Assembly (NCBI GenBank): GCA_951406725.2 | Contig: OX597815.1 | Coordinates: forward strand, 42,532,001-42,596,000 | DNA from: Octopus vulgaris | Lineage: Eukaryota | Length of the DNA: 64,000 bases | Direction: 5' to 3' | In this document: one piece after another, positions 1 through 64,000 of the stretch | How positions within the stretch are numbered: position 1 is the stretch's first letter | How the letters are laid out: each line of letters begins with the position of its first letter | Translations under genes and position numbers: made by a program | The notes under the pieces: model-generated | Databases searched by the model: none | What the model was told of the DNA's origin: nothing | Seen by the model: the letters and a program-made list of their open reading frames with translations, nothing else

Positions 1-469
1 TGAAGCCTCGATATGGTCGAACGACTTGTTAGAAACAGCAGCTAAATGCCTTTCAAATTATACTCTGGAAGGAGCATATTGGATAATGTAAGCCCTGTAT
101 ACAATGAAGGATTGAACAACGTTGATCGTTGTTCTACTTCTTCACTACTTCTTCGAGTAAAAGTTGAAGCCTTGATATGGTCGAATGACTTGTTAGAAAC
201 AGCAGCTAAATGCCTTTCAAATTATACTCTGGAAGGGGCATATTGGATAATGTAAGCCCTGTATACAATGAAGGATTGAACAACGTTGATCGTTGTTCTA
301 CTTCTTCACTACTTCTTCGAGTAAAAGTTGAAGCCTCGATATGGTCGAACGACTTGTTAGAAACAGCAGCTAAATGCCTTTCAAATTATACTCTGGAAGG
401 AGCATATTGGATAATGCAAGCCCTGTATACAATGAAGGATTGAACAACGTTGATCGTTGTTCTACTTCA
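1..469. repeat. 164-bp tandem repeat, ~2.9 near-identical units visible (array runs off the left edge)
   Basis: The same sequence recurs at a 164-bp offset (ATG at 46, 210, 374). Each unit contains the hairpin GAACAACG-ttgat-CGTTGTTC. Confidence 0.95.
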
Positions 470-519
470 TTAGGTGTGATCCAGCAGGAAACAACTACCT
501 CAACAAATAAAGACTTGTA

Positions 520-922
520 TAATTTCTTTTGTATCATTGCGTTTCCTTCCTTCCTTCCTTTTTCTTTCTTTTGTTATTTCTTTTAATTTTTTTGCCTTTT
601 TTATCTTTCTGGTTTTGCGCTTGATTTGTTCTTCCTTTACCTTTCGTTAGCCTTTTTCTTTTACTTTCCTTCGTTCATCTTTTGTTTTTCTTCGTCTTTC
701 ATTCTTTTGTTCATTCTTCTCGCCTCTTTTTCCTTTCCTTTATTTGTTTGTTTGTTTGTTTCTTTCTTAATTTCTCTTTAATTTTTCTTTCTTTTTTACT
801 CTTTTTTTCTGTTATTATTCTTTCTTTTTATTTCTGCTTTTATTTAATCTGTCATTTCTTTCACTTACTCACTTATTCATTCATTCTTTTTCCTTCCATT
901 CAGTTTTCTTTCTTTCAATTCT

Positions 923-983
<61 letters not shown>

Positions 984-1148
984 TTTCTTCCTTCCTTCCT
1001 TTCTTTCTTTCATTCTTCCTTCTCTTCTTTCTCCTTTTCTTTTTTTACTTTATTCTTTCCAATCGTCATTCTCTCATTTCTTTCTTTCTATCTCTTCTTT
1101 TATGTATACATTCACTTTTTCACTTCTTCCTCCTTTTTTTCTTCTTCT
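520..1148. repeat. Polypyrimidine low-complexity tract with a (CTTT)n core
   Basis: Almost purely C/T on the + strand; (CTTT)n run at ~920-985. Confidence 0.9.
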
Positions 1149-1179
1149 CGCTGCGAAGCACAGTTTGGCTGGGAATCAT

Positions 1180-1193
1180 GTTGCCATAGTAAC
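1180..1193. promoter_or_regulatory. Candidate RFX X-box
   Basis: GTTGCCATAGTAAC matches GTNRCC-N2-RGYAAC exactly and sits in the imperfect palindrome CATGTTGCCATAGTAACATG, within a short non-repetitive island. Confidence 0.45.
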
Positions 1194-1644
1194 ATGTCTG
1201 GCGCTGCTATCAAAACAAACGAAACTTGTGTTTAGTTGCAATCACTGTTCATAGAATATCGAATCGAAGTGTTGGTCGGTCATGTGAAAGAAAACCACTC
1301 CCTAATTCTCTCTCTCTCTCTCTCTCGCATATATATATATATACACATATATACGCACATTCATGTATGTATGCATCTACGCAGCGCTCTCCCTCACTCC
1401 CTCCCCACCACTCTCGCTTGTCTTTCTATTTACTTTTTAGTCACTGGTTCTGTTGTGGCCGTCGTTGATGGAAATAGTCATCGCAGCCGTCACATCACCA
1501 GAGCCATCACAGACAGCAACACCACTACGAAAAGTATTACCGGTAACGTTAATAACCACGCTGCCTGCTGCTACTGTTGCTGCTGCCGATGTTGCTCCCG
1601 CTGCTGCTGTCACTGTTACTACTACAACACTATAATGATGATCC

Positions 1645-2159
1645 TTTCTACTGTGGGCACTAGGCCAGAAATTTTAGGGGAGGGGACTAGTCGATTACAT
1701 CGATCCCCAGAGTTTCCCTGGTACTTAATTTATTGACGTCGACAGGATGAAAAGTCGACCTTGTCGGATTTTTTGAACTGAAAAACGTAAAGATGGACGA
1801 AATACCTATTTCTTCACTACCCACAAAGGGGCTAAACACAGAGAGGACAAACAAGGACAGACAAACGGATTAAGTTGATTATATCGACCCCAGTGCGTAA
1901 CTGGTACTTATTTAATCGACTCCGAAAGGATGAAAGGCAAAGTCGACCTCGGCGGAATTTGAACTCAGAACGTAACGGCAGACGAAATACCGATTTCTTT
2001 ATTACCCACAAGGGGCTAAACACAGAGAGGACAAACAAGGACAGAGAAACGGATTAAGTCGATTACATCGACCCCAGTGCGTACTCAGAACGTAACGGCA
2101 GACGAAATACGGCTACGCATTTGGCCGGCGTGCTAACGTTTCTGCCAGCTGGCCGCCTT
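1645..2159 (-). mobile_element. SINE family A, composite copies (tRNA-like head GGCGGCGAGCTGGCAGAAACGTTAG; central GTCGACTTTGCCTTTCATCCTTTCGGGGTCGATAAA)
   Basis: The motif recurs dozens of times in the window, with a B-box-like GAGTTCAAATTCC. The central motif resembles, from memory, the Nin/Deu-type SINE domain. Confidence 0.85.
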
Positions 2160-2163
2160 ATTA

Positions 2164-2235
<72 letters not shown>

Positions 2236-2743
2236 TTATCTTAACTGATTGGAAGTGTTATCATGTACATTGTTTTATCTTGGTATAAAAGATGGGCTAC
2301 AGCAAATATTCTGCTCAATACCACAGATTTGCTCGTAAGTTGTTTGACCTTAATAAGTTAACCATGTCCTTTAGTGGCTGACGATATGTGCATCTTTGAT
2401 CACAAGCAGAAGTAGTGGGGGAGCATCATAGCCGTGTGTTGAAAGGAATACTTGGAGGTTTGGATAATTCACCTTTGGAAACATGGGTGGTTCGTTCGAA
2501 ACAATCGTTATTCAGGGCCCTTATGAGCAGGATATGCAACTCTACCAGAAGAAAATTCTAACTGGGCCCACCTGCACGGTCATGCGCTGTTTCTCTTGAT
2601 ATGAGGTCACCATGTCGCACACATTTGGTTGTGATGCATGTGCTTGGTGTACCCTTATCAGACAGGTAGTCATGATGGGTATACTGGGCTTCGTATATTT
2701 TACCCCAGTGTCACTTTGATGGCATGCACTGCTCTCTCACTCA
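2236..2743 (+). mobile_element. Short non-coding retroposon with a (TAA)n tail, inserted in (TAA)n
   Basis: Flanked on both sides by (TAA)n arrays. A longer inverted homologue lies at ~6890-7597. Confidence 0.75.
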
Positions 2744-2794
2744 ATAATAATAATAATGATGATAATAATGATAATAATAATAATAATAATAATG

Positions 2795-2856
<62 letters not shown>

Positions 2857-2857
2857 C

Positions 2858-4872
2858 CTTTCTAATAAAGGCACAAGGCCTGAAATTTAAGAGGAGGAGT
2901 TAAATCGATTATGTCGGCCCCAGTACTCAACTGGAAATTAATTTGTTGACCCCGATAAGATGAAAGGCAAAGTTGACGTAGACGGAATTCAAATTCAGAA
3001 CATAGCGACGGGCGAAATACATTTAAGAATTTGGTCCAGCGTGCTAGCAATTCTGCGCACAAGGCCAGCAATTTTGAGGGTAGGAGCCAAAAAATTGTAT
3101 CCAGTATGTCAATGACACTCTATTTGATCGACCCTGAAAAGCAAAGTTGACCATGACAGTATTTGAACTCAGAACATAAAGAGCTGGAGGAAGCATTTTG
3201 CGACGTAACTCAATGATTCTTATTTCTTTATTGCCCACAAGGGGCCAAACATAGAGGGGACAAAGAAGGACAGACAAAGGGATTAAGTCGATCACATCGA
3301 CCCCAGTGTGTAACTGGTACTTAATTTATCGACCCCGAAAGGATGAAAGGCAAAGTCGACCTCGGCGGAATTTGAACTCAGAACGTAGCGGCGGACGAAA
3401 TACCGCAAAGCATTTCGCCCTGTGTGCTAACGTTTCTGCCAGCTCGCCATCTTACGTAACTCAATGATTCTGTCAGCTCACCACCTCAAAAGATCCTTTG
3501 TATCATAAGCACAAGGCTTGGCATTTGGGGGGAGAGGTAGTCGAATATGTCGATCTCAGTTCTTAACTGATACTTATTTCATTGATCTCGAGTATATGAA
3601 AGGCAAAGTTGATCTCGGCGAAATTTTAATTAAAACCCTAAAGCTGGAAGAAATGCCGCTAAGCATTTTGTCCGGCGTGCCAATGATTCTGCAACTTTGC
3701 CACCTTAATAATAATTATTTCAAATTTTTGTACGAGGCCATTAATTTTACGGGGGGTGGGGTAGTTGATTATATCAGTCTCTAGTGCTCAACAGATACTT
3801 ATTTTATCGACCTCCTGAGGATGAAAGGCATAGTTGACCTTGATGGCGTTTGAACTGAAAACATAAAGAGCCGAATGTAATGCTGCCTAGCATTTTGTCT
3901 GATGTGGTAACGATTCTGCCAATTCGTCGCCTTAAAATACTTTTGTAAAGACTCCTCTGGAAAAAAAACCAGAAAGACAAAAATGGGTAAATTCATTATT
4001 TCTTTATTTGCCACAACAGGCAAAGATGAGAGGACTGGACAAAAACAGTTTTGGTTCGCAAAGAATAAAGAGTATAAAGAAAATATGCTTGATAAAAAAG
4101 ACACCCTTATAAAACAAGTAAAAAAGAAATTATATTTTCCTATCGGGGAATTCCCATCTAGGGCCAAATAGAACCCCACAAATGCTGGTTTCAAAGGCCA
4201 GCAATTTCGGGGGAGAAGATAAGCTGATGACATCGAATCCCAGTGTTCAACTGGTACTTATTTTATCGACCCCGAAAGGATGTAAGACATAATTGACCTC
4301 GGCGGAATTTGAACTCAGGACGTAAAGACAGATGAAATGAAATGTCACTATGCATTTTATCGCGCGTGCTAACGAGTCTTTTCTACTCCAGGCACAAGGC
4401 CCAAAATTTTGGGGAGTAGGCCAGTCGATTAGATCGACACCAGTATGCAACTGGTACCTATTTTATCGACTTCGAAAGCTAAACATAGAGGGGACAAACA
4501 AGAACAGACAAATGGATTAAGTCGATTACATCAACCTCAGTGCGTAACTGGTACTTAATTTATCGACCCCGAAAGGATGAAAGGCAAAGTCGACCTCGGC
4601 GGAATTTGAACACGGAACGTAGCGGCAGACGAAATACCTATTTCTTTACTACCCACAAGGGGCTAAACACAGAGGAGACAAACAAGGACAGACAGACGGA
4701 TTAAGTCGATTATATCGACTCCAGTGCGTGACTGGTCCTTAATTTATCGACCCCGAAAGGATGAAAAGCAAAGTCGACCTCGGCGGAATTTGAACTCAGA
4801 ACGTAACGGCAGACGAAATACCACTACGCACTTCGCCCGGCGAGCTAACGTTTCTGCCAGCTCGCCGCCTTG
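2858..4872 (-). mobile_element. Cluster of nested and tandem SINE family A copies of different ages
   Basis: Repeated GACCCCGAAAGGATGAAAGGCAAAGTCGACCTCGGCGGAATTTGAACTCAG, all in the same orientation. Confidence 0.85.
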
Positions 4873-4889
4873 CCAAATAGTAATATCAA

Positions 4890-5178
4890 TACCACCACCA
4901 CCACCACCACCACCACCACCTTCCCACCTTCCTCATCGTCGTCGTCGTCATCATCATCGTCTAGCTCCTGTTCCCTCTCAGCATCACATTGGTCAAAGTT
5001 GTAGTTAGAGATTCATTGCATTTGACGATGTGGTCATGGTTGGAAGGCTTTTCATTATAGGTCGGTACGAACAGGGAGGCTGGTGAACCCTGGAGTTTGA
5101 CCACCCCACCCCACCGCCGCTGCTGCCGTCGCCACCGTCTCCGCCGCCGCCGCCGTCAAAACCACCACCACCACCACC

Positions 5179-5210
<32 letters not shown>

Positions 5211-5768
5211 CAACAACAACAAAAATAGCACCAGTACCGGCTTTACTAGCTTCCACTGCTTCCGATGTAAGCCACACCCATCTCTATCGTCATCGTCATC
5301 CTCACCACCACCACCACCACTACCAATGCCTCAACAACAACAACAACAACAACAAAGAACCATCAACTATGCTATCACTAACAACTGTTGTTATTATTAC
5401 AATCTCTTCTATTCACTGCTGTAACCACTATTGTTTTATCGCTGTCTTATTGTCTACAGTAGTAGCAGCACTTGCTGTACTAGCACCATCAGCTCCATCA
5501 CCACCACCACCACCACTACCACTACTACCACCACCACCACCACCATCACCACCACCACCACCACCACCACAACTATCACCAATTGTGCCGCCACCAACAC
5601 TTCCACCATGTATCAATACCCCTACCGACGTCGTTCTTATCACTGAAGCTGAAATTCTGTCATTATACTATTCACATTGCAATAGACACAGCAATACCAA
5701 CAGTAACAACAACAACAACAACATCAAAGGCAAGAAGGACAGTAGCAAAGAGAGCTACAACTGCAATG

Positions 5769-5844
<76 letters not shown>

Positions 5845-5850
5845 TAGTGA
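4890..5850. repeat. Mixed (CCA)n/(CAA)n/(CCG)n/(TAA)n trinucleotide microsatellite field
   Basis: Direct inspection; source of the poly-P/T/G/N ORFs. Confidence 0.9.
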
Positions 5851-6018
5851 TAATGATCCATTCTATAAAAATTACCAGTGTTCCACTGGTACGTAATTTA
5901 TCGACCCCAAAAATGATGAAAGGGAAAGTCGACCTCGGTGGAATGTGAACTTAGAATGTTTTAATGATTCTGTTACATGTACATGTGCGTGTGTGTGTTT
6001 CGTTTTGTTCTTGTCGCA

Positions 6019-6084
<66 letters not shown>

Positions 6085-6107
6085 ATTATTATTATTATTA
6101 TTATTAT

Positions 6108-6870
6108 TAGGTGAGCTGGCAGAAACGTTAGCGCGCCGGTCGAAATGCTTAGCGGTATTTCGTCTGCCGCTACGTTCTCTGTTCAAATTCCGCCGAAGTC
6201 GACTTTGCCTTTCATCCTTTCGGGATCGATAAATTAGGTACCAGTTATGCACTGCGGTCGAGTAATCGACTTAATCCGTTTGTCTATTCTTGTTTGTTCC
6301 CTCTATGTTTAGCCCCTTGTGGGTAATAAAGAAATAGGTAATTCGTCTGCTGCTACGTTCTGAGTTCAAATTCCGTCGAGGTTAACTTTGCCTTTCATCC
6401 TTTCGGGGTCGATTAAATAAGTACCAGTTACGCACTGGAGTCGATATAATCGACTTAATCCGTTTGTTTGTCCTTGTTTGATCTCTCTGTGTTTAGCCCC
6501 TATTGGCTAGTAAAGAAATAGGTATTTCGTCTGCTGCTACGTTCTGAGTTCAAATTCCGCCGAGGCCGGCTTTGCATTCCATCCTTTCGGGGTCGATAAA
6601 TTAAGTACCAGTTACGCACTGGAGTCGATATAATCGACTTAATCCGTTTCTCTGTCCTTGTTTGTCCTCTCTGTGTTTAGCCCCTTGTGGATAATAAAGA
6701 AATAGGTATTTCGTCTGCCGCTACGTTCTGAGTTCAAATTCTGCCGAGGTTAACTTTGCCTTTCATCCTTTCGGTGTTCAGTAAAAGAACAACCAGTTGA
6801 ATTCTTGGGTTAATGTAATCGACTATCCCCCACCGCCATAATTTCAGGCTTTGTGCTTATAATAGAAAGG
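6108..6870 (+). mobile_element. SINE family A composite with ~4 internally repeated modules
   Basis: Head at ~6109, then the TACGTTCTGAGTTCAAATTCC...GCCCCTTGTGG module repeated at ~183-bp spacing. Confidence 0.85.
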
Positions 6871-6889
6871 ATTTTTATTATTATTATTA

Positions 6890-7597
6890 TTGAGTGAGAG
6901 AGCAGTGCATGCTATCAAAGTGACACTGGAGTAAAATATACGAAGCCCAGTATACCCATCATAACTACCCGTCTGATAAGGGTACACTAGGCACATGCAT
7001 CTCAACCATATGTACGCAGCAGTGATTTCACATCTGGTCCTTAATTTATCGACCCCGAAAGGATGAAAAGCAAAGTCGACCTCGGCGGAATTTGAACTCA
7101 GAACGTAACGGCAGACGAAATACCACTAAGCACTTCGCCCGGCGAGCTAACGTTTCTGCCAGCTCGCCGCCTTGCCAAATAGTAATATTAAGGGCCAGAT
7201 AAACAACGCATGACCTTGCAGGTTTGGATTTTCTACAGGTCAAGTAGCCTATCCCGCTCAAAAGGTCCCTGAATAGGGGTTGTTTAAGGATGTTGAACGA
7301 ACCACCCATGTTTCCAAAGGTGAATTATCCAAATCCCAAAGAATTCCTCTTAACATGTGGCTATGATGCTCCCCCACTACTTCTGCTCGTGATCAGAGAT
7401 GCACATATCGTTAGCCACTAAGGGACATGCTCAACTGGTTAAGATCAAACAACTTACGAGCAAATCTGTGGTATTGAGCAGAATATTTGCTTTAGCCCAC
7501 CTTTTATACCATGACAAAACAATGTACATAATAACACTTCCAATCAGTTAAGAACAGAAGCCACGAGAGCCACTGCCTGGTACTGCATCCGGGCATT
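6890..7597 (-). mobile_element. Second copy of the (TAA)n-associated short retroposon, interrupted by a 155-bp insert
   Basis: Reverse complement of 2236-2743 with an extra 5' portion; (TAT)n on both sides. Confidence 0.75.
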
Positions 7598-7967
7598 TAT
7601 TATTATCAACAAAACAGAATGAACAGCAGAAAACAGCAATAGAAATTATGATTATAACTATTACAGGGGCAACGACGCGAGGATATTAGCAACACCGGAA
7701 ATTGCAACAATAGAAGTGGAAGTAAATATAATAACATTAATAATGAAACAAGGAAGAGGTTCTAAATGGTACTGAAACTTTCGCAAACTAGAAACCGAAT
7801 CTTCATCTTAGCAAAGAGGAAGGACACATTGGGGTTGGTCACGGCTGGAACGCGTTTGATCATAGACTGCTAGATCTGGGCTGATCTCAGGCTGGACTAT
7901 AACAATAGACGCAACTAGCCAATGATGGAGCATCTATGTGTGAATTGAAAATTGTAGTCCTAGATAC

Positions 7968-7968
<1 letters not shown>

Positions 7969-8022
<54 letters not shown>

Positions 8023-8092
8023 GGAGAGAGAGAGAAAGAGAAAACGGGAGAGAGGGAGAGAGGGAGGATGGGAAGGAGAGAAAAAAAGAGTG
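7969..8092. repeat. (GA)n microsatellite and purine tract
   Basis: Direct inspection. Confidence 0.9.
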
Positions 8093-8469
8093 AAGAACTG
8101 GTCAAGTATAGAATGCTTTTCATCATAAGCTTGCCCGATCAGATGTGACCGAGCCTTCGACAGCACAGGAACAGAAATAATGGCTTCACTTACATCAATT
8201 AAGAGCAGCACAAGCAGAAGCAAAAACAACAATTATATAAGCAGCAGTAGTAGTAGCAGCCACAGCAGCAGTAGTAGTAGCCACAGCAATAACAGCAACA
8301 ACAGCAGTAGCAGCGGCAACAGCAGCAACAGCGTAAAAAACATACAAAAGCAGCAGTCAAACTGTTAGTGACAGTAACAGCAACAACAACACGAATAGCT
8401 ACAAATGCAACAATGACAACAGCAACAGCAGCAGCGGCAGCCGCAGCAACAGCAGCAGCAGTAGTAAAA

Positions 8470-8628
8470 ATGTGGCTCAATGGTAAGAAGTTTGCTTGCA
8501 AACCACATGGTTCCGGTATCGGTCTCACTGCGTGAAACCTTGGACAATTGTCCTATATTATAGTCCCGAACCGAACAAAGCCTTGTGAGTGGATTTTGTA
8601 GACAGAAACCGAAAGAAGACCGTCCTGC

Positions 8629-8685
<57 letters not shown>
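8470..8685 (+). mobile_element. SINE family B 5' half, ending in (TA)n
   Basis: TGTGGCTCAATGGTAAG head, CORE-like ACCTTGGACAA, CCTTGTGAGTGGATTT. Homologous to 35455-35875. Confidence 0.7.
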
Positions 8686-8687
<2 letters not shown>

Positions 8688-8924
8688 AAATTTAGAGGAC
8701 TGACCACTTTGCCTTGCTTATTTTTACATTTTGTTTTTTTGGGCTGAGATTTTTCTTGAGAAGACATTCTTCGTGGTAATGGTGATTTGACGTCTATGTT
8801 TAGCATATAGGCTGTCCACTTTTAGTGGTTAGTCGTCTAAATTTTGTATGTAACACAATTTTTAATCGTCTAACTTTTTAAAAATATGCTAAGCCACTGG
8901 TTTTAATCGATTAATATCAATTAT

Positions 8925-8999
<75 letters not shown>

Positions 9000-9009
9000 C
9001 ATATATGGC

Positions 9010-9332
9010 ATGGACTCTCCCGACGTCAAAGGGTTCGGTAATTACTTGCCGAACAACCACGCAGATGATTTGTTTATAGAGATCAAGTGTTTGTGTACAC
9101 ACAAGCTCAGTCCCTCCATCAAATCGACATTACCTGTATAGGTGCACCGTGTGCATACGTGTGTGTGACCTTACCTGTAGAGGTGCACCGTGTACCACCG
9201 TGTGCCACATGATGAAGTTATCGCAGAGCAACGTGAAACGAAGTGCTTTGCTCAGAAACACAACGCAACGCCCGGTCTCGCAATTATTAGTGCCACACCC
9301 TAACCACTAAACCATGCACCTCACATGCGCCT
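9010..9332 (-). mobile_element. tRNA-derived SINE (family D variant)
   Basis: GAGCAACGTGAAACGAAGTGCTTTGCTCAGAAACACAACGC...CTAACCACTA; homologous to 31950-32242. Confidence 0.65.
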
Positions 9333-9337
9333 TCACA

Positions 9338-9387
<50 letters not shown>

Positions 9388-9417
9388 CATACATATATAT
9401 GTGTGTGTGTATGTGCC

Positions 9418-9609
9418 AGTCGCCATGATAGATCGGTAGCCACTACACTCATTTTTTTCTCTCCTTGTTTCTTTCTGTGTTCCTTTCTGTGGAAGAGCGT
9501 AGGCTCGAAACGTAAAAGACTTTTTCAATTCCCGAGCGTTATACTAATACATCTGTTTGTTTTCTACACCATCTGTCTTCGTCTTTTGTTTTTTACGTGA
9601 ATTCTCCCT
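9418..9609 (+). mobile_element. Solo Penelope-like terminal repeat (pLTR) inserted in (TA)n
   Basis: Homologous to 27950-28160, the 3' end of the GIY-YIG element; carries a hammerhead-like motif. Confidence 0.7.
9483..9518 (+). ncRNA. Minimal type-I hammerhead-like motif with variant core
   Basis: CTTT | CTGTGGA A | GAGC gtag GCTC | GAAA CGTA | AAAG: stem I, variant core (U at position 6), stem II, GAAA, palindromic stem III, GUA site. Confidence 0.6.
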
Positions 9610-9643
9610 ATATATATACATATATATATACATATATATATAC

Positions 9644-9690
<47 letters not shown>

Positions 9691-9732
9691 TATGTATATG
9701 TGCGTGTGTATATATATGTGTATGTGTGTGTG

Positions 9733-9786
<54 letters not shown>

Positions 9787-10733
9787 TGTCATTGTGCTTG
9801 TGTTTGTCTCTCACCACCGCCTGACAATCGGCGATGGTGTATTTATGTTCCCGAACCTAGCAATGTAGAAAAAGAGTTCGATAAAATAAATACTAAGTTT
9901 TTTAAAAAAATAAGCACCAGGAACGAATCGTTCGACTAAAATTCTTCAAGCCGGTGCTCCAGCATGGCCACAGTCTAATGACTGAAACAAGTAAAATAAA
10001 TAAACGAAAAAAAAAAAACAGGTATACTAACAACAACTACAATAACTACGACAGTTTTGGCATCAGCGACATCATCACCAATAACAACAACAGCAGCAGC
10101 AACAACAGTAGAAACGAGAACAATAGAATCGACAACAATAGTCTTAGCAGCAATGTACCAACCACAAAAGCAGTAATGGATCTCCAGCGGTTTCGGCGAT
10201 GAGTATTCAGTTGTTGGTCGATCATTGAATTACGTGGTTAAGTATTCCAAAGACAAGTGTACTCTTAGCGTAATTATTGGTTTAAAATTTTAGCACAAGG
10301 CCAGTATGTTCGGAGAAGGGGGGGATGAAATGCAAAGTCGACTCCGCAGGCATTTGAAATCAGAACGTAAAGACGGACAAAACGCCGCTAAGCGTTTTAC
10401 CCAGCGCAATAGCGACTCTGCCAGCTCGCCGCCTTTAACTCTCAGAATTATTTTCAGGCAGATTAAGCATGTGTGTGTGTGAGACAAGGCTGTGTCTTTG
10501 ATTTACAGGTACAGCCTATCTGACTGGCTTCCACACAGTTTCCGTCGATCCAATTTCACTGACATAGCTTGGTTCAATCGGAAGCTATTCGTCAAGGCTA
10601 AAATATTTTTCATCATAACTTGCCCGATCAGATTTGATTTGGCTTCAACAGCAATAGGAACAGGAATAATAGCTTCGCTTACATCAATTAAGAGCAGCAC
10701 TAGCAGAAGAAACAACAATAATTATATAAGCAG

Positions 10734-10793
<60 letters not shown>

Positions 10794-11164
10794 CGGCAGC
10801 ATCACAAAAACAGAAACAAAAAAGCAAAAAGCAACAGTATAAAAAACAAACAATTTTAGCAAAACACTAAAATACTTGCTCAAATGCCACGCTTGAAATT
10901 GAGCCCAGAACCCAGTAGTTGCGAAACATATACTTCTTAGCCATTTGGTCATGCAGAGTCTAATCTAACAAAATCCTCCTCCTCCTCCGTGTAAGCACCG
11001 GGCTGAAAACTCTTTGGATAGAAAATATAGAAGGTTGCTCTTTGGACTTGAACCTACATTTCCTGTAAACATGACAGACGTTCTGCTATATGACCAAAGC
11101 AATCTTTCTCAATATCAATCACAATATTGTTACAGTGTAAGAATAGGATAAAGGGAAAAGGGTA

Positions 11165-11490
11165 TAGACCCCCTTTCAGTCATGGGTGACCATGGGATTG
11201 TACCTAAAAAGTTACCCTCCGAGGCACAAGTCTAGGCAAGGTTGTTTATGGAAGACCAGCAGTCGCCCATGCATACCAGCCTTCCTTCTCTATGCCACCG
11301 ATGTTGTCCAAAAGAAAGAGAAAGGCGGATACAGCTTGGCACTTGTGACGTTGCAACTCATTCCTACAGCTGAGTGAACTGGAGCAGCATGAAATGGTGT
11401 GTTGTTCAAGAATACAACACACAGTCCAGGGATCGAACTCATTACCTCATGATTGTGAGCCCAACGCTCTAACCACTGAGTTATGCACCT
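11165..11490 (-). mobile_element. tRNA-derived SINE family D
   Basis: A/B boxes on the minus strand plus CTCCAGTTCACTCAGCTGTAG (Meta/MESC-like central motif, from memory); homologous to 25917-26285. Confidence 0.75.
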
Positions 11491-11594
11491 TTACAGTGTA
11501 AGAATAATGGCTTTTAATTTAGGCAGAAGGCCATCAGTGTTAAGATGTGGGGTCAAGTCAATGCCATTGTCCGCAGTACTTACTTTTTACATTT

Positions 11595-11958
11595 TTACTT
11601 TCCATTTTGTTTCAGTCATTTGACTGCGGCCATGCTGGAGCACCGCCTTTAGTCGAACAAATGAACCCCAGGACTTATTCTTTGTAAGCCTAGTGCTTAT
11701 TCTATTGGTCTCTTTTGCCGAACTGCTAAGCTACGGGGACATAAATACACCAATATCGGTTGTCAAGTGATAGTGGGGGGACAAATACAGACAAACACAC
11801 ACACACACACACACATACGACGAGCTTCTTTCAGTTTCTGTCTACCAAATCCATTCACAAGGCTTTGGTCAGCCCGAGGCTGTAAGTGGAAGACACTTGT
11901 CCAAGGTATCATGCAGTGGGACTGGACCCGGAACCATGTGGTTGGTGAGCAAGCTACT
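11595..11958 (-). mobile_element. SINE family B with internal (CA)n
   Basis: Reverse complement of the 35455-35875 family, including the GGCGGTGCTCCAGCATGGCCGCAGTCAAATGACTGAAAC tail. Confidence 0.8.
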
Positions 11959-12114
11959 TTATTTCAAAAAAATTTGCCATAAATACATGATATAGAGTAA
12001 CTTGTGGGCTGGACAGAAACATTGATGAGATGAATGATGAAATAAAATGATATTAATGGGAGAAGAAAAAAAAAAAAAAGAAAAAAAGAGCAAGCTACTT
12101 ATCACACAGCTCCT

Positions 12115-13860
12115 GTGCCTACTTGACTCTAAATTTATTTTACCGACCCTGAAGCGATGGCAGTTGTAGTCGACCGACAAAATTTTAACATAGAATTTAA
12201 CTAATCGGAAAAAATACCGCAAGGTATTTTGTCTGACCTTTTAATGATTCTGCCAGTTCACCACATTAACACCTTAGCAATAACAACGATATTATGAAAA
12301 GTAAAGCAGCAATAGTGACGGCAGCAGCAGTAGCAGTAGCAGCAACAGTAAACATGGCTTCAAATTATGGCACCAAGCCAGCAATTTTAGGGAACGGGAA
12401 TAATACATCGACCTCAGTCCTCGAGCGGTACTTTATTTTATCGACCTCGAAAGAATGAAAAGCAAAGTTGACATCTGTAGAATTTAAATTTAGAGTATAA
12501 GGAGCCGGGAGAACCGCTAGTGACTCTCTTGCGACACTCGGACCGATTGATCAGCCCAAGTGATACAAGCTGAAAAGAGTTTGAGGTGAATACATCAGCT
12601 CGATGAAACAAACGTTATGAAGTGTAAAAGCCACTCAGAGATCGTCTTTCAGTAGATATAATATAAAACTATATCATATATATAGTTTTACATACTAATA
12701 AAGTAGTTTTAGGAACTTCATCCTTTGTTTTCTACATGCCCCGATCAATTTTCATTTCAACAGAAAAAAAAAAAAAATTTGGTCTTTTTGGCTTCACATA
12801 CGAAAACAACGTGTGTCTCAAAAGGGTTAAGGATTTTCTCCGACGCACTAACAATTTTGTCAGCTCGCCGCCTTACCATATAATATGGTAACAGCAGCTT
12901 CACAAGAACAACACGTGTAGTTGATGGCTTCTAGCAGAGGCACAAAATCATAAATCGTGGGGTAAGGACATAGTCAATGAAATAGACACTACATGACTAT
13001 AACTTTATATTATCGACTCAGGAAAGTGAAAGCAAAGTTGACATCGACGGGTTTTGAACTTAAAACGTGGAGAGTCGTAACTAAATACCGTTTGGCATTT
13101 TGTCAAACGCTCTAACGGTTCGGTCAATCCATTGCTTAATATCAACAGTAATAAACCTTACTACTATAGGCACAAGGCCTCAATGATTTCAAATTTCGGC
13201 ACAAGGTCATCAGATTTTGCGGGAAAGGCAAGTCGATAACATCGATCCAGTACTGGACAAGTACTTATTTTATAAAACCTGAAAGGATGAAAGGCAAAGT
13301 CAACCTCGGCGGAATTTGAGCTCAGAACGTCAAGACAGACGAAATGCCGCCGATCATTTTGTTCATCGTGCTAAGGGCTCTGCCAGTTCACCGCATTAAT
13401 AACGGTTTTAAACTTTTGCACTAGGCCAGCAAGTTCAGATAAGTGGGTAAGACGATTACATCGGTCCCAATGCTCAACTGGCACTTATTCTATCGACCCG
13501 AAAGGATGAAAGGCAAAGTCAACCCTCGTGGATTTTTGAACTCAGAACGAAAAGATCCAGAAGAAATGCTGTTAAGCATTTTGTCCGTCGCGGCAAGGAT
13601 TCTGCCAGCTCGCCGCCATAACAAGAACAGTAATAATGATTTTTAATCGAGGCATAAGTTTAGCAGGAGGGTTATTCGATTTAAGGAGACGGAGATAGTC
13701 AAATGAATTCCAGTACTTGATTGGTACTTATTATTAACGATTAAATGGGTATGAGAGGCAAAACTGATCTCAGTGTGATTTTTGACTGGTACTTTATTTT
13801 ATTGAACAGGGATGAAAGGCAAAGCTGATCTTGGTGGAATTTACCAAAATATTTTTGCCT
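12115..13860 (-). mobile_element. Cluster of old SINE family A copies
   Basis: At least five degenerate copies of the family A core in the same orientation. Confidence 0.7.
12520..12830. mobile_element. Possible piggyBac-type MITE inserted in a SINE
   Basis: Right end GTGTCTCAAAAGGG-TTAA pairs imperfectly with left end ACTCTCTTGCGACAC; the SINE resumes at 12831. Confidence 0.4.
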
Positions 13861-14574
13861 GAAGCTTTATCGAACAAGTCAACTCGCAGCCTCTATCAAC
13901 AGTAGTGATAACAATGAGAACAATGGCGTCAATATTCAATGGAAGCAATCACATTACCACCAAAACAGTGATAAAAGCAACAAGAAACATTATAATAAAA
14001 TAAAATGGCAGCAAAATATACCGCCTCAAAAGCAGTAGTAATAGCCACAGCTGTTATAACTAATATTAGCAACCAGAACAGTTCAATTGCCAACAAGTGT
14101 TTTGGCAGGTGTGCAGGGTGAAAATTTTGTCTGCGACAATATATATGATTCTAACATCACTGTTCCGTTGTATCTACATGAAAGACAGTACTACATTACA
14201 CTCAAAAGATGTCTGAGTTTCTGAATGCTAAACTTTCTTTTCTATTATATATGATAAGTAGTCATAGTGACATTGTCAAGATATTACAGTAATATACTAA
14301 ATCACCTTACAATATTTTGCCGCAAAGTTTTGCCCGTAGGTTCATAGTAAGACTTGTGATGGTCGAATTTGAAGTCCCAAAATCGTTTTAATGTTAATCC
14401 CACACATAGTTGAGAAAGTGATAGAAAATGAATGTGATGTAATATATAAAGTGTAAGATGGAAAGAGAGATATATAAGTAGAGGAATAGATGAATAGATA
14501 ACAATAAATAGATTCTTGTTCGCAGATTAGAAAACATACAGCTAAGGATTAACACCTGCGTTGCGTTACAAATA

Positions 14575-14633
<59 letters not shown>

Positions 14634-14638
<5 letters not shown>

Positions 14639-14890
14639 TTATCTGTAAATGTAATATGTGACAACTATTCGGTAGCCAAGATAAAACTCCGAGTTTCGGA
14701 TTCCGAGGTGGAGCACCACGTCACCATCTCTTTTCATAGCGTTTTTCCGATGGCCGGATAACTGAAGAGATGCTGGCGTAGATTTCCACCTCGGCATCCG
14801 AAACTTGGAGTTTTATCTTGGCTACCGAATAATTGTCACATATTACATTTACAAATAAATTCCTTTTGTTATCTTACCGTTTTTATCAAT
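14634..14890. mobile_element. Fold-back (inverted pLTR-like) element inside (TA)n
   Basis: Arms 14644-14712 and 14785-14853 are near-perfect reverse complements; (TA)n on both sides. Confidence 0.8.
14757..14817 (+). ncRNA. Minimal type-I hammerhead ribozyme motif
   Basis: GATAA | CTGAAGA | GATGCTG...CGGCATC C | GAAA C ttgga GTT | TTATC: 5-bp stem I, intact CUGANGA and GAAA, GUU site. Confidence 0.75.
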
Positions 14891-15127
14891 ATATATATAT
14901 ATATATAAAGTGCTACCAGTTGAAAGTTCCGCATACCGGATGCTAGCAATCTATGGGGTCATCAAGAAAGAATGCGGGCCGTTTCGCGGCCTTCCGACAG
15001 TATCATTGTGTACCAGTCCCCCCACCCTGAAATGAGGCCCCGCTTGCTAGATCAATTGGTTATTAGGTTTCACTCAATATTCTACCAGTCATTGTTCATC
15101 GTTTTTTTTTTATATACATGTCAAGAG

Positions 15128-15490
15128 TGGAGGCGCAATGGCCCAGTGGTTAGGGCAGCGGACTCGCGGTCATAGGATCGCGGTTTCGATTCCCAGACCG
15201 GATGTTGTGAGTGTTTATTGACCGACAACACTTAAATTCCACGAGGCTCCGGTAGGGGGTGGTGGTGAGCCATGCTATACTCTTTCTCTCACTCTTTCTT
15301 CCTGTTTCTGTTGTATCTGTATTTCAAAGGGCCAGCCTTGTGTTACGCTGAATCTCCCGCGAACTACGTTAAGGGTGCACGTGTCTGTGAAGTGCTCATC
15401 CACTTGCACGTTAATTTCACGAGCAGGCTGTTCCGTTGATCGGATCAACTAGAACCCTCGTCGTTGTAACCGACGGAGGTCCACGACATG
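15128..15490 (+). mobile_element. tRNA-derived SINE family C (resembles octopus OR-type SINEs)
   Basis: GGAGGCGCAATGGCCCAGTGGTTAGGGCAGCGGACTCGCGGTC...GTTTCGATTCCC head; further copies at 35897 (+) and 39825-39978 (-). Confidence 0.8.
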
Positions 15491-15620
15491 TCCTTAACTG
15501 CGCACAAAAATTGAAAACGAACTGTTTTTAATTTCCAATTTTTTCTTATTTCCTCATTTTTGTATTTTTAAGATGGACATACACATCGAAACATTTGGCT
15601 TTTTATGGATTTTTAACCCT

Positions 15621-15624
<4 letters not shown>

Positions 15625-15657
<33 letters not shown>

Positions 15658-15659
15658 CG

Positions 15660-15732
<73 letters not shown>

Positions 15733-16003
15733 GTGCAGGACGAAATGAATAGGGAAACGTATAGAAGGGATCATACGACATGACGATAAATTTAAGATAG
15801 GAAAATAAACAAACAAGACGAAACAGAGTAAAATAGAGCACATTATGACACAAAGCAATAAACCGAGAGAGAGGCCATAATAGAATATTTTGCGGTAAGA
15901 GAGGTGGAAAACAATAGCAGACGAATGAAGACAGAGACAGCAAAGGGGGAAATTTGTTAGTAGAACAATGAGGGAGAGACGGAGATAAAAGGGTTATGGC
16001 TGA

Positions 16004-16036
<33 letters not shown>

Positions 16037-16097
16037 GTGTGTGTGTGTGTGTATGTGTGTGTGTGTGTGTGTGTACAGAGTTAGAGAGAGGGAGAGA

Positions 16098-16165
<68 letters not shown>
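15625..16165. repeat. (TA)n, (TG)n and (GA)n microsatellites
   Basis: Direct inspection. Confidence 0.9.
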
Positions 16166-16169
<4 letters not shown>

Positions 16170-16379
16170 AAAACAAAGAGCGCTTTCACTTTTCTTTTAT
16201 GAATGATAGGCTAAGTTAACCATCCTGACATGATTTTTACACTCTGAACCTGGAAGCAGAAGTTTGTGACAAAATATTGTAATACTGTTAAGTAATTTGG
16301 TTTTGTTCTCAAATGACACATCAATGTCACTATGGTTATTTGTCGTATAAATTGGTTATATTGTGAGTCAGGCAATTGG

Positions 16380-17150
16380 AAGATGATAAATATCTATTGA
16401 ATAACATTATCTTCTTTAATCCAGTAGTTAAGACTAATATTGCTAAGAGATCCTTCACTTTAATTACTAATCATTTCTCTGTTAGCAACAGGCGTAGAAT
16501 ATTATTTAATATTTTTCTCTACTCTAGGCACAAGGCCCGAAATTTTGGGGGAGGGGTCCAGTCGATTAGATCGACCACAGTACGCAGCTGGTACTTAATT
16601 TATCGACCCCGAAAGGATCAAAGGCAAAGTCGACCTCGGTGGAATTTGAACTCAGAGCACAAAGACAGGCGAAATACCTATTTCTTTACTACCCACAAGG
16701 GGCTAAATACAGAGAGGATAAACAAGGACAGACAAACGGATTAAGTCGATTACATCGACCCCATTGCGTAACTGGTACTTATTTAATCGACCCCGAAAGG
16801 ATGAAAGGCAAAGTCGACCTCGGCGGAATTTGAACTCAGAACGTAGCGGCAGACGAAATACCGCTAAGCATTTCGACAGGCGCGCTAACGTTTCTGCTAG
16901 CTGGCCACCTTAATATCATTTAATATTTAACAACTTAATGAGTCACAACAGCACTGGTGTGTTCTGGGGGATGTTCTACTTTTGGACTATGGATAACACA
17001 CGGAAAGACTAGTCTGGTAGTATGAAAAGAGGTCGTTGCTGGTTCAAGGTAATATCTACAAGCACAGAAGAATCGTTTAGCAGGCGAATCCAAGATACGA
17101 GCAAAGAACGAAACCAGTCTTTTTACATATTTCCTCCAGAACATTCTTCT
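16380..17150 (+). pseudogene. Heavily decayed Penelope-like element fragment (RT-to-GIY-YIG linker and endonuclease), split by a SINE
   Basis: NIIFFNPVVKTNIAKRSFTLITNHF...ILFN resembles the PLE linker NIIWFNPP..VKTNIG..F..LI..HF...IFN. Downstream STEESFSRR and NETSLFTYF resemble GIY-YIG domain motifs. Confidence 0.5.
16515..16912 (-). mobile_element. SINE family A composite with probable TSD ATTTAATATTT
   Basis: Family core present twice; ATTTAATATTT at 16504 and 16918. Confidence 0.85.
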
Positions 17151-17427
17151 GGAACGTCAAGACATTTTTCTCAGTACAGGAGATAAAGTGACTGGTCATG
17201 ATTAGACATTTTAAACAATATTATTTTGCGTTTACAGACAACTTAAAATAGCTACTACTGACCAAAGACAACGATTCCAGATAGTTCAATTTAGTATTAC
17301 AGACAAAGCAAACAAAATGACAAAGGACAAATATTTTAACGATGATTTTTTAACAGAAAATTCAGACATTGAGGTAGACATTCGTAATGATATAGCAGAT
17401 AACATTTTTTTCACAATTTTTGGTAAT

Positions 17428-17477
<50 letters not shown>

Positions 17478-17486
17478 TATAATAAC

Positions 17487-18612
17487 GTATCGAAGGTGGT
17501 AGAGGCCTTACACAGTTAAAAAACTATTGCAAAATAACCATCATATGACTACAGAAATACCTACTTCAGAAGCAAGGAAAACTAATAAAAATAGCCACAA
17601 AACATGAACAAAACAAAAAACTGTTTTCAGTTTTTAAAGAAGCTGGCAAATAAAAAAAGTCACAGTACCTAACAACTAAGAAGACAAAGAAGAAACAACG
17701 AAAGCTGTAAAACATCTGAGACCCAAACTAAAACTGGAACAGCAACGGATCATGATAAAACGATGGCAAAAAAGCCCCTTCACGACAAATACTGGGTTAA
17801 ACTAAATAGAAAAGGAATATACAAAGCAAAATCCCAACAATGGCTGAGAAGCTCAGGACTCAAAGCAGATTGAAGTATTTTTAATTGCAGCACAAGACTA
17901 AAGCCGTCCCACCAGAAATTACCAAAAACTTGTAATGAAAAGAAACATAACAAGTAACTGCAGAACATGTGAAGAAGGACAAGAAACAATAAATCATATT
18001 GTCTCTGGCTACCCAGTCCTGGCTAAGAAGGAATATATTCACAGACATGACAGAGTTGGGACCTATATACACTGGAAGATATGCCAACACTATGGAATAA
18101 CAAGAGAAAAAAGATGGTATAGGCACACACCAGAAAAGGACACAGAAAACGAGAAAGCAATCATACTCTGGGATATGCCTATACACACTGATGGAGAAAT
18201 TAAGGCCAATAGGCCGAATATAGTTGTCAGAGATCACCAAGAAAAAATGCTTTCTTATCGATGTATCGATACCAACAAATGACAATGTTTCCGTAAAAGA
18301 AACGGAGCAACTTTCAAAATACAAAGATCTGGAAACAGGTAACTCGAATGTGGAGTCTGAAAACAATTCCTATCATAATAGGCGTATTAGGTATGATAAC
18401 GATATTCAGACAAATACATAACAAAAGCACCAGGACTAACAAGTATATATAACATACAGAAAATAGCACTACTAGGCACCGCACACGTCCTACGTAAAAC
18501 ACTTTCAATACAGTAACAATAAGAGCATCACAGCAAACCACACCACATACCCAAGGCACACAGAGCTACGTTCGGCAGTGCAGTGGAATCATGTAATAAA
18601 AATAGACTACTG
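17487..18612 (+). pseudogene. 5'-truncated R4/Dong-like non-LTR retrotransposon (CCHC finger plus restriction-like endonuclease) in (TAA)n
   Basis: CRTC..ETINHIVSG, YIHRHDRV, LWD, RPNIVV, LIDVSIP, LSKYKDLE, with frameshifts and stops; (TAA)n at both ends. Confidence 0.85.
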
Positions 18613-18763
18613 AATAATAATAATAATAATAATGATAATGATGATGATGATGATGATGGTGATGTGATGATGTTGATTTCTTTATTAACTATAAAGGCAC
18701 ACACATTATAAGACATTAAGGACGTCACAGGATAAAGCACCGAGTATATGTGTGTATGTATGC

Positions 18764-18795
<32 letters not shown>

Positions 18796-18933
18796 ATGTG
18801 CGTTGGCGTGAGAGTCTTTTTGTGTAAATAAGTTTAAAATAAAAATGAATCATACAATTCTATATTTAAGAAACGGAGTAACTTTGTACATTATTATAAC
18901 TGACGGATATTTGTCCTCATCTTGTTTGTTGTT

Positions 18934-18977
18934 AACACAACGTTTCAGCTGATACCCTCCAGCCTTCATCAGGTGTT
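18934..18977 (-). ncRNA. Minimal type-I hammerhead ribozyme motif (left arm)
   Basis: Minus strand: AACAC | CTGATGA A | GGCTG gagggtat CAGCT | GAAA CGTT | GTGTT. Confidence 0.8.
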
Positions 18978-19062
18978 TTGGGGAAATTTCGAACCTGAGT
19001 TCTCATTCCTAAGTTATTTTTCGATGTTGTTGTTGTTGTTATTATTATTATTATTATTATTC

Positions 19063-19136
19063 TGGTCACTGCCTGGACAAGAACTCGGAATCTTGGGGTT
19101 AGTAGCTCGTGCTCTTAACCACTACGCCATATACCC
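19063..19136 (-). promoter_or_regulatory. tRNA-like Pol III internal promoter (left arm)
   Basis: Minus strand: TGGCGTAGTGG A-box; degenerate B-box GAGTTCTTGTCC. Confidence 0.55.
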
Positions 19137-19239
19137 GTGGGCAATTATGGAGTGAATTTTAGGGCTTATAAATCTAATTAAGTAAGGATTGGAGAATATT
19201 AGATTTATAAGCCCTAAAGTTCACTCCATAATTACCCAC

Positions 19240-19312
19240 GGATATATGGCGCAGTGGTTAAGAGCTCGGGCTACTAATCCCAAGATTCCGAGTTCGAGTC
19301 CAGGCAGTGACC
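19240..19312 (+). promoter_or_regulatory. tRNA-like Pol III internal promoter (right arm); not a functional tRNA
   Basis: A-box TGGCGCAGTGG (19247), anticodon-like arm GGG-CTACTAA-TCC, B-box GTTCGAGTCC (19292); acceptor stem does not pair well. Confidence 0.7.
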
Positions 19313-19370
19313 TGAATAATAATAATAATAATAATAATAGAACGGGAACCCAGGTTCGAAATTTCACCAA

Positions 19371-19416
19371 GACACCTGATGAAGTCTGGAGGGTATATCA
19401 GCCGAAACGTTGTGTT
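19371..19416 (+). ncRNA. Minimal type-I hammerhead ribozyme motif (right arm)
   Basis: GACAC | CTGATGA A | GTCTG gagggtatat CAGCC | GAAA CGTT | GTGTT; one mismatch in stem II. Confidence 0.75.
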
Positions 19417-19459
19417 AACAACAAACAAGGTGAGGACAAATATCCGCCAATTGTACGGA

Positions 19460-21260
19460 GGGGATGTACGCAAGTTACTCACAGAAAATCCCCATAAAAC
19501 AACGACTGCCCTGGCTTCTGGGACAGGTGCTTTTTCTCAGTTCTTTATCTCCGATTCATAGGCGTATTCTCAGGACAGGCCCGTTCACTCACACCATGCT
19601 CACCACTTTCATCCGCCTTCCAACAATATAGCTGGAAGGCAACACCTCTCTCCATCATTATTTTTCTCTTCAAGTGGAACTTTAAGAAATTGATGAGGGA
19701 TTGGCCGAAGAGGAAAGCGTTTATCATCAATCCCTTTTATGCCGCGCCTGTTGAGTTCAATCGAGCCAGAAATGCTCCTCGGTACCACTGCCATACCAAG
19801 GATTCCTGGAAGTTATCCGTTGACCTTGGACCAGAAGTTTTCTGGAAGAGAGTGACAAGTTGATTGTCTTCGAAGCCCAGAATTTCTCCAAGAACGACAT
19901 AGTTGTTATCCTTCTCTAATCCCCCAATAAAACGCTAAAGTGGATTTTTTACTATCGCAGTACTCAACTGGCTAAGGGCTGCGGGTGCTTGAAGACACTC
20001 AACTTTCCAACTTGCTTTCTAGGTCTATGCTTGATCCAAGACTGCAACCATGTCAAGGAAACAAGCTGGGGGAAACACGCGTCTGGCGAGTGGCAACCAC
20101 TCCTGTTTATTGTCAAGGAAACACTGGCGATGTCGTAGCCTCAGCGCATGTTTGCGTATCACCAGTCATGGCATGCCCAGTCAACCACGCAGAAGATAGC
20201 TCATTTGACCATGGGAACGCCTCTCTTCCACAAGAAGCGAAAGGGTATACGCTCCAGTGAAACCGGACGGGAACCGAGACAAGGCATGACGGTCCGGTGG
20301 TAGTATATGACGGACACCATGTACGCGTTAGTCACCTCTGTCCGACCTTCCAGGTGAGAGTAGCCACCTTGCTTGTTATCTCGTTCCAGTTTTTGCCCAT
20401 CTGAAGGTCCGAACCGAACCATACCCCGAGCACTTTAACTGGTCCGTCCACCCAGCTTCCAACAACATAGCTGGACAGCATAGACTTGCTTCTTCTGGTG
20501 TCGAATCACAAACCCACTGACTTTTGTAGTTGATTGTCGCTCCTAAAATCGCCTTGTACTGGCTGAAAGCGGCATCGATTATCTCAATGTGTTTTGGTTT
20601 TCGACACCACTACAGAGACGTCGTCAGTGTATTCCGACACTAATCTCCCATATTCTAGTTCACGTGGTATGTCCCTCATGGTCTTTAGTGTCACGTTGTG
20701 CCTCTGTCACTCAGGCCCATTGAACGGCTTTCGTCTCTCCGTGTCTAAGAGCACGTTCCTTATCTCTGACAATGCAGCCTTTGTGCTTCATGTTAAAGAA
20801 TTGGTTGAGTGCCAGTCTCACTGCGTGCACATCGGTGGTGATGCCTTTTCTAAATGTCTAATCTAATGTTCTATTTCTTTCTACTGCTAGTCCTTTTCTA
20901 AACCTTATCGATTCTATTCTAATTACCCTTTCCAGAGAGAACCGCCATATTTTATTGATAATTGCCCTTATCAATGCTCCCTTATTTCATTGATTCGGTC
21001 TCTGTAAGCTTTGCGAGCCGGGAAGGATGCGTCCAGCTTCCGGTAACTAGTGTCCTGTCTTTGTCCGCACAGATCACAAATTTGAGGTCTGTGTAGCCGA
21101 CGATTTTAAATTGTTGATAGCCTATATTATCCTTTTCTACTGGCCTACAAGATGCTCTTTAACTCCATCTAGATATGTCGCAGATGACCTGATGGGGTTT
21201 CTCCATGATCTTAAAAGCACAATCAGAAATCCCCTCGGTCCCTGTAAGACAACTGGAAAT
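19460..21260 (-). pseudogene. Decayed, internally deleted L1/Tx1-type LINE ORF2
   Basis: Minus-strand remnants: YLDGV, YTDLKFV, SYRKLDAS (like YWKLN), VSEYTDDVSV (like YADD), WVDGPVKVLGVWFG, LERIPFRFLWKRGVP. Confidence 0.7.
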
Positions 21261-21687
21261 GTTTGAGCAGTTTTGTGAGGCTTTTGTGCCACCCTTTCCT
21301 ATCAACTAGCTTCACACAATCCAAACGAATATCTTAGTTCTCGTTACAATCGCGCACCAGCACTAAAGAGAAAGCAAGAAACTCAATGCATTTTCTCCAC
21401 CATTCTTTGTCTTCTCACCCCACTATGCTTTGTAAATAATTATTATAATGATTTCGAACATAATCACAAGGCATAATCTTTGTTGAGGATTAAATTGACT
21501 CTGCTGTTTTACTTAGTAATTCATAAATAAGTAGATAGCAAAGAAGCATAAAGTAGACCACAATAGGATTTGATTTGAACTTAGCACATAAGGGACGTAA
21601 CCAAACAACGCAAAGCAATTTCCCTGGGCCCCCAAGGATCCTGCCAGCTTCTGGCTAAACTAACAGTATTCGTCTTAACAAAAGAAA

Positions 21688-22005
21688 AATAGCAGCAGCA
21701 GCAGTAGTAGCAGCAGCAGTAGTAGTAGCAACAATAGTAGTAGTAATAGTTGTAGTAGTAATTGTATTAGTAGTTGTAGTAGTGGTTGTAGTAGTAGTAG
21801 TAGCTATTGTATGTATTGAGGGAGCATCAACCACAGCAACAGCAACATCAGTAGTAGTAATTGTAGTAGTAGTAGTAATTATTGTAGTAGTAGTAGCAGT
21901 AGTAGTAGTGATGATGTTGTATTGGTAGATATTTTCCAAAAGCAGTAGTGGTGGCAGTGATAGTACAGCAATTGTAGTAGTAGTAGTAGAGTAGTAGTTG
22001 CAGTT

Positions 22006-22042
<37 letters not shown>

Positions 22043-22600
22043 TGCAGCAGCAGCCGTTCAAGAATTTGGACCTGGAGATCTCCATTTCCAGCGACTTCGA
22101 GGGCCACCTCCCAGTGGTGTCGGGCGTCAACGAAGAGCCCTCGACAACAAGATGACCAAAGTTTTTTTTTCTCCAAGGTCTGGAGTCTTCCGCCCTTAAG
22201 CCCTAGACCATCACCTAATCACCCTTACCCGTCTTGTTGCTTAACAACAACAACAACAACAACAACAGCAGTAGCAGTAGTAGTAGTAGTGTTGGTATCG
22301 GTAACTGTGATGGTGGTGGTGGTAGTGGTAGTAGGAGACTGTATAGTGACAGTATCAACCACAAAGTCAGTAGTACTAGTAGTTGTGTAGTGTATATTTT
22401 GTGCAGTGGTGTTATCAATCAAAACAGCAGCAGTGTAGTAGTGGCTGCAGTAGAAGCTGTTGTAGCAGTAGTATATTACTGTCTCCATATTGTGGTAGCA
22501 TGAAACATAACAGTAGTAGCCACGCGAAGATGTATTGACAATGGCTGCAGCGGTAGCTGTTACCATAGTTACGGTAGCTATGTCAACAATAATAAAAGGT
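21688..22600. repeat. (AGT)n/(AGC)n/(AAC)n trinucleotide field
   Basis: Direct inspection. Confidence 0.9.
22051..22266 (+). mobile_element. 3' end of an unidentified retroelement with an (AAC)n tail
   Basis: Unique sequence ending ...CCCGTCTTGTTGCTT(AAC)n; a shorter inverted copy lies at 57187-57316. Confidence 0.6.
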
Positions 22601-22789
22601 GTGAAGTGAAATAGAGTAGAAATAGAGTAAAGTGAACTAGAGATACAGTCCTACAAGCAAAGAATAGGAGCAGGTTTCAATTCCACTTATACTCCCATGA
22701 TAAAAGCTTAACAGTAACTTCTTTTTCTTTACTTTTAAAACATGAGGACTTTGTTCCAAGTTCGAAGAAGCTAAATCTGATATCTAACA

Positions 22790-24865
22790 TTAAAACAGGG
22801 TCCCAATTTGGGGTAAGGTCTCATCGATTACATCAATACTTCGGTTATTTATTTCATCAATTTTGGAAAGGTGATAGTCAAATTTGACATCGGTGGTATT
22901 TGAACTCTGAAAGTAAAATAACGAAACTAACTAAGTCAAGACCTTTTACTCGCCTTTCTATTGTTTCTGCCAAGCGACCGCCTCAGGAATCAATATTGGT
23001 TTTAAATTTTGGCACAAGGCCGGCAATTTCGGGAGAGGGCTTAGGCCGATTAAAGGAAAATTGACCTTGGCGGAATTTGAGCTCGGGACGTAAAGATGGA
23101 CGAAATGCCGCTAAGCAACGATTCTGCCAGCTCGCCGCTTTACCTCAGGAATCAATATGGACTTCAGATTTTGGCACAAGGCCAGTAATTTCGGATGAGT
23201 GGGTGAGTCAATTACATTGACTCCTGCGCTCAACTGGTACTTATTTTATCGACCCTGGAACTCAGGAGATGAAGACGGACGAAATCCTGCTAAGCATTTG
23301 CCCGGAGTGCAAAGAATTCTACTAGCTCGCCGCCTTACCTTGCCTCCAGAAATAAATATTAATAATATGTAAAGCATCGTGATAATGTTTTCTTATATAA
23401 TATCCACGTGATAATTTTTTTTAAAGCAAAGTATAGACGTTTAGCACTATCATTAATATAAATATCAAGGCGGCGAGCTGGCAAAATCGTTAGCACGCTG
23501 GGCGAAATGCTACGTTCTGAGTTCAAATTTCAGTGAGGTCGACTTTGTCTCCCATATTTTCTGGGTCGAGAAATTAAATACTAGTTGCGTACTGGGGTCG
23601 ATCCAGTCGACTGGCCTCCTGCCCCAAAATTTCGGGCCTTGTGCCCAGAGTAGAAAGGATTAATATTCCATATAACCTATATATGAGCTAAACATAGGAG
23701 TTAAATTTTCCTTAAAGTACACCCTACCGTCAGAAAAACATAAAAGGAAAGGACATAACGGTTGGTGCAATTTTGAAGAAGGGACGGTGTGGTCAAAATC
23801 TGAATGCATTTAATCATATAATCTCACGAAGCTAAAATGGCATACCCCCTCCCCCGCAAAAAAACAAGACAAAACAACATCATGCCTGAAAGTAAAGAAC
23901 GCGCGACATGGTTTCGATTCCAAGTTGAACCTTTTCATTTCACTTGTTCTGTTATAGTAATAGCTTGAAACTGATCTTTGGGTTTTTTCTTCTAAAATCT
24001 GTGGAGTTTTACTCTGACTAAAAATAACCTCTACTATTAACATCTGAAACAGGCGGTGAGCTGGCAGAATCATTACCTCGACGGACAAAATGTTTAGTGG
24101 CACTTCTTCCATTTTACATTCTGAGTTCAAATTTCTCCTACGTGGACTTTGCTTTCCATCGTTTCGGAGTTGAAAACGAAAGTACAACTTGAGCGGTGGG
24201 GTCAATGTAATCGACTAGCTCATCCTTCCAAATTTCAGACCTTTTGCCTAAAGCAGAAGGTGTTATTTATAGCTAAAATTATAATGATAAATGATGTGCA
24301 TAAAACGAAAGATTTTCGGGCAAGTGTACCGGTTTAGCATAGTCTCTTCATATCTTGAGGCAGGTTTCGGGGTAAGTAAGCACAAATTACTAAATTGTGA
24401 AACACAAGTCCATCATCATTATCAATGTTGTCATTATCAACATCATAATAGTAGTGGTAATAATAATGACAATAATAATCCTTTCTACTGTAGGGACAAG
24501 GCCTGAAATTTGGGGGAGGGGGATAGTCGACTACATCGACTCCAGTGCTCGACTGGTACTTATTTTATTGACCCCGAAGAATGAAGGGCAAAGTCGATCT
24601 CGGCGGCATCTGAACTCAGACTGTAAAGTCAGAAGAAAAGCCGCTAAGCATTTTTTGTACTCTAGGTACAAGGCCCGAAATTTTCGGGAGGGGTCCAGTC
24701 GGTTAGATCGACTCCAGTATGTAACTGGTACTTAATTTATCGAACCCAAAAGGATGAAAGACAAAGTCGACCTCAGTGGAATTTGAACTCAGAACGTAGC
24801 AACGGGCAAAATACCAATAAGCATTTCGTCCAGCGCGCTAATGATTCTGCCAGCACACCGCCTTT
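22790..24865. mobile_element. SINE family A cluster, mixed orientation (- 22790-23340; + 23467-23660; + 24050-24260; - 24480-24865)
   Basis: Family A head and core motifs. Confidence 0.75.
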
Positions 24866-25355
24866 AATTAATAATAATAATAATAGTAATAGTAGTAGTA
24901 GTAGTAGTAATAACAGGTGGTGAGAGTAGTGGTAGTAGTACAGGTACTACTACTACAACTAGTAGTAGTAGTGGTGTTGTTGGTGGTAGTGATGGGGGAT
25001 GTAGTTGTAACAGAAGAAGAAGAAGAAGAAGAAGAAGAAGAAGAAGAAGAAGAAGAAGAAGACGACTCAATAACGAACGGCAGTAATAAAAGGAGCTGAG
25101 ACATTAACAGTACTAGCAGAAGCCGCTGTAGAAGCAACAACTGTAGCAAAAGAACCCAGTAGTGCTGCTTCCCAGTATAGCGGCAACAGAAACAACTTCT
25201 ACTGCTTTGAACTGCGACAGTAGTAATAGTAATAAGCAGCGGCAGTACTCTCACCACTAATCACAAACACCACCACCACCACCAACCACCAACAACAACA
25301 ACAACAATAGCAACTGCAGCAGCAGAAGCCGTAGTAGAAATGGTGGTGGTGGTCT
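24866..25355. repeat. (TAA)/(TAG)/(GAA)/(CAA) microsatellite field
   Basis: Direct inspection. Confidence 0.9.
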
Positions 25356-25399
25356 CAACAGGTAGAAAATACTACCAAAGAAACTTTTATCCTTTGTTT

Positions 25400-25780
25400 T
25401 TTTTTACTTATTTCAGTCGTGTGACTAGAGCCATGCTGGGACATCACCTTGATGGGGTTTTAGTCGGACAAATGGATCTCAGGACTTATTTTGTTAAGCC
25501 TAGTACTTACTCTATTGGTGTTTTATGCCAAACCGCTAAGTTACGGGTACATAAACACGCCAGCACTGGTTGTCAAACGGTGGTGGGGGACAAACTCAAA
25601 TTCAAAGAAAATCACACATAGATATGCATACATATACGACAGGCTTCTTTCCGTTTCCGTCTACCAATCCACTCAGAAGGCTTTGGTAGGCTCGAAGCTA
25701 TAGAAGTAGACACTTGCCCAAGTGGGACTAGATCCACAGCTATGTAGTTGGGAAGCAAGCTTCTTATCACACAGCCACGG
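25400..25780 (-). mobile_element. SINE family B
   Basis: Homologous to 11595-11958. Confidence 0.75.
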
Positions 25781-25786
25781 TTACCC

Positions 25787-25856
<70 letters not shown>

Positions 25857-25916
25857 GTGCGTGTGTGAGTGTGCGCGCGTGCGTGTGTGTGTGCGCGCGC
25901 GCGCGCGTGTGTGTGT

Positions 25917-26285
25917 GAAGGCTTATGGCTCAGTGGTTAGAGCGTCGAGCTTACGATCGTGAGGTTGTGAGTTCGAATCCTGGACGACGCTGCGTGTGGT
26001 GTTCTTGTTGAGCAAGACACTTTATTTCACGTAGTTCCAGTTCACTCAGCTGTAGAAATGAGTTGCGACCACCAAATCCACTTTGGTAAGCTCGAAGCTA
26101 TAGAAGAAGACACTTGTCCAAGTGGGACTGGATCCAGAACTTTGTGGTTAGGGAGCAAGCTAGGGGCGTGAAGAGGGGAGGCTGGTATGCATGGTTGACA
26201 GCTAGTCTTCCATAAACAACCTTGCCGTAACTTGTGCTTCGGGGGGTAACTTTCTAGGTGTAATCCCAAGGTCATTCATGACTGA
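25917..26285 (+). mobile_element. SINE family D with an ~80-bp foreign insert
   Basis: TGGCTCAGTGG A-box, GTTCGAATCC B-box; body homologous to 11165-11490. Confidence 0.8.
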
Positions 26286-26539
26286 AGTGGAGCTTTACTT
26301 TACAGTCATTCTTATGCCGTCGATTTGCACGCGCGCGTATGTATGTACGTATGTATGTATGTATGTATGTATGTATGTATGTATGTATGTATGTATGTAT
26401 GTATGTGTGTGTGCATGCGTGCATGTGTATGAATGTATGCACGTATGGATGCATGTTTATATGTATTTTTAAGTGCATTTATTCATATCTATCTATCTGT
26501 CAATAAGTGAGTATGTGCATAATGTCACCATTATTTACA

Positions 26540-28160
26540 CTGCCCTTGCCAGGGAACGATCTGTGGACCATGCCTCTGTTTTCTCTCCTCGCATCCACCT
26601 CGCCCTTACCCATCTCCTGTTTCCCCTCACCAACCACCACGTCACCCTATCTCCAACGCACCATTCTCCGAACCTTCCGGCGACTGCAGTTCAGTCCCTC
26701 CACCTCGCACCTCTTTCCTAACTTACCTTTCCCTCCTTCAAACGAGCCCATAGCCTGCATGACCTTCTGGTCCGCAGTTTCTTCCCTACCCCCTCTCCCA
26801 GCCTGGCTCCTTCCCCTGCTCCTGCCCTTATCTCTCCAACACCACCATCCTCACATGCCTCATCACTATCCTTATCACGTCACCAACTCCTTTAGCTGCA
26901 CCTCTAATAATGTTATTTACTGCATCACCTGCTCTCTCTGTCCTTCCCTGTGCATTGGTCAAACGGGACGCCGCTTGGCTGACCGATTCGCGGAGCATCT
27001 CTGAGGCATCAGACTTGGCAATGATACCCCGGTCTCGCGCCACTTCCGCTTTATCGGTCATTCGCTACAAAATCTGTCTGTGTTCGGACCGTCTCTGCAC
27101 AGGAGTCCCACCTTCGCCATGAATAAGAAATAACCTTCTCTCTTCACTCCTTTGCGGTATTTAGGCTCAGCTCACCTCTCTTCCTCGGACACTAACCACT
27201 AACAGATCCCCACACACCTGCCACATTCAACTCCCACCTCTACCGACATATCTGCATACAGCGTACGTCGGTACCCCATCACACACGGACCACTGTACAA
27301 ACATCCATACGCTATTCAACTCATCACTCACTTCACACACCATTATACACATACCCACAACACCTTCCCTCTCTACACATACTAGCAGCGACCACGTCTT
27401 AGCACCCATACCACACACCATTATGCACACACCCACACACATTCTTCAATAGCGCCACCACAACTACCACTATACGAGCAGCCATACACACTGTTTAACT
27501 CAGTATACACACCTTCATGCACACTCCCACATCCACACAAGTACGTAATATCTGAACACAGACAATATATACACACACGCAATACACATAAATGCACGCA
27601 ACAAGTATAGACAAAGATAACTTTCGCCCACAAACATACACTATACACATGCATACTATTTGGTCACAGTCACAGACACATACACATATATATACATATA
27701 CACACACAAGTGCACACACCACTTGAAAAAGCACACACCAACTGCTACACATAACATACATGCACACAAACACACACACACACGTCAAACTCACTCTCCT
27801 TAATTCACAAGTACACACTCATACACTATTCTCACATGCACACAGACGCTCGCACACCTTAGTTCGTTGGGATCACCATTATTATATCCCTTTAATTCAA
27901 CCGCTTTTTTTATTATTATCTCCTTCATTCTATCTCTTCTTTTCTAATCATCTCGCCATGTTGGACCGCCGAACACTACACAGTTTTATTTACTCTGTAT
28001 TTTTTCGTTCTCTCTTCATTTCTATTTCTTCTTCCTTTCTGTCGCAGAGCGTAGGCTCGAAACGTAAAAGAGTTTTCTATCTTTCCCAAGCGTTAAACTA
28101 ATACATCTGCTTGTTGTTCCTACACCTGTCTTCATCTTTTGATTATTTTTGTAAACTTAT
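26540..28160 (+). mobile_element. 5'-truncated Penelope-like element: decayed GIY-YIG endonuclease, CA-rich spacer, terminal repeat
   Basis: SFSCTSNNVIYCITCSLCPSLCIGQTGRRLADRFAEH (VIY...YIG-type motif), then TPVSRHF; upstream FKRAHSLHDLLVRS and PGSFPC. Ends in a hammerhead-bearing repeat and (TA)n. Confidence 0.85.
28035..28070 (+). ncRNA. Minimal hammerhead-like motif in the Penelope terminal repeat (variant, probably dead core)
   Basis: CTTT | CTGTCGC A | GAGC gtag GCTC | GAAA CGTA | AAAG. Confidence 0.55.
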
Positions 28161-28695
28161 ATATATATATAAATATATATAATAGAGAAAATAGGTTGAG
28201 GAAGATTGGTATAAATAAGGTTGCATCCAGTGTCTATGCTTGGAGATCATAGACGAGTTCGTCAAAGATGAGTGAAACAAACTTTTGGCGATCCTATCTC
28301 TTAATTCAGATATAAATATGGACACTCATCTCTGATAATACTCATATGCATCAAATATACTGTAATATACATCTAAGATCTTAAAATAGTGCATTGATTT
28401 CACGTCGTTATATGACTGTAATATTTATAACATATCTTGCATTTAATGAAGAGCCATACTAAAGTAATCAGGGCAAGCTGAAGGTGTTCCTTCATTATCA
28501 GTAAGCAGCCCAAGGTGCATGTTAACGGTTGCACAACCTATTAAGCATGAAGCTCTTCAAATATCTTTACTCTGGCAAAATTTTAAGAACCGGTTTGATC
28601 TGCTGCTAAAATTTTAATCACCGGTTTTGTGTGTGTATATATATATATGTAAATAAGTAAATGAATTAAACGCTGGTGTTATTCAAATCTTTATA

Positions 28696-28783
28696 CTTCC
28701 GACATATGTTTCGAAGAAAACATTGGTATTATTCAAGAAGGAATAAACTGATGTAAAACAATGCAATCTTCTCATCAGGGAAA
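28696..28783 (-). ncRNA. Type-I hammerhead ribozyme with canonical core and long stem II
   Basis: Minus strand: TTTCC | CTGATGA | GAAGA..CATTG...CAATG..TCTTC | GAAA CATATG TC | GGAAG; palindromic stem III ACATATGT and a GUC site. Confidence 0.85.
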
Positions 28784-29038
28784 AAGGAGAAACAAAACGC
28801 TTCAATAAGACATTTTAACCGAATGTGATTACTGTACATAAGGTCATATATGCAGTGATCACAAGTAAAAGATAAAGCGATACATACTGAAGTATTGACG
28901 GCCTTTGTCCTCTTTACACAGATAAATTTATCAAAATTTAATTGTGAAATAATTAATTTCTCAATTATTAATTAGAGTGAAACCCAAAGGGCTCTATATC
29001 CTGTACATGCACATGAAGATGTGAAGGATCGTCTATAC

Positions 29039-29088
<50 letters not shown>

Positions 29089-29103
29089 GTGTGTGTATAC
29101 ATA

Positions 29104-29160
<57 letters not shown>

Positions 29161-29904
29161 ATATGTATATATATGTTATTTCGTCTGCCGTTGCGCACTG
29201 GGGTCGATGTAATCCACTTAATCACTTTGTCTTTGTTTGTCTCCTCTATGCTCAGCTCCTTGTGGGCAAAATAGAAATATATATGCATATATATATGTGT
29301 GTGTATATACATATATATGTGCATGTTATACATACATATATATATTTAATGAAGGAATATTCTCATTAATAGTTAGATAATACTGTAAGTGATACTCAAT
29401 AATATTTAACAAGCAAAAGTATTCGATGAGATAATGAAAGTATTTCAGTATTAATTTGTTACGCTACTTTCAGAATCACCAAAATTTTAATTAAATTCAA
29501 CTTTAGCAATTTTTTTATTACAGGAAATTATCAGGAAATTATAGATATTACTATTACTCTTCTTAAAAAAAATACAGAAAGAAATAAGAAATGCTTTTTT
29601 ATATGTCTTGGTATTTATTACGATAATATATTATGGATTTTTTGATTTCTTGAGAATAATTACAATAAAATTCAGAGGAACGGGAAAGTTTATTTGCAGT
29701 GTTGAGGGTAGACTATAACATTTCTTAGTGCGAATATAAGGAAACTCGGCAAAATATTAAGTTGAGGTGTTGTTTAGCTAAGAAACGGGTAGAATCAACA
29801 AAGGGTAGTGTAAAAGAGAGAGAAGTCAAGAAAGCATGATAAAGAAGAATAAAGCTTAGAATGATTGGCAGGAAAACAGGCAGGTAAAATATCCCAAATA
29901 TTCT

Positions 29905-30113
29905 TTGATACTCTAGGCACAAGGCTAGAAATTTTGGGGAGCGGCCAGTCGATTAGACGAGCCCAGTATGCAACTGGTACTTAATTTATCGACCACAAAA
30001 CGATGAAAGGCAAAGTCAACCTCGGCGGAATTTGAACTCAGAATGTAAAGACAGACGAAATGCTACTAAGCATTTCGCCCGGCGTGCTAACATTTCTGCC
30101 AGCTCGCTGACTT
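29905..30113 (-). mobile_element. SINE family A, near full-length monomer
   Basis: Head, core and tail motifs. Confidence 0.85.
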
Positions 30114-31949
30114 AAAATACCTCCAATATTGAAATATAGATGTAGAGATACGATGATAAGTAATGAGGTGAAAGGAATAATGCCTCAAAAAAAAAAACAA
30201 AAAAAAAAACAGATCTACAAATACGATGTCAAATTCAGCCACGATATTCAGCTATTAGATAAAGCTGTGTTTATTTGCTGTGAATTAAAAAGCACCACTG
30301 AAATCTGTACTATAACATTTTGCTGCCGGTAGGATGGATTGTTTAACACTTAAATTCATATTTAGAAACAAAACACGCACACACAGATTTGTGTGTATGA
30401 TTTTATGGTTACCATACAATATATATTTGATTTACTTGCCCATATTTGTCCTCCTTGCCTTCAGCTCTTTATCAGGTGGGTTTCTGCTTCTTTTGCGCTT
30501 ATGGCTACTGTAATCTAGAGCTGTGCATAACCTGTCCCTTCCCGAGCCACATGCACATGTGGAACCGTTGCGACAATAACAAGTTTAGAATCCCCTCGAT
30601 TTTGATTGCTAGGTCATCTGGGACATAGACATCTCAGTACTAGGGAAACTTAGTGATCATCTAAGTAATAAAGAGAGCAGGTGACGTGACAGGAGAGATG
30701 GCCTGTGTTATAAACCGTCACATGATTTGTCGTAAGACATGTAATTTTGTTCAGAAACATTTAATTTTGTACAATGATATGTATGCTCAAAAACTATGGA
30801 TTTCTTGTTCGCAATTCAACTGTAATTTGTCGACTACATTTTGCATATAGTGTTATAGAGGTGATGACTGGAGTGTGTTGTAGAAAAAAATTGGAGAAGG
30901 AGCCTTTGATTATAGGTTGCGAGAAGGGGATGCAAACAGCAGGGCTGGCTTACAACATTGACTAGAAATAACAACCTAATCGCTCTTAATTCATGCATAT
31001 TTGGACAATGTCGTGCCTTATATGTAAAAAATGGATGACCAAGACTTGTACATAACTGTTTGTAGCTTTTGTCGGTCAAAGCTGTCTTGGGGCTAAACAG
31101 CTACAACAACATCAGCATTGCAAGGTGGAATAGTGCTGCTTTTCATTAATGTAGTGATTATAGAAGAGATATCATTGCTATTATCATTGTTTTCGACATC
31201 TGCTCGTCACATGATCGAATTTGCAACTGTGGTTACAGCTAAAGAGTTACTACCGTTTCTTCCGAGACGCACACACATACATATGCACGCACATGCACAC
31301 CCATACATCAATGCACACATCCACACACATAAATTGCATGCACACGCACGCATGCAGTTTCACATACGCTTACACATACACAGACGTATACATTTCTGGT
31401 AGACTAGCTCTAATAACAGTCGTTATGATGAATTTGTTGCATTTGTAGCAGTTGCATTCACTGTAAGCTAAATAAAATAATCTGAGGTAGACATTTTCCT
31501 ACTTTGTGCATTATTAAATGGTTTTGAAATTTTTTTCTTCCTTTCTGGAAAATGTAAAAGTTACCATGGCAATATCTGCAACAGCTTGCACATGATACAT
31601 TTGACAGTTGCTTACGTTGTTTCTCTGCATTTGCTGCAGTTATATAATTAATATGTACTACACAAATCAGAGATGCTGAATGTTTTGAAGTCACTTCTGT
31701 TAAAATAGTGGTAATAAGCCGTATTATTTGATTCACAAGTTAGATCGTGCAAAAAGAAGCAATACAATAGCTGTAGAAGTCTGCAATTCTCATGATCCGG
31801 GAATAATAAATCTGCGATCTTATAAACTCAGTCACTAGGGTTTGATACTCTTAGATGAGTGAAAATGTAAAAAAGAAAATAATTATTTTAATGGGAGAGA
31901 ATTTACAGGGTTATTTCAGAATTTGAAACTGTTCTGGTGATTCTTCTTC

Positions 31950-32242
31950 TTGGAAGTCTTTCGAGTCCCGGAAAGACGATTCTGCAATTCCTTGCTGAAC
32001 ATGTACACATGATTTGTTTACAGTGATCAACTGTTTGTGCTGTACATGAGTCACCCCTTCTATCAAATCGACATTGCTTGTACAGATGCACGAGGTGCCA
32101 CACTTCAGATGATGTAGTGATTGCAGAGCAAGGTGAAATGAAGTTTTTTTGCTCAAAATACACAACGCACTCCCCGGTCTATGAATTGAAACTACAATCT
32201 CGCGATCGTGAATGCAACACCCTAACTACTAGGCCAAGCACA
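31950..32242 (-). mobile_element. tRNA-derived SINE (family D variant)
   Basis: Homologous to 9010-9332. Confidence 0.65.
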
Positions 32243-32399
32243 CTTATTCGGTAATTTTACAGATTTATATATTAGGTGGTCTGTCATTAGGGATTTTTTC
32301 GTTAGTCGATAATGACTCACCATATGAAATATCACGAGACGTGGAATCAGAATTGAACCGATCCTCTCCTCTGGTTTCTACCCTCACTTGCTGTTGTTC

Positions 32400-32830
32400 A
32401 ACTGTAGGTACATTTAGAGGTCAAGTATTTGTCTTTTTCTTCAAAGAAGCTTTTTGATATATCAGATGACTTCAGTTGTCATCTTCTTCCTTAGGTCTGT
32501 CCAGCATAGTTACTAGACGTCATATAAATAAGCTGCAGCTTGCAGATCGATCATATTGTTTTTCCCATCCAACTTCGTCTTACAAGATTACAGCTGCAGT
32601 TTTCTCTTGGTTTCTTTGAAGTTAGCAATGCTTGTTTGAAGAATGGCAGCATGAAATCATTTCTCGTGAATTTGGTTGCATTGCTCTAATAGAGGAGCAG
32701 CGAAAGTGTCCTCACAGTCAAACAAGTTTTGATGTTCACTTGTTGATTTACTTAACACAGTTTAAGCTGTGTCATGCAATATGGTGCCTAGATTTTTTTT
32801 GTCTGCATTCCGTTCATATCTCTTTCCAGA
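32400..32830 (-). pseudogene. Old RTE-type LINE fragment
   Basis: EHQNLFDCED..PLLE...ANFKETKRKLQ...DLQAAAYLYD resembles RTE HQDWFDEND..LLE..FK.AKRK.Q..ELQ.AAD; many stops. Confidence 0.5.
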
Positions 32831-32905
32831 ATAAACTCTACATTACTATCCACTAACTTTCTTGTTACCACTTTAATGGACTAGAATGATTTGTAACCTT
32901 CATGC

Positions 32906-33002
<97 letters not shown>

Positions 33003-33073
33003 CGTATACACAAATACATTTGTACATACATCTATATACATACATACATACATACATACATACATACACATAC
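32906..33073. repeat. (TCTA)n and (TACA)n tetranucleotide repeats
   Basis: Direct inspection. Confidence 0.9.
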
Positions 33074-34565
33074 AGCTGTGCATTACTGAGGTAGATGTTG
33101 TCGACTTACCCCACCCCTCGAAATTGCTGGCCTTGTGCCAAAATTTGAAATCAATACATAGAGGAGGAAACTGAGACTATGAGATGCTCAGACTTCTCTT
33201 TGTGGTATCTGTGACGTAAATGGTATGCAGCTACCTCAGCGACAAGCTTATAGATTATGCTTGCTGGAAGATTATCGCTACACATTTAATCGTTCCTCTG
33301 TAAGATATGAATTTGGAGAAGGAAAGTGAAGAGAATTTCAGCCAATGATGCTGCAGTTTTAATGGTGGAAATGATCGAAAACATTGCAATTTAGAGGAGA
33401 ATGCTATAATTAAATTCGTACCTCTAGGATCTGAATCGGAATTAACATTGCTTTTCATCCATCTGTCTCGATAAAATAATTACCATAAATGCATTTAAAT
33501 AAGATTATTGAACATCAACCTCTTATTAAAATTGCCTTATTCCTTGTCAAAAGAAAGCAATATAAAAAAAACGAGGCTTCTAGATATCTGTGCATGTGTG
33601 TTGGCGTATAATTCATTTATAGTTTATTTAAAAAAAAACCCCTCCTCACTAACGACAAACACCAACTCTTGTTAGAGGACTAATTAAAATGTTGAGAGCA
33701 GGAACTGCAGAAACTATAAACTACTGAACTGTAAAAGCCTTACAGCTTTTAGTTCTGAGCCTTTATTTCTGATTCCGAATTCTGACTTTCATTCATCTGA
33801 ATATAAAGTAAATACCAGTTATGTAGTAAGGTCGATTTGATTGAATACAACAGTCTCTCTCACAAAATTTCGAGTCCAGTTTTTAACCTCAGATATTAAT
33901 AGTCTTAAAATTCGCATTATATTCTTTCTTAATGTCATAAAAAAAAAAACAACAACATATTCTTCGTATACACAATGTGTATACTCTATGTGTAAGAAAC
34001 AGCATCCAAATTTTCTTTGAATCGTATCCTACAACATTAAACAAAGGAAGGAACAACTAAATAATGAAATCCTAGATGTATGAAAATACAAGAATGCCCT
34101 AGCTGAAATTCAGTTGTCCTTTCTTTGAAAATTCACCCGTGGTTTAGCAATGATAGCAACACGCTATCCTAAATGAAGATACTCTGTTAGACATGAAAGA
34201 GCTTCCTTTTTTTATTTGAATTCTCTGTAATTAATTATGAATTACAATTCTCTATAACATCCAATGTCCTGTGTGGTGGCTCTCGAAACTTAAAGCTATG
34301 GAAACTGTTAACACAAAATCAGAAAAGCCATTTTTTCTGGAGGAAGGAATAAAATGAAATTTTGTACTGGAATACTTAACTCTGAAACCCGTATTAATAT
34401 TGAGTTTCTCATACAACCACCAACAAGGAAGAAAAAAATATAGCCAATTAAGTTCGATCTCCCTTCATAATTAGTACCTGTTTTATCAACCATCGAAAGA
34501 TGAAAGACAAAGTTGTGGTTCATATGGTGAAATCTGAAATCAGAATGTAAAGAGAAGTAATTAAA

Positions 34566-34724
34566 GCAAACATGGGCACCTTTTTTGCGAGATGCAAGAG
34601 ATATGACTCATTGAGACAGGTCGCACTACTGAAACACTTCATAGTATTCAAATAAATGTTATTTACCTTGTGAGATTAGGCACATTATCAGAAAGTCCCG
34701 TGGGCCGCAGTTTGCCCATGACTA
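34566..34724. mobile_element. Possible hAT-type MITE
   Basis: Terminal inverted motif CATGGGCA...TGCCCATG with subterminal GGGCCGCAGTT. Confidence 0.45.
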
Positions 34725-35454
34725 AATTAAAGCCTGCTTAACATTTTACCCGTGATTCTGCCGAATCCGTCCATTGACTACATTAAAATCAGACGAATAT
34801 TAATTTCATAACACGTTCTGAGGACAATTCCGACTGGGAGCTACTTTGCATTTTATCCTTCTGGTATCGATAAAAGAAAGTACCATTAAATTAACCTTAC
34901 ATTCCTGTTCCCCAAATTTGAGGCCTTCAGTTTATGTAACAAATCAATATTTTTTCTAATATAGGCACACGATCTCAAATTTTAAGGTAGCTTAAATTAA
35001 TTGCATCAACCTAAAACTTGACTGGTATTTATTTTATTTTACAAACTCGGAAGAATGAACAGTAAATTTGAACCTAGTAAGATTTGAGCTCAGAAACTAC
35101 CATTCAAGGGAAACCTTAATTGGAACCGTGGTTTAGATCTATTTGGAAAGCCAAGCGAGACTATTGGCGAACTACGATCGGAGGATGAACAATCTGAGAT
35201 TGCTGTGCTTATTTATTCCCTCTTAGTTAAGTGAACCAAAGCAATGTAGAAAAAAGTGTTATATTAAGAAACAATGAAATATCAGAGGCATAAGTGCAGC
35301 TAACTCAGTTCTTTGTGCTCTTCCTCAGCTTGCTTGTTTATAATATTCAACACGATGATTAAATATACGAGAAAAATCTACAGGCTAATCAGGTATATAA
35401 ATGAAATATAAATACGAGGTACATTTCAGAAGTTTTGGGACTATTATAGGAACT

Positions 35455-35602
35455 CTGTGGTAAGTAGCTTGCTTACGAACCACATGGTTCTGGGTTCAGT
35501 CCACTGCGTGACACCTTGGGCAAGTGTCTTCTACTATAGCCTCGGGCCGGCCGAAGCCTTGTGAGTGGATTTGATAGACGGAGAAACTGAAAGAAGCCCG
35601 TC

Positions 35603-35653
<51 letters not shown>

Positions 35654-35875
35654 TGTATGTGTGTGTATATGTTTGTGTGTCTGTGTTTGTCTCCCCAAGC
35701 ATCGCTCGACAACTGATGCTAGTGTGTTTACGTCCCCCGTAACTTAGCTGTTCAGCAAAAGAGACCGATAGAATAAGTACTAGGCTTACAAAGAATAAGT
35801 CCTGGGGTCGATTTGCTCGACTAAAGGCGGTGCTCCAGCATGGCCACAGTCAAATGACTGAAATAAGTAAAAGAA
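35455..35875 (+). mobile_element. SINE family B, near full-length, with internal (TA)n/(TG)n
   Basis: tRNA-like head, ACCTTGGGCAAGT CORE-like motif, internal microsatellite, conserved tail. Confidence 0.85.
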
Positions 35876-35896
35876 TATTTATATATATATTATAGT

Positions 35897-36130
35897 GGAG
35901 GCGCAATGGCCTAGTGGTTAGGGCAGCGGACTTGCGGTCGGAGGATCGCGGTTTCGATTCCCAGACCGGGCGTTGTGTGTGTTTATTGAGCGAAAAAAAC
36001 ACCTAAAAGCTCCACGAGGCTCCGGCAGGAGGTGGTGATCCCTGCTGTACTCTTTCACCACTCTAAAGGCGGTGCTCCAGCATGGCCGCAGTCAAATGAC
36101 TGAAACAAGTACAAAAAAAAAAAAAAAAAA
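35897..36130 (+). mobile_element. Chimeric SINE: family C head joined to a family B tail, plus A-run
   Basis: Head as at 15128; 36063-36111 repeats 35821-35872. Confidence 0.75.
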
Positions 36131-36187
36131 ATACATACATACATACATATATACATACATACATACATACATACATACATACATGTA

Positions 36188-38982
36188 TTTACACTGGCCA
36201 TACGTGATTCCCCAAATGTGGTAGCTATCACCGAGACTTGGCTGACTCCAGCAGTAAAGGACTCGGAAATACACCTACAGGGTTACGCCCTCTTCAGATG
36301 TGACAGAGAAAAATGCGAGGTGGAGGTGTTGCTGTGTATGTTAAATCTGATCTTAAACCGTCCAGCGGTATTCTACCCACTAATGCTCAACCTACAACAA
36401 AATTCGATGACGTCTATTGCAAGCTGAGCCTATCCAGGTTTTGCCTGCCCGTGTTAGCTGTCTACAGGCCGCCTCTTGCCAATCCCCAGGACGATGCTCA
36501 TTTACTCGAAGCGATAAGATTCGTTTCAGCTTCTCATGACTGTTTGATATTAGGAGACTTCAACGCTCCCACGATCGACTGGCCCGCATCAATTTGTACA
36601 TCATCTTCCCGGTTCGGCCAGGCCCTTCTTGACGTGGCTGAATATTGTTTTCTATCGCAACATGTTGAATATCAGACAAGGCATCGGTCTGGGCAGCAGC
36701 CATCTATGCTGGATCTGGTATTTTCCCGCTATCCAAGATCAGTGTCAGGCTTATCTGTGTGCGCCCCTCTTGCCAAGAGTGATCATGCGGTCCTGAAGTT
36801 CGTCATGCACACAACTTTTTCTACGCCCACGACTACTTCGCTGCCACGTAGAGTCTTCTCTGCAATCAATCTTGAAATTCTAACCGAGGCTTCCGCGCTT
36901 CTGGACTAGCGATCCCTGATGACGATGTCCTCATTTGACGAACTATGGTCGTCCCTCAAAGCATATGTAATCTGGTTCACTGACCAAGCAGTTCCCGTTG
37001 GGCTTCCCAAGAAGAAGAAACACAAGCCCTGGGTGACGAAGAAGGTTAAACGAGAACTTCGACTCAGAGATATTGCTCGGGCTGAATTCAAAAATCTAGA
37101 TTCGACTGCAGCTTTTGAGGTGTACAAAACTCAACGAGACCGAGCCGTGAAAATTGAAAAGGAAGAACGCTTCAGATATGAATACAGAATCGCGGCGGCA
37201 AACACCAGTCGCAATCCAAAAACCTTCTTTGCCCATGTTCAACGGAATTCCCGCTTGAACAACCAAATTGCAACGTTGGTAGACTCAACAGGCGTATCGA
37301 TTGAGGACCCTTATCAACAGAGTCAGTTATTTGCCGAGGCTTTTTCAACTATTTTCAAACAAGATGATGGTCGTGAACCCCCACCATTTGATAGATCGGT
37401 ACCTCCAATGCTTAGATTGGTTATCACGCGGGACGAAGTCGAACGCGTTATTCAAGGCCTCGATGCCAACAAGGGTCACGGCCCTGACGGCATACACCCA
37501 CAGGTTATCAAAGTGTTGGCTCCGGTCATCTGCGAGCCTTTAACACTTCTATTCAATATGTCATTGGCGACGGGTGTTATACCTGTGGACTGGAGAACAG
37601 CGATAATCTGCCCAATTTTCAAGAAAGGGAGCCGCGAAGACCCGCTTAACTACCGACCGGTTTCCCTTACTTCAATAATCAGCAAGATGTTCGAAACCTT
37701 AGGAAAAGTATGTTGCTCCACCTCCAAAACACAGCCTCTATCTCTGATTCCCAACACGGCTTCGTGCCGAAGAGATCATGCTTGACCAACATACTGGTGA
37801 TGAAAGAATTGGTGACGCGTATTCTCGATGATGGTGATGCTGTTGACATCGTTTTATTGGACTTTGCCAAAGCTTTTGACTCGGTAAACCAACGCCTATT
37901 ACTTGTCAAGCTTCAAGCATATAGTTTCCATCCGGATATTGTACGATGGGTTGGTGCCTTCCTCTCAGATCGCTCCTTCAAAGTCCAAGTTAATGGTTCG
38001 CTGTCCGACGTCTCCAGTGCGAGCAGTGGCGTGCCTCAAGGTTCAGTGCTTGGGCCCTTATTGTCCTTAGTCTTCATAAATGACTTGCCCGACGACCTCA
38101 CGCAACACACCCTTCTATTTGCCGATGATGTCAAACTGGTCGCTCCTCGCGGTGATATAGAGGATCTTCGTCGATGCCTCGACCAAGTTTGGAGATGGTC
38201 TAACGAATGGGACCTGTGTCTGAACGTGTAAGAGTGCTGTCATCTGCCTGTTGGCTCTTCTCCTGCAACTCAACTTGATTTCGAGCCGGGTCGTCTGCTG
38301 CTGGAGAGGACCGACCAAGTAAAGGACCTGGGTATCTTGGTGGATTCTTCCTTTTCGCCTTCGGTCCAGTGCGTCCATGCTGCCAACAAAGCACGCGGAG
38401 TTCTGTTTTTGATTCGACGGTCATTCGGAATGCTCACAGCAGCCATATTCCTACCGCTCTATGCCACGCTGGTGAGACACATATTGGAGTACGGGATTCA
38501 AGCCTCTTCTCCTTATCTCCTCAAAGACATACATCATCTCGAAAGAGTTCAGAAGCTGGCTACCCCCATGGTTCTTGGTCTCAAGCATTTGTCTTATGAA
38601 GAAAGGCTGAAGACGCTCAATCTTTATTCTCTAGAAAAACGACGACGCCGTGATCTCATTCTTGCTCACAACATCATAAGCGGAAAGTGTAACCTCTCGA
38701 AAGAGCTGTTCTTCACTCCTGCTCCAGAACGTCGGCTGGAAAATCTCTATCTGCGACGATTTCATCTCAATCGAAGGAGAGGGGCTTTCTCCGTCCGGGT
38801 TGCGGGTCCGTGGAATAAGCTGCCAGACGAGATAGGGAAGATGCCGACGACCGCTCGGTTCAAAGTCTCCTTTGACCAGAAATGGCCTGAACTCTTTGCA
38901 TGAACACCACCCTGTACATAACTCCATGTCCCCCTACATGGCCTTGCTTTTTGGGCCAAAAAAACTAACTTAACTTAACTTA
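36188..38982 (+). mobile_element. 5'-truncated CR1-type LINE; ORF2 (APE endonuclease plus reverse transcriptase) broken by a few frameshifts and stops
   Basis: AITETWL, GGGVAVYVK, YRPP, ILGDFNAP, LDLVF, SDH; YRPVSLTS, QHGF, DFAKAFDSV, GVPQGSVLGPLL, FADD; (AACTT)n tail; ACATGTA at 36181-36187 and 38983-38989 as TSD. Confidence 0.95.
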
Positions 38983-38989
38983 ACATGTA

Positions 38990-40410
38990 AGGTGCATTCC
39001 AGAAGTTTTGGGACTTTTTAGGAGAGGCAGTCCTATATTATTATACTTTTAGTATATCATTGCTATACATCTAATAAGCTGACCTGTCAACTTTTGTTAT
39101 TCCAGATTGGAAGAGACGGCTGTAATAGCACTTTGAACACACTCTGCTAAAAGCTACTTGTCATAGCTGACCGTTTTGCAGAATGCAATCCGGACCTGAA
39201 AACAATTTGGGAACTTGCTATGCAATAGTTTTGTGTTAAACTGGCCCAAAACGCTGCAGAAACTTTTGAAATGCTTCAGACTGCTCATGAATAAGTCGAG
39301 CATCTGTTTTTCACTGGAACAATAGGCCAGGAAAAGTAAGTCTACCGGGAAGCTCATGATGATCTCCTTTTTCGACGGGAAGGGCATCATCTACATCAGT
39401 TGGGTTCTTTCTTATTTCTTTATTGCCCACAAGGAGCTAAACATAGAGGGGACAAACAAGGGATTAAGTCGATTATATCGACCCCAGTGCGTAACTGGTA
39501 CTTAATTTATCGACCACGAAAGGATGAAAGCAAAGTCGACCTCTGCGGAATTTGAACTCAGAACGTAGCGGCAGACGAAATACCTATTTCTTTACTACCC
39601 ACAAGGGGCTAAACACAGAGAGGACGAACAAGGACAGACAAACGGATTAAGTCGATTATATCGACCCCAGTGTGTAACTGGTTCTTAATTTACCGACCCC
39701 GAAAGGATGAAAGGCAAAGTCGACCTCGGCGGAATTTGAACTCAGAACGTAACGGCAGACGAAATACAGCTAAGCATTTCGCCCAGCGTGCTAACGTTTC
39801 TGCTAGCTCACCGCCTTATATCACAGTACAGCAGGGATCGCCACCACCCCCTGCCGGATCGTCGTGGAGCTTTTAGGTGTTTTCGCTCAATAAACACTCA
39901 CAATGCCCAGTCTGGGATTCGAAACCGCGATCCTACGACCGCGTGTCCGCTGTCCTAACCGCTGGGCCATTGCGCCTCTTTCTGGCTAGACAGTCAATAG
40001 AAGGTACTTCGCGGATGTTCTGAGGGCGTTCAAGAAGAGATTTCGTCGCAAAAGCCTAGTGCATCTGAACCAGGACAATGCACCACTCAACAATTCTATC
40101 CTGGTCACCTACTATCTGGCAGAGTTGGGCATGAAAGCTGTCCTTTACTCCTCCCAACAGTCCAGACCTTCCCCCCTGTGACTTTTTGGTTGTTTCCCAA
40201 ATTGAAGAAGGTGAAGGAGTCTGTGACAAGGGTTTTAGACACTTCCAATTTGGAGGACCTCCATGCGATCTTCATTAAGGGGCTGGAGCGCAACAACAAA
40301 TGCATTGATGACACATGATCCTACTTTGAAGGATATTAGAGTTTTGTACTTCTTTGAAATTAATAAATGTCTCTCCTAAAAAGGTCTCAAAACTTCTGGA
40401 ATGCCCCCTG
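38990..40410 (+). mobile_element. Decayed mariner element (irritans-like) carrying two SINE insertions
   Basis: TIRs GCATTCCAGAAGTTTTGGGACTTTTTAGGAGAG / CTCTCCTAAAAAGGTCTCAAAACTTCTGGAATGC; remnants FCVKL..NAAETFEML, KLMMISFFDGKGII, QDNAP, PCDFWLFPKLKK. Confidence 0.85.
39410..39978 (-). mobile_element. SINE family A composite (39410-39818) plus family C head (39825-39978) inside the mariner
   Basis: Family motifs; transposase homology resumes at ~39980. Confidence 0.85.
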
Positions 40411-41629
40411 TAAGTAAATGTACTACAAAAACGATTTACAGTTAGACATTTGAATGCCCACTAATGATGATATGACTGAAATCAGCGCTCAATTGTAAAT
40501 TAATGTAATATACTTTTACCATCATGATTCTAAACGTACTTTTCTTCACCACACTCATCTGAATTTTCCATTGTTTGCAACCACGTGACTGTATGCAGGT
40601 TGCTGATTTACTCACTGCACTTCTAGTCCTTTCTTCCTTTATCTACACAAATTAGCCTCCTCTCTCCCAATCCTCCTCTCTCACCACTCAGTACAAGTGG
40701 GGTTGTATGATAATGGTTCTATAATTACTCGTTTGTAACCACGCTGAAGGACCATCGCATAATCAAACAGACATTAATCTATGAAGAAGCAAAATTGTAA
40801 TGGAAAGTCTCTAACAAAAGTGATAATTTAATTCTCTATTATGTAAATATTAGGAGTTAGTCATTTTAAATACCGAGATGTATGTACAAAAGTATAATTG
40901 AAAATTTTACACGAAGACTACATCCATTTACTTACAGTGCCCTATGTGACCGAGAACCGAAGTTTAAGTAGCATGATCTTAAACTAATACAGAACAGGGC
41001 CAAATATCGGGCAAGTTTGGGATAGGAAGCAATCCAGATTTTGAATTTTCCGGTTTTTTTGGAGACAGCCTATACATATATACTTAAAATATAAATTGAC
41101 GGCAACCTCACTGCGTTCGAAATTTACTTTCTTGTCTGTAAAATACCAAACACATTCGACGCTTCCAAAGTTTGTTTATGAAATGTTGTCGCATTCGAAA
41201 AGCTATTATTTAGCATTTAAATCGAGGGTAATTGCTTTCAGGGGCCGTTCCGTTTAGCTTGATGGTTGAGCACTAAGTTGGTATCTGAGGAGTACAGGCT
41301 CGATACCTGTAGCCACCTGCTGACAACTTTTTTTCATCTTATTAGGGTAGATAACCAATCTTTCTCTGTTGTTCTTACAGCTTTATTGCGTTCGAGATTT
41401 ATTTTCTTGCCTGTTAAATAAAATAAACTATAAACAGTAAAGAACTAAATTACATTTAATAGATTCACATTAATTCACTTAAAAAACCCCTAAACAAACG
41501 AAAAAGGACTGTTTGAAATTTATTAATCCACTTAAAAATTAAAAAAATATATCATGCACTATCGAGTATACAGCATAATGTTTATAGGATGAAAATTAAA
41601 CGAAGGAAAGTAAAGAACATGAATTTATT

Positions 41630-42022
41630 TGACAGGCTGACATTGACAAGTTCCTTAATCCCTTGGGGGTCGTTGGGGCGCTGCAACCATGCAACGTCCC
41701 TAGGGCGAGAAAGCCTGGCGGAGCCCATCCCTCTCAGGGTTAAATTCATTTCTACAGCTGGGTGGGCTGGAGCAACATGAAATGTTTTGATCAAGAACAC
41801 AACGGATTGCCCGGTCCAGGGATTGAAACTATAATCTTACAGTCGTGAATCCAACATCCCAACCACTAAGCGACGCGCCTCCTCTAGTGATACTCATTTC
41901 TACAACTGGGTGGACTGGAGCAACGTGAAATGCTTTGCTCAGGAGCACAACGCATCGCCCGGTCCAGGAATCGAAGCCACAATCGTGAGTCCAACACCCT
42001 CACCACTTAGCCATATGCCTCC
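41630..42022 (-). mobile_element. Two tandem family D-type SINE copies
   Basis: CATTTCTACAGCTGGGTGG.CTGGAGCAAC.TGAAATG...CCCGGTCCAGG occurs twice. Confidence 0.7.
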
Positions 42023-42399
42023 ACCATTTAATAAATACCGCATAAATTCATAAATAAAGCAGAGTATGTTTTCCCTTTATCAATCCTTTAAAAAAAAACG
42101 TGAAGAACAAAACTATTTTTAACACACCGTATGCAAATTAACCAACTTCAAAAACATGGTCTGTTTACTCAAAACAGGGTACACCATATTGCACAGTATT
42201 GCAGAGTATTCCCGGATTTCTGGAAGCCGTATATAAGGTCTGCTTCTGCATTTTGTACCAATACGTTATCTGAAATATCAATACCTTATATTTACTAACT
42301 TATAAACACTTTATAAAAAGAGATATCATTTATTAATCCCTTACAGAAGTATCTAAATCCTACAAGTAGTTCTGTCAATAGGATTAAAGGCACAGCAGC

Positions 42400-42626
42400 C
42401 ACTGTAATGCGGTTGCTACTACAACTGCCACTCTCAGCGTTGCTTCCGTCTCTAAAGTTCTGCTACTCTTGCTTCTGATGGCAATGTCGCAGCAGCTGTA
42501 ATCACCGCTAATGTTACTGCTGATGCTGTTGCTGTTGAGCTGCTGCTGCTGTTGAGCTGCTGCTGCTGCTGGTGGTGGTGATACTGACGACAGCGGTAAT
42601 AGTCGTATTGCTGATTAAACTGGTTA

Positions 42627-42682
<56 letters not shown>

Positions 42683-42714
42683 TCACCACCACCACCACCA
42701 CCACCACCACCACC

Positions 42715-42796
<82 letters not shown>

Positions 42797-42953
42797 AATA
42801 CGACGGTATAGGTGGTACCGATGATGATGTTGATGATTGTGATATTCTCAACGATAGCCTAGTATTGGTGACGGTGATGGTGATGACGCTTTTCCAGTTG
42901 CTGCAACGGCTGCTACTGCTGCTACTGCTGCTACTGCTGCTACCGCTGCTGGA

Positions 42954-43001
<48 letters not shown>

Positions 43002-43500
43002 ATTGCAACTTCGTTAAGAACTCTGCTGCTGCTCTTGCTAATGAAGTTACCGTTGTTGCTTAGTTTCATGCCAACCCTGATCCACAATACCTAAGACGTT
43101 CCAGTCGTGAACATCCCGTCTTTTTTTTTTGTGCATAACGAAAAACTATATAATCCAACCATAACCTTCCTTTTTCACTTTTTATATTTTTATTTTTTAC
43201 GGTGGCACCGTTTAAATTCAGTATTTTTGGCTACTATTTCAGCAGATTGAGCGACCACCTAGAGGCGCCGTCATTAGTTCGTTGTCCATTTCTCCTCTCC
43301 TTGTGTCGAGCTGTCGTTGTGGATGTTGTCGGTCCTTCTACAAGTACTTCTACTCCTGCAAATATTGCTGCTGTTGTCAATGGTGATGCTGCTGCTGCTG
43401 CTCTTGCCACTGTTTCTAGTACCGCTGCTGACTCTATTGCCGCTGCTGCCACTGCTCTTGTTGCTGTTCTTATATATACTAATACTGATATTACTGCTGC
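42400..43500. repeat. (CTA)n/(CCA)n/(CTG)n/(GAT)n trinucleotide field
   Basis: Direct inspection. Confidence 0.9.
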
Positions 43501-43503
43501 AGT

Positions 43504-45225
43504 TAAAGCGGTGAACTAGCAGAATCGTTAGCACACAGGGCAAACTGCTTAGTGGCATTTCGTCTGCCGCTACGTTCTGAGTTCAAATTCCGCCGATGTC
43601 GACTTTGCTGTTCATCCTTTCGGGGTCGATAAATTTAGTACCAGTTACGCACTGGGGTCGATTTAATCGACTTAATCCCTTTGTCTGTCCTTGTTTGTCC
43701 CCTCTATGTTTAGCTCCTTGTGGGCAATAAAGAAAGAGGTATTTAGTCCATCTTTACGTTCTAAGTTCAAATTCCGCCGAGGTCGACTTTGCCGTTCATC
43801 CTTTCGGAGTCGATAAATTTAGTACCAGTTACGCAACGGGGTCGATTTAATCAACTTAATCCCTTTGTCTGTCCTTGTTTGTCCCCTCTATGTTTAGCTC
43901 CTTGTGGGCAATAAAGAAATAGGTATTTAGTCCATCTTTACGTTCTAAGTTCAAATTCCGCCGAGGTCGACTTTGCCGTTCATCCTTTCGGAGTTGATAA
44001 ATTTAGTACCAGTTACGCAACGGGGTCGATTTAATCGACTTAATCCCTTTGTCTGTCCTTGTTTGTCCCCTCTATGTTTAGCCCCTTGTGGGCAATAAAG
44101 AAATAAGAAACGTTAACACACAGGACAAACTGTTTAGCGGCATTTCGTCCGTCTTTACGTTCTGAGTTCAAATTCTGCCGAGTCCAACTTTACCTTTCAT
44201 CCTTTGGGGATCGATAAAATATACACCAGTAGAACACGGTCTTATGTAATCGATCAAGCTCATCCCCGAACTCGCTGGCCTTGTGCCAAAATTCGAAATG
44301 TATATTACTACTGTAGTTTAAGGCGGCGAGTTGGTAGAATGGTTAGCGCGCTGCGTGAAACGTTTAACATTTCGTCTATTCTTTACGTTTTGAGTTCAAA
44401 TTCCGCCGAGGTCAACTTTGCCTTTCATTATTTGGGAGTCGATAAAATAAGTACTAGTTGTGCATTGAGGTCGATGTAATCGACTTACCCCTTACCTCGA
44501 ACACACTGGCCTTGTGCCAACATTTGAAATTGACATTACTTCTGCAGTTTAAGGCGGCGAACTGGCAGAATCGTTAGCACGCCGGGCAAAATGCTGGCAA
44601 GCATTTTGCCCATCTGAGTTCAATTTCCGCCGAGGTCGACTTACCTTTCATCTTTTCGGGGTTGATAAAATAAATACCAGTTGAGCACTGGGGTCGATGT
44701 AATCAACTTAAATGCCCCACCCCCCAAATTGCTGGCCTTGTGCGAAAATTTGAAATTGCTATTACTATTGCAGCTTAAGGCGGCGAGCTGGTAGAATCGT
44801 TAGAAAGCTGGGTAAAATACTTAGTGACATTTCATCCGTCTTTACGTTCTGAGTTCAAATTCTGCCAAGGCCAACTTTGCATTCATACTTTCCGGATGGA
44901 TAAAATAAATACCAGTTGAGCACTAGGGTCGATGTAATCAACTTAAATGCCCCACCCCCCAAATTGCTGGCCTTGTGCGAAAATTTGAAATTGCTATTAC
45001 TATTGCAGCTTAAGGCGGCGAGCTGGTAGAATCGTTAGAAAGCTGGGTAAAATACTTAGTGACATTTCATCCGTCTTTACGTTCTGAGTTCAAATTCTGC
45101 CAAGGCCAACTTTGCATTCATACTTTCCGGATTGATAAAATAAGTACCAGTTGAGTACTGAGGTCGTTGTAATCAATTAGCCCCTCCCCCCGATCTTTCT
45201 GGTCTTGTGCCAAAATTTAAAACCA
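43504..45225 (+). mobile_element. Head-to-tail array of SINE family A (183-bp internal module x3, then 4-5 monomers including a 235-bp tandem duplication)
   Basis: Module repeats at 43754 and 43937; GCAGCTTAAGGCGGCGAGCTGG at 44770 and 45005. Confidence 0.85.
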
Positions 45226-45405
45226 GATATTACTACTGCAGCAGAAGTTCTGCTTCATGCTACAGCTGTTAGTATTCAAGGTAATGCTAGAGTTATTATT
45301 GTTACTAAAGTAACTAAGTTGCAGCAGCAGCAGCAGTAGCAGTAGTAGTTGTATTAGCAATGTTCAGAGTGGTAGTTATTACTACTACTGTTGTTGCTGT
45401 TGTTG

Positions 45406-45465
<60 letters not shown>

Positions 45466-45580
45466 AGGGTTGTAGATGCTGTGTTGACAGCTGCATACAG
45501 CACACCTGTTGTTCATGTTAATGCTGCTGTTACTACTTAAGATAATGTTGCTGCAGCTATTGCTGTTGTTACTGTTGTTG

Positions 45581-45645
<65 letters not shown>

Positions 45646-45929
45646 ATAATAATAATAATAATAATAACTGCATCACTGATGGTCGTTGAAGTTGTTACTA
45701 CTGAACTCCTGCTGCTCCTGCTATTTTTGCTGCTGATCGGAGTAGCGCTGTCGTGCTGTTGCTGTTATTGTTGTTGACAGCTGTATTGTTGCTTATGTTG
45801 ATGATGCTAATGCTGCAATCGTTGCGCTCTATGATGCTGTTGCAAACGTTTCTATTGTTGTACGCTTAATGCTGTTGTATGCGCTGCTATTGTTATTGTT
45901 GCTATCGATGCTATTATTGCTATCGATGT

Positions 45930-46610
45930 TGTTGCATACTTTACTATGTTACAAGTGTTTGGTGATGTTGCACGCTTGCTATTGTTGCTATTGACGTTGT
46001 AGCACGCGTTGCTATGTTACGGTTATTGGTGATGTTGCATGCTTGCCATTGTTGCTATCGACTTTGTTGCATACGTTGCTATGTTACGGTTATTGGTGAT
46101 GTTGCATGCTTGCCATTGTTGCTATCGACTTTGTTATATACGTTGCTATTTTACGGTTATTAGTGATGTTGCATGCTTGCCATTGTTGCTATCGACTTTG
46201 TTGCATACGTTGCTATGTTACGGTTATTGGTGATGCTGCATGCTTGCCATTGTTGCTGTCGACTTTGTAGCATAGGTTGCTATGTTACGGTTATTAGTGA
46301 TGTTGCATGCTTGCCATTGTTGCTATCGACTTTGTAATATACGTTGCTATTTTACGGTTATTAGTGATGCTGCATGCTTGCCATTGTTGCTGTCGACTTT
46401 GTAGCATAGGTTGCTATGTTACGGTTATTAGTGATGTTGTATGCTTGCCATTGTTGCTATCGACTTTGTAATATACGTTGCTATGTTACGGTTATTGGTG
46501 ATGTTGCATGCTTGCCATTGTTGCTATCGACTTTGTTGCATACGTTGCTATGCTACGGTTATCTGTGATGTTGCATACTTGCTTTGCTGTTATTGACGAT
46601 GTTGCATACT
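45930..46610. repeat. 67-bp minisatellite, ~10 units
   Basis: TGATG(T/C)TG starts at 45963, 46030, 46097, 46164, 46231, 46298, 46365, 46432, 46499 and 46566. Confidence 0.95.
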
Positions 46611-46619
46611 ACGTTGGTG

Positions 46620-47936
46620 TTACTGCTGGCGGTGATGTATCGTTACTATTGTTGCAGTGTAATTGTATAAGATACTAATATTATTAATAATGGTGCTGCT
46701 ATTCACGATGTCGTTGCCAACGCTGCAATTGTTGCTATTTATGGTGTTGTGCATGTGTTGCTATTATCGCTGTTGATAATGGTGTTGCAGTAGTTTTATT
46801 TTTGCCCTTGTAGCTGTATTGTTTCTGTTGCTATTGGAAGTATTGTTATTGTTGGTGTTTCGGCTGTATTGCATAAGTTGCTATTGTTCCTCTTGTACGT
46901 TTGTGACTGCTGTTGCTATTGACAACATTGTTGCTACTGTTCTACTTTTGATGATGCTGCTGCTGCTGCTGCTAATGATGATGATGACTTATTTTTTTGC
47001 TGCTCCTGAAATTATTAGTGTGAATGCAGTTTTTTTTATATTGTTGCTGCTGCTGTTGTTGCTGCTGCTGTTGTTGCTGCTGTTGTGGTTGATGATAATG
47101 CTGCTGCTGACGATGATGGTGTTGCTGCTATTAATGCTACTGCAGCTACTGCTGTTACTCTTACTGTTACTGACGACAGTAGTGATGACTCTGGTGTATA
47201 TAGTTGCCTCTTTAGTAGTAGTAGTGGTAGGAGGAGGAGGAAGAGGAGGAGAAGGATCAGCAGCAGCAGCAGCAGCAGCAGAAGTTATTGTTGCTGTTGT
47301 TTAACCCCAGGCAAGCGCCGAGTAAGAAAGCTGCTACGTATATCAACGACTACATCAACGAACGTTTTCTTTTATCTGCATTTTTTATCTTTATTTTTAT
47401 GACAATAGGTGTGTTTTAAAGATGATTTTGGTTGCTATTTCTAGCAAGTTGAGCAACCATGCAGAAGCTTCTTCGCTTGTTATTGTTACTATAGGTTGTA
47501 GTGATCATGATGCTGGTTGTGAAAGAGCAGCCGCTACCTCTACTACTCTGAGTATGTCGTACGGTTGCTTGTTTTCAGAGTTCTTGTTGGTTATAATAGT
47601 GGTGATGGTTGGTCGTGATAGTGGCTGCAGTTGATGCTTCTAACTGTGGCTGCACCTATTGCTGCAGGTGTTGTTGCTGCTGCTGCTGAAGCTGATACAG
47701 TCAGCGTCGTTGTCGATGTCCTCGTTGTTGTTATTGCTGTCGTTGTCGGTGTTGTTGTGCTGGTAATGATGATGATGATGACGATGATGATGTTTCTTCT
47801 TTGTGGTGCATATTTAGCTGCTGCCATAAACAAAATTTAGTCAAACAATAACTGCTGTCCCTGCTACTCTTGTTTTTTTTCTGCCTCACCCCTCTCGCTG
47901 CTGCTGCTGCTGCTGCTGCTACTGCTACTACTACTA

Positions 47937-47983
<47 letters not shown>

Positions 47984-47993
47984 ACTACTACTA

Positions 47994-48031
<38 letters not shown>

Positions 48032-48050
48032 ACTACTGCTGCTACTACTA

Positions 48051-48147
<97 letters not shown>

Positions 48148-48248
48148 GCTGCTGCTGCTGCTGCTGCTTGCTGCTTGCTGCGCTGCTGCTGCTGCTACTA
48201 CTACTACTACTTCTACTACTACTACTACAACTACTGTTGTTGCTCCTG

Positions 48249-48298
<50 letters not shown>

Positions 48299-48335
48299 GC
48301 TACTGCTGCTGCTGCTGCTGCACCTGCTATCGCTG
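46620..48335. repeat. Degenerate (GCT)/(GTT)/(GAT) field ending in a long compound (CTG)n/(CTA)n array (47897-48320)
   Basis: Direct inspection. Confidence 0.9.
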
Positions 48336-48814
48336 TTACGAATAATACTAAACCATTCGATGAACCCATATTGAGCACTGAAGGCCAACAAATATAAGTA
48401 CATCATACAACGCCAAAACACTTAACAAACACCATATTTTGCAATGAGCCACCGAGAGAGCCCCTACGGAGTCATTTGGTCTGCAAGAAATAGCACCTAA
48501 ATTATCTCAAATCACAACTTAGTGTCTTCAAAAAAAGAAAAAAAGGAAGCGCATATTGAATGATGCAGTTACATAGTCGTTGAAATGCGGCTATGCTGAG
48601 ACACTGCTTTCAAGGGTTTGGTTTGAACAAATCCACTCCAGTGCTTATTTTTGAACCGGGTACTCATTCTATTGGCCTCAATTGCCGAACCGCTGGCTTA
48701 CCGGGATGTAAACAAACCGACATCGGTTATCAAACAGAAAGTCACACACACACACACACACACACACGCACGACTACACACACGTATGTGTGTGTGTGGT
48801 TGCAAGTGTGTATG

Positions 48815-48858
<44 letters not shown>

Positions 48859-48859
<1 letters not shown>

Positions 48860-49963
48860 CAGGTCATCCCATAAGTTCTGTCCGATTACACCTTTTCTTT
48901 TTTACAACTGAATGAAATTTAATAGTATTTTAGAATGTGTAAAGGAATTAAAAAGTATTTTTATGCATTTGTGTTCATTTAAGCTAATTAAATATTATTT
49001 TACAGAATAATAGAATTAAAATTTCTTTGATTAAAACCCTTTCTAACATGGAAGCATCCAAAGAGCATTTGAGGCAAATAATGCTTTATGAGTACAAAAA
49101 AGGAAACTCTGCAGCTGAAGCGACTCGAAACATACACTCAGTTTATAGGAAATAATGCTTGAATGAAAGAACTACCAGAAGATGCTTTGCAAAATTCAGA
49201 AGTGGAGATTTCAGTCTTGAAGATGAAGCTCGAACAGGACGTCCAGTTGAGTTTGATGATAAGATCCTTCAGGCATTACTTGAAGAAAATCCTGCATTAT
49301 CAGTTGAAGAATTGGCAATAAAGCTTAGTTCAAACCATACAAATGTTCATCGTCATCTTCAACAACTTGGAAAGGTTCCTAAACTTGGAAAATGGGTGCC
49401 TCCTGAATTGTTCGAAAGCAACCGCAAATTCAGAGTTGACATCTGCTCTTCTCTCCATTCTCGCGAACTCATTTCACCCTTTTTGGATAGACTTGTGACT
49501 GATGACGAAAAATGGATCTTCTATCGAAATGTTAAACGTCGTAAACAGTGGCTTGGTAAAAGGCGAAAAGCTCAACCACAACCGAGAAGGGTTCTTCTCT
49601 CTATCTGATGAGATTGCAAAGGAGTAATTCAGAAGATCGAAGAGCTTGATTGGGAAAACATTTCTCATCCACCTTAGTCTCCCGACCTTGCTTCTTCAGA
49701 CTATCATTTGTTTCGTAGTTTATAGAATCATTTGTGGGACAACTTTCGGAAGCCAGGAGGAGGTCGAAACTGACATTTCAGACTTCTTCGCTTTGAAACC
49801 AAAAGAGTTTTACGTTGATGGGATTAAAATGCTTGTAAATAGATGAAAGGAAGTCATAAATAATCAGGGAAAGTACATTGATGATTAAATTTCAATTAAA
49901 TATAACATTCGATCATTTGATTTCTTTATTCACAATTCGGACAGAACTTAGGAGATGACCTGA
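48859..49963 (+). mobile_element. Mariner element (cecropia/Hsmar1-like), internally deleted, inserted in the microsatellite of a family B SINE
   Basis: TIRs TCAGGTCATCCCATAAGTTCTGTCCGA / TCGGACAGAACTTAGGAGATGACCTGA with TA TSD; the SINE halves lie at 48590-48850 and 49965-50065. Confidence 0.92.
49048..49887 (+). pseudogene. Mariner DD34D transposase pseudogene
   Basis: MEASKEHLRQIMLYEY, FRSGDFSLEDEARTGRP, WVPPEL, DEKW, HPP*SPDLASSDYHLF; stops and a deletion near 49620. Confidence 0.9.
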
Positions 49964-52845
49964 TATACATGTGCATACGATGGGCTCCTTCAGTTTTCGT
50001 CTGTGAAATCCACTCACAAGGTTTTGGTCGGCTCAGGGCTATAGTAGAAGATACCTGCCCAAGACGTACACACACAAACAAACACAAACTCACTCTCTCT
50101 CTCACATACGCGCGCGCGCACACACAAACATACACACACGCATAGAAAGACAATTTGATCAGGATTGATCTGAAGTTAAATAGCAATTACTAAATTTGTT
50201 TTTCTTTCATAGTTTCCTATAATATTCGTTGTTTACTTTAAGAAATGTAGTAAGCTAAGTAGGAGCTGAGCGGCCGAAATAGTTTCACTCTTTTGAACAC
50301 TTTACAAAAATATTACGTGAACCTCTTTCTGGTTGGTCGATTTACAAAATATAGTAGCCGAAAGTGCCTGAAATTTTGTCTAACTACTGAAATAAAGGAA
50401 TATAGACTCTGGATACAGTATACCGGAATGAGATTCTGTGTTTTTTGTGCAAGGTACACATACGTTCACGAATACAACGCGTTTTAGAGACACAGTTAGG
50501 CTCAATGCAACTGACAATGATAATGTGAGCCAATGGGCGAACTTCTACTTCGTAACTCAATCTAGGAGAAATAGCAGCCAAATCTTCCATATATGACACT
50601 CAACCGTCATAACATATTGGAGACGTTGAAGACAAGGTAGTCCTGAAAATATAATTACAATATCAGCAAAAAGACGAGGTGGGCATAACTTGAATGTTTT
50701 TGAATACTGACAGGCTCATCCAGAGACCATCAACGGATCAACAGCAACAACAACAATAAAATCTATAACAACCATCAATTGTGATGTAATTTAGAGAACG
50801 CCATTCTGGGGGGTCAGCATAACCAATAGATTCTTTTAATACTGATCTAATATTATCCAAGAATCACAATGCCCTAGCTGTATTGTCCGAAACTAAGACA
50901 TTAAAAAAAATTCAGCTATGGTCGACTTAGCTGGAAATTATGTAAAAAAATCAATGGTCATGTTTAATTAGGGAGTTATTCATAAGTTTACTGTAAGTAA
51001 ATATTCGATACCTGCAGAAGCTAACTTAATCTTGTTCAACTGGATTTTTAATAAAACTGCAGCAGGTTCTGTCAGATATGTAAAGCATGCAGTGGCGTTG
51101 TGATCTGTTCCTGCTGAGAATCCTACGGTTGTTATCTTTTAAGCCAGTTTACCGACATTAAAATAAATAATGCATTCATATCCACTAATGGTCTATGGTA
51201 ATTATTTCCGGGTGATGTACAATCAATTAATCAATCATCCAATCAATCAGACCAACCAATCATATTACATCTTATTATATCACATTGTATTATACCATAG
51301 CATATCAAGAGACGAGGTGACCGAATAGATAGAAATCCAGACAGCAACGGAGTGTTGGTGTATCTTGTCACCCGTCAGGGACGTTGCGTTGTGTATGTGG
51401 CTAGGATAATGTAACTCTTAAGTGTCCAGTCCATCCAATAAAAAATGACCACTACGTAGAAAGAATTCTCCATTTCAAGCAGACAGTACTGTAAATTTGC
51501 CAAGTGATTCGTCAGTTTATTGTTCTGAGACCTTCAGGCCAGCCACGAAAGTAGTTTAGTGATGGATTGACCCTTGAAAGATGGATTTATGCAATATGCA
51601 CTACTTGAAGAGAATCATACGATTCAATGTAGAGATAGTCCTACGATTCAGTTGGCTAATCTAAATTAGATTGAACATTTTAATGTGGCTTGATTTTGTT
51701 TTATCTCCGTTATTACTTCTATCGATTTTGAAGGCAGCAATTAACAATTCTATATTTATATTCTTTTCTCGACCAACAACTGCATTGAATTTATGACGTA
51801 TGCCTTATGATCAGTCTTCCAACTCACTCGGAATTCGTACGTACATATATATGTACAAACACACACGCACACACACAGACACAGACACACACACACACAC
51901 GTATGTATGTATGTATGTATGTATGTATGTATGTATGTATGCATGGATGTAATTATAGTCATTTATAGCCGAAGTAGAACATTCAACCACAGTACTGTGT
52001 TCTAACCAAGCAACACATCAAATTCAATCAAATTAAGTGATTCGCTGGTGAGGTTTTCCGTTTGCTCTTGTTCAAAACTATTGTCTTGCCAAAAAAGCAG
52101 AAATGTGTAATTCATTATGTATATATATTTTCCCTCATCTTTCACCTTGAGCATTTATACTGCACGGGATGGCCCTTGAGTTTGCAGCCCTCACGAGAAA
52201 CACTACATATTTCATATAAAAAGAGTGTCGTTGCCCACTCAATTCCATCTAGAGCTTATAGCACCATCGTTCCCTTAATAATAATACATTCAAACACAAC
52301 TTTTCAAACAAGAAGTGGACATCTTTTCCACTTATCTATTTCAACTCTGCGAAACATGGGTTTTGGTAAAGACGATTGGAAAGAAAGTAATCAGCCAGAC
52401 TTTGATCCTGTACTTGGTTGTAACTCTTCTGGCTGTAACCCAACGAGTTATTTTCGTCAGATTATACGAGTGCAGACATGATCCAAAACTTGTAGGCTAA
52501 GCCACTAAGTTGGTCAGTCTATCTATAAACTTCCATCCGGCTACTGATATTGTAAAACGTATTGTCAGAAATTAATTACTGACTAAACTCTATGGATGCA
52601 GCAGATTTCAGGTTGTGCTAACTGGGATATACAGCATGCTATGAAAGCACAAACAAAATGAATTTACAACAATGCATAGTTATTGAAGCAAAACCTTTTG
52701 GTTTAAGGCCAAATTATAATGCTGCAGGCAAACGTAAAATACTGAAATATTGGCACGTCTTTTATTTTAAGTGCATGTTACAGTGAAGATCGCCTATTTG
52801 TCTTCAATATGTCATCTCTGAAACATTCGTTCTAATCGGGACTGC

Positions 52846-52902
<57 letters not shown>

Positions 52903-52905
<3 letters not shown>

Positions 52906-53166
52906 CGTCTCCTGTCTGGCCGTAAGGACAGATTCTGTTTATTTATTTATGTTCGTAAGTTCACATTTCGTCTCGTTTTCGTGTCTGCATGGTTGGTCAC
53001 TTGTTCGTTGGCTCACCATTTCCGGCGGCTTCTTGCTGCCGGTGCCACCAGAAGAGAATTACAATTATCGTTCAAGGCGCGAAATTGCGTTTGACCCTCT
53101 GGCTGATGACTGATGAGGATTTGGTGACCTGTGTCTGTTTGTTTGTGCATTTATTATGTTTTTAAA

Positions 53167-53168
<2 letters not shown>
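52903..53168 (+). mobile_element. Small element inserted in (TA)n, possibly a decayed Penelope terminal repeat
   Basis: (TA)n on both sides; CAGAAGA...GAAATTGCGTT hammerhead-like relic; 3' end TTTAAACT(TA)n resembles the end at 28160. Confidence 0.35.
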
Positions 53169-53211
<43 letters not shown>

Positions 53212-53399
53212 ATACTTCAGGATGGTCTTTTTTTGCCAATTAAAATACACGCATTATTTGATATTTACTTTAATTTTATTAGTATTATTTTCTTTTAAGT
53301 TTGTTCGTCCGCCAAAGTTCTTTCGTCACACATTCTGTAACCTCCTCAACGATTGTCTACCCCATGTGTCTCTTGTCCTGCCTATTCCATTTTGTTTAT

Positions 53400-53401
53400 T
53401 T

Positions 53402-53467
<66 letters not shown>

Positions 53468-53488
53468 GTGTCTGTCTGTCTGTCTATG

Positions 53489-53563
<75 letters not shown>

Positions 53564-53575
53564 ATATATATATAT
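53400..53575. repeat. Compound (TC)n/(TCTG)n/(TCTA)n/(TA)n
   Basis: Direct inspection. Confidence 0.9.
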
Positions 53576-53788
53576 TACAGTAAAGGCTCACAAATGTAAT
53601 ATAAGGAGTGGAAAAACTTCGATCATCTAAGATTATCCAGACAATTAAAAGGTAATATTTCACTGTATGGGTGTTTAACAAACAAATAAGGGAAGCGGTA
53701 ACTCCAGTAAGATCAGTTAATTGAAGTTGTGAATGAAGTTTATGAAATAACTTCTTGCAGAATGTTAAATGAACCCTCGGAATAGTCA

Positions 53789-53985
53789 GTTGATTATATA
53801 AAATCTTAAGTTACATTCTAGCTGTATATGTGACTAACGATCGGATTGGTTATATATAATCTTAAGTTACGTTCAAGTAGTAATAAATATTAAGGATTAA
53901 TCAGTCGGTTATATATAATCTTAAGTCACGTTGTAGTGGTATATAAGATTAACCATCATATTAATAAGTTGGTTGTATGTAATCT
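53789..53985. repeat. Degenerate ~57-63-bp tandem repeat, 4 units
   Basis: Core GGTTATATATAATCTTAAGTTAC recurs at ~53790, 53848, 53907 and 53971. Confidence 0.7.
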
Positions 53986-55431
53986 CCAGAGAGTTCTAAC
54001 TACGGGTTTAAGCAATCAGATTCATGAAATCTTTTAATTCGCGTTTAATGTTTGCTTTGTTTTAAGGCCAAGTACTTTGCACCTGAAGAGTTTATCGCTC
54101 TTCTAATTGTAAACTCAAATTGTATTATAAACAATTTAAAAACACTCACTGAAACCTTTTATATATCTAATTTATAAAATTTTTTACATAATTCAAGAAA
54201 AATTAATTCACAAGAAGTATTCGAGACGCGACAAATATGGTATATTTGCAATATGTTAAAAATCAACATGAGCTACACTTCTGTAATAAACTGATAAGAT
54301 AATGGTACCGTGAATTTCCAAAACTAAGAGAAATAGGAAAGTTAGAGATTTAAGGTTTTCTAAGAACTGGTGATATAAGTGAAGCGGTTGCAACTGTGAT
54401 CGAAATCAAATAAGTTGTCTATATGCATTGAGGGTTTAACACGCTCCAGAAACAATTATCTTTTATAGAGGTATAAAACATTTCTGAAGGATTGCGATAC
54501 AGGGAGGTCAGCACATACCGAGAGGATTACTGACATAAAATAATTTCAAAAATGCTTCAGGAACCTGATATCTTGATTCAAGAAGCTGAGAGCGTATATT
54601 TTACTAAACTATGTTCGATATTTACTTAACAAAAACGGATTTTTTTATTTAATTTTTTTCGTACCTGCCTCGGATTTATAGACAGAAATGATCTTCTATG
54701 ACGCTCATACATTTCTTGTGAGCATTGGTTCGTCAGTGACAACTTTCCTTTCGTTGCGGCCATCTTGAATGTTATCATTGGAGTTATTGTTGTTTTTGCT
54801 GATCGTTTGTTTAGCTACCAGATATATTAAGCTTCGGAATTTTATATGAATCTCACAATAGATGAAAAGGGAAAAAAATTAAGTTGACAAATTGCGTTTC
54901 AAACCATAATTATACATCAGCTTCTTAGAGAAATTGAAGAAGCGAGATTTTTTTTCCGTAAAGATTATAATCTCTGTGGTTATTATTTAGACAGAGGTCA
55001 GGCTTGATCCAGCAGACATTTTAATCATAAATTTTCCATCTTTTATTCATGCAAAATGTATCTAGGACTACTTTATCTAATGTGTTCTTAGTTTCATAAT
55101 ACATGCGATTTTAGGGGTATTTATTGTTATTTCTAGAAAGTCGAGCGACCACTTAAACTCTCTTAGTTGACTTGTACTTCTATTTGCTATTGATATTGTT
55201 GTTTAGGAACATATAAAGCTTAATAGGGACGTGTGACTAAATAGATTCCAGACATTATCATACTGTATTATTTGATATATAGAACTACATTGTCCAATGT
55301 GTCATTTCTGTAAGACAGCAGAGGGAATTTGGCTGCGATTTTTAGCTCGTAAAACGACTTTGTAAGGGCATTCTCGATGGGTTTTTTTATAGTGAATTAA
55401 TTCGTAGAGAAAGAGAAAGAGATAGATTGAT

Positions 55432-55537
<106 letters not shown>

Positions 55538-56311
55538 AAGGAATAATATATTCCCCACAACCAATATGAGTTTGCCGGAGCTGGTAAGTTACTGTATTTT
55601 CTGGCGTGCAAGTCGACGTAGAATATAGTGTAAAAATGTAGCGTAAGCATTCAAACATCGTCACTGTCTTTCCAAATCCTGTTGAACTCACGCAGACATT
55701 TTGATCGTACAAGGTCGTTTTTATGTACAATTCGAACTACCTTTTTGGATGTAGATTTTGGTCTGAGATATTTGACTATATGTGCTTTCTGCTTTCATTA
55801 CAACATCTCTTCATTTTTTGCGCCGGCTCTGTGCATTGAAAATCTTGTGGATCAACAGTACATCAAGGACGCACTTACTTTTACAGTCTCTTTACTATCA
55901 ACAATAGTGCTTCTCAAAGTATAATCGACTTTCCTCTCTCCTCAAAATTACTGACTTTGTGCCAAAATTGAGCAACCAAAATATTGTTTCGATATTCCAT
56001 AGTATATTGAGATACTGATGAAATGGCTTAATTTGTAGTTAGTCTTTTAATGACAAAGGGCATTGTTGTTGGTAACAATCTTGTGGTGTATTAAATTTTG
56101 ATGAATCGTAGCAAGGGGACATTGAAAAGTACTAGCAAGAGATAAGGGAGCAATAGTTAAAAGTAGTTAGGGAAGCACTGGTTTATAGTAACTACTCCAT
56201 CTCTCTCTCTCCATGATACCTATTTGAAAGGGATAGATTTTGTTTAGCTTTAACTATCTGTACGGTATCTGGTAATGTTTAACGTGTTGCCATTGATATT
56301 ACTAATCCTAA

Positions 56312-56876
56312 TAAGGCGGCGAGCTGGCGGAAACGTTAGCACGCCGGGCGAAATGCGTAGCCGTATTTCGTCTGTCGTTATGTTCTGAGTTCAAATTCCG
56401 CCGAGGTTGACTTTGCCTTTCATCCTTTCGGGGTCGATAAATTAAGTACCAGTTACGCACTGGGGTCGATATAATCGACTTAATCCGTTTGTCTGACCTT
56501 GTTTGTCCTCTCTGTGTTTAGCCCCTTGTGGGTAGTAAAGAAATAGGTATTTCGTCTGCCGCTACGTTCCGAGTTCAAATTCCGCCGAGGTCGACTTTGC
56601 CTTTCATCCTTTCGGGGTCGGTTAAATAAGTACCAGTTATGCACTGGGGTCGATATAATCAACATAATCCGTTTGTCTGTCCTTGTTTGTTCCCTCTGTG
56701 TTTAGCCCCTTGTTGGTAGTGAAGAAATAAGAATTGTTTGCACGCCGGGTGAAATGCTTAGAGGTATTTCGTGTGCTGCTACGTTCTGAGTTCAAATTCC
56801 GCTGAGGTCGACTTTTCCTTAATCGACTTGTCCTCTCCCTTCAAATTTCAGGCTTCGTGCCTATAGTAGAAAGGAT
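56312..56876 (+). mobile_element. SINE family A composite
   Basis: Head plus repeated modules. Confidence 0.85.
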
Positions 56877-57186
56877 ATTACTACTGCTAATTTTACTTTT
56901 ATTCGTACAAATATTATTATAGTTGTATGTAATATAATTTGCGCTATTTTTACTGTCTTTGTTGTTATTTTTATTGCTTTTGTAGCTATTCTTATTTCAG
57001 CTGATACAATAACTGTAGAATAGAGTGGCGTTATTATTGTTGTTGTTAATGTCGTTGCAATTTCTGTTATTTATATTGCAACTAATCTGATTTCGATTGC
57101 CAGAGTAATTGCATATATTACCATTAATGTCAGTGGTGGTGGTGGTGCTGCTGCTGGTGCTACTGCTGCTGCTGGTGCTGGTGCTA

Positions 57187-57316
57187 CTGTTGTTGTTGTT
57201 GTTAAGCAACAAGACGGGTAAGGGTGATTAGGTGATGGTCTAGGGCTTAGGGGCGGGAGACCCCAGACCTTGAAAAAAAAAAGAAATTTTGGTCGTTTTG
57301 TTGTAGTTGAGGGCTC
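57187..57316 (-). mobile_element. Second copy of the (AAC)n-tailed retroelement end
   Basis: Reverse complement of 22135-22262. Confidence 0.6.
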
Positions 57317-57321
57317 TACTA

Positions 57322-57444
<123 letters not shown>

Positions 57445-57948
57445 TCATCATCACAGTATCCCATATCTATAAGCAATAATTCTCATGATTTTGTTGCTAT
57501 TGCTGTCTTTTTCTCCCCTTTCTGTTGCTGTTTTTTTTTTGTTCTAACATTCAGAGTTCAAGTTCGGCCGGAGTCGATATTTGCCATTCATCTCTCTCTC
57601 TTTCTGGGATCTATAAAACAAATAGCAGATATGTGCTTGAACTGATTTAATCCATTATAGTCTTTTCCTCTCGAAATGTTTGGCCTTCTATTATTGTCAT
57701 TATTGTTTTATTCTCATTAAATTATAGCAGCATGAAGTTACAGTGGCTTCTACGGTGGCTTCTACTGTTACTGATATTGCTGCTGCTGTTGCTGCTTCTA
57801 CACCGTAGCAACAAATAAATATAAAGATACTGATGCTGTTATTAAGCTCTGTGTTGTTAACAGTGTACGAAGAGAAACCTCATGAGAAGAGGCATTTTAA
57901 CCGCTTCTGTTTGGACCTTTGATGGTGGATATTGTTGGGATTACGCTA

Positions 57949-58166
57949 TGCGAGGTATGCTGAAAAGTTCCTGGCTTTGGGTAAAAGAAAATACAGGAGG
58001 ATCAGTTAATTACAATTTTATTCAACATATTCCCCTCTCAGATTCACACACTTATTGCAGCGGTCCTTCAGTTTTTCTAAGCCATGTAAAAGAACTGGGA
58101 AGGTTGGACCCTCAACTAGACCTTTCGCGAGACCCTTAAAACCAGGAATTTTTCAGCACTTCTCGT
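57949..58166. mobile_element. Mariner-derived MITE (~218 bp)
   Basis: TIRs CGAGGTATGCTGAAAAGTTCCTGG / CCAGGAATTTTTCAGCACTTCTCG, TA-flanked. Confidence 0.75.
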
Positions 58167-58384
58167 ATAATATAATTTTAATTTTTTTTTCAGGAATGTG
58201 AAGTGTGATTTGAGGAAAATTTGATTGCTATTTTTAGCAGATCGACCGATTATAACGAAACTTGCTGGTTTTTTTTTTTGCTTCTTTTAAGGAATAACTC
58301 CCGTAATTTTTAGAATAAGGAACATGTTTTTGAGAGAAATTCATTCCTTTCTCCGGATCATTACCGCATATTTCATATGGTTCA

Positions 58385-58834
58385 AACATGTTTCTCAATT
58401 GGGGTTCATATGAGCCCTGGGGGGTCAATGTAAGACTTTGGAGGGTCCAAGCAAGCGGAATAACAAATTAAGGATCCAAGTAGTATTTTAAGTGTCCATG
58501 AAAAAATTTTGCTATAGATGTATGTATTGCATGAAACAACTAGGTTTCGTTCTCTGACATTTTATACAAGTTGCATTATATAAAATTTGGAGGGAGGGGA
58601 CTAGTCGATTAAGGCAAAGTCGACCTCAGCGGAATTTGAACTCAGAACGTAGCAGCACGCGAAATATCTCTAGTAAACTTACACAAGTTAATTTTATATA
58701 GTTCAACTTACACACGAGATTTTGAAAGAAGTTTCCATAAAACTAGTTTGTTAACATTGAATGGCTATTGGGGTCCAGCCGAATAAAACTGTAATCACAG
58801 GGGTTCATATGCTAAAGATTGTTGAGACTTACTG
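58385..58834. mobile_element. Possible hAT/Charlie-type MITE with a SINE fragment inside
   Basis: Ends TGTTTCTCAA...TTGAGACTTACTG; repeated GGGGTTCAT/GGGTCC subterminal motifs. Confidence 0.45.
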
Positions 58835-58939
58835 GTTTAAATGGCTGATATCAAATTGAATCTAACTTGTTTAATTTCTGTGACAGCTACATTCGCTTCA
58901 ATAACTAGAAAAGTTTTATCCGAGATTGGTTCTTCAATC

Positions 58940-59340
58940 CTTCATTATCATCATTGTTCGACCGTGGTCGAGACAATGGAATTTACCATGCTACGCCAGA
59001 CTTCACGGTCCATCATAGCATTACGGAGGTCCTGTTGCTGGATGCCTGTATCCCTGGAGATTACATCAGGGTAGGAGAGTGTGCGCCCTCTGGTATTGCG
59101 AGTAGATGGCTTCTAGAGGAGAAGAGTAGAAATTACCTCTTTTTCAGCTCTACAACAATGTCCAGCAAACTGGACTCTCTTACCCTTCACAAGAGATGAC
59201 AAATGTGGTAGTTTCCTATATATTTGCATTTTGGTTGGATGCCGCTTCCACGAGAGATTTTGAGCTCTCATAAGGAGGCGAGTGCAGGTTCCATCCAACC
59301 GCCTCTCAAGCTTCTTTCAAAGCCACAGTCGAAACAGTTC
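58940..59340 (-). pseudogene. 3' end of an RTE-type LINE
   Basis: RLDGTCTRLLMRAQNLSWKRHPT..IY..LP..S..RVQFAGHC.R, then DREVWR and a (TGA)n-like tail. Confidence 0.8.
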
Positions 59341-59369
59341 TACTATAATTCAATCCTTAATAAGACATG

Positions 59370-59575
59370 AAAGCTTTAACAACCTGAAATTTTGGAGAAG
59401 AGGGCTAGTCAGTTAATTTGATCCCACTGCTAAACTGATACTTATTTTATCGACCTCAAAATAATGAAATGCAAAGTCGCCTTCGGAGGAATTTGAACTC
59501 AGAACGTAAAACCGGAAGAAATGCCGTTACGCAATTTGTCCAGTGCGCTAACAATTCTGCCACTTCTTCACCATC
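59370..59575 (-). mobile_element. Old SINE family A copy
   Basis: Family core. Confidence 0.7.
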
Positions 59576-59949
59576 AACGCCTTAGAATTAATTGAGAGTT
59601 GATTTGAATAGAAAACTAAGTATCGTCTGTTTCAGTTCATTACAACATTTCAACTGTATATGTTCGTGATTTAGGCTCATGGCCTTTAGTTTTGACAGCA
59701 TTAACTCTGATAATTGACAAGTACTTTATTTCATCGACCCCGAAATGATGTAAGGCAGGGTTAGTTTTGATGAGATTTAAGTGCAAGTCATAAAGATGCA
59801 GAAGAAATACCGCAAAACATTGTTTCGTTTCGACGAACAAACAATTCCACCAATTTTGTTGATTTACGTTTCTGTTACGAAGTATTGAACTCGCTAGCCC
59901 TTCAATTGAATATCTCCACTTGATTCTATACATTAGCCGATATGAATAG

Positions 59950-60375
59950 GCGCGAGCATGGCTCTGTGGTTAAGAAGCTCGCTTTGCAACCATGTGGTTT
60001 CGGATTCAGTTCTACAGCCCAACACCTTGGGCAGGTGTCTTCTACTGTAAACTCTGCCGACCTGTGCCTTGTGAGTGAATTTGGTGAACAGAAACTGTGT
60101 GGAAGCCTGTCCCACAGACAAACACACACACATACACATATACATAATCTGTGTGTGTGTCTTTGTGTCTGTCTTTGTCCCCTCCTCGCTTGACTACTGG
60201 TGTTGGTTCATTTACGTCCCCGTAACTTAACGATTCGGCATAAAAGACCGATAGAATAAGTACCAGACTTTAAAAAGGAAAAGAAGGACTGGGGAGGATT
60301 CATTCGAATAAAACCGTTCAAGGCGGTACCCCAGCCTGGCCGCAGCACAATGTCTGAAACATGAAGACAGAAGAA
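59950..60375 (+). mobile_element. SINE family B
   Basis: TGGCTCTGTGG A-box, ACCTTGGGCAGGT, internal microsatellite, tail. Confidence 0.8.
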
Positions 60376-60827
60376 AATACAGACAAACATCGTACGCTAT
60401 AGTGCAGAATTTTATTAATTGTTTGAAATTTCTTGATGCTATTCAAGATATTATTGAGTAAGAAATTTCCTTGTTTGTCGTTGTAGATGTCGCTCTTTTT
60501 TTACGTGACTCGTAAGAAGATAATCTGATGCTTTTAAATTCCATAAAATCCCTCAAGTATAAGCTCTCAGATGAACTTATCTATGATTGTTAGCACCCAA
60601 CCAATAAACTGCGTCTTGCTTCCATATCTTCATCTTGCCAGTTTTACTAATTCTCATTCACTTAAACGCTTAAGTATCCCACACAAGAATATATTTCCTT
60701 TCTTTCTCTAAAATGAACCTAGTCTAACATGAAATTAATGACATTGATCTCTTCTTCTCTCTTTCTCTCTATTTATGTATATATATATATATTATATATA
60801 CACATACAATATTGATATTTAATTATA

Positions 60828-60858
<31 letters not shown>

Positions 60859-61469
60859 GTATATATATATAATATATTATATTATATAAAATATCAAATA
60901 CTTATATGCTATGTCTATCCATCCATCCATCCATCCATCCATCTATCAGAAGAAGTAGTAGTAGTAGTAGAAGAAGAAGAAGAAGAAGAAGAAGAAGAAG
61001 AAGAAGAAGAAGAAGAAGAAACTGCATAGATTATAGCCTTCTACTCGTTATCCTTAGAGTAGTTAATAAGCATTGTTCTGGCATATGGAACATTACTAGA
61101 AAGTTAGAACTTGTAACAGTTGCGTTAGTAACAGGTTATAAATCGATGGCCTATGTAAATAATAGACTCCTCAAGATGTTAGAAAGTTGTTTTGTAACGA
61201 AGAGAAATAAGTAGGGATGAAATTTAATGTGTTTGGAAAACGGTAATTAGCGAACATATAAAATACGGAGTTATTACTCAGCAGTGAAAGTCACATTAAT
61301 CATAGATTTTAGGATGCTCCGAATGGTTTATCAATGGTTTATAATTATTGTGTAGGTAGACACACTACGTGCATAAGCATGATTGTGTAGTTAAAAGGTG
61401 TCCTTAATATCAGTGTGGTTTAGGTTCGATCTCGCACAGTCCAGCACCTTGAACAACTGTCTTGTACCA

Positions 61470-61720
61470 CAGAGGCGCAAAGCCTAGTGGTCAAGGTGTA
61501 ATCAAGATCACAAGATCGTGGTTACGATTCCTGGACCGAGTGAAGCGTTGTGTTCTTGAGGAAGACACTTCATTTTAAGTTGCTCCAGTCTACTCAGCTG
61601 TATGTGAGTAATCTTGCGACAGACTGGCATCCCGTTCACGAGAGATGTCATGACCTCGACCACTTATACGTCAGGGAAACCGGCTCTGTCAATCCTAAGA
61701 CTCGAGACAGTAATGGTCAA
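61470..61720 (+). mobile_element. SINE family D-type copy
   Basis: tRNA-like head and TGCTCCAGTCTACTCAGCTGT. Confidence 0.6.
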
Positions 61721-62098
61721 GTGTTACTGATGCTGGTGATGACCTCAAAATCAGGTCCACCAAAATTTTCTGAGTGAAGTTTGGCAAATACAAACTGTAT
61801 GGAATCCTGGTGCATGGAATGAGAACGTGTAATGTCTCACAGGTAATGAAGCGAAAATGCAGCCGGAAGTACGATGGTTCGTGCCCTGTATGCAGCACAG
61901 TGTTATGACTATGTCGGAAAATACTGATATGAAAAAGCAATAGCATTCTCCCTTTTTAACACAAGAGAATTAACACAAGACCATATGGTAGCCAGAAGTC
62001 AAATTTCATAACGATTTCCTTTATATTCGCATGATCTGTTCAAATACTTACATACCACTTGAATTCATACTTCCTGCCAATATCTATAAGTATAGACA

Positions 62099-62302
62099 CG
62101 GCAGCGAGCTGGTAGAATCGTTAGCAAGTCGGGTAAAACTCTTAGTGGTATTTTTACGGCTCTATACATTCTAGGTTCAAATTCTGATGACGTCGACTTG
62201 ACTTTTTATCCTTTCGGATGAAAGTATCAGTTTAACCTTGGAGTCGATGTAATCAGCAGCCCCTTCTCACAAAATTTCAGACCCTGTGCCTATAGTAGAA
62301 AA
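62099..62302 (+). mobile_element. Old SINE family A monomer
   Basis: Head, core and tail motifs. Confidence 0.7.
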
Positions 62303-64000
62303 TTATCTATAAGTATAAAAACAGCCTGTTTATGACAGTATTGTATTAAAGCACCATTTATGTTAACCATGTTCATTATAGTACTTTTTTTAGTGCTTGT
62401 GAAATAGTTTCTTTATTGAACTAACGTGAGGGCAAAACTGGTGTAGAGAAAGGTTCACACTTGATATTACATCCTGATTGGAGGTAAAAAATATAAATGA
62501 TAAAAATCGTCTTGACGCGGGCAAATAGATTTCAGCCAACCTTTTTCCCTTTTCTGGCAATATCGAACATGTCTAACCCTATCATTTCATTTATTACTTA
62601 ACTATGATAATTGAACGTTTCTCGGCGCAGTAGTTCCGTACAAGTTAAGGAAAACTATGTAAAAGACAATAATAGTATGAGGATTTAGTATGCCTTTGAG
62701 TGAAATTCAAATTTAAAATTTTAAATCGCTTCCAGTCTTCATACAATGCTGTCACTAGTAACTATTAGATTTATTGAAATGCGCTGATATTGTTAAGACC
62801 AAAACAAAAAAAAAAAAATGGTAAAAAAATCCTTCGGCTAATGTTTCAATATTCAGCATTAAACTGGTTAGAAAAAGAAAATCTTTAATAAATTTGGTTC
62901 GCAATTTGTTGTCAAAGAATTCTGTCATGTGTCAAATAATCCTGCAATAATAGACTTTGCTGGATTTTAGTTGATATAATTATTTTCATTATGTCGCTAC
63001 AGCGTTGTTAAGTACTATTACACAGTGTGTGCAAAATTATTACGATATTTGTTTCATCATTCTACCGAATTGACTTGATGACATCCAGGTCTGGAGTCAA
63101 TCTCATAATAAACACTCTACGTTGTTATAGACGCTTCGTAACGGTACTCTTTTAGATAGACTGCGAAACAAACCCATCAAGTCTCACGCTCCAATTTAAT
63201 ATGTTCTAACGTTTCAACATAATGTTATGCTGGTCCTGCTAGACTGCCAAGTAAGCAAAGCAAGTGTGTTCTGTCTGATTTGTTCTTGTCAATGGATAAG
63301 CTGAAAGATTGACAACTCACTGGACATTGTGATCCATACGTGCGAATTGAATTGTACAACCAAGTTTAACAGTGCAATAAGTGTTAGTGAAGACGATTTT
63401 TTTTAAAATAAAAAATATTACTCTAGTTTATTACTTTTTGTGGTGGTGGCGGATAACATCCAGTCAGATATGATCACCATAGGGTCAATAATGTATTATC
63501 TGTCTATAGGTACTCATGATTGCATCAGAATTAAAAAATAAATGGCCATGACAGGATTTAAACTCAAACTTTTGAAGTTAAATAAACGAAAATCCTCCTA
63601 CACACTTAGTTGAGCCCCATAGTTGAGTGTTAAGCTGGATTTTTTAACCACGTCACTCGAACCTTGTTAGTCAGTATCCGAGCGATGACTACACACTTTA
63701 TGTTTAATTTCACCAATAGTGTCTCATAAATGCTGTTTCACTGAATAATGAAACTTGTAAATTGAAATAAGTAATATTTGAATAGAATATGTATTATTTC
63801 ATTAATATCAAATCACAAATGGTAACAAGCAGCATAGAGTTGACAAAAGTTCCTGCAAGTCGAACCTGCGGGTTTGCGTTGAAGGATTTCGCTTCAGTAC
63901 CGATATCTATGAAAGGCATGAATCAGCAATGCAACTTCATTTATTTCTCCCCAAAATCTCAAAACTTATATCCTATACAGAAAATTTGAGATCAGATTTT

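Follow-up and report, generated by a model that had tools for sequence, protein, structure and literature searches.

In Octopus vulgaris, a 64,000-nt stretch of contig OX597815.1 (GCA_951406725.2, 42,532,001 to 42,596,000; the whole stretch analysed is referred to as the window, and positions are counted from its first nucleotide) contains a fold-back element in which tRNA-like Pol III promoter boxes stand next to hammerhead ribozymes. The locus raises the question of whether such a unit is an independent mobile element or a piece of a larger one, and of what transcribes it. A sequence-only reading had favoured the former, proposing a non-autonomous, tRNA-headed SINE or retrozyme whose ~170-nt, hammerhead-ended RNA is copied in trans by a Penelope reverse transcriptase (RT).

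An inverted pair of truncated 3' ends

Alignment of the two arms confirmed that they are inverted copies, complementary over segments of 140, 70 and 60 nt at 93%, 83% and 92%, respectively. The pair had been placed at 18900..19452, where it indeed lies, but its true extent is 18853 to about 19457. The arms abut at about 19178 without a central spacer, in a head-to-head junction (about 19177-19178) with 2-3 nt of microhomology, and both extend into the end of an open reading frame (ORF). The right arm starts with the last 10 codons and stop (LSKDWRILDL-stop) of a Penelope RT/GIY-YIG ORF (19178..19210, plus strand), and the left arm, a 5'-truncated Penelope-like 3' end covering 18853..19178 on the minus strand, retains the last ORF codons and stop at 19166..19178 (minus strand).

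In the right arm (all plus strand), a TATA-like TATAAG (19206..19211) overlaps the stop codon, 28 nt before a predicted start of transcription at 19234 (left-arm equivalent, 19142), which lies in the 5' arm of a hairpin that is native to the family and decayed in this copy (19226..19249). The tRNA-derived head follows at 19240..19313, with an A-box at 19247-19257 (TGGCGCAGTGG) and a B-box at 19292-19301 (GTTCGAGTCC). It is succeeded by an (AAT)n spacer (19315..19339), after which about 18 nt of family sequence are deleted, by a minimal type-I hammerhead (19371..19416) with a predicted GUU cut after 19411, and by a 3' end (19417..19457) that stops at the first end cluster without the tail extension. 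The left arm (all minus strand) has its head at 19063..19136, with an A-box at 19119-19129 (TGGCGTAGTGG) and a B-box at 19075-19084 (GTTCTTGTCC) broken by two substitutions, an (AAT)n(AAC)n spacer at 19025..19061, a minimal type-I hammerhead at 18934..18977 with a predicted cut after 18939, and a 3' end (18853..18899) that includes a ~35-nt tail extension of the Penelope-like element (PLE) type. This tail, which resembles those described in the available parts of PMC11167929 and PMC8557442, probably reflects a second reverse-transcription start site. The spacers and both cut positions agreed with the sequence-only reading, as did the promoter boxes of the right arm, but not the left B-box. The core features of the hammerhead were likewise found in both arms, but stem II of the right-arm ribozyme contains one G-to-T mismatch and pair 10.1-11.1 of the left-arm ribozyme is a G-U wobble. 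Rfam called neither a tRNA nor a hammerhead at the locus and returned only sub-threshold hairpin matches; ARAGORN called no tRNA there.

Each arm is the 3' end of an autonomous element, made up of the last ORF codons, the 3' UTR and a pseudo-LTR (pLTR), and at this locus two 5'-truncated 3' ends of the Penelope/Poseidon type form a dead, inverted pair. The fold-back is the usual inverted insertion of a PLE; inverted 5'-truncated partners and a one-sided tail of 30-40 nt are standard PLE features in the available text of PMC8557442 and PMC4209133. Because both arms run past the predicted start site, the window copy came from a longer RNA. A MITE or other DNA transposon was rejected, the arms being retroelement 3' ends with a variable centre. 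The locus is an ordinary dead copy, and its interest sits in the family.

Several other features of the window were noted. Just 5' of the right-arm hammerhead, within the first ORF codons contained in the family tail, lies a second B-box-like motif (GGTTCGAAAT; 19353-19365, plus strand), which may be a remnant of an older promoter of tRNA origin or a chance match. The decayed 3' end of a retroelement ORF at 17500-18640 (plus strand) terminates in KIALLGTAHVLRKTLSIQ-stop followed by (AAT)n, and we take this element to resemble a Dong/R4-type LINE. The CTG-(AAT)n common to this LINE end and the tRNA head is a weak hint that LINE machinery may have delivered the head. Four successive long frames (193-291 codons) at 36303-38900 (plus strand) belong to another LINE-like element, and 41252-41313 (plus strand) gave a weak tRNA-model match (26.1 bits, below the Rfam cut-off), which is probably a SINE head.

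The autonomous parent family

Exact 29-mers were counted genome-wide, and the pre-hammerhead/tail, head and ORF-end 29-mers were found 4866, 1155 and 655 times, respectively, with 0 matches for the reversed controls, bearing out the earlier proposal of a genome-wide family. An arm query returned 3,459 candidates genome-wide, 40 of which were scored. Scaling of the 29-mer counts by exact-match rates of 51/199 (tail), 8/108 (head) and 18/59 (ORF end) gave estimates of about 19,000 tail, 15,600 head and 2,100 ORF-end arms, the head estimate being loose in that it rests on 8 exact matches in 108; the head 29-mer contains two CpG. The hammerhead tail lay downstream of the head in 71 of the 89 position-ordered loci, and the expected co-occurrence of head and hammerhead therefore extends beyond this locus. 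An inverted arm was present upstream in 49 of the 89 head loci.

The end of an RT/endonuclease ORF was found upstream of the head at loci L002, L006, L015 and L026, and the head came directly after the ORF end at 29 of the 30 ORF-end loci taken in position order; it also followed the ORF end in 24 of the 30 best long loci. A 569-codon open frame at L068 matched RVT_1 with an E value of 2.7e-6, below the curated cut-off, and a GIY-YIG motif was read by eye in the ORF product P0001, for which Pfam PF01541 gave no match. The family ORF is 34-38% identical to PLE-like ORFs of metagenome contigs, and the best 30 matches of a distant PLE protein to the genome were all to the tRNA-headed family. At L070, a direct 5' pLTR repeat continues into the ORF N-terminus. 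Among the 14 copies that have an ATG just before the hammerhead, this ATG was in frame with the ORF body in 7, 3 of which were stop-free, and the rest were frameshifted. The in-frame ATG places the hammerhead inside the coding start (the first ~35 ORF codons) and makes an intron unnecessary, so a short intron by which the ORF would be joined to an ATG located at hammerhead stem II was dropped as a candidate. The layout of the family is thus a pLTR, a single RT + GIY-YIG-type ORF that begins just 5' of the hammerhead, and a 3' UTR with the tRNA head, (AAT)n, hammerhead and tail. The comparison of an arm with the pLTR of an autonomous PLE, which had been recommended at the outset, recovered the same head, spacer and hammerhead, but not a separate element.

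On sequence grounds, the family is a PLE, probably of the EN+ Penelope/Poseidon type, in agreement with the proposed mobilization by a Penelope RT. The Poseidon-type label follows from the absence of a Cys linker, which we take to be the criterion. The family may already be catalogued. At six loci (L237, L240, L252, L253, L255 and L260), the first 260-420 nt of the ORF are joined directly to the pLTR tail or head, making these copies internally deleted derivatives. PLE-like RT ORFs that are stop-free in the matched region, two of them in tandem and accompanied by a hammerhead, were also found on contigs filed in bacterial metagenome-assembled genomes (L368-L370), which are likely animal contamination.

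The head is ~60% identical to the tRNA-Asn(GTT) of the genome, with alignment scores of 50-62 versus about 20 +/- 4.5 for shuffled sequences and 32-38 for tRNA-Phe, Asn and Phe being the two isotypes compared. Both boxes are intact in the family at the spacing of a tRNA gene, confirming the tRNA-derived, Pol III-type nature of the head, and pairing has been lost in the acceptor and T stems. Processing of the 5' end by an RNase P-type cut at tRNA position +1 was considered and found unlikely, as the acceptor stem is unpaired in the alignment as read by eye. A similar head was not found in 8 metagenome loci (four inspected by eye), 3 genome-contig loci, viral sequences (0 matches) or Neptune-like 3' UTRs. 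Strict A and B boxes occurred upstream in 0 of 30 loci of other hammerhead families versus 8 of 30 for the tRNA-headed PLE. A cluster of about 40 tRNA-Asn(GTT)-like genes was seen in the genome (G000:C20:52.876-52.928 Mb), and tRNA-Asn alternates with tRNA-Phe on C18.

The hammerhead, both in the family majority sequence and in the window arms, has the core CUGAUGA/GAAA/NUH, an extra nucleotide after A9, the 10.1-11.1 pair (G-C in the majority) and a palindromic stem III, and folding recovers stems I and II. These two stems have no alternative pairs at the majority level; the copies descend from one master, so covariation is uninformative. When the 3' ends of copies were projected onto the cut, 0 of 140 lay within 5 nt of it, 53 lay at +44 to +59 and 61 at +75 to +90, forming two clusters 50-60 and 84-88 nt past the cut. 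Since the ends lie past the cut and none at it, the template was uncleaved, which contradicts a self-cleaved RNA of ~170 nt as the template. The family has the optional tail of 30-40 nt with two 3' end sites, and in the window this tail is confined to the left arm. Cleavage is predicted only for a dimeric form of the hammerhead; because the cut would fall inside the ORF start, the ribozyme would be a regulator or relic and not the maker of 3' ends. For the anole Poseidon element, the available parts of PMC11167929 describe two internal RT start sites, insertion in vitro for which hammerhead cleavage is unnecessary, and a requirement for ORF sequence in addition to the tail. Hammerhead cores in which stem III is ACGCGT and stem II is AT-rich gave 68 further matches in the genome (L294-L323; reversed control, 1), which represent several families, likely other PLEs.

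Copy 5' ends and the promoter

The 5' ends of copies were examined in 89 of the first 100 listed head matches, namely the first 90 less one duplicate arm. Fourteen copies extended at least 30 nt toward the ORF, 12 stopped before the A-box and 63 stopped within ~21 nt upstream of it. Hence, of the 77 copies extending as far as the A-box, 63 end just upstream of it, with a background hazard of 0.0024 per nt in the ORF. The ends pile up 9-26 nt upstream of the head 29-mer, with peaks at 22-23, 16 and 14 nt, and the farthest peak (22-23 nt; 16 of 89) falls at a G preceded by T, 13-14 nt before the A-box. In another sample, which was anchored on the tail and made up of 30 arms (four pairs being the two arms of one insertion), 23 had the head and 1 of these 23 reached the ORF.

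A Neptune-like PLE of the same genome, in which CCAAT, CRE and TATA motifs were read by eye and no A or B box was found, was used as a control. Its 5' ends fell exactly at TATA+30 in 4 of 30 copies and within +30 to +56 in 7 of 24, the 24 being the 30 minus four alignment breaks at an AT repeat and two earlier stops. The ends at TATA+30 indicate that 5'-end cliffs mark start sites, and this result is useful alone, as the start site can be read from the 5' ends of short PLE copies in the way that internal RT initiation predicts. The cliff at the tRNA head is stronger than that of the control (63/77 versus 7/24; Fisher p 3e-6). The Neptune-like PLE (L354-L361; e.g., L357:1226-4590) is young, with intact 781-codon frames containing RVT_1 and GIY-YIG; it has 610 exact 3'-end matches, and a pattern search detected no canonical hammerhead core in it.

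A run of four T is known in general to terminate Pol III transcription. On the sense strand of the family (2,329 nt), no TTTT site was common to more than 10% of copies under three references (139-142 aligned pieces, at least 20 copies per column), and the head and tail are also without an ancestral TTTT. Two other PLE ORFs of the same genome with similar base composition contain 9 (781 aa, 21% T) and 8 TTTT runs, so that 0 ancestral runs in the 2.3-kb ORF compare with 9 in the same-size control ORF; seven distant PLE-like ORFs contain 8, 2, 6, 9, 4, 3 and 7. The observed/expected ratio for TTTT was 0.30 in 67 overlapping family frames versus 1.28 in 37 other long frames. For this one ancestral sequence, the probability of 0 TTTT was 0.0075 under a base-composition null, 0.065 under a dinucleotide null and 0.11 under a trinucleotide null.

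The best reading, to which we assign a probability of about 0.6, is that a Pol III promoter inside the pLTR yielded thousands of SINE-like copies. In any pLTR, Pol III would initiate at the G that lies 13 nt 5' of the A-box. The Penelope RT would prime at an endonuclease nick, begin internally at either tail site of the uncleaved RNA and run off its 5' end, and the cDNA end would then often fold back on a 5-bp palindrome or join a second cDNA, giving inverted arms. Short RNAs from the pLTR promoter would lie behind most family copies. Since the promoter is kept in every short copy, short SINE-like copies would come to outnumber ORF-bearing ends, as they do by about 7 to 1. Our further proposal is tentative, and we hold it with less than even confidence: the autonomous coding PLE may be transcribed end to end by Pol III from the captured tRNA promoter, with TTTT purged from 2.6 kb of sense strand, no intron, cap-independent translation and its own SINE-like offspring. 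Counting against this proposal, a coding RNA made by Pol III would be uncapped and must still be translated; Kojima 2024 argued that autonomous elements need Pol II, a statement made for LTR elements in the available text of PMC10886601.

The chief alternative, which we consider unlikely, is that the cliff is a Pol II start from the TATA-like box at -28, with a head that is a SINE or pseudogene captured passively by the 3' UTR and with TTTT missing by chance. The position of TATAAG fits Pol II equally well. Against this alternative, intact A and B boxes with tRNA-gene spacing lie directly behind the start, the cliff is far stronger than in the control with its TATA motif, 0 TTTT runs stand against 8-9 in the other ORFs of the genome, and the ratio of 0.30 in the sense frames of the family stands against 1.28 in the other long frames.

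It is less probable still that no promoter is involved and that the native hairpin halts RT, or triggers snap-back of the cDNA, on long RNAs, producing both the cliff and the fold-backs. The hairpin covers the cliff and, at -9.6 kcal/mol in intact copies, is among the strongest of the element; fold-backs are often centred on it, and snap-back extension was found in 15 of the 24 short copies that keep the palindrome, but the native bulge upstream was kept in 0 of these 24. Within the ORF, hairpins with -9 to -13 kcal/mol are without a comparable cliff and show loose clusters only; the ORF 5' ends gather loosely near a hairpin at ORF ~1960-2010. The farthest peak lies inside the 5' arm of the hairpin, where the stem would already be open. 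At loci with long ORF pieces, a hand count of 18 informative arms (near-symmetric snap-back pairs excluded) found 7 stopping at the cliff (3 of 7 5' pLTRs and 4 of 11 asymmetric partner arms) and 11 reading past the hairpin, which argues against an absolute block and indicates that many templates began upstream. A hairpin stop would also leave the absence of TTTT unexplained.

The majority sequences of short and long copies are identical outside a variable 9-nt repeat, with no diagnostic columns, and the copies are equally diverged (4.7-6.3% at non-CpG positions, ~5-6%). They therefore derive from one master in one burst, with no separate SINE lineage. A separate short-copy subfamily, first hinted at by the exact tail 29-mer in 0 of 30 ORF-end loci, was rejected after a wider count of 22/97 in long copies versus 29/102 in the head sample. 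A free donor SINE was not seen by eye among the listed head loci without a tail, and the head, which an independent SINE would not share with its partner, belongs to the autonomous element. Nor do the copies form retrozyme tandems: they are dispersed, single or inverted, with no arrays in 30 tail loci, and a few loci (L190, L197) have at most two consecutive same-strand hammerhead tails. An independent SINE or retrozyme copied in trans is thus very improbable, even though 75 of the 89 head-bearing copies are without ORF sequence and non-autonomous PLE derivatives are known (available parts of PMC8557442 and bioRxiv 10.64898/2026.07.22.740005), as the unit is the pLTR of the autonomous element itself, 0 of 140 copy ends lie at the cut, short and long copies lack diagnostic differences and the window arms contain ORF codons. 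What remains of the SINE-like aspect is weaker: the majority of copies with a head start just upstream of the A-box (63/77), and the window copy itself does not.

Relation to known systems

The fold-back and the ribozyme are known features, and what is new is a putative tRNA-derived promoter in a PLE pLTR. As far as the available text of PMC4209133 describes them, the minimal hammerheads of metazoan PLEs have the same extra nucleotide between 9 and 10.1, G10.1-C11.1 pair, palindromic 15.2-16.2 and short stem I, and occur as opposite-strand pairs 100-700 bp apart; the octopus ribozyme is an ordinary PLE-type member that does not differ from them. The anole Penelope/Poseidon element PAc (PMC11167929, in the parts available) is alike in its single RT + C-terminal endonuclease ORF, a pLTR hammerhead that overlaps the start of the ORF, two sites of 3' ends with a tail of 30-40 nt between them and an uncleaved RNA template. 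It differs in that those parts describe no tRNA-derived sequence or Pol III promoter, and in that the ATG of the octopus family lies upstream of the hammerhead core. The Penelope element of D. virilis has an internal promoter of the LINE type, according to the available text of PMC2377424.

Among short ribozyme-bearing repeats, non-LTR retrozymes (PMC7229834 and bioRxiv 10.64898/2026.07.22.740005, available parts) are likewise non-coding, pLTR-derived copies with a type-I hammerhead, but they form head-to-tail tandems of 170-400 nt that give circular RNA, whereas the octopus copies are single or head-to-head and have a tRNA head. The schistosome Sm-alpha/Sj-alpha repeats, as presented in the available portion of the review PMC6765202, resemble the family in being short, SINE-like units in which a type-I hammerhead lies downstream of a Pol III promoter. 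They are cleavage-processed tandems for which that portion names no parent PLE, whereas the octopus copies are dispersed, are not cleavage-ended and have a parent ORF attached. Mention of a hammerhead was not found in the cephalopod repeat literature covered (available text of PMC13282606 with its supplement, and of PMC8967140), and among the papers listed by the literature searches none was seen to describe a PLE whose promoter is tRNA-derived or of the Pol III type.

The closest analogy for the promoter is provided by the TRIMp3 elements Cassandra, Helenus and Ajax (PMC10886601, available text), which also have a Pol III promoter derived from a small RNA in the terminal repeat, proposed to have arrived by SINE insertion. 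The likeness is one of analogy only, as TRIMp3 have true LTRs, a PBS and a PPT, whereas the octopus unit is a PLE pLTR with an attached ORF; the main text of PMC10886601, as available, has 0 occurrences of "Penelope". In that account, Pol III promoters mark non-autonomous retroelements, autonomous LTR elements being held to need Pol II. If a PLE does use a Pol III promoter in its pLTR, the TRIMp3 idea would be extended to a third retrotransposon class, and it would be seen how a SINE-like family can arise within the very element that drives it. Should the coding RNA also be a Pol III product, it would be a natural 2.6-kb, terminator-free, uncapped mRNA, and end-to-end reading by Pol III would join an autonomous retrotransposon and a SINE in one unit. 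Whereas TRIMp3 are LTR elements of the non-autonomous kind, the host in octopus is a PLE, and it is the autonomous coding element that carries the putative promoter.
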